From positions 1-25,364 of IMG/VR virus record IMGVR_UViG_3300009080_000053: a DNA stretch of 25,364 nucleotides; one strand, written 5' to 3'. The DNA comes from a virus (Duplodnaviria; Caudoviricetes). Shown here one piece after another: positions 1 to 25,364 of this stretch; positions within the stretch are counted from its first letter, which is position 1; every line of letters starts with the position of its first letter. The notes below the pieces were generated by a model. The model worked only from the letters and a program-made list of their open reading frames with translations, had not been told where the DNA came from and did no database searches. A program made the translations under genes and the position numbers.

Positions 1-5
1 GGTAC

Positions 6-188
6 TTATCCATGTTCTTCTTCCTTTAATTCTGGGTGAGTGTCTGTGAGTATTTGCCAAACTTCTTTGTAAAAACTGTATACTTCTTTTCTGTTTTCAT
101 ATATAATAATTGCCGGAACATATAGTGGAGAAATTATTAAGAGGCCAAATGTTTTTGCAAGAATCTTTTGTTTATAAGTAATCGTCAT
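6..188 (-). CDS. hypothetical phage protein with hydrophobic N-terminal segment
   Basis: 60-aa ORF co-oriented with its neighbours, with a GGAAGGGA purine tract upstream of the ATG. Confidence 0.6.
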   Translation of the reverse strand: MTITYKQKILAKTFGLLIISPLYVPAIIIYENRKEVYSFYKEVWQILTDTHPELKEEEHG

Positions 189-288
189 TATCTATCCCTT
201 CCATGTAAAGATTAAAAATAGTAACAATAGAAACTGCTACAAGCGAAACACAAAAAATAGATATAATCAAACCTTCCAAACTAAACAC
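172..288 (-). CDS. small single-TM hypothetical protein, 38 aa (not in ORF track)
   Basis: Manual translation (V/M)FSLEGLIISIFCVSLVAVSIVTIFNLYMEGIDNDDYL. The GTG start overlaps the upstream TAG (TAGTG), GGAGG lies upstream, and it fills the gap exactly. Confidence 0.55.
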   Translation of the reverse strand: MFSLEGLIISIFCVSLVAVSIVTIFNLYMEGIDNDDYL

Positions 289-485
289 TAGACTTCCCTC
301 CAAATATTCCCTATAGTAATAATAAATAATGGTATAGAAATTGACAGACCTTCAAACGATGCAAACTCTAGATTACCTTCAGCATCTAAAATCCACACAG
401 GCCGGCTATCACATATCTCGATATCTAATCCAAAACCGTTGCGAAAATTAATAGTCCACGCCATATCCATAAACGATACTGTCAT
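288..485 (-). CDS. hypothetical phage protein
   Basis: 65-aa ORF in a tightly packed minus-strand operon. Confidence 0.6.
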   Translation of the reverse strand: MTVSFMDMAWTINFRNGFGLDIEICDSRPVWILDAEGNLEFASFEGLSISIPLFIITIGNIWREV

Positions 486-597
486 TGTTTTTTACCTTAA
501 TAGTTTTTTTTTGGGCTTTTGTTTTAGAAGCCCTCGTTACTTTTTTAAATTTCTTTTTGCGGTCAAACCTGTTTCGCCTTTCTTCTTTCCTATCCAT
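448..597 (-). CDS. small highly basic hypothetical protein, 49 aa (not in ORF track)
   Basis: Manual translation MDRKEERRNRFDRKKKFKKVTRASKTKAQKKTIKVKNNDSIVYGYGVDY, with TGATG coupling to the upstream gene. Confidence 0.55.
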   Translation of the reverse strand: MDRKEERRNRFDRKKKFKKVTRASKTKAQKKTIKVKNNDSIVYGYGVDY

Positions 598-788
598 CAG
601 TGCTCACTCAAGTTCTCGTTTTCAAATTCAAAGTATTCATCAAAGCCTTTCATTATGTATTGCTCGATGCACTGCTTGATTGTTGCTTCATTGGGTGTGT
701 CAGTGTGTTTGTGTGCCCTATTATATCCTGACTCTGTGCCTTCTTCAACTATTCGTTCAATCAGTTGGTAAGTTTTTAAGCGCATCAC
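597..788 (-). CDS. hypothetical phage protein (paralog of 8135..8311)
   Basis: 63-aa ORF overlapping the upstream stop; aligns by eye with 8135..8311. Confidence 0.7.
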   Translation of the reverse strand: MMRLKTYQLIERIVEEGTESGYNRAHKHTDTPNEATIKQCIEQYIMKGFDEYFEFENENLSEH

Positions 789-1003
789 GATACAGAATCA
801 TCATCGTATACAGTAAGCATCTCTTCATCCCCATAAGCAGAACAGCGCACATAATCCAAACCCCCATCTAGCATATACTCGTTGCCATTAGCGTCTAAGT
901 GGGTTACATAATCGTGCCTATGCTTTGACTCAAGTATTGTCCCATCAGGGGTACGCATACGGTTCCTTAGTATCTTATCCATCACTCTTCTACTCATTTT
1001 CAA
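785..1003 (-). CDS. conserved phage hypothetical protein with ESxHRHD...DGG motif
   Basis: The motif ILESKHRHDYVT...MLDGGLDYVR is typical of a small phage protein family; the true start may be 997 or 982. Confidence 0.65.
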   Translation of the reverse strand: MKMSRRVMDKILRNRMRTPDGTILESKHRHDYVTHLDANGNEYMLDGGLDYVRCSAYGDEEMLTVYDDDSVS

Positions 1004-1502
1004 ACACTACTTGATTTAACAGTCGGGCTAAATACCACTGAGCTTTCTGTAAGTCCTCTACCTGCTTGCCCTTGTAGTCGTAACGCCACAGGTACTTCAT
1101 GCAGTTGCCCTTGAGGTAGCCTTTGAATGCGTGACTGGACATAGACTCTTCAATGGCTTCAATGCACTCAATGTTGCCTGTGTTGTAGTGCCTAGGAGAG
1201 CCTACCATGTCTTCCTCTTCTTCATCTTCCCTAGCAATTATGTCCTCCAAAGACTCATCTTCCCAGAGGTCTACATCTTCATCGTGAGCTGCCTTCATCC
1301 ACGCATCTATGCCTCTTCCTTTTTTAGGCTCAGACCAGCAGCTTCCAAAGTCAACGGCATCGGCAGTGACAATCGGGTCAGTTCCTCTGGTGCTGTCATA
1401 AACCCAGTTAGAATTTAAACGCTTCATGTACTCCTCAAACGTAGGGTGGCCTGTATCTCTAACTCTATCCCAGTCTTGTGGCGTTGCGTCATTAATGCTC
1501 AT
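990..1502 (-). CDS. DUF3310-family protein (T7 gp1.7 nucleotide kinase-like C-terminal domain)
   Basis: VGSPRHYNTGNIECIEAI...GNCMKYLWR...KGKQVEDLQKAQWYL signature. Start moved to the ATG at 1502 (MSINDATPQDWD) to remove the long overlap with the endonuclease gene. Confidence 0.8.
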   Translation of the reverse strand: MSINDATPQDWDRVRDTGHPTFEEYMKRLNSNWVYDSTRGTDPIVTADAVDFGSCWSEPKKGRGIDAWMKAAHDEDVDLWEDESLEDIIAREDEEEEDMVGSPRHYNTGNIECIEAIEESMSSHAFKGYLKGNCMKYLWRYDYKGKQVEDLQKAQWYLARLLNQVVFENE

Positions 1503-1968
1503 CTTTAAAATCCTCTCTCTTTTTTCTATTAATCCAGTTATCAGGTATGCTATCTTCGCTGAACCACCTGAAGTCATTTGCAGAAGCCCACTCGCCGTGT
1601 GACCGCCTTGTTCCATCTTTACGTACCTTGGCAGCAGGCATCGGAGCGCTGGGGTTGGCAAACAAAAACACAAGCTCAACGTCATCCGGAAGAACTTTCG
1701 CTATCCAGATATACTTAGAGTATTCTGCGCTGTCCCAGAAACGACCCTTAGCTTCAAGCAGTATTTTCTTACCGTCTATTTCTCTAACAAAGTCTGGCTC
1801 ATACTTGTGTGTAACAGTATACTCAACCTTGTCAACGTGAAACTCCCATGCATCTAGGATGCCAGAGTGAAGTTCATATTCCCAGTTGGAGTCATAACCT
1901 TTTACCAAGTCTTTTTCGACTGGGCGCTTTACTCGTGGCTTCCTATACCCCTTGCGTACTTTCTTCAT
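1492..1968 (-). CDS. T7 gp3-like endonuclease I (Holliday junction resolvase)
   Basis: YDSNWE, YEPDF and LEAKGRF motifs match the phage endonuclease I PD-(D/E)xK core. Confidence 0.85.
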   Translation of the reverse strand: MKKVRKGYRKPRVKRPVEKDLVKGYDSNWEYELHSGILDAWEFHVDKVEYTVTHKYEPDFVREIDGKKILLEAKGRFWDSAEYSKYIWIAKVLPDDVELVFLFANPSAPMPAAKVRKDGTRRSHGEWASANDFRWFSEDSIPDNWINRKKREDFKDEH

Positions 1969-1981
1969 GTGACTCCTTTCT

Positions 1982-2269
1982 CTACCGCTGCCCCATCTTC
2001 CAAGTAATATCTGAAGATGTAATGTCTTCGACCTGTTTGTCTGGAAAGATTTTTAACAACTGTTTTATTTTAATAGTCAGCCACTTCAGTGTGTAAAAAC
2101 TATTGTGGATTTTGCCCCTTGCCCAGATGTGTGTCTGTTGAGGCAGCATATCTTTAAAGTTATCTTTAGTAATCTTATCAGCCTCCTCCTCATTGAGGAG
2201 ACCTTTAAGCCATTCAACTTGTAAATTTTCTGAATGTTTTTTTATTCGCTTAGACTTTTTACGATTCAT
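1982..2269 (-). CDS. hypothetical phage protein
   Basis: 95-aa ORF with ATGA overlap to the upstream nuclease gene. Confidence 0.7.
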   Translation of the reverse strand: MNRKKSKRIKKHSENLQVEWLKGLLNEEEADKITKDNFKDMLPQQTHIWARGKIHNSFYTLKWLTIKIKQLLKIFPDKQVEDITSSDITWKMGQR

Positions 2270-3129
2270 AGTATCTCATCCACCTTTGGTTCTGCCTCTA
2301 CATGTGTTAAATATTTGTAGCCGGTAGAGTATTTGAAAGTTCTAAGACCTGCGCCATCATTGGCATCCTTGTGGCATTCATGCTTGTACTTACACCACGC
2401 ACATCCTTTAGGCAGTTGCATGTTTCCTTTCTTGCCATCAAGTATGGGAGTATAGCATAGTTCTGGTGGCGTGTCAAGTTTTAATTCGTCTAATAGAGTA
2501 TTTATTTTTGTGTCGATGTTAGGTTTATCTAAATCATCCGGCACATACATGCAAAGCTCACCACTTTCTTTGTTGATAACAAGGAAACCACCCTTGTCTG
2601 TGCCTTCTGCTTTTTCGTAACCTGCAAGCTGTCCTAAGTAACCAAAGGGGTCATCGTCAGCCAGTGTTCCTTTAGAAAACTTATTGAAAGCAAACTTAGA
2701 TGCCGACTTAACGTCTACTACCTGACCGTTAATCTTGCAGTCCATGTGTCCCACGATACCGTTGACTGTAACTTCTTTCTGCTCATCTGTGACCTTGTGT
2801 CCTGACATACGTACAAGCATTAATACAATTTCTTCAAGAATGTGACCATACAGAAACTTAATCTGCGTTGCGCCATCAACACCGCCACGGCCATTGGGGT
2901 CACGCTTCTCAAACCACAACTGTCGTGAAGGCTTACCTACGTTAGACATTCGGACACTGAAGTCGGTGTCTCTTGGTCTTGGTGTTGCCCAGTGAAGGAT
3001 AGCTTCTTTTATTGAAGCCATTGTCTCATCAAGCGCCTCCTCCGTTAATGGAAGAGGCGAACCACCTGAAAGGTTTTCAAGCATCCCATAGATGTCAGGG
3101 ACTATAGTATTAAGCGGCTTCTGGTTCAT
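2266..3129 (-). CDS. PD-(D/E)xK exonuclease (Cas4/RecB-like)
   Basis: GHMDCKINGQVVDVKSA catalytic motif, QLAGY motif and C-terminal CxxCxxxxxC; lies in the replication module. Confidence 0.8.
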   Translation of the reverse strand: MNQKPLNTIVPDIYGMLENLSGGSPLPLTEEALDETMASIKEAILHWATPRPRDTDFSVRMSNVGKPSRQLWFEKRDPNGRGGVDGATQIKFLYGHILEEIVLMLVRMSGHKVTDEQKEVTVNGIVGHMDCKINGQVVDVKSASKFAFNKFSKGTLADDDPFGYLGQLAGYEKAEGTDKGGFLVINKESGELCMYVPDDLDKPNIDTKINTLLDELKLDTPPELCYTPILDGKKGNMQLPKGCAWCKYKHECHKDANDGAGLRTFKYSTGYKYLTHVEAEPKVDEIL

Positions 3130-3535
3130 CTTCTAACTCCTTAAAAGCTTTGATTACATCAGAAGAAAAGAGCTTCTGAAGGTTTAACAAATACATCTGA
3201 CTTGCTCTGTGGTCACCACCCGACACAGTTTTAAAACTGTCTAGGCGCTTGACAATCTTCTTGAGTGTAGCAGTATTAAAAACCAATGTACAGTATTCAT
3301 TATCGCCGATACATAAGTTATGGAACCAGTAGTCGGATTCAGTTGCGTCAATACCTGACGGCTTACCGTATGACTTATACTCAATACATATGTTACCTGT
3401 CTTCTGCCACAAGTCGCGCTCTGATTTAACTTCTATCTTTTTACCTGTAAGCATTGCTGCAATTTTATCTTCCCGAACTTCGCCGTAAGCTAGGTCAAGG
3501 TCAAACTTCTTTCTGTTTTCTTTAGTGGGTTTCAT
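3110..3535 (-). CDS. putative PD-(D/E)xK-fold nuclease-like protein
   Basis: IEVKSE motif followed by GNICIEY. The likely start is the ATG at 3535 (MKPTKENRKK), overlapping the polymerase end. Confidence 0.55.
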   Translation of the reverse strand: MKPTKENRKKFDLDLAYGEVREDKIAAMLTGKKIEVKSERDLWQKTGNICIEYKSYGKPSGIDATESDYWFHNLCIGDNEYCTLVFNTATLKKIVKRLDSFKTVSGGDHRASQMYLLNLQKLFSSDVIKAFKELEDEPEAA

Positions 3536-5291
3536 GCCATCCATCTCCGATGTTGAAGTCCCCATCTAAGGGACAGTTTAAGTTTAAGTTTATACCGGCT
3601 TGTGCAATTGCTGCAACGCCAAGTCTTCCAACATCCTCTGCGTCTTTTTCTTTACACTCAATCTGCCACTCATCGTGAACATTGGCTACAAATTTAGCGT
3701 CAACCTTAAACTTTTTGAAGTAACCATCAAGCACAACCAGAGCTTCTTTCATAACAATTGCACCGGCTGACTGTAACAGTGTGTTAAGTGCGGCGTGTTC
3801 AGAGCGTATAGAAAGCTTGCGGCCATCCAGACCTTTTAAGAATCCCTTTTTACTTTCTCGTTGTACTCTTCCGACAAGAGCTTTAAGTGATGGGACACTA
3901 TTAAGAAACTGTTTTCGCAGCTCTCGCCCTCTTGCCTTACCTGCTTTAGCCACTGCCCCAAGCTTTGCATCTCCTGCTCCGTATAAAAAGGCATAGATGA
4001 AAGTCTTCGCCTGATTTCTTGATTCAAGTCCTGCAAGTCTTTGGTTAGCCGAGTGAATGTCTCCGTTGAGAATTTCATTAGTGTACTCCGTATCGTTCAT
4101 GTAGTGTGCAAGCATTCTAAGTTCTAACCCAGACGCATCAATACCTACAAGTTTATTACCATCTTTAACAGTCCAACAAGACCTACACTCTTTACCGTAG
4201 GGTGAGTTGCTGCTAGGTATCTGAGCCATGTTAGGATGGCTGTGGGTCATGCGGCCAGTCACTGCACCGTTAGGATTAACATAACCACGCACCCTGTTGT
4301 CAGGGTCAACTGCTTTTATCCAACTGTTTACCTGAGCCAAGCGCTTCTGAAGCATTAAGTATCTAGCAATCAAAGCAGCTTCAGGTATACCATTAACCTT
4401 GGACAGTGTACCTTCGTCAACGATAGGCTGTCCGGTAGGTGTAAAGTTTTTAGGTGTCCAGCCAGCATCAATAAGATACTCACCTATCTGCTTACGAGAA
4501 CCTAGATTAAAGTCTATATGTGTCTCACGCTTGAGAGGCTTGTTGGTTTGAAGCATGATATTATACTCGTCATCAGTAAGTCTAACACCCTTACCATCTG
4601 GGCCTTCAGAAACCTTAGCAAGCTTACCGCTTTTAGTATACTTAGGCTTGAGAATATCTACGATAATCTTGGGCCTGAATGTCTCATGCACTTCAGATTC
4701 TGTAGCATCAAGCTTCTCTTGGAACATTGCAACAAGCAGCATAGCCTTACGCATGTCTAACTCGAAACCATTGCGGCGTTGCTGGTCTATAATCTTAGCA
4801 ACTGAATGCTCAAGGTTTACTGCGGTAGGTGTGAAGCCTCGGCTCTCGACACGCAACTGCTGATATACCTTAGTGTTCAGTTGTACATCACGCTTACAAT
4901 ACTCTAGCATCTCAGGGCAGTAAGCATCCCAAGCATCTTGGTTGTCACCGTAGTCACCCTTGTTAAATTTAAGGCGGTAACCCCAAGACTCTAGGCCGTG
5001 ACCACCCTCACGAGTTGGCTTAAACAGTCTAGACAATACCAATGTGTCTACAATGTTCTTGTTGCTTAGGTCAAGTCCTGTAATTTTCTTGATAGCCGGT
5101 AGGTCGTAGCCAATAATGTTGTGGCCGATTAGTTTGTCTGCGGTTCGTAGTAAACCATATCCTTCTTCTAGCTGGGTGTTGTCAAAAGTAAACACATCCA
5201 TTGTGTCTACGTCTTGAGCAACAATACAAAAGATTTTAGTAGGGTCAAGTCCGTCTGCCTCAATGTCAAACACTAAGTTAAAGTTACTCAT
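3522..5291 (-). CDS. polA: family A DNA polymerase with 3'-5' exonuclease (T7 gp5-like)
   Basis: ExoI FDIE, ExoII HNIIGYD, ExoIII YCKRD; motif A DASGLELR, motif B RNQAKTFIYAFLYG, motif C VHDE. Confidence 0.96.
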   Translation of the reverse strand: MSNFNLVFDIEADGLDPTKIFCIVAQDVDTMDVFTFDNTQLEEGYGLLRTADKLIGHNIIGYDLPAIKKITGLDLSNKNIVDTLVLSRLFKPTREGGHGLESWGYRLKFNKGDYGDNQDAWDAYCPEMLEYCKRDVQLNTKVYQQLRVESRGFTPTAVNLEHSVAKIIDQQRRNGFELDMRKAMLLVAMFQEKLDATESEVHETFRPKIIVDILKPKYTKSGKLAKVSEGPDGKGVRLTDDEYNIMLQTNKPLKRETHIDFNLGSRKQIGEYLIDAGWTPKNFTPTGQPIVDEGTLSKVNGIPEAALIARYLMLQKRLAQVNSWIKAVDPDNRVRGYVNPNGAVTGRMTHSHPNMAQIPSSNSPYGKECRSCWTVKDGNKLVGIDASGLELRMLAHYMNDTEYTNEILNGDIHSANQRLAGLESRNQAKTFIYAFLYGAGDAKLGAVAKAGKARGRELRKQFLNSVPSLKALVGRVQRESKKGFLKGLDGRKLSIRSEHAALNTLLQSAGAIVMKEALVVLDGYFKKFKVDAKFVANVHDEWQIECKEKDAEDVGRLGVAAIAQAGINLNLNCPLDGDFNIGDGWHETH

Positions 5292-6949
5292 AGCTCATCT
5301 CCGTCAAAGGCATCATAGTTATTACCGTCATCAATCTCTCGTAGCCTGCCGGTGTCGGCATCGTATAGAAGACTACAAGCCACACCAACATCTCCAGTGT
5401 ATCTAGATTTAAGCACTCGCACCTTGGTGGTTGATGCCTCAATCTCATCCTCTGATTGCTGGTTGCGCTCTAGAGATATGACACAGTCTGATAACTGAGC
5501 GATACTCTGAGAGCCTCGAAGGTGTGATAGCCCTGTCTCGATACCGTTCTCATGTCCACGGTTGCCCTCAACTCTACGAAGATGGGACACCAGTATCATA
5601 CCGGCACCTGTCTCTTCTACAAGGGAGCGTAGTCGGTGCATGATACCATCAATAGCTTTGCGCTCATCGCCTTCTAAGGCTTGAAGCACTAGCATATGAA
5701 GGTGGTCAACTACAACCCACTTACAATCTAATCCAATAATCAAGTAGCGTAGCTTACTAAATATATCTTCTAGATTGTTTACACCGAGGTGGGCATGAAT
5801 CCAAACACGCCCCTCGTTCTCTCCCATAAATACTTTGCGATAGTATTGTTCAAGCTTGTCATCACCCATCTTATTCTTAACGCTGTCTAGGTGTAGCTTG
5901 GCGTTAGCTTCAACAGCCATGATACCTTCAGCGGTGCGGCTCCAGTTCTCTTCAAGAGCTACAATGCCTACGTTATCTTTGGTGTGGTTGATAAGCCAGT
6001 GCTCTAGCTCTCTGGTAACAGAAGACTTACCAAGACCAGTGCCGCCAGTAAGAGTTACTAGCTCACCTGCTCTCATGCCTTCTAGCTTCTTGTTTAAGCC
6101 GCCCCACGGATATGGGATTGACGGAAGCTTCTCTGTTCGGAGCCGCTTGTATTCGTCTAGCTGATTAGACAGGTTCATAATCCCTGAAGGGGTGTAGACT
6201 TTTGCATCCCAGAAACAGTTGACGAATGTGGAATGCTTACGTGCCCTGAGCATATCGTTAGGGTCTTTGAAACCTTCGGGCAGTGTCATCAGCTTAGCTT
6301 TATTGGGAGTAAGAAGCTTTGCAATTGCTTTCGCTCCGTCCCTGCCCACTGTATCGCTATCAAAACAGATGACAACAGCCTCGAAGGATTCAAGAAACTC
6401 TAGGCTATTCTTAACGTCACGAGCACCTCCTTGTGCTCCTGATTTTACAGATACTACAGGCCACTTACTTCCAAGTAGTTCGTATGCTGCCATCGCATCA
6501 CACTCTCCTTCTACCACTGTAATAAACTTACCACCTGCTTTAAACAACTGCTCTCCGAACAGCCCTGTTTCTTTAGAGTCACCCTTCCAAGCGAACTGCT
6601 TGTTAAGCTTTCTAACTTTTGTTGCTACCTCTTCGCCTTTATGGAAGTAAGGATAGTGGTGGCTAGTAACTTTACCGTTGAGAGTAGTAGACTTAACGCC
6701 ATACTTTTTGGCTGTATCAATACTAATATCTCTGTCGGTCAAGGCGTTGTAGCTAGAACCGCTACCGGTTCCGTTGGGCTGATACTTTGTAAAGTCCGTT
6801 ACAGTATCTGGTTGTTGCACTTCCGATGTGCCGTAGTTTTTAAAATAAGTATTGCAGCTAAAGCAATATGCAGACCCATCATCATTCTGTGATACTGGGT
6901 CACTCCCCCCACAGTCATTACATGGGAGGTGGAATTTAACAAACGGCAT
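5288..6949 (-). CDS. DNA primase-helicase (T7 gp4-like)
   Basis: Zn finger CNDC...CFSC, TOPRIM VEGECDA and FDSD, Walker A GGTGLGKS, VVDHL, HLRGSQSIAQLSD, KSRYTG. Confidence 0.96.
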   Translation of the reverse strand: MPFVKFHLPCNDCGGSDPVSQNDDGSAYCFSCNTYFKNYGTSEVQQPDTVTDFTKYQPNGTGSGSSYNALTDRDISIDTAKKYGVKSTTLNGKVTSHHYPYFHKGEEVATKVRKLNKQFAWKGDSKETGLFGEQLFKAGGKFITVVEGECDAMAAYELLGSKWPVVSVKSGAQGGARDVKNSLEFLESFEAVVICFDSDTVGRDGAKAIAKLLTPNKAKLMTLPEGFKDPNDMLRARKHSTFVNCFWDAKVYTPSGIMNLSNQLDEYKRLRTEKLPSIPYPWGGLNKKLEGMRAGELVTLTGGTGLGKSSVTRELEHWLINHTKDNVGIVALEENWSRTAEGIMAVEANAKLHLDSVKNKMGDDKLEQYYRKVFMGENEGRVWIHAHLGVNNLEDIFSKLRYLIIGLDCKWVVVDHLHMLVLQALEGDERKAIDGIMHRLRSLVEETGAGMILVSHLRRVEGNRGHENGIETGLSHLRGSQSIAQLSDCVISLERNQQSEDEIEASTTKVRVLKSRYTGDVGVACSLLYDADTGRLREIDDGNNYDAFDGDEL

Positions 6950-6964
6950 GGTGTTACCTCTAAG

Positions 6965-7198
6965 TTAGCCTTCGATTGCAACTTCCGTGTCTTCTGTGTT
7001 TTCAGTGATAGCTTCATCCGTAAGCTTATCTTCAAATAACATTTTAATATGCTGAGCTGCTGCTTGGTACAACTGCACATCATTATTAGACACTTGAGCT
7101 TTAACCATTGCATCTTTCAAAAGCCCGAATAATCCTTGGGCTTCTTCGTCAAGAAGGCTAATGTCATATGCCGTTCCCTCTTTTGTATAAGTATTCAT
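6965..7198 (-). CDS. small acidic helical hypothetical protein
   Basis: 77-aa ORF with TAATG coupling to ssb and GGAGGGAG upstream. Confidence 0.7.
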   Translation of the reverse strand: MNTYTKEGTAYDISLLDEEAQGLFGLLKDAMVKAQVSNNDVQLYQAAAQHIKMLFEDKLTDEAITENTEDTEVAIEG

Positions 7199-7623
7199 TA
7201 AATCACTCCCTCCATTTCATCTTCTACATCAAACTCTCCGCCGTCTACTGTACCGACAGATACTAAATCAAGAACCTGCATAGCTTGGAAGTCTAAGCCC
7301 TTGAAGGTCTTACCTTTCCAAACAGATTCCCACTCTTTGTACTGAACCTTAACTGTAGAGCCATTACCTACACGCTCATCAATTGGATTCTTACTAGCGT
7401 CAACAAGCTTAGGTGCTTGGCGAACCATTCCGTTGGGGCCATTAACTTTGCGCTTGATGATTAGTGCTGGGCCTTCGTCCATGTCTTTAACTGCAAAGCC
7501 TCTAGACCGAAAGCCTTGTGCAGTGTCTTCATCTACTACTAAGTTTACTGTATATACTGGTTCGTAAGTAGTGTTAGGGGTAGTTACGCTTGCCCAATAT
7601 GCTGTTCCTGATAATATAGCCAT
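7198..7623 (-). CDS. ssb: single-stranded DNA-binding protein (T7 gp2.5-like)
   Basis: G.AYWA, P.LVD and VGNGS.VKV OB-fold pattern with an acidic C-terminal tail (EFDVEDEMEGVI); lies upstream of the primase-helicase. Confidence 0.8.
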   Translation of the reverse strand: MAILSGTAYWASVTTPNTTYEPVYTVNLVVDEDTAQGFRSRGFAVKDMDEGPALIIKRKVNGPNGMVRQAPKLVDASKNPIDERVGNGSTVKVQYKEWESVWKGKTFKGLDFQAMQVLDLVSVGTVDGGEFDVEDEMEGVI

Positions 7624-7662
7624 GTTTATATTTCCTATCGTTGGTGTTAAAATTGAAGTGGC

Positions 7663-7691
7663 ATTGTACCACGAGTTACTACGTTTGTAAA
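7663..7691 (-). promoter_or_regulatory. sigma70-type promoter for the replication module
   Basis: Minus strand reads TTTACA-17 nt-TACAAT with a TGn extended -10, about 40 nt upstream of the ssb ATG. Confidence 0.75.
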
Positions 7692-7704
7692 GTTTTATTT
7701 CAAT

Positions 7705-7818
7705 TTATTTATATGGATGAAACATTTCCGCAAATAAGCACACAACAGATGCAGCGCCAATCAACCATATCGGAGCGCCGACTAGCGCAAGTCCTAGTAT
7801 GACTGCTGCCGTGGTCAT
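7705..7818 (-). CDS. small membrane peptide, 37 aa (not in ORF track)
   Basis: Manual translation MTTAAVILGLALVGAPIWLIGAASVVCLFAEMFHPYK, with ATGA overlap to the upstream stop. Confidence 0.5.
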   Translation of the reverse strand: MTTAAVILGLALVGAPIWLIGAASVVCLFAEMFHPYK

Positions 7819-8135
7819 GATTTTACTGTCTCATCAACAAGCTCTTTAACAAACAGGCCGTCAACCATCTTACCTTTGCGGTGTCGTATATCTTCATAAG
7901 CATGAGACATACAGTCATGAAGCGTTAAGTTGTTTCTATGTGCTAAGTTAATCAGAACTACAATGATGTCGCCGATGTCGTCAACTATTGGCTGACTGTT
8001 CATAATGTTAAGTCTTAGCTCTTCTACTTCCTCAAGAAGCTTTTCAAATTGTTGATGGTCGGTTGAGCCGTGAATAAGATTACGGTCATGGTGCCAATGT
8101 ACAATTCTACTTTCTAATGTATATGCAATGGTCAT
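7815..8135 (-). CDS. mazG: MazG-like nucleotide pyrophosphohydrolase
   Basis: QFEKLLEEVEEL...DDIGDIIVVL (EExxE...DxxD), plus the AYEDIRHRKGKMVDGLFVKE tail typical of phage MazG-like proteins. Confidence 0.8.
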   Translation of the reverse strand: MTIAYTLESRIVHWHHDRNLIHGSTDHQQFEKLLEEVEELRLNIMNSQPIVDDIGDIIVVLINLAHRNNLTLHDCMSHAYEDIRHRKGKMVDGLFVKELVDETVKS

Positions 8136-8311
8136 TAATTATCTCCATTAAAGTCTATGATTTCGTTAAGTGCTTCCCAGATTTCATTGTTTATACTTTC
8201 TTTAATTTTATATACTGATGGGTCATCCTCATATTTATAAGCTTTGAGATATCCTGAATCAATGCCAGCCTCAATTGCTGCCTTGAGTATTACATACATT
8301 CTTATCTTCAT
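8135..8311 (-). CDS. hypothetical protein, 58 aa (paralog of 597..788; not in ORF track)
   Basis: Manual translation MKIRMYVILKAAIEAGIDSGYLKAYKYEDDPSVYKIKESINNEIWEALNEIIDFNGDN, with TAATG coupling downstream. Confidence 0.7.
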   Translation of the reverse strand: MKIRMYVILKAAIEAGIDSGYLKAYKYEDDPSVYKIKESINNEIWEALNEIIDFNGDN

Positions 8312-8438
8312 TGCCTTGTTCCTTTATGATATAGCTGAGCAGTTCATCTATTGTAACGTCCCAGTTGCTTGTGGCTTGCTGCAAGGTTAAGCGTCCTTGT
8401 ATTAAGTCTTCTTTAGCATTCTTTAAGTTCTGATTCAA
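8271..8438 (-). CDS. small possible HTH-like protein, 55 aa (not in ORF track)
   Basis: TTG start overlaps the upstream TGA, with GGAG upstream; translation MNQNLKNAKEDLIQGRLTLQQATSNWDVTIDELLSYIIKE... Confidence 0.45.
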   Translation of the reverse strand: MNQNLKNAKEDLIQGRLTLQQATSNWDVTIDELLSYIIKEQGNEDKNVCNTQGSN

Positions 8439-8698
8439 TACAGACTACTCCACTCTTTAAGTTTATCTTGTTTCTTAAACATCTGCTCAAGCTTTTCTAC
8501 TGGGCTAACCAGTTTATAAGCTGAGAGCATGTTAATCATCACAGTAACATCGGCTGACTCCTGTACTAAGTTGTCTAAATTCTTTTGTTCTTTGCCAAAC
8601 CTTAGAAGTTTGCTGCAAACCATTGCTAGTTCGCAGCACTCTTCCATAGTTATAACAAGAAGCTCTTGTTCTTGAGGGGTTAGTTCATTGTTTAACAT
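8435..8698 (-). CDS. second MazG-like (all-alpha NTP pyrophosphatase fold) protein
   Basis: MEECCELAMVCSKLLR...LVQESADV fits the EExxE...ExxD pattern. Confidence 0.65.
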   Translation of the reverse strand: MLNNELTPQEQELLVITMEECCELAMVCSKLLRFGKEQKNLDNLVQESADVTVMINMLSAYKLVSPVEKLEQMFKKQDKLKEWSSLY

Positions 8699-9630
8699 TA
8701 CGCCACCTTTGAGAAGTGATGTTGGACAAAAGCCTGTCGAGTGTTCTGTGTTGCAGCCATATTAACTATAGCATCTCGGCGTTGTGCTGTTGCATGAGTA
8801 GACCAGTCGGTCATAGCATTATAAAATGCCCAGCGATTAGCACCTAAACGTCTCTTGTATTTATGCCAAGCAGCATAGATGTATTCAAGTGACGGGTTAG
8901 TTCTAGGCATCTCACTCATGATAGATTCAGCGGAAGACAGTGGTCTAGATTTAATAATCTTTTGGGCTGAATCAATCTTAAAAGCTTGTACAATCTCATG
9001 GAATGCCATTCTGTCTGACATGGGCTGAGCACTCCATTCTGACCAGAGTTCACGTTGATTCTCGAAAACATCTAGAGCCTTAGTGATAACTCTTGAGCCT
9101 ACTTCAATGTCTAGGTTTCGGGTATGCTTAGCTCTGAACACTGCAACCTCACCGCCAACAAAGACTTGTAGATTTGTACAAGCTTGTTGTATAGCTGCCG
9201 CACTTATCATGAATGGCCAAGTCCCGTCAAAGCTTGACACTGCAAGCAGTCCAAGGGATGCAGTGTCACCATCTGGAGTATTATAGGTATGAGCCGGTAG
9301 CTTATATTGTACAAAGGTTCTAGAGCCATCGTGAGAAGTCCTGATAATCTCTTGGATGCCGTCAACGCTAAGCCCTGAACGCTCAATAATATTACGGGTA
9401 ACATCTATCATCTTCTTGGGAGCCACTGGCTTATAGCTATGACCATGAACCCCTAGCTCTGCACCGGAATCAGTGCGGTAGATTACAGACTTAGAGCTTT
9501 TGATATGGCCATGCTCTGGGGTAAAATAATTTAAAGGTTGTGTTGCTATATCAAAATCTGCTGAGCCATAGCCACCCTCTCGGATGGCTTGAAGTGCTGA
9601 GTTGTTCGGAAACATTTGCATGATAGTCAT
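8698..9630 (-). CDS. DUF932/DUF945-like phage protein
   Basis: R.D....LGV....YKPV, SHDG, SFDG and CTNL motif order typical of DUF932. Confidence 0.7.
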   Translation of the reverse strand: MTIMQMFPNNSALQAIREGGYGSADFDIATQPLNYFTPEHGHIKSSKSVIYRTDSGAELGVHGHSYKPVAPKKMIDVTRNIIERSGLSVDGIQEIIRTSHDGSRTFVQYKLPAHTYNTPDGDTASLGLLAVSSFDGTWPFMISAAAIQQACTNLQVFVGGEVAVFRAKHTRNLDIEVGSRVITKALDVFENQRELWSEWSAQPMSDRMAFHEIVQAFKIDSAQKIIKSRPLSSAESIMSEMPRTNPSLEYIYAAWHKYKRRLGANRWAFYNAMTDWSTHATAQRRDAIVNMAATQNTRQAFVQHHFSKVA

Positions 9631-9887
9631 TATGCTTGTACTCCTTCGATGCCTTTAATATCTTTAATGTTCTTGAAGCTAATGCTTCGAGACTGTTTGT
9701 GCTGTACATAGAAAGCCCACTTGTAGCAGTGAAAGATATGAAAACACTCTCCTTTGCTAACCTCGAAACGATTCTTGGTTCTTCGCTGTCGTACAATAAA
9801 AGACTTACCGAAGACTGTACCGTTTTTCTTGCCGCTAAACGCCAAAGAGTGTGTAGATTTTGCGATTAAATTGAATAAAGTTTCCAT
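9630..9887 (-). CDS. hypothetical basic protein
   Basis: 85-aa ORF with TAATG coupling to the DUF932-like gene; first gene after the minus-strand promoter. Confidence 0.65.
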   Translation of the reverse strand: METLFNLIAKSTHSLAFSGKKNGTVFGKSFIVRQRRTKNRFEVSKGECFHIFHCYKWAFYVQHKQSRSISFKNIKDIKGIEGVQA

Positions 9888-9924
9888 AATTTTAATGCCT
9901 ATTTGAATGTATATTTGAGTGTAT

Positions 9925-9954
9925 ATTATAACATATATTTATTTAAAAAGTAAA
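9925..9954 (-). promoter_or_regulatory. sigma70-type promoter (leftward)
   Basis: Minus strand reads TTTACT-18 nt-TATAAT with a TGn extended -10, upstream of the ATG at 9887. Confidence 0.65.
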
Positions 9955-9968
9955 GCGGTTTTTTTTAC

Positions 9969-9997
9969 TTGACACCGCCACCGAAGTGTGGTACAAT
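9969..9997 (+). promoter_or_regulatory. sigma70-type promoter (rightward, antisense to early genes)
   Basis: TTGACA-17 nt-TACAAT with a TGn extended -10. Confidence 0.7.
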
Positions 9998-9998
9998 A

Positions 9999-10054
9999 AC
10001 TTAATGTCTTATAAGTTAGTTCGTAAGAACTTACTAACTTATAAGTCATTAAGT
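9999..10054. repeat. long hairpin H1
   Basis: 22-nt arms (9999-10020 and 10033-10054, one mismatch) around TCGTAAGAACTT. Confidence 0.9.
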
Positions 10055-10065
10055 AATTGAGTATA

Positions 10066-10239
10066 TTAATTATCATTGATGCAGATATTAAATACTCTAG
10101 TAGCTAAGTCATCCAACATCTCAAGCTCTTCTTCTGTCGGCTCAAAATCTGTGTCATATTTCAATTGCTCCGTAGTTATTGTTAAGTCTTTTAGAATGTT
10201 AAAAAAATCTAGTTTGTTTTGTGTTAGTTTGTAAGCCAT
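10066..10239 (-). CDS. small acidic hypothetical protein, 57 aa (not in ORF track)
   Basis: Manual translation MAYKLTQNKLDFFNILKDLTITTEQLKYDTDFEPTEEELEMLDDLATRVFNICINDN, with TAATG coupling. Confidence 0.6.
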   Translation of the reverse strand: MAYKLTQNKLDFFNILKDLTITTEQLKYDTDFEPTEEELEMLDDLATRVFNICINDN

Positions 10240-10433
10240 TATCTTGTACCTGTAAGTTCGCTTTGAAGTCTATCACTATTTAACATGGTAATTATGTATG
10301 GTTTATTGCCTCTCGTTCTAGCTATTTTATGTGCATCTTCTAAACTAAAACAATACATAGGCGAATCAAACTCATCTGTAAAATCTATACGCCATAGAAC
10401 ATTGCCTTCTTTAATTATATCGGAGCTTTTCAT
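10239..10433 (-). CDS. hypothetical early protein
   Basis: 64-aa ORF with GAGG upstream. Confidence 0.65.
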   Translation of the reverse strand: MKSSDIIKEGNVLWRIDFTDEFDSPMYCFSLEDAHKIARTRGNKPYIITMLNSDRLQSELTGTR

Positions 10434-10575
10434 AGTGTTCTGCCTCTTCTAAGTAGCCTATAAGAACGTCAGTAGGTATATAATCTATCAAATCATACAG
10501 CGGACGGTACTCACCGTCCTTTACATCTTGGTATATCTGTTCCATACAGGCTATTAAAGCATCTTCTCTATTCAT
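10411..10575 (-). CDS. hypothetical early protein, 54 aa (not in ORF track)
   Basis: Manual translation MNREDALIACMEQIYQDVKDGEYRPLYDLIDYIPTDVLIGYLEEAEHYEKLRYN, with GAGG upstream; fills the gap. Confidence 0.6.
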   Translation of the reverse strand: MNREDALIACMEQIYQDVKDGEYRPLYDLIDYIPTDVLIGYLEEAEHYEKLRYN

Positions 10576-10786
10576 TTCTTAACCTCGCTTTAGTTTTATC
10601 CATCCAAGCCTCAAAGCTTCTACGATGTATCTGCTTATACTTACCGCCGCCCAGCTTAATAACTTTCTGTATATAGTGATAAGTCTTTAAACCCTCCATA
10701 GCCTTGTTTAAGTCAGGCTCCATAGTGAAGCACCAGATATGTTCGGCACAAGTCTTTTTAAATTCTTCTTCTGTGGGTAAATTCAT
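10568..10786 (-). CDS. hypothetical early protein
   Basis: 72-aa ORF with GGAGG RBS and TGATG coupling. Confidence 0.65.
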   Translation of the reverse strand: MNLPTEEEFKKTCAEHIWCFTMEPDLNKAMEGLKTYHYIQKVIKLGGGKYKQIHRRSFEAWMDKTKARLRNE

Positions 10787-10923
10787 CAGTGACCTCCGGC
10801 AAATTCAACTATATATAGTCTACGGGCTTTGTCGCCACAAACATTAGCTTCAAATATTAAACCTTTTCGAATAGCATAAGCTATCATGTCGTAGAACTCT
10901 TCGACTTCAAATGTTTTAAACAT
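10786..10923 (-). CDS. hypothetical early protein, 45 aa (not in ORF track)
   Basis: Manual translation MFKTFEVEEFYDMIAYAIRKGLIFEANVCGDKARRLYIVEFAGGH, with a GGAGAATAACTATG initiation region. Confidence 0.65.
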   Translation of the reverse strand: MFKTFEVEEFYDMIAYAIRKGLIFEANVCGDKARRLYIVEFAGGH

Positions 10924-11122
10924 AGTTATTCTCCCCTCTCTGCGATACTTCTTCGATGTCATTTTCAGAAACAGAATCAGCTATCCAAGACAAATCTATG
11001 TCGCGTGTTTGAGTAAACAGCTTAATGCTTCCATCATCGTTTAGTAATTCGTTGCCATCTTCATCAACTTTGTAGAACTGTATATCCCATACAGATACTG
11101 TATATTTTTTATCATCACTCAT
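10916..11122 (-). CDS. small acidic hypothetical early protein
   Basis: 68-aa ORF with a GGAGAATAACTATG initiation region. Confidence 0.7.
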   Translation of the reverse strand: MSDDKKYTVSVWDIQFYKVDEDGNELLNDDGSIKLFTQTRDIDLSWIADSVSENDIEEVSQRGENNYV

Positions 11123-11124
11123 AG

Positions 11125-11739
11125 TTATTCTCCAGTCAAGTAAGTATAGTGTACTTCAGATACATGATTACCATCTTGCCACCGCTTAGACTTAGTAGCT
11201 ACAAAGTCGCACCAAGAGTTCCAAAGATTCTCACAGCCATAGTCAGCACATAACTCTATGTACTTATCTATCTTAGCATTGTTAGCATCAATGCCTTTCT
11301 GGGTCTTTGGATTCTTAGCTAGTGCTAAGTCTTTAGTGTCCAGCCCATACATTCTAATATTATGAGTATCCATACAGCCAACCAATCCAGCAATCAACTG
11401 GCAGCAGAAGCCAGCTTTAGCTAAACCCAAGCCATCAACCCTCAAGAATATATTCATTAGCGATATAGACTTCATAAAGTCTGTCTGTTTGCTGTTGATA
11501 ACAGCCATCACTTGAGCATATACTTTGTGCTGATTAGATTTAAGATAGCTATATGTTTTTCTTTTGTTGCCCCACAAGAATCGGGACTCAGATTTATTTA
11601 GCCTTACATCAGTTAGCTGGTCGCCAACACCGAGCCAGTTTTGTTGGATACTTAGCACTACCATTAGAACTGTATCTGACATATTAGTAGCACTACGCTG
11701 TGAGTATTCCTGAACCGCTTTGCAGTGAGTATTGAACAT
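11125..11739 (-). CDS. HhH-GPD superfamily DNA glycosylase-like protein
   Basis: VLSIQQ, HhH motif LRVDGLGLAKA and a following MDTHNIR (compare endonuclease III ILSAQ / LPGVGRKTA / VDTHIFR). The likely start is the ATG at 11739 after GGAG. Confidence 0.6.
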   Translation of the reverse strand: MFNTHCKAVQEYSQRSATNMSDTVLMVVLSIQQNWLGVGDQLTDVRLNKSESRFLWGNKRKTYSYLKSNQHKVYAQVMAVINSKQTDFMKSISLMNIFLRVDGLGLAKAGFCCQLIAGLVGCMDTHNIRMYGLDTKDLALAKNPKTQKGIDANNAKIDKYIELCADYGCENLWNSWCDFVATKSKRWQDGNHVSEVHYTYLTGE

Positions 11740-11754
11740 CGGCATCTCCAATTG

Positions 11755-11800
11755 TGTACTTATTAGTTAGTTCGTAAGAACTTACTAACTAATAAGTACA
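11755..11800. repeat. long hairpin H2 (same core as H1)
   Basis: Perfect 17-bp arms (11755-11771 and 11784-11800) around TCGTAAGAACTT. Confidence 0.92.
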
Positions 11801-11821
11801 TTTAAATATAAAGTCTATTGA

Positions 11822-12079
11822 TTATTTAAACCATTTTATCTGCTGATTTAACTTATCATTCCATAAATCTAACGCTTCTTTAACTGTCAGGTCATAATGA
11901 CCCCAAAATATATCCATCTGTCCTGCTTCATCACCCCAACTATGGAACATATACTCAGCTTCAGGTTTAAAAGCTTCAGGTTTTTTAGGACGATGACTTA
12001 TACAGATTCTTAGTATACCACAAGAACTTATAAGATTAGCATCTAAACGTGACTTTAAAGTCTTTTGTAGTTCTAACAT
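11822..12079 (-). CDS. hypothetical early protein
   Basis: ORF track gives 11822..12115; the likely start is the ATG at 12079 after GAGG; contains a FWGHYDL motif. Confidence 0.65.
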   Translation of the reverse strand: MLELQKTLKSRLDANLISSCGILRICISHRPKKPEAFKPEAEYMFHSWGDEAGQMDIFWGHYDLTVKEALDLWNDKLNQQIKWFK

Positions 12080-12080
12080 A

Positions 12081-12242
12081 TTACTTATCCTCTTGTTCGT
12101 TGTTAGATATATCACAAGCTAAGTTCCAAGCCATCATTGCAGCCAGCCAAGCTATAGGTTTTTCACTGCCTGAGAAGCTTTCTAGTCTATCTTCTAAGTC
12201 TTTCATGCTAGTCGGAGTGTAAAACAAATCAACTTTATTCAT
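12081..12242 (-). CDS. hypothetical early protein
   Basis: ORF track gives 12081..12269; the likely start is the ATG at 12242 (MNKVDLFYTP) after AAGG. Confidence 0.65.
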   Translation of the reverse strand: MNKVDLFYTPTSMKDLEDRLESFSGSEKPIAWLAAMMAWNLACDISNNEQEDK

Positions 12243-12246
12243 AGTT

Positions 12247-12378
12247 CTATACCTTTTCAATGTAGACATCTTGATAGCCTTCAGCTTTGTAAATAGCTGC
12301 TAACTTTTCTGCTTCACCTTTGGTGAGATAGTATTTATTTGCCTCAACACCACCAACCCAAACTGTATATTTATTCAT
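12247..12378 (-). CDS. small hypothetical protein, 43 aa, SPOR-repeat-like pattern (not in ORF track)
   Basis: Manual translation MNKYTVWVGGVEANKYYLTKGEAEKLAAIYKAEGYQDVYIEKV, with an AAGGAG RBS. Confidence 0.7.
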   Translation of the reverse strand: MNKYTVWVGGVEANKYYLTKGEAEKLAAIYKAEGYQDVYIEKV

Positions 12379-12380
12379 AA

Positions 12381-12461
12381 CTATAACTCCTTTCCAACTA
12401 TATAGATTATAAAGCCAGACAATAATAACACTATTATAAACGCTACGTTAATTATAATCAT
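12381..12461 (-). CDS. 26-aa single-TM peptide (not in ORF track)
   Basis: Manual translation MIIINVAFIIVLLLSGFIIYIVGKEL, with a GGAGG RBS. Confidence 0.5.
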   Translation of the reverse strand: MIIINVAFIIVLLLSGFIIYIVGKEL

Positions 12462-12627
12462 CTTGTACCTCCACTTCAATGAAAGAATCTAAGTCAGTCG
12501 GCTCTGCCGGAACAACTTCTACTAAACTATATTCTGCATTTATTAAATGCATAGCAGTTTCAGTAGCATCTTCTAAGTCTTGACAGACCATTACATTACC
12601 ATCGAATATAACTTTATACATAAGCAT
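12448..12627 (-). CDS. highly acidic 59-aa early protein (not in ORF track)
   Basis: Manual translation MLMYKVIFDGNVMVCQDLEDATETAMHLINAEYSLVEVVPAEPTDLDSFIEVEVQDDYN, with AAGG upstream. Confidence 0.6.
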   Translation of the reverse strand: MLMYKVIFDGNVMVCQDLEDATETAMHLINAEYSLVEVVPAEPTDLDSFIEVEVQDDYN

Positions 12628-12645
12628 TGAGCCTTTTTGTTTTGA

Positions 12646-12695
12646 AGTTAATTTAATAGAGCCTACTACTTCGTAATAGGCTATATAAATTAACT
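12646..12695. repeat. imperfect long hairpin H3
   Basis: AGTTAATTTA/TAAATTAACT and AGCCTA/TAGGCT stems around the loop CTACTTCGTAA. Confidence 0.8.
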
Positions 12696-12741
12696 AAACT
12701 TCGTAGCAATCTACAACATTTTCCCATTAGAAATTAAAGAC

Positions 12742-12769
12742 AAAAAAAAGGGAGAGCCGAAGCCCTCCC
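12742..12769 (-). terminator. rho-independent terminator
   Basis: Minus strand reads GGGAGGGC-TTCG-GCTCTCCC followed by T8, 8 nt after the stop of 12778..13212. Confidence 0.9.
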
Positions 12770-12777
12770 GATAGATT

Positions 12778-13212
12778 TTATTTAGCGATAGCTTCTAGAA
12801 GCTCTAAGATTTTAGCTTGAGTAGCTTCCATTGCCTCAACTCGTTGAGTCAAAGTTGATTCTTTCTTTGGAGCCTTGGAAGCCGTTGGCTTCGCTGAAGC
12901 TTTAGCTTCTTTCTTTGGAGCCTTGGAAGCCTTTGGCTTGGCTTTCGCTTTTGATTTCTTGGTAGAAATCATATGAAGGAACTGCTCTGGAACACAATCC
13001 CATTCAAACCATTCTGAAACATCAGAATGGGTCATAAAGCTATCAGAGTCTCTATAGTGCTTATTAAGCACCGCATTAAAGACTTTGGTCAATCCATATC
13101 TCTCCGATGGAGAGGAAGCTTTGATTGAAGCAAAGTGGCTAGCCACTGCAAAAACTTGTCGAGCCGTAGCAATTTTGTTTGAGTCGATTGAGTTGAAGTT
13201 TGATTTGGCCAT
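12778..13212 (-). CDS. hypothetical protein with histone H1-like Lys/Ala/Pro linker and C-terminal coiled coil
   Basis: 144 aa, with duplicated ASKAPKKE, an AAGGA RBS and its own terminator. Confidence 0.8.
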   Translation of the reverse strand: MAKSNFNSIDSNKIATARQVFAVASHFASIKASSPSERYGLTKVFNAVLNKHYRDSDSFMTHSDVSEWFEWDCVPEQFLHMISTKKSKAKAKPKASKAPKKEAKASAKPTASKAPKKESTLTQRVEAMEATQAKILELLEAIAK

Positions 13213-13215
13213 TAT

Positions 13216-13284
13216 AGTATTCCTTATTTATTAATTTAAAAAGTCACAAGTGACTTCTTTTTAAATTAATAAATAAGGAATACT
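13216..13284. repeat. perfect 28-bp inverted repeat H4
   Basis: AGTATTCCTTATTTATTAATTTAAAAAG (13216-13243) and CTTTTTAAATTAATAAATAAGGAATACT (13257-13284), with inner AAGTCAC-AA-GTGACTT. Confidence 0.95.
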
Positions 13285-13286
13285 TT

Positions 13287-13327
13287 TTAGTATCTCCATA
13301 ACCTTTTATAGGTTATGGAGATACTAA
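13287..13327. repeat. perfect 18-bp inverted repeat H5
   Basis: TTAGTATCTCCATAACCT-tttat-AGGTTATGGAGATACTAA. Confidence 0.95.
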
Positions 13328-13337
13328 GTTCGGCTCT

Positions 13338-13741
13338 AAGACTTTTAAAGTCTTCAAAGCAGCGCGAATCCCTGTCGGGATTTTCCTTGCAGCTCGAAAG
13401 ACTTAGGAGACTTTAAAAGTCTCAGGAGGGGTTGATTAGTCGTAGACTAAAAAGCTTGTAAGTCGTTGAAAAGATTGGAAGTCTCTGGAGTAAACCTAAA
13501 GGTTTAAAAAAGCTTCAAAGCCTCCCTAGTTTTGTAAACTAGAAAACTTGTTAGCTCTTCTAAGACTTTCAAAGTCTTCAGAGGGGGTGGGCATTGAAGA
13601 CTTTGAAAGTCTTTGGAGTGGCTTCACAGAACTCCTAGTCTTTTAAGAAGCTCTATGGAGCTTTTAAAAGACTAGGAAGATTTTCTAAGTCTCTAAAGAC
13701 TTAGAATTTTTGAAGTCTTTAGAGACTTCAGGGGGTGGGCA
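13338..13741. repeat. array of AGACTTT-n-AAAGTCT palindromes and related hairpins
   Basis: Copies at 13338-13354, 13407-13423, 13562-13578 and 13597-13613; related hairpins at 13633-13677, 13683-13706 and 13711-13730. Confidence 0.9.
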
Positions 13742-13997
13742 AGCTGCCAAGGGGGGGTACTAGGATATATATACAATCATATACATTTTATGGAGATATG
13801 CCATGTAAACCAGATAGTGCCGCAGCTTTAAAGGCTTTAAAGGGAGGGGCAAGGCTTGGGAAGTCGGGCGACTACCAAAGGCTTTAAAGGGGGAGTGGGG
13901 GTTTATAAACTGCGGGATATAGGGTGTATAAGTACCCATATAAGCATTAACCTAAACCTGTATTACATATGCTATAACCCCGGTGGGCTTAATATCT

Positions 13998-14026
13998 ATT
14001 ATACCCGTAGAATAAGCATCTGTCAA
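13998..14026 (-). promoter_or_regulatory. consensus sigma70 promoter (leftward)
   Basis: Minus strand reads TTGACA-17 nt-TATAAT, a perfect consensus. Confidence 0.8.
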
Positions 14027-14115
14027 GTTTTATTTCATTTATTTGCAGGCCTTCCTTCTATATACTATATATAGGAACAATATAAGTATATTATGAAAAA
14101 AAGTTATAAAAAAAC

Positions 14116-14144
14116 TTGACAAACCTCCATATTACGGGTATACT
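14116..14144 (+). promoter_or_regulatory. sigma70 promoter for the packaging/structural operon
   Basis: TTGACA-17 nt-TATACT, 35 nt upstream of the terS ATG. Confidence 0.85.
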
Positions 14145-14179
14145 AGAGTATATACAGTTTAAATGACTAGGAAGTCTAA

Positions 14180-14578
14180 ATGCCTGACAAACAACTAACA
14201 ACAAAGCAACAAGCATTTCTTGACAATCTTACAGTTTGTGGCGGAGATGTCAAGCATGCAGCAGAACTAGCAGGCTACGCAGAGGGCACACACTACACAG
14301 TAGTTAAAGCATTGAAGTCTGAAATACTAGACATAGCTACAAACATACTGGCGCTCAATGCACCTAAAGCAGCTTCTAAGCTAATCCAGATTATGGACAG
14401 CCCAGAGCCTATACCGCAAGCTAACATGCGTATACAAGCTGCACAGCAAATTCTAGACCGTGTAGGACTAGGCAAAACAGAACGCCTAGATGTAAATGTA
14501 AGTTCTGGTGGAGGCTTGTTTGTTATACCCGCCAAGAAGGAGGTAGTGATAGATGGAGAATATACGGAGGTCGAGTAG
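14180..14578 (+). CDS. terS: terminase small subunit (putative)
   Basis: N-terminal LTTKQQAF...AAELAGY HTH and a RIQAAQQILDRVG motif; lies upstream of TerL. Confidence 0.75.
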   Translation: MPDKQLTTKQQAFLDNLTVCGGDVKHAAELAGYAEGTHYTVVKALKSEILDIATNILALNAPKAASKLIQIMDSPEPIPQANMRIQAAQQILDRVGLGKTERLDVNVSSGGGLFVIPAKKEVVIDGEYTEVE

Positions 14579-14798
14579 CACTATACCGTTTGGTTATAAG
14601 CTAAGTGAGTCTAATAACGAAATGCTAGAGCCAGTACAAGAAGAGCTGGAAATTCTAGAAAAAGTGCTACCGCTTATAAGGGAAAAGACACTAAGCCTCA
14701 GAGAAGGCAGTATGTGGTTGACCCACGAGACAGGACGCTCAATATCACACATGGGATTAAAGAAAATTGCAGAACAAAGAAAACGATTGGGATATTAA
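14553..14798 (+). CDS. small DNA-binding protein resembling the serine-recombinase 'Recombinase' DNA-binding domain
   Basis: IPFGY...LEPVQEE...I...LSLRE...WL pattern, with an AGGAGG RBS. Confidence 0.55.
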   Translation: MENIRRSSSTIPFGYKLSESNNEMLEPVQEELEILEKVLPLIREKTLSLREGSMWLTHETGRSISHMGLKKIAEQRKRLGY

Positions 14799-16455
14799 TC
14801 CCGAAAATTACCTAACTGACGAAGAAGGTAACTTTAAGCTTAGAGCTGACGGAACTCCACGCAAGAAAGGTGGTAGACCAAAAGGCTCTAAGGGCAGAGG
14901 CTACAATTACCACTCAGAAACAAAAGCCAAGCAAGCTGCAAAGCGCAGCGTAAGAGACAAAGAAAAAAAACTAAAGTCAGCACAGAACAAAATAGATAAT
15001 TACAAGAAGTCTATAAGCAAAACTAAAAAGACTCTCAGCAAGCTCGAAAACGAGAACGAAACAAAGCTCGTAAGCGCCGATGAGCTGGACAACATTCCAT
15101 CAGCATTGCAAGCTGAAGCACGAGAGAATGTTATCTTTAAGGCTAATGAAGGCCCTCAAGAAGACTTTCTTGCAGCCGGCGAAACAGATGTGTTGTACGG
15201 TGGTGCAGCAGGGGGCGGTAAGTCATACGCTATGCTTATTGACCCCTTGCGTTTTGCACACCGGCCAGCCCATAGAGCATTAATCATTAGACGCTCTATG
15301 CCAGAACTTCGAGAACTAATAGACAAGAGTCGGGAGTTGTATCCAAAAGCATTTCCCGGAGCTAAGTACAAAGAAGTAGAAAAGATGTGGATATTCCCAA
15401 GCGGAGCTAAAATGGAGTTTGGGTTCTTGGAGCGAGATGCAGATGTATATCGTTATCAAGGTCAAGCATACAGCTTCATAGGCTTTGACGAGATTACACA
15501 TCTTCCAACAGAGTTTGCTTGGAACTACTTGGGGTCACGGTTACGTACCACAGACCCAGAAATTGAGGTTTATCTGCGATGCACAGCGAACCCCGGCGGT
15601 TCAGGAGCACATTGGGTAAAGAAACGATACATAGACCCCGCACCGCCCAACGAAAGCTTTAGAGGCGCAGATGGCCTAACAAGAAAGTTTATACCCGCTA
15701 GGTTACAAGATAACCCTTACCTAGCTAAAGATGGCCGCTACGAACAGATGTTAGCCTCGTTGCCGCCAACACAGCGCAAGCAGTTGTTAGAAGGAAACTG
15801 GGATGTTGCAGAAGGCGCAGCGTTTACAGAGTTTAACCCCTTTGACCATGTGATTACGCCTTTTGAGATTCCAGTACACTGGGAGCGCAGCAAAGGAATA
15901 GATTACGGGTACGCATCTGAAAGCGCTTGTGTATGGGGCGCAGTAGACCCTAGCGATGGTACATTGATTATATATCGTGAGCTATACCGCAAAGGCTTAC
16001 TAGGTACTGACCTTGCAAGAATGATTACAGAGATGGAGTACGAAGACCCCTTCTCAGTCTCTGGAGTGCTCGACACAGCTTGTTGGAGCCGAACAGGTAC
16101 TACCGGCCCCACTGTAGGCGAAACGCTACAGAGAGCCGGACACAAGCTCAGAAGAGCAGATAAGAACAGAATACAAGGTAAGATACAAATTCACGAATAC
16201 TTGAAGCTCATGCAAAGCGGTAGGCCACGAATACAAATATTTAACACATGCCCTAACCTGATACGCGAGCTTCAAAGTATTCCACTAGATAAGTCTAAGC
16301 CCGAAGACGTAGATACAAATGCATCAGACCACGCATATGATGCATTACGTTACTTAATAATGGCTAGGCCCCGTATCAACGATACGATACAACAACTCAG
16401 ACAGTTTAGAAAAGAATCACACTTTACACCGTCTGACTCGACATTTGGATATTAA
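14767..16455 (+). CDS. terL: terminase large subunit
   Basis: Walker A GGAAGGGKS, Walker B IGFDE, coupling motif TANPGG, nuclease motifs GIDYG and DHAYDALRY; TTG start. Confidence 0.95.
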   Translation: MQNKENDWDINPENYLTDEEGNFKLRADGTPRKKGGRPKGSKGRGYNYHSETKAKQAAKRSVRDKEKKLKSAQNKIDNYKKSISKTKKTLSKLENENETKLVSADELDNIPSALQAEARENVIFKANEGPQEDFLAAGETDVLYGGAAGGGKSYAMLIDPLRFAHRPAHRALIIRRSMPELRELIDKSRELYPKAFPGAKYKEVEKMWIFPSGAKMEFGFLERDADVYRYQGQAYSFIGFDEITHLPTEFAWNYLGSRLRTTDPEIEVYLRCTANPGGSGAHWVKKRYIDPAPPNESFRGADGLTRKFIPARLQDNPYLAKDGRYEQMLASLPPTQRKQLLEGNWDVAEGAAFTEFNPFDHVITPFEIPVHWERSKGIDYGYASESACVWGAVDPSDGTLIIYRELYRKGLLGTDLARMITEMEYEDPFSVSGVLDTACWSRTGTTGPTVGETLQRAGHKLRRADKNRIQGKIQIHEYLKLMQSGRPRIQIFNTCPNLIRELQSIPLDKSKPEDVDTNASDHAYDALRYLIMARPRINDTIQQLRQFRKESHFTPSDSTFGY

Positions 16456-16456
16456 T

Positions 16457-16819
16457 ATGGCACACTGTACTAAAAAAACAAAGTATAATAATGGCGGTTT
16501 AGTTGCCCGTAAAGAATTCAAAGGTATTGGTTCTATTGAAGGAAACCTGTCTGGAAACCAAGGCTATCGGGCTGGAGAAGTAAAGGCATCTACTAACTTA
16601 GGCGGTACACGAGTAACGGCAAGCAAGTTTAAAGACTCAATGGGTAGCTCGTCTACAAACTACAGTCTAGAAAAACAAATGAAAGGTAAGTCTTCTGCTG
16701 GTGTAAAGCTAGGTAAAAACCCAAGCGCTACTTACTCTAAAGATTTAGGAAAGGGATTTACACTAAAAGCACAGGTAGGTAAAAACTATCATGGCATGTC
16801 AATCTCTAAGCCCCTCTAA
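16457..16819 (+). CDS. basic beta-strand-rich hypothetical protein (possible virion/ejection protein)
   Basis: ATG at 16457 directly after the terL stop; N-terminal KTKYNNGG motif followed by alternating-residue strands. Confidence 0.65.
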   Translation: MAHCTKKTKYNNGGLVARKEFKGIGSIEGNLSGNQGYRAGEVKASTNLGGTRVTASKFKDSMGSSSTNYSLEKQMKGKSSAGVKLGKNPSATYSKDLGKGFTLKAQVGKNYHGMSISKPL

Positions 16820-16830
16820 AGGAACAGTAC

Positions 16831-18996
16831 ATGAACGAAGAAAACGAATCATACAAAAACGCTGATTATCTCTACTTCGAGCCTGAAGAAACAGCAGGCG
16901 GTCTTGAGATGGACTTAGAAGAAGATGTGCGCAACCGTTTCGTAGGCTTAGTTCAAGACCGTTACGCTAATGCTGAACAAGCAAGAGACTTTGACGAGCA
17001 TAGATGGCTAAAAGCCTATCACAACTTTCGAGGAATTTACAACAAGAATGTACGTTTCCGTGAAAGCGAAAAATCTAAAGTATTCGTAAAAGTTACTAAG
17101 ACCAAAGTATTAGCAGCTTTTGGTCAGTTGGTCGATGTTATTTTTGGTACCGGCCAGTTCCCAATAGGTGTACGCGAAACTAGACTGCCCGAAGGTATTG
17201 CTAAGTATACTCACCTTGAAGCAAGCGAGACTGGAATAGAAACTAGCGCACCTGAGTACGCTGAGCCAAAAGAAGTTAAGAATATTTATGGTGTTGGCTA
17301 CGAGGGTGACGGTCAAGTTTTAGGCCCCGGTGCTACACTTACCGCTTCAAAAAGCGTATTGTCTAAAGCTATTGAAGAAGCTAATGTAGAGTTTACAGAA
17401 GGCGCTTCCCCAGACCCACAAGTACTAGAACGCTCTCCGGCTAAAGAAGCGGCACGGAATATGCAGACACTTATACACGACCAGATTGAAGAGTCAGGCG
17501 GCTCCAGTGAATTGCGTAATGCTCTACTTGAAGCAGCTTTATTTGGAACTGGTATTGTTAAAGGCCCTTTCAACTATAACAAGACTTTAAGTCGTTGGAC
17601 AGTTGATGATGAGGGAGAGCGTAGTTATGACCCACTTGACGTTCGTGTTCCACGTATTGAGTTTGTAAGTATTTGGGATTTCTTCCCAGACCCTAGTGCC
17701 ACTACCATAGAAGACTGTGAGTATATTGTACACCGCCACAAAATGAATAAGTCTCAGTTAAGAGCCTTGACTAAAATGCCTTTCTTCAACAAAGACGCTA
17801 TTCGTGAGTGCATTCAGATGGGGCCTAACTATACTGAAAAAGACTATGAGCATGAATTAAAAGACGACCAACGAACCGAAGAATTTGGCGCAGCACAGTT
17901 TGAAGTTCTAGAGTACTGGGGTATTATGGATGCAGAGTATGCACGAGAAGTAGGCATGGAACTTCCAGATGAGGTAGATGATTTAGATGAAGTACAAGTT
18001 AATGCTTGGGTTAGTAATGGAAAGCTTCTTCGTGGTGTTGTTAATCCTTTTACTCCATACCGACTTCCATACAACGCCTTTCCTTACGAACGTAATCCTT
18101 ATTCTTTCTTTGGTATTGGCGTTGCAGAGAACATGGACGACTCTCAACAAATTATGAATGGTCACGCACGTATGGCTATTGATAATCTTGCGCTTGCAGG
18201 TTCATTAGTTTTTGACGTTGACGAATCAGCCCTAGTAGGCGGACAGAGCATGGATATTTATCCCGGCAAAGTATTTCGCCGTCAAGCCGGAATGCCCGGA
18301 CAAGCTATTCATGGTGTCAAATTTCCAAACACTGCTCAAGAAAATATGATGATGTTTGATAAGTTCAGACAGTTAGCTGACGAGCAAACAGGCATTCCCA
18401 GCTACTCGCATGGACAAACAGGCGTACAAAGCATGACCCGTACAGCTTCAGGTATGTCTATGTTGTTGGGTGCAGCGTCACTTAACATTAAAACAGTTAT
18501 TAAAAACATTGATGACTTCTTGTTAAAGCCTTTAGGCGAAGCATACTATCAGTGGAACATGCAGTTCTTTGAAGGGGAGCTGGATATTCAGGGCGACCTC
18601 GAAGTTCATGCAATGGGCACAAATAGCTTAATGCAAAAAGAAGTACGGAGTCAAAGACTCACTATGTTCTTGCAGACAGCACAAAATCCTGCTATTGCAC
18701 CGTTTGTTAAAATCTCTAAAATTGTTAGTGAGTTGGCTTACAGCCTTGACCTTGACCCTGATGAGATTCTTAACGACCCTGAAGAAGCAGCAATCATGGC
18801 ACAAATCATAGGAGCACAAAATGTTAGACAAGGAAATGGCGAACCGGCTGGGGCCGCTGGTCAACAACTCGGAGCTATGGGGGGCCCTGAAGGAGCACCT
18901 CAACAACCTCCGGAACTTGGAGCTACAGGGACTGGCGGTGGCAACATCGGAACTGGAATTGTACCGCAAGCAGGGGAAAGCGAGTTCACTGGCTAA
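16831..18996 (+). CDS. portal protein (head-tail connector)
   Basis: 721 aa downstream of TerL, with ALFGTGIVKGP, SIWDFFPDP, FFGIGVAE and TRTASGMSML motifs typical of podovirus portals. Confidence 0.9.
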   Translation: MNEENESYKNADYLYFEPEETAGGLEMDLEEDVRNRFVGLVQDRYANAEQARDFDEHRWLKAYHNFRGIYNKNVRFRESEKSKVFVKVTKTKVLAAFGQLVDVIFGTGQFPIGVRETRLPEGIAKYTHLEASETGIETSAPEYAEPKEVKNIYGVGYEGDGQVLGPGATLTASKSVLSKAIEEANVEFTEGASPDPQVLERSPAKEAARNMQTLIHDQIEESGGSSELRNALLEAALFGTGIVKGPFNYNKTLSRWTVDDEGERSYDPLDVRVPRIEFVSIWDFFPDPSATTIEDCEYIVHRHKMNKSQLRALTKMPFFNKDAIRECIQMGPNYTEKDYEHELKDDQRTEEFGAAQFEVLEYWGIMDAEYAREVGMELPDEVDDLDEVQVNAWVSNGKLLRGVVNPFTPYRLPYNAFPYERNPYSFFGIGVAENMDDSQQIMNGHARMAIDNLALAGSLVFDVDESALVGGQSMDIYPGKVFRRQAGMPGQAIHGVKFPNTAQENMMMFDKFRQLADEQTGIPSYSHGQTGVQSMTRTASGMSMLLGAASLNIKTVIKNIDDFLLKPLGEAYYQWNMQFFEGELDIQGDLEVHAMGTNSLMQKEVRSQRLTMFLQTAQNPAIAPFVKISKIVSELAYSLDLDPDEILNDPEEAAIMAQIIGAQNVRQGNGEPAGAAGQQLGAMGGPEGAPQQPPELGATGTGGGNIGTGIVPQAGESEFTG

Positions 18997-19054
18997 TTTA
19001 ATGAATCTCAAAGAACAAGCAATAGAAGCCCGTCAAAGAGTAGAGGAAAAGTAA
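18821..19054 (+). CDS. small helical protein overlapping the portal 3' end
   Basis: AGGAG RBS, ELYRKQG..SL..L..L motif typical of post-portal small proteins, and TAATG coupling to the next gene. Confidence 0.7.
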   Translation: MLDKEMANRLGPLVNNSELWGALKEHLNNLRNLELQGLAVATSELELYRKQGKASSLANLMNLKEQAIEARQRVEEK

Positions 19055-21006
19055 TGTCAGCAGTAAGTTTGTTATCAAAAGGAGCAATGAAGCTTTTTCA
19101 TGGAGCTAAGAAAAATTTTGATTCTTTCGATTCTGAGTTTGCAACCGAGACAGCTTTTGGAAAAGGTTTTTCATTTACCCCCGAACAAGACATAGCAGAA
19201 GGATACGCTAATATTACTCCGGCAAAACTTAGAAAGCTTTACGGAAAAGAATATGTAGAAGAAGCCATTGAAAGAAAAAAGGGCGGCACTCCTATTTTAT
19301 ATGAAGTTGAAGCAGATGTAAAAGATAGTGAAATTTTAGTTACTCGCAAAAATTTTAATGAACAAGATAAAGAAGTTCAAAAAAAATTAAAAAAACTAAT
19401 AGACGCAGAAGGATTAAATCTAGAAAAGTTAGATTTAAACAAGCCTAAGTTTTGGAGACAAATACTAAACTTAACAAATAAAGATGCAGATAAACTATTC
19501 ACTAAGTACGGAATTAAGGCTGCGCTAAAAGATGCACAAGATTCTAAGTTAAAACAAGTAGGCGGTAAAATAGAATACACAGTCTACGACCCTAAAGTAA
19601 TAAAAATTAAAAACAAAAAAGTTCTAGAAAGAACTGAAAAAAATAGAGGCGGCGAAATGAAAGTACCTAAACTAAAATACGCAGTAGGCTCAGTAGCTCA
19701 AGCAGCAGCAGAGGGTGCCGATTCATTGTTGTCCGAAGCTCGTAAAGATGTTGTAGCCCAAAGAGGCCCTGAGCCTGCAATGCCCAAAGAAGTAGAAGAG
19801 ATGGCAGAAGCAGTGGCTAAAGTAGAGCCGTCTACGCAAAAAGGAAGTTCAGAAATTGTACAGAAAAACATAAAAGACACTACAAAACTTGTAAACTCTT
19901 TTGAGTTTCAAGGCGGCAATGCAAAAATGGACAAGCAGTTTATTATTGAATCTTTGAGCGAAATATCTGATTCTCCTATTGTTGAGTCCAAGCAGTCTAT
20001 TGCTGAGTTTATTACTGACCTGCACCGTGTACAACTTGAAGAAGAAGCCAAGCCGCTTTTGTCGCCAAAAGATTTTAAAAAGCTTACTAGCTTTGCAGGT
20101 TCCCAAGACCGCTTGGAAAAGAAAGAAGGCGGCGAAGTATCTGACGTAGATAAGTATATTAACTTATTTGGTCAAATGGAACAGTCCATGAGTAAAGCTA
20201 AAACTCAAGAAGAAAAAGATAAAATTTATGAGCGTTGGTCACAAGTTGAGGAATCATTTGACGGTAATATTATTGCTGAAGCTATGGAAAAGATGGACGA
20301 AAGCCGAGAAGGAAAATTCTTAGGTGGGATACTTGGAAGTGTTATAGAAAAAGTAACATCTTCTAAAGGAACTACTACTGAGCCTGTAGGCCAAGAACCC
20401 GAAGCAAGCATAAGCAGTCTTGAAGGCCCCGACCCTATTTCTGCGGCTAATAACGCTCCAATTTCTAATACAGGCTTTGCGGAAGGCGGTTCACTTATGG
20501 CTCCCGATATGCCCGTAGATACTTATGATAATATACCACCAGAGGAAATGGAAGCCGTAAAAGCTACACAGCTTCCAGATGATGAGATGGAAGATGAGTA
20601 TGCCGGATTCGTTCTAGGCGAAGCCCTAAGTACAGAAGACCAAGAATATTTATTAGGCGCTCTCGAAAGTGACGGGCGCTTAGGCGAAATCTTTGATAAA
20701 ATAATGGATATTGCAGGAGAATTTGCAGGTGAAGGAGCCGTTGAAGGCCCCGGCACAGGCACATCAGATTCGATACCCGCAAGGTTGTCGGATGGTGAAT
20801 TTGTTTTCACTAAAAAAGCAACTGACCAAATTGGCACCGACAAGCTTCAAACTATGATGGATGATGCTGAACGTGCTTATGATGGCGGTTTAATGAAAAA
20901 GTACATGGGCGGCAGCATACTTGATGCTTCTGAAGAGCAGTTAGACCCTAATAAAAAGGTTTACAACCAGATGTTAGCGTCAAATGCAATGCCTAGTGTA
21001 CGATAA
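19054..21006 (+). CDS. modular putative virion protein with N-terminal ADP-ribosyltransferase-like domain
   Basis: LFHG...F..F...GKGFSFTP...AEGYA...EYTVYDP (H-Y-E ART pattern) and C-terminal GPGTGTSDSIPARLSDGEFV motif; lies between portal and scaffold. Confidence 0.7.
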   Translation: MSAVSLLSKGAMKLFHGAKKNFDSFDSEFATETAFGKGFSFTPEQDIAEGYANITPAKLRKLYGKEYVEEAIERKKGGTPILYEVEADVKDSEILVTRKNFNEQDKEVQKKLKKLIDAEGLNLEKLDLNKPKFWRQILNLTNKDADKLFTKYGIKAALKDAQDSKLKQVGGKIEYTVYDPKVIKIKNKKVLERTEKNRGGEMKVPKLKYAVGSVAQAAAEGADSLLSEARKDVVAQRGPEPAMPKEVEEMAEAVAKVEPSTQKGSSEIVQKNIKDTTKLVNSFEFQGGNAKMDKQFIIESLSEISDSPIVESKQSIAEFITDLHRVQLEEEAKPLLSPKDFKKLTSFAGSQDRLEKKEGGEVSDVDKYINLFGQMEQSMSKAKTQEEKDKIYERWSQVEESFDGNIIAEAMEKMDESREGKFLGGILGSVIEKVTSSKGTTTEPVGQEPEASISSLEGPDPISAANNAPISNTGFAEGGSLMAPDMPVDTYDNIPPEEMEAVKATQLPDDEMEDEYAGFVLGEALSTEDQEYLLGALESDGRLGEIFDKIMDIAGEFAGEGAVEGPGTGTSDSIPARLSDGEFVFTKKATDQIGTDKLQTMMDDAERAYDGGLMKKYMGGSILDASEEQLDPNKKVYNQMLASNAMPSVR

Positions 21007-21007
21007 C

Positions 21008-21292
21008 AATAAGGCTACCTGTTAGCGCAGCCCCTTATTACTTTAACTTAACCTAGAGGCCACCTTGTAGTATCAAGCCCCGAATGTCTAGCTAACATTT
21101 CGGCTACCTTGAAGAGACGACAAGCCCCAAAAGGAGTGCGACATGACTGACTTACAAGAAATAGAAGAAGAAGCAGCAAACCCATACAACATGAGAAAAG
21201 ATTGGCATGATGAAGATGACAAACCTTTTGAAAGTGCTGATGGCGTTTATTACGAAAAGAAAGCAAAGAAGGCCACCCGAAAGGCCCCTTCT
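21008..21292 (+). promoter_or_regulatory. four copies of a structured RNA motif around the scaffold start (putative translational operator)
   Basis: GG-CYAC-[stem-loop]-CC-CC at 21013-21034, 21058-21081, 21102-21128 and 21271-21288, with different but complementary stems. Confidence 0.65.
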
Positions 21293-21946
21293 GAAGAAGA
21301 GTCCGCTACAGATTACAAGAAGCGATACGATGACTTAAAAAAGCATTACGATACAAAGATTAGTGAGTTCAAGCAAAAAGAGCAAGAACTACAAGCAGAA
21401 GCTCGAATGACACAGCATGTTGAACAGGCCGTTCGTCACGAGGATAACTCTGAAGAAGTTCAAGCTCAAGAGTATGCAGAACAAACAGCCCCTGCTGTAG
21501 AGAACGATACACGACTCTCAGCACTTGATGAACGTGAAGCTAGGATTGCTCGCAAAGAAGCTGAATTAACTCTTAGCTCAGCACATCCTGATTTTGCAGA
21601 TATACGGCAAAGCGATGAGTTTCATTCATGGGCCAAAGCACAGCCAGAGGCTATTCAAGACTGGGTGTATAATAATCCTAATAACGTAAGCTTAGCAGTC
21701 AAAGCTATCGACCTCTATAAACTAGAGTCGGGTTTAAGCTCTCAACCTTCTTCAGGTAAGAAAGTACAGTCGCAATCTATGTCCCCCTCGGCAGCAGATA
21801 TGGTTTCAACTAAAACAAAAACCGTAAATGCAAATGAGCCAAAGGTGTGGACACAACGGGAAATTACTGCACTGTCTATGGTTGAATACGATAAATATGA
21901 AAAAGAAATCGATGCAGCCATAATTGAAGGCAGAGTAGTAGCTTAA
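21143..21946 (+). CDS. capsid scaffolding protein
   Basis: Acidic coiled-coil protein (DYKKRYDDLKKHYD) directly upstream of the major capsid gene, with an AAGGAG RBS. Confidence 0.8.
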   Translation: MTDLQEIEEEAANPYNMRKDWHDEDDKPFESADGVYYEKKAKKATRKAPSEEESATDYKKRYDDLKKHYDTKISEFKQKEQELQAEARMTQHVEQAVRHEDNSEEVQAQEYAEQTAPAVENDTRLSALDEREARIARKEAELTLSSAHPDFADIRQSDEFHSWAKAQPEAIQDWVYNNPNNVSLAVKAIDLYKLESGLSSQPSSGKKVQSQSMSPSAADMVSTKTKTVNANEPKVWTQREITALSMVEYDKYEKEIDAAIIEGRVVA

Positions 21947-21980
21947 ATAACTATTGTCTTAAATAAAAAGGAAAATAATC

Positions 21981-22943
21981 ATGGCTTTTAACCAATCAGA
22001 CCGATATTTCGCAGAAGGTTCTAACAGCAATTTCGGCACAAGCACTAACTTTATGCCTGCCATTTACTCGAAGAAGGTTCTTAACTTCTTCCGTAAAGCT
22101 TCTGTTGCTGAAGCAATCACCAACACTGATTACGCTGGTGAGATTTCAGCGTTCGGCGATTCTGTAAAAATTATCAAAGAACCTGTAATCACCGTTGAGC
22201 AGTATCAACGTGGTGCTGATACTACTGCAACTGCATTGACCGATTCTGAAATTACTCTGGTCGTTGACACAGCTAACGCATTTAAGTTCATCGTAGACGA
22301 CATCGAAACTTCTATGTCTCACGTAAACTTTAAAGAAGTAGCTGCTTCGTCTGCCGCTTACGCTCTGCGTGATGCATTCGATGCTGGCGTACTTGCTGCT
22401 ATGGAAGCAGGCTTGAGTGCTTCTGCTCCTGACCACATCCTTGGCGGTGATACTACTGCTTCAGCGGGTGACGGCGTTCTGTCAGGAACTGACGCAATCG
22501 GTTTGCAAAATGCTAACACTGACCCTCTGGATGTACTGGCTCGCTTGGCTCGTCTGCTTGACGACCAAAACGTACCAGAAGAAGGTCGTTGGGTAGTTGC
22601 TCCTCCTGTATTCTACGAAGAGCTGTCACAGTCTGACTCTAAGCTCTTATCAGTAGATTACAACGGCGGCCAAGGCTCTATCCGCAATGGTCTAGTAAGC
22701 TCTGGCAAGCTGCGTGGATTCAGCATGTATAAGTCTAACAACATGGGTGGTCTTGTCGCTAACGCTGACGGCCTCATCTTGGGCGGCCACATATCTGCGG
22801 TATGTACTGCACAGACTATCACCAGCACTGAGGTCATCCGTGACCCGTCTAGCTTTGGTGACATCTGCCGTGGTCTACACGTATACGGCGTTAAGGTTCT
22901 CCGACCTGAAGCCCTTGTTGGATGCTACTTCAACATTGCATAA
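21981..22943 (+). CDS. major capsid protein (P22 coat-like, HK97 fold)
   Basis: 320 aa; FMPAIYSKKVL...DYAGEI..FGDSVKI, LDDQNVPEEGRWVV and GLHVYGVKVLRPEAL; biased codon usage; AAGGA RBS. Confidence 0.92.
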   Translation: MAFNQSDRYFAEGSNSNFGTSTNFMPAIYSKKVLNFFRKASVAEAITNTDYAGEISAFGDSVKIIKEPVITVEQYQRGADTTATALTDSEITLVVDTANAFKFIVDDIETSMSHVNFKEVAASSAAYALRDAFDAGVLAAMEAGLSASAPDHILGGDTTASAGDGVLSGTDAIGLQNANTDPLDVLARLARLLDDQNVPEEGRWVVAPPVFYEELSQSDSKLLSVDYNGGQGSIRNGLVSSGKLRGFSMYKSNNMGGLVANADGLILGGHISAVCTAQTITSTEVIRDPSSFGDICRGLHVYGVKVLRPEALVGCYFNIA

Positions 22944-22962
22944 GCTGTAACCAATTAAGTGC

Positions 22963-22989
22963 GGGGGCTGTAAAAGGCCCCCAATCTTT
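22963..22989 (+). terminator. probable (leaky) terminator after the capsid gene
   Basis: GGGGGC-tgtaaaag-GCCCCC followed by a weak AATCTTT tail. Confidence 0.6.
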
Positions 22990-23013
22990 AACAAATTTAA
23001 AGGCTAAATAAAC

Positions 23014-23784
23014 ATGTCCACATCGTACTTAGATTTAACTAACGAGCTTTTGCGAGAACTGAATGAAGTTACGCTCACTTCGGGCAACTTTAATACAGCT
23101 ATCGGGGTTCAGCAGCACGTTAAGGATTCTTTAAATCGCGCATACTTTGACATCATAAACGAAGAACCTCAGTGGCCTTTTTTATCCGTTGCCGAAAGCG
23201 GTGACGTAGACCCAATGTACGGAAACACTTATATTGAAACGGTAGCTGGTACACGCTTTTATGAGCTAAAACCTGCAAGTGATAGTATAACAACCGACTA
23301 TGGCTCTGTTGATTGGGATAATTTTTATATTACGACCGTAGGAGTTACTGGGGAAACATCCCCCTATACTGGAAAGAACCTTTCCTTTATGACTACCGAA
23401 GCTTGGAAAACATTTAGACGAGTTTCAGAAAATTTAGATGACGCAGATGCCCAAGCATTTGGAGTACCTAATAGCGTTATTAGAAGTCCTGACAGCCGCA
23501 AGTTTGGACTTAGCCCAATTCCCGATAAAGTATATCGTGTTTGGTTTTATGCATGGAGTTTGCCTACAAAACTAACCGCATACTCAGACACCCTTGTGTT
23601 TCCTGAGATGTACAGCTCAGTTCTTTTAGCTAGAGCACGTTATTATATTTGGCAGTTTAAAGACAATCCACAAGCAGCATCATTTGCAATGGAAGACTAT
23701 AAAAAAGGATTACGCAGTATGCGTTCTAACCTTATTGAACCAGTACCTACTTTTATTAAAGATGACCGAGTGAGATTCGTATAA
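23014..23784 (+). CDS. tail adaptor (tail tubular protein A-like)
   Basis: YLDLTNELLRELNE N-terminus, WPF and PIPDKVY motifs; follows the capsid gene. Confidence 0.75.
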   Translation: MSTSYLDLTNELLRELNEVTLTSGNFNTAIGVQQHVKDSLNRAYFDIINEEPQWPFLSVAESGDVDPMYGNTYIETVAGTRFYELKPASDSITTDYGSVDWDNFYITTVGVTGETSPYTGKNLSFMTTEAWKTFRRVSENLDDADAQAFGVPNSVIRSPDSRKFGLSPIPDKVYRVWFYAWSLPTKLTAYSDTLVFPEMYSSVLLARARYYIWQFKDNPQAASFAMEDYKKGLRSMRSNLIEPVPTFIKDDRVRFV

Positions 23785-23785
23785 T

Positions 23786-25364
23786 ATGGCAGCTTCCCAA
23801 CCTTTTGGTATCTCATGCAAAGGAGGTTTAAATACTAACCTCAATCAGCTTGAGATGCTTGCCCAGCCCGGAGTAGCTACAAAGCTTTTAAACTTTGAAG
23901 TAGACCCAGACGGAGGCTATCGCCGCATAAACGGCTATACTCCCTTTGGTGGAGATGATGCTATTAGACCTACTGGCGGTAATGACCCTATTTTAGGTCT
24001 CCATACGTATGCAGATGGTCTTATTGTATGTGCAGGAACTGGCATTTATTTTAGCCAAGATGGAACTAGCTGGCTTCAAGTAAATAGAATTTCTAGCGGT
24101 GGCGGAGATGACTATACTACTTTTACAGGAAAAAGTCTTTTAGCAAGAACTAATCAAAAGCAATGTAGTTTTTCTTTGTTTTCTAATAGCTATGATTATG
24201 GCGAGCTTATTATTGCTGACGGCGCTAATCAACTTTTTAGTTTTAGAATGGAAGGTTTTGGCGCATTAAATACTAGGACATTTCACACACAAGAAATTTC
24301 TATTATTTCTGGCACACATGCAGTCAGAGAAATAACAGTACACGACCATCACTTAGTAGCTGCTGGAGTTACAGACCACGAGTCTACAATATATTATAGT
24401 GTTAATTTAGACCCTGATAACTTTACTGGTGCTGGAGCTGGGGCAGTTACAATTTCTGATGTTATTGTAGGCATTAAAAGCTTTAGAAGCGATTTAATTA
24501 TATTTTGTCAGAATAGTTTACACAAATTAATAAACATTAACGACTCCAGCAATATTCAAGTTGTACCTATAGCAAAAAACATAGGTTGTTTAGACGGCAA
24601 AAGCATTCAAGAAATTGGAGGCGACTTGGTGTTTTTGGCTCCTGACGGTATTCGTTCTGTTGCCGGCACTGCCCGTATTGGCGATGTTGAGTTAGGCTCA
24701 GTAAGCCGGCAGATACAATCAGTAATTTCAGACTTAGCTTTTGCTATAAATACTTATACAATTTCAAGCGAAGTTTTAAGAAGTAAATCTCAGTACAGAT
24801 TATTTTATACTGTAGCTGGAGAAGCCCCATCTTTAACTAAAGGTATTATTGGGACTTTAACGCCTAACGGTTTTGAGTGGTCACAAACACAAGGCATTCA
24901 AGCCACTGCTTTTACTTCGGAATTTGATTCTGACGGCATAGAACAAGAATATCACGGAGATTATTTTGGCTATGTCTATAATCACGATACAGGCAATAGC
25001 TTTTATTCAGGCGGCGTTCCTTTTAATATTTCAGCTCAGTACACAACGCCTAACTATGACTTTGGTGACATTGGAACTAGAAAGACTTTACATTACGCAA
25101 AGATTTCTATTACGCCTGAAGGCGAAGCGCAACCGACACTTAGAGTGCGTTATGATTACGAAGACACAGACATACCGCAGCCAGCCGATTATGTTTTAGA
25201 TTCTATACCGCTTCCTGCATTGTTTGGAACCGCAATATTTGGAACAGCAGTATTTGGCGCAAGCAACGACCCAATGATTCGACAGGCTATACAAGGTAGT
25301 GGACATTCGTGCAACTTTAGAATTAGTAGCTCAGACTCAAAAGCACCATACGCAATTAACGGCA
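23786..25364 (+). CDS. tail nozzle (tail tubular protein B-like beta-propeller), truncated by the window end
   Basis: ATG at 23786 (MAASQPFGISCKGGLNTN...NFEVDPDGGYRRINGY); reads open to the window end; contains IGC...SIQEIGGDLVFLAPDG; absent from the ORF track, presumably because it lacks a stop. Confidence 0.8.
   Translation, partial: MAASQPFGISCKGGLNTNLNQLEMLAQPGVATKLLNFEVDPDGGYRRINGYTPFGGDDAIRPTGGNDPILGLHTYADGLIVCAGTGIYFSQDGTSWLQVNRISSGGGDDYTTFTGKSLLARTNQKQCSFSLFSNSYDYGELIIADGANQLFSFRMEGFGALNTRTFHTQEISIISGTHAVREITVHDHHLVAAGVTDHESTIYYSVNLDPDNFTGAGAGAVTISDVIVGIKSFRSDLIIFCQNSLHKLININDSSNIQVVPIAKNIGCLDGKSIQEIGGDLVFLAPDGIRSVAGTARIGDVELGSVSRQIQSVISDLAFAINTYTISSEVLRSKSQYRLFYTVAGEAPSLTKGIIGTLTPNGFEWSQTQGIQATAFTSEFDSDGIEQEYHGDYFGYVYNHDTGNSFYSGGVPFNISAQYTTPNYDFGDIGTRKTLHYAKISITPEGEAQPTLRVRYDYEDTDIPQPADYVLDSIPLPALFGTAIFGTAVFGASNDPMIRQAIQGSGHSCNFRISSSDSKAPYAING

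Follow-up and report, generated by a model that had tools for sequence, protein, structure and literature searches.

Why one short, C-rich motif should be repeated four times around the start of a single phage gene, and what it might do there, is the question raised by the window analysed here, a 25,364-nt stretch of a Caudoviricetes virus (Duplodnaviria; IMG/VR record IMGVR_UViG_3300009080_000053, positions 1 to 25,364). A search of both strands with the descriptor GGCYAC-stem-CCCC returned exactly four sites (21013, 21058, 21102 and 21271), all of them within 21013-21288, and the same search of 300 dinucleotide shuffles averaged 0.12 sites and never exceeded 3. These are the four sequence units that an earlier note on this DNA had picked out, each where it had placed them.

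The head module and its probable scaffolding gene

The minus strand of the window carries a replication module and the plus strand a head module, ordered as the terminase subunits, the portal, a 650-aa ORF, the ORF at 21143-21946 and the major capsid protein. The head genes have their nearest relatives in the Pelagibacter phages HTVC115P and HTVC103P, and also in HMO-2011 and the CRP roseophages. HMO-2011-type phages are described as having a DNA polymerase with a partial DnaJ domain and two CXXCXGXG motifs (PMC9038755, excerpt); this mark is absent here, no CXXCXGXG motif being present in the window's 589-aa polymerase. The two modules are separated by a divergent pair of sigma-70-like sites (13998-14144), of which the minus-strand member matches 12 of 12 consensus positions and the plus-strand member 11 of 12. 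The latter (14116..14144, plus strand), which precedes the terminase small subunit and is recognized by this consensus match only, is a candidate start of the packaging and head operon that carries the element. In the portal-scaffold interval, the 650-aa ORF (19054-21006) has a sub-threshold match to ART-PolyVal (ADP-ribosyltransferase) at its N-terminus and a short C-terminal segment common to tape-measure and endolysin PHROGs, and probably encodes a variable internal virion protein.

The gene around whose start the motif is repeated (21143..21946, plus strand) encodes a protein of 267 aa in phrog_13678, a family with no named function. The ORF has 5,522 homologs, and matched neither a Pfam entry nor a named PHROG family. 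Its position, its predicted architecture and weak fold and language-model matches suggest that it probably encodes a capsid scaffolding protein. A structural model built from 71 sequences (mean pLDDT 72, pTM 0.34) has two long helices and a four-helix bundle, together with an N-terminus that is disordered and a small helical domain at the C-terminus, a layout to which that of the P22 scaffold is comparable (bioRxiv 2022.12.13.520362, excerpt). The protein is acidic overall, and its long helix opens with a conserved YKKRY-DL motif, found as [FYW][KE]KRY-DL in 168 of 170 distinct proteins. In the nearest named Atlas cluster (score 0.92), PF09306 Phage-scaffold is present in 13% of the members. 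Foldseek searches of BFVD gave five matches at E <=0.001, all unnamed, below which the named ones are mostly scaffolds (best E 0.0076). Against the PDB, Foldseek found no RNA-binding fold (best E 5.8), and the matches to solved structures amount to coiled-coil noise. Comparison with P22 gp8 detected no sequence homology (hhalign probability 0.3%).

The major capsid gene (phrog_267; 21981..22943, plus strand) follows 34 bases 3' of the scaffold-like gene. A hairpin is predicted over the scaffold stop codon, just 5' of the capsid Shine-Dalgarno sequence (21927-21960); all 28 relatives agree at two four-fold degenerate sites in its 5' arm, the 3' arm, TGTCTT, is largely conserved, and the hairpin possibly couples capsid translation to scaffold termination.

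Fold and conservation of the four units

Unit 1 (21008..21039, plus strand) begins 2 bases past the upstream stop codon and is predicted to fold, as the earlier note had described, into a hairpin in which a single 4x2 internal loop (CUAC 21015-21018 opposite CC 21031-21032) separates a lower stem of 7 bp from an upper stem of 4 bp. It is conserved in relatives, with variable upper stems. Units 2 and 3 are each self-complementary, and can therefore form either two hairpins or pair with one another. The note had taken them as separate hairpins; here the minimum-energy fold and the covariation in 30 relatives both favour one nested hairpin (21052..21134, plus strand), in which copies 2 and 3 pair crosswise, the 5' half of each with the 3' half of the other. 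The two loops of this long hairpin are oppositely oriented, the outer one consisting of CCAC 21060-21063 and CC 21125-21126 and the inner one of CC 21078-21079 and CUAC 21104-21107. At its base, CCU 21052-21054 is predicted to pair with AGG 21132-21134 of the Shine-Dalgarno sequence (SD) of the scaffold-like gene, AAGGAG (21131..21136, plus strand), which is recognized by its sequence and is conserved in the leader alignment.

In the aligned leaders of the 30 relatives, the nested fold leaves 97.8% of the cells paired, and 8 pairs (49 cells) have changed on both sides; the tandem fold, with 91.1% of the cells paired and 0 pairs changed on both sides, was rejected. The covariation score of the nested fold, 0.292 versus 0.099 in shuffles, was reached by 0 of 500 shuffles, and slid controls stayed at or below 0.087. 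Constrained folding gave the nested form the lower energy in all 33 leaders that could be parsed, with more pairs in 31 and an equal number in 2. In three of the relatives (L051, L055 and L058) both strands of the inner helix are altered and the outer helix is untouched. Homologs with compensatory changes thus bear out the claim that an RNA element tied to the start of this scaffold-position gene is conserved and covaries. An additional outer stem proposed for copy 2, CTAGA/TCTAG, is present in the window sequence, but its 3' arm is missing in most relatives. Between the two C-rich loops, 21068-21073 and 21112-21120 form a purine-rich internal loop; its GUA and AGAC are conserved, and its closing pair covaries between U-A and A-U.

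The arrangement of the loops differs among phages. In HMO-2011 and CRP-345 the loops are likewise arranged two-fold, separated by just five pairs, HTVC103P and HTVC115P have tandem single-loop hairpins, and many relatives of HMO-2011 have one single-loop hairpin; the conserved unit is therefore the loop rather than its arrangement. Across six variants of the central helix in the HMO-2011 clade (30 positions), G-U pairs outnumber A-C mismatches by 7 to 1, which favours the sense strand as the one that folds, as RNA. The spacing between loops, counted per strand, is 5-6 bases in the HMO-2011 clade and 14-17 in the window's clade, about one helical turn apart; such a phasing of paired loops is only a hint, coming from two lineages, and four parses of the 'T' group are probably tandem hairpins.

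As a consensus the loop reads G-MYAC/CC-C. Over 74 distinct instances the long strand is CUAC in 54 and CCAC in 20 (AUAC and ACAC occur in other clades), the short strand, for which the descriptor allowed only CC or CA, is CC in 66 and CA in 8, and the upper closing pair is C-G in 45, U-A in 14, U-G, G-U and G-C in 4 each and A-U in 3. The copy number ranges from 1 to 4, and orientation and arrangement vary as freely. The folds themselves are thermodynamically unremarkable, with z values of -0.8 to -1.4 for the unit structures and 0.29 for the whole leader, no more stable than shuffles, so the case for the element is one of conservation and covariation and not of stability.

Unit 4 lies within the coding sequence (21267..21292, plus strand; codons 43-49), with CCAC 21273-21276 opposite CC 21285-21286. 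It had been read as a further 4x2 loop, and this copy is indeed present and constrained, but in the window its lowest predicted energy belongs to a shifted register with a 2-base bulge. The constraint was examined in 28 coding sequences less than 95% identical, out of 61. All 28 have G directly before the loop (codon AAG, CAG or GAG) and a pyrimidine as the third base of the Ala codon, and GCC and CCT are kept in 25 of 25 and 28 of 28, respectively. Outside copy 4, only two of 41 four-fold columns are invariant, both at the 3' end of the gene. In 3 of the 28 sequences ACC..GCC has become ACT..ACC, replacing the C-G closing pair by U-A and the alanine by threonine. Copy 4 thus fixes synonymous sites and covaries at the price of an Ala-to-Thr change.

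Distribution of the loop and its position at the ribosome-binding site

Three protein scans (best 80, 80 and 50 loci) and nine annotated isolates yielded 220 loci with a tblastn match, 214 with an assigned start and 158 unique ones with at least 150 bases of leader. In 152 of these 158 the loop descriptor has a match in the homologous gene's leader, a count of related and redundant loci that are not independent events. Carriers include isolates on SAR11, SAR116, Roseobacter and Sinorhizobium. Around the starts the motif reaches a density of 7.4 per kb (411 matches in 55 kb), compared with 0.065 per kb elsewhere on the same strand (42 in 649 kb) and 0.054 on the other strand (38 in 705 kb). Six leaders were missed by the descriptor. 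Those of Aeromonas phage 1233 and Vibrio phage CHOED have ACAC/CC and AUAC/AC variants in the same place; L205 and L206 lack the loop at the scaffold gene and have it in the capsid leader instead; and the remaining ones, Slicky01 with a 3x1 loop and L167 with a five-base variant, look related by eye only.

A stronger test than these leader counts is a scan of IMG/VR that started from the motif and an SD and used no protein information, listing 120 matches of about 1,800 stretches. Of the matches listed, 84 precede the gene family (72 confirmed by HMM and 12 truncated homologs); in the subset with a stem of at least 4 and a start codon, 76 of 78 are homologs and the other 2 end at the edge of the locus. 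When the A of the loop was changed to T, 0 of 120 listed matches preceded the family. Scans with the AUAC and ACAC variants placed 33 of 38 listed matches and, with a stem and an ORF of at least 60 aa, 27 of 32 listed matches before it.

The element may extend to other scaffold families. An ACAC/CC loop lies at the SD of acidic proteins in scaffold position at three further loci, L771 (1296-2113), L492 (1301-2149; with the near-copy L485) and L559, and none of these proteins matches the HMM of the gene family or the PHROGs. At L771 the following gene encodes a major head protein. The proteins of L771, L492 and L559 may resemble scaffolds of the T7 gp9 type. In a single case, L461, an ACAC variant with a 6-bp upper stem precedes a portal gene; this occurrence and that at L463 may be due to chance. 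Cellular homologs were sought in GTDB with the two-copy pattern, an insensitive scan and a weak test, in which 1 of 120 listed matches (of an estimated ~170) had both helices, within an ORF; the matches are GC-rich coding repeats, and a cellular homolog was rejected. A look at expression gave only small shares in 12 runs, and 4 of these runs yielded nothing but contigs. In an RNA library, one such contig, of a relative less than 90% alike, bridges leader, scaffold and capsid, which is not proof of transcription.

Within the leaders the position of the loop is narrowly defined. For 109 of 122 loci measured, the distance from the end of the final stem to the SD is -3 to +6 bases; for 119 of 133, the CC is found 14 to 26 bases 5' of the start. 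The exceptions are probably upstream units or misassigned starts. For 12 of 14 distinct flank pairs in the window's clade, the base of the long hairpin is able to pair with the first half of the SD, the register shifting among them. The predicted pairing of the SD is moderate (mean 0.58 in the window's clade and 0.44 in the HMO-2011 clade). A conserved structure is hence found at or overlapping the ribosome-binding site, as would be expected of a translational operator.

The loop also occurs before some capsid genes. In the HMO-2011 clade the capsid leader is about 240 bases long, a sigma-70-like site is present in all 62 distinct leaders, and a loose descriptor (UUAC/CC, or CAC/CC reversed) finds the loop in 58 of 62, versus 14 of 62 in the antisense control. 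The phiM6 capsid leader has it as well. Among the short capsid leaders, 0 of 30 in the window's clade and 0 of 17 and 0 of 2 in other groups contain the loop, and 0 of the 120 listed matches of motif and SD precede a capsid gene. The capsid family is common to all carriers checked. In L083 (3710-3949) and its relatives among L092-L170, the capsid leader is long and structured; it includes a sigma-70-like site of its own and a first hairpin, and two copies of the loop lie within a multi-branch structure. The capsid leaders of L205 and L206 have two loops in reversed orientation, and the DNA 5' of the L206 scaffold gene looks tRNA-like by eye.

Possible ligands and related regulatory RNAs

Because the element lies against and partly over the SD, it probably acts at translation initiation. 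Fixed loop bases on changing stems and apical loops, together with the occurrence of both orientations, argue for a protein ligand; the two-fold arrangement of units 2 and 3 suggests that this ligand would be dimeric, and the weak stems would fit a site that needs it to stay closed. The scaffold is the best single guess, since the element follows its gene, the P22 system offers a precedent that includes a role for the N-terminus, and the protein has a conserved basic aromatic motif. The P22 scaffold is described as a monomer-dimer system whose N-terminus is implicated in autoregulation (bioRxiv 2022.12.13.520362, excerpt). The C-rich loop structure around the scaffold ribosome-binding site most probably serves as a translational operator. 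For its ligand, the reading that we tentatively favour, at somewhat less than even confidence and by analogy, is that it would be bound by free scaffold, which would repress its own synthesis. Scaffold not engaged in procapsids, a guess taken from P22, would bind the loops, possibly contacting the RNA through the basic YKKRY that opens the long helix, keep the weak hairpin closed and block ribosome entry, and a shortage of coat protein would lower scaffold synthesis.

Several points weigh against this proposal: the protein is acidic, Foldseek recognized no RNA-binding fold in its model, P22 gives neither homology to the protein nor the full motif, and the predicted pairing of the SD is only moderate. 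The loops in capsid leaders complicate it further: if free scaffold simply repressed the coat, the effect would be counter-productive, and these loops therefore require a second ligand or a second effect. One loop may read the free scaffold dimer with opposite signs at the two genes, shutting the scaffold site and stabilizing or activating the capsid message, where it lies some 40 or more bases 5' of the SD; the module would then measure and correct the scaffold-to-coat ratio during head assembly, and the loop would serve also scaffolds with no detectable homology, such as those of L771, L492 and L559. We regard this as unlikely. The same RNA structure could instead answer to unassembled major capsid protein, which would tune both head genes. 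The shared capsid family and the loops before the capsid genes of the HMO-2011 clade and phiM6, in L205 and L206 the only place where they occur, speak for such a ligand. It is nonetheless improbable, given that the window's clade has four copies at the scaffold start and none in its capsid leaders, that the motif-first scan found no capsid gene among its listed matches, and that the precedent in the literature names the scaffold (bioRxiv 2022.12.13.520362, excerpt).

None of the evidence singles out the scaffold, and another phage protein or a host factor, for instance a ribosomal protein or an RNA chaperone, might bind the loops, possibly as a late activator that opens the SD. The likeness of the loop to the C-loop, an rRNA module, points in this direction, as does its constancy across widely different hosts; in viral contigs, though, the motif is tied to one gene family, and the GTDB scan, insensitive as it is, gave the one match in an ORF, so we consider this alternative doubtful. 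It is also rather unlikely that the loops have no dedicated ligand and act architecturally, through C-loop-like twists or RNA-RNA contacts that would set mRNA stability, processing or a constitutive or temperature-dependent rate of translation. C-loops are indeed architectural (PMC4551918, excerpt), the hairpins are weak, as would be expected of a thermometer, and units 2 and 3 of the window can in principle isomerize between tandem and nested forms. However, conservation extends to the short-strand CC, whereas the bulged bases of a C-loop are non-core, and the free variation in copy number, orientation and arrangement is easier to reconcile with a modular binding site than with a fixed tertiary fold. 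A signal at the DNA level (promoter, operator, packaging or recombination site) or an intrinsic terminator, as a short repeated sequence close to a gene start might suggest, is highly improbable: spacing is variable with compensating stems, G-U is favoured over A-C, and copies are circularly permuted. Two terminator-like scores on the minus strand overlap units 1 and 4, but the sense strand lacks a U-tract and the units show no promoter consensus, and the promoter or terminator reading was set aside on this check.

Wyckoff and Casjens (1985) and Casjens and Adams (1985) reportedly described the autoregulation of the P22 scaffolding gene 8. That gene resembles the one studied here in lying just 5' of the coat gene, in the predicted architecture of its protein and in the expected, post-transcriptional level of control. 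The two proteins, however, lack sequence homology, and in P22 the motif is limited to its 5' half, G-ACAC-C, on a hairpin of 3 bp that has no CC-C partner. In P22 (L090:3865-3885) and IME10 (L796:373-393), G-ACAC-CTC lies on such a hairpin about 25 bases before gene 8, and the surroundings of P22 gene 8 contain no match to the full descriptor. A link to P22 by sequence was rejected, IME10 having the same half-site as P22, and with neither the full motif nor gp8 homology P22 serves as an analogy only. Regulation is demonstrated in P22, whereas the window's phage offers a defined, repeated and covarying RNA site known from sequence only.

Of the known RNA modules the C-loop comes closest in form. 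It is listed as RNA 3D Motif Atlas IL_73276.5, with a long-strand core of C, N and C/A and 0 to 2 bulged bases on the short strand (PMC4551918, excerpt). In a C-loop, base triples arise from non-Watson-Crick pairs (2/6 and 4/7) that cross. The phage loop is likewise an internal loop of unequal strands, the long one rich in C/A and terminating in AC and the short one with two bases; the CAC/CC variant of the capsid leaders has the 3+2 shape, and a 4-base C-loop instance with insertions is mentioned in an excerpt of PMC3273805. In contrast, the scaffold-leader loop has four bases (MYAC), the three-base CAC being found only in HMO-2011 capsid leaders; core position 6 is mostly G (the C-G closing pair, in 45 of 74) where all accepted variants listed in Table 12 of PMC4551918, as excerpted, have A; and the short-strand bases are conserved in the phage loop. 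Since length and closing pair differ, we have not filed the loop as a C-loop.

E. coli thrS contains a C-loop. Its operator places two hairpins 5' of the SD, where the gene's own product binds and the 30S subunit is blocked (PMC3858243, excerpt). Two hairpins upstream of the SD are common to both systems, and in thrS it is the gene's own product that binds them, but thrS relies on tRNA mimicry recognized by a synthetase, and both sequence and protein are unrelated.

The earlier note could name no RNA family for the motif, and Rfam 15, including GP20-a (RF02991) and GP20-b (RF03003), likewise gave 0 matches at the gathering threshold in the window or in 13 related loci; below it there were only two chance matches to snoRNAs (E 2.5 and 5.3). 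GP20-a, GP20-b and the RNAs of Fremin et al. 2023 (PMC10690425, excerpt) are also predicted to be cis-regulatory and lie directly 5' of phage structural genes. Among the latter, DNAVirus_5306, 101 nt long, marine and known from 18 sequences, is given as preceding Phage-scaffold genes in 3 cases (PMC10690425, excerpt). The motif may be one of the anonymous candidates, DNAVirus_5306 or another, in the excerpted catalogue of PMC10690425 or in that of PMC5737381. A literature search, in which such anonymous catalogues were compared by description only, found no description of the motif and no defined RNA site for P22 scaffold autoregulation.

The element is thus real, family-wide, uncatalogued in Rfam and corrected in its fold, and in kind a candidate phage structural-gene operator. 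With about 12 fixed bases, and with compensatory variants that occur naturally, it offers a minimal candidate site. Its carriers are very abundant marine phages as well as cultured phages of Sinorhizobium, Vibrio and Aeromonas, so that the putative binding and repression are directly testable, and the element would serve as a marker with which unannotated scaffold genes can be located from RNA alone.
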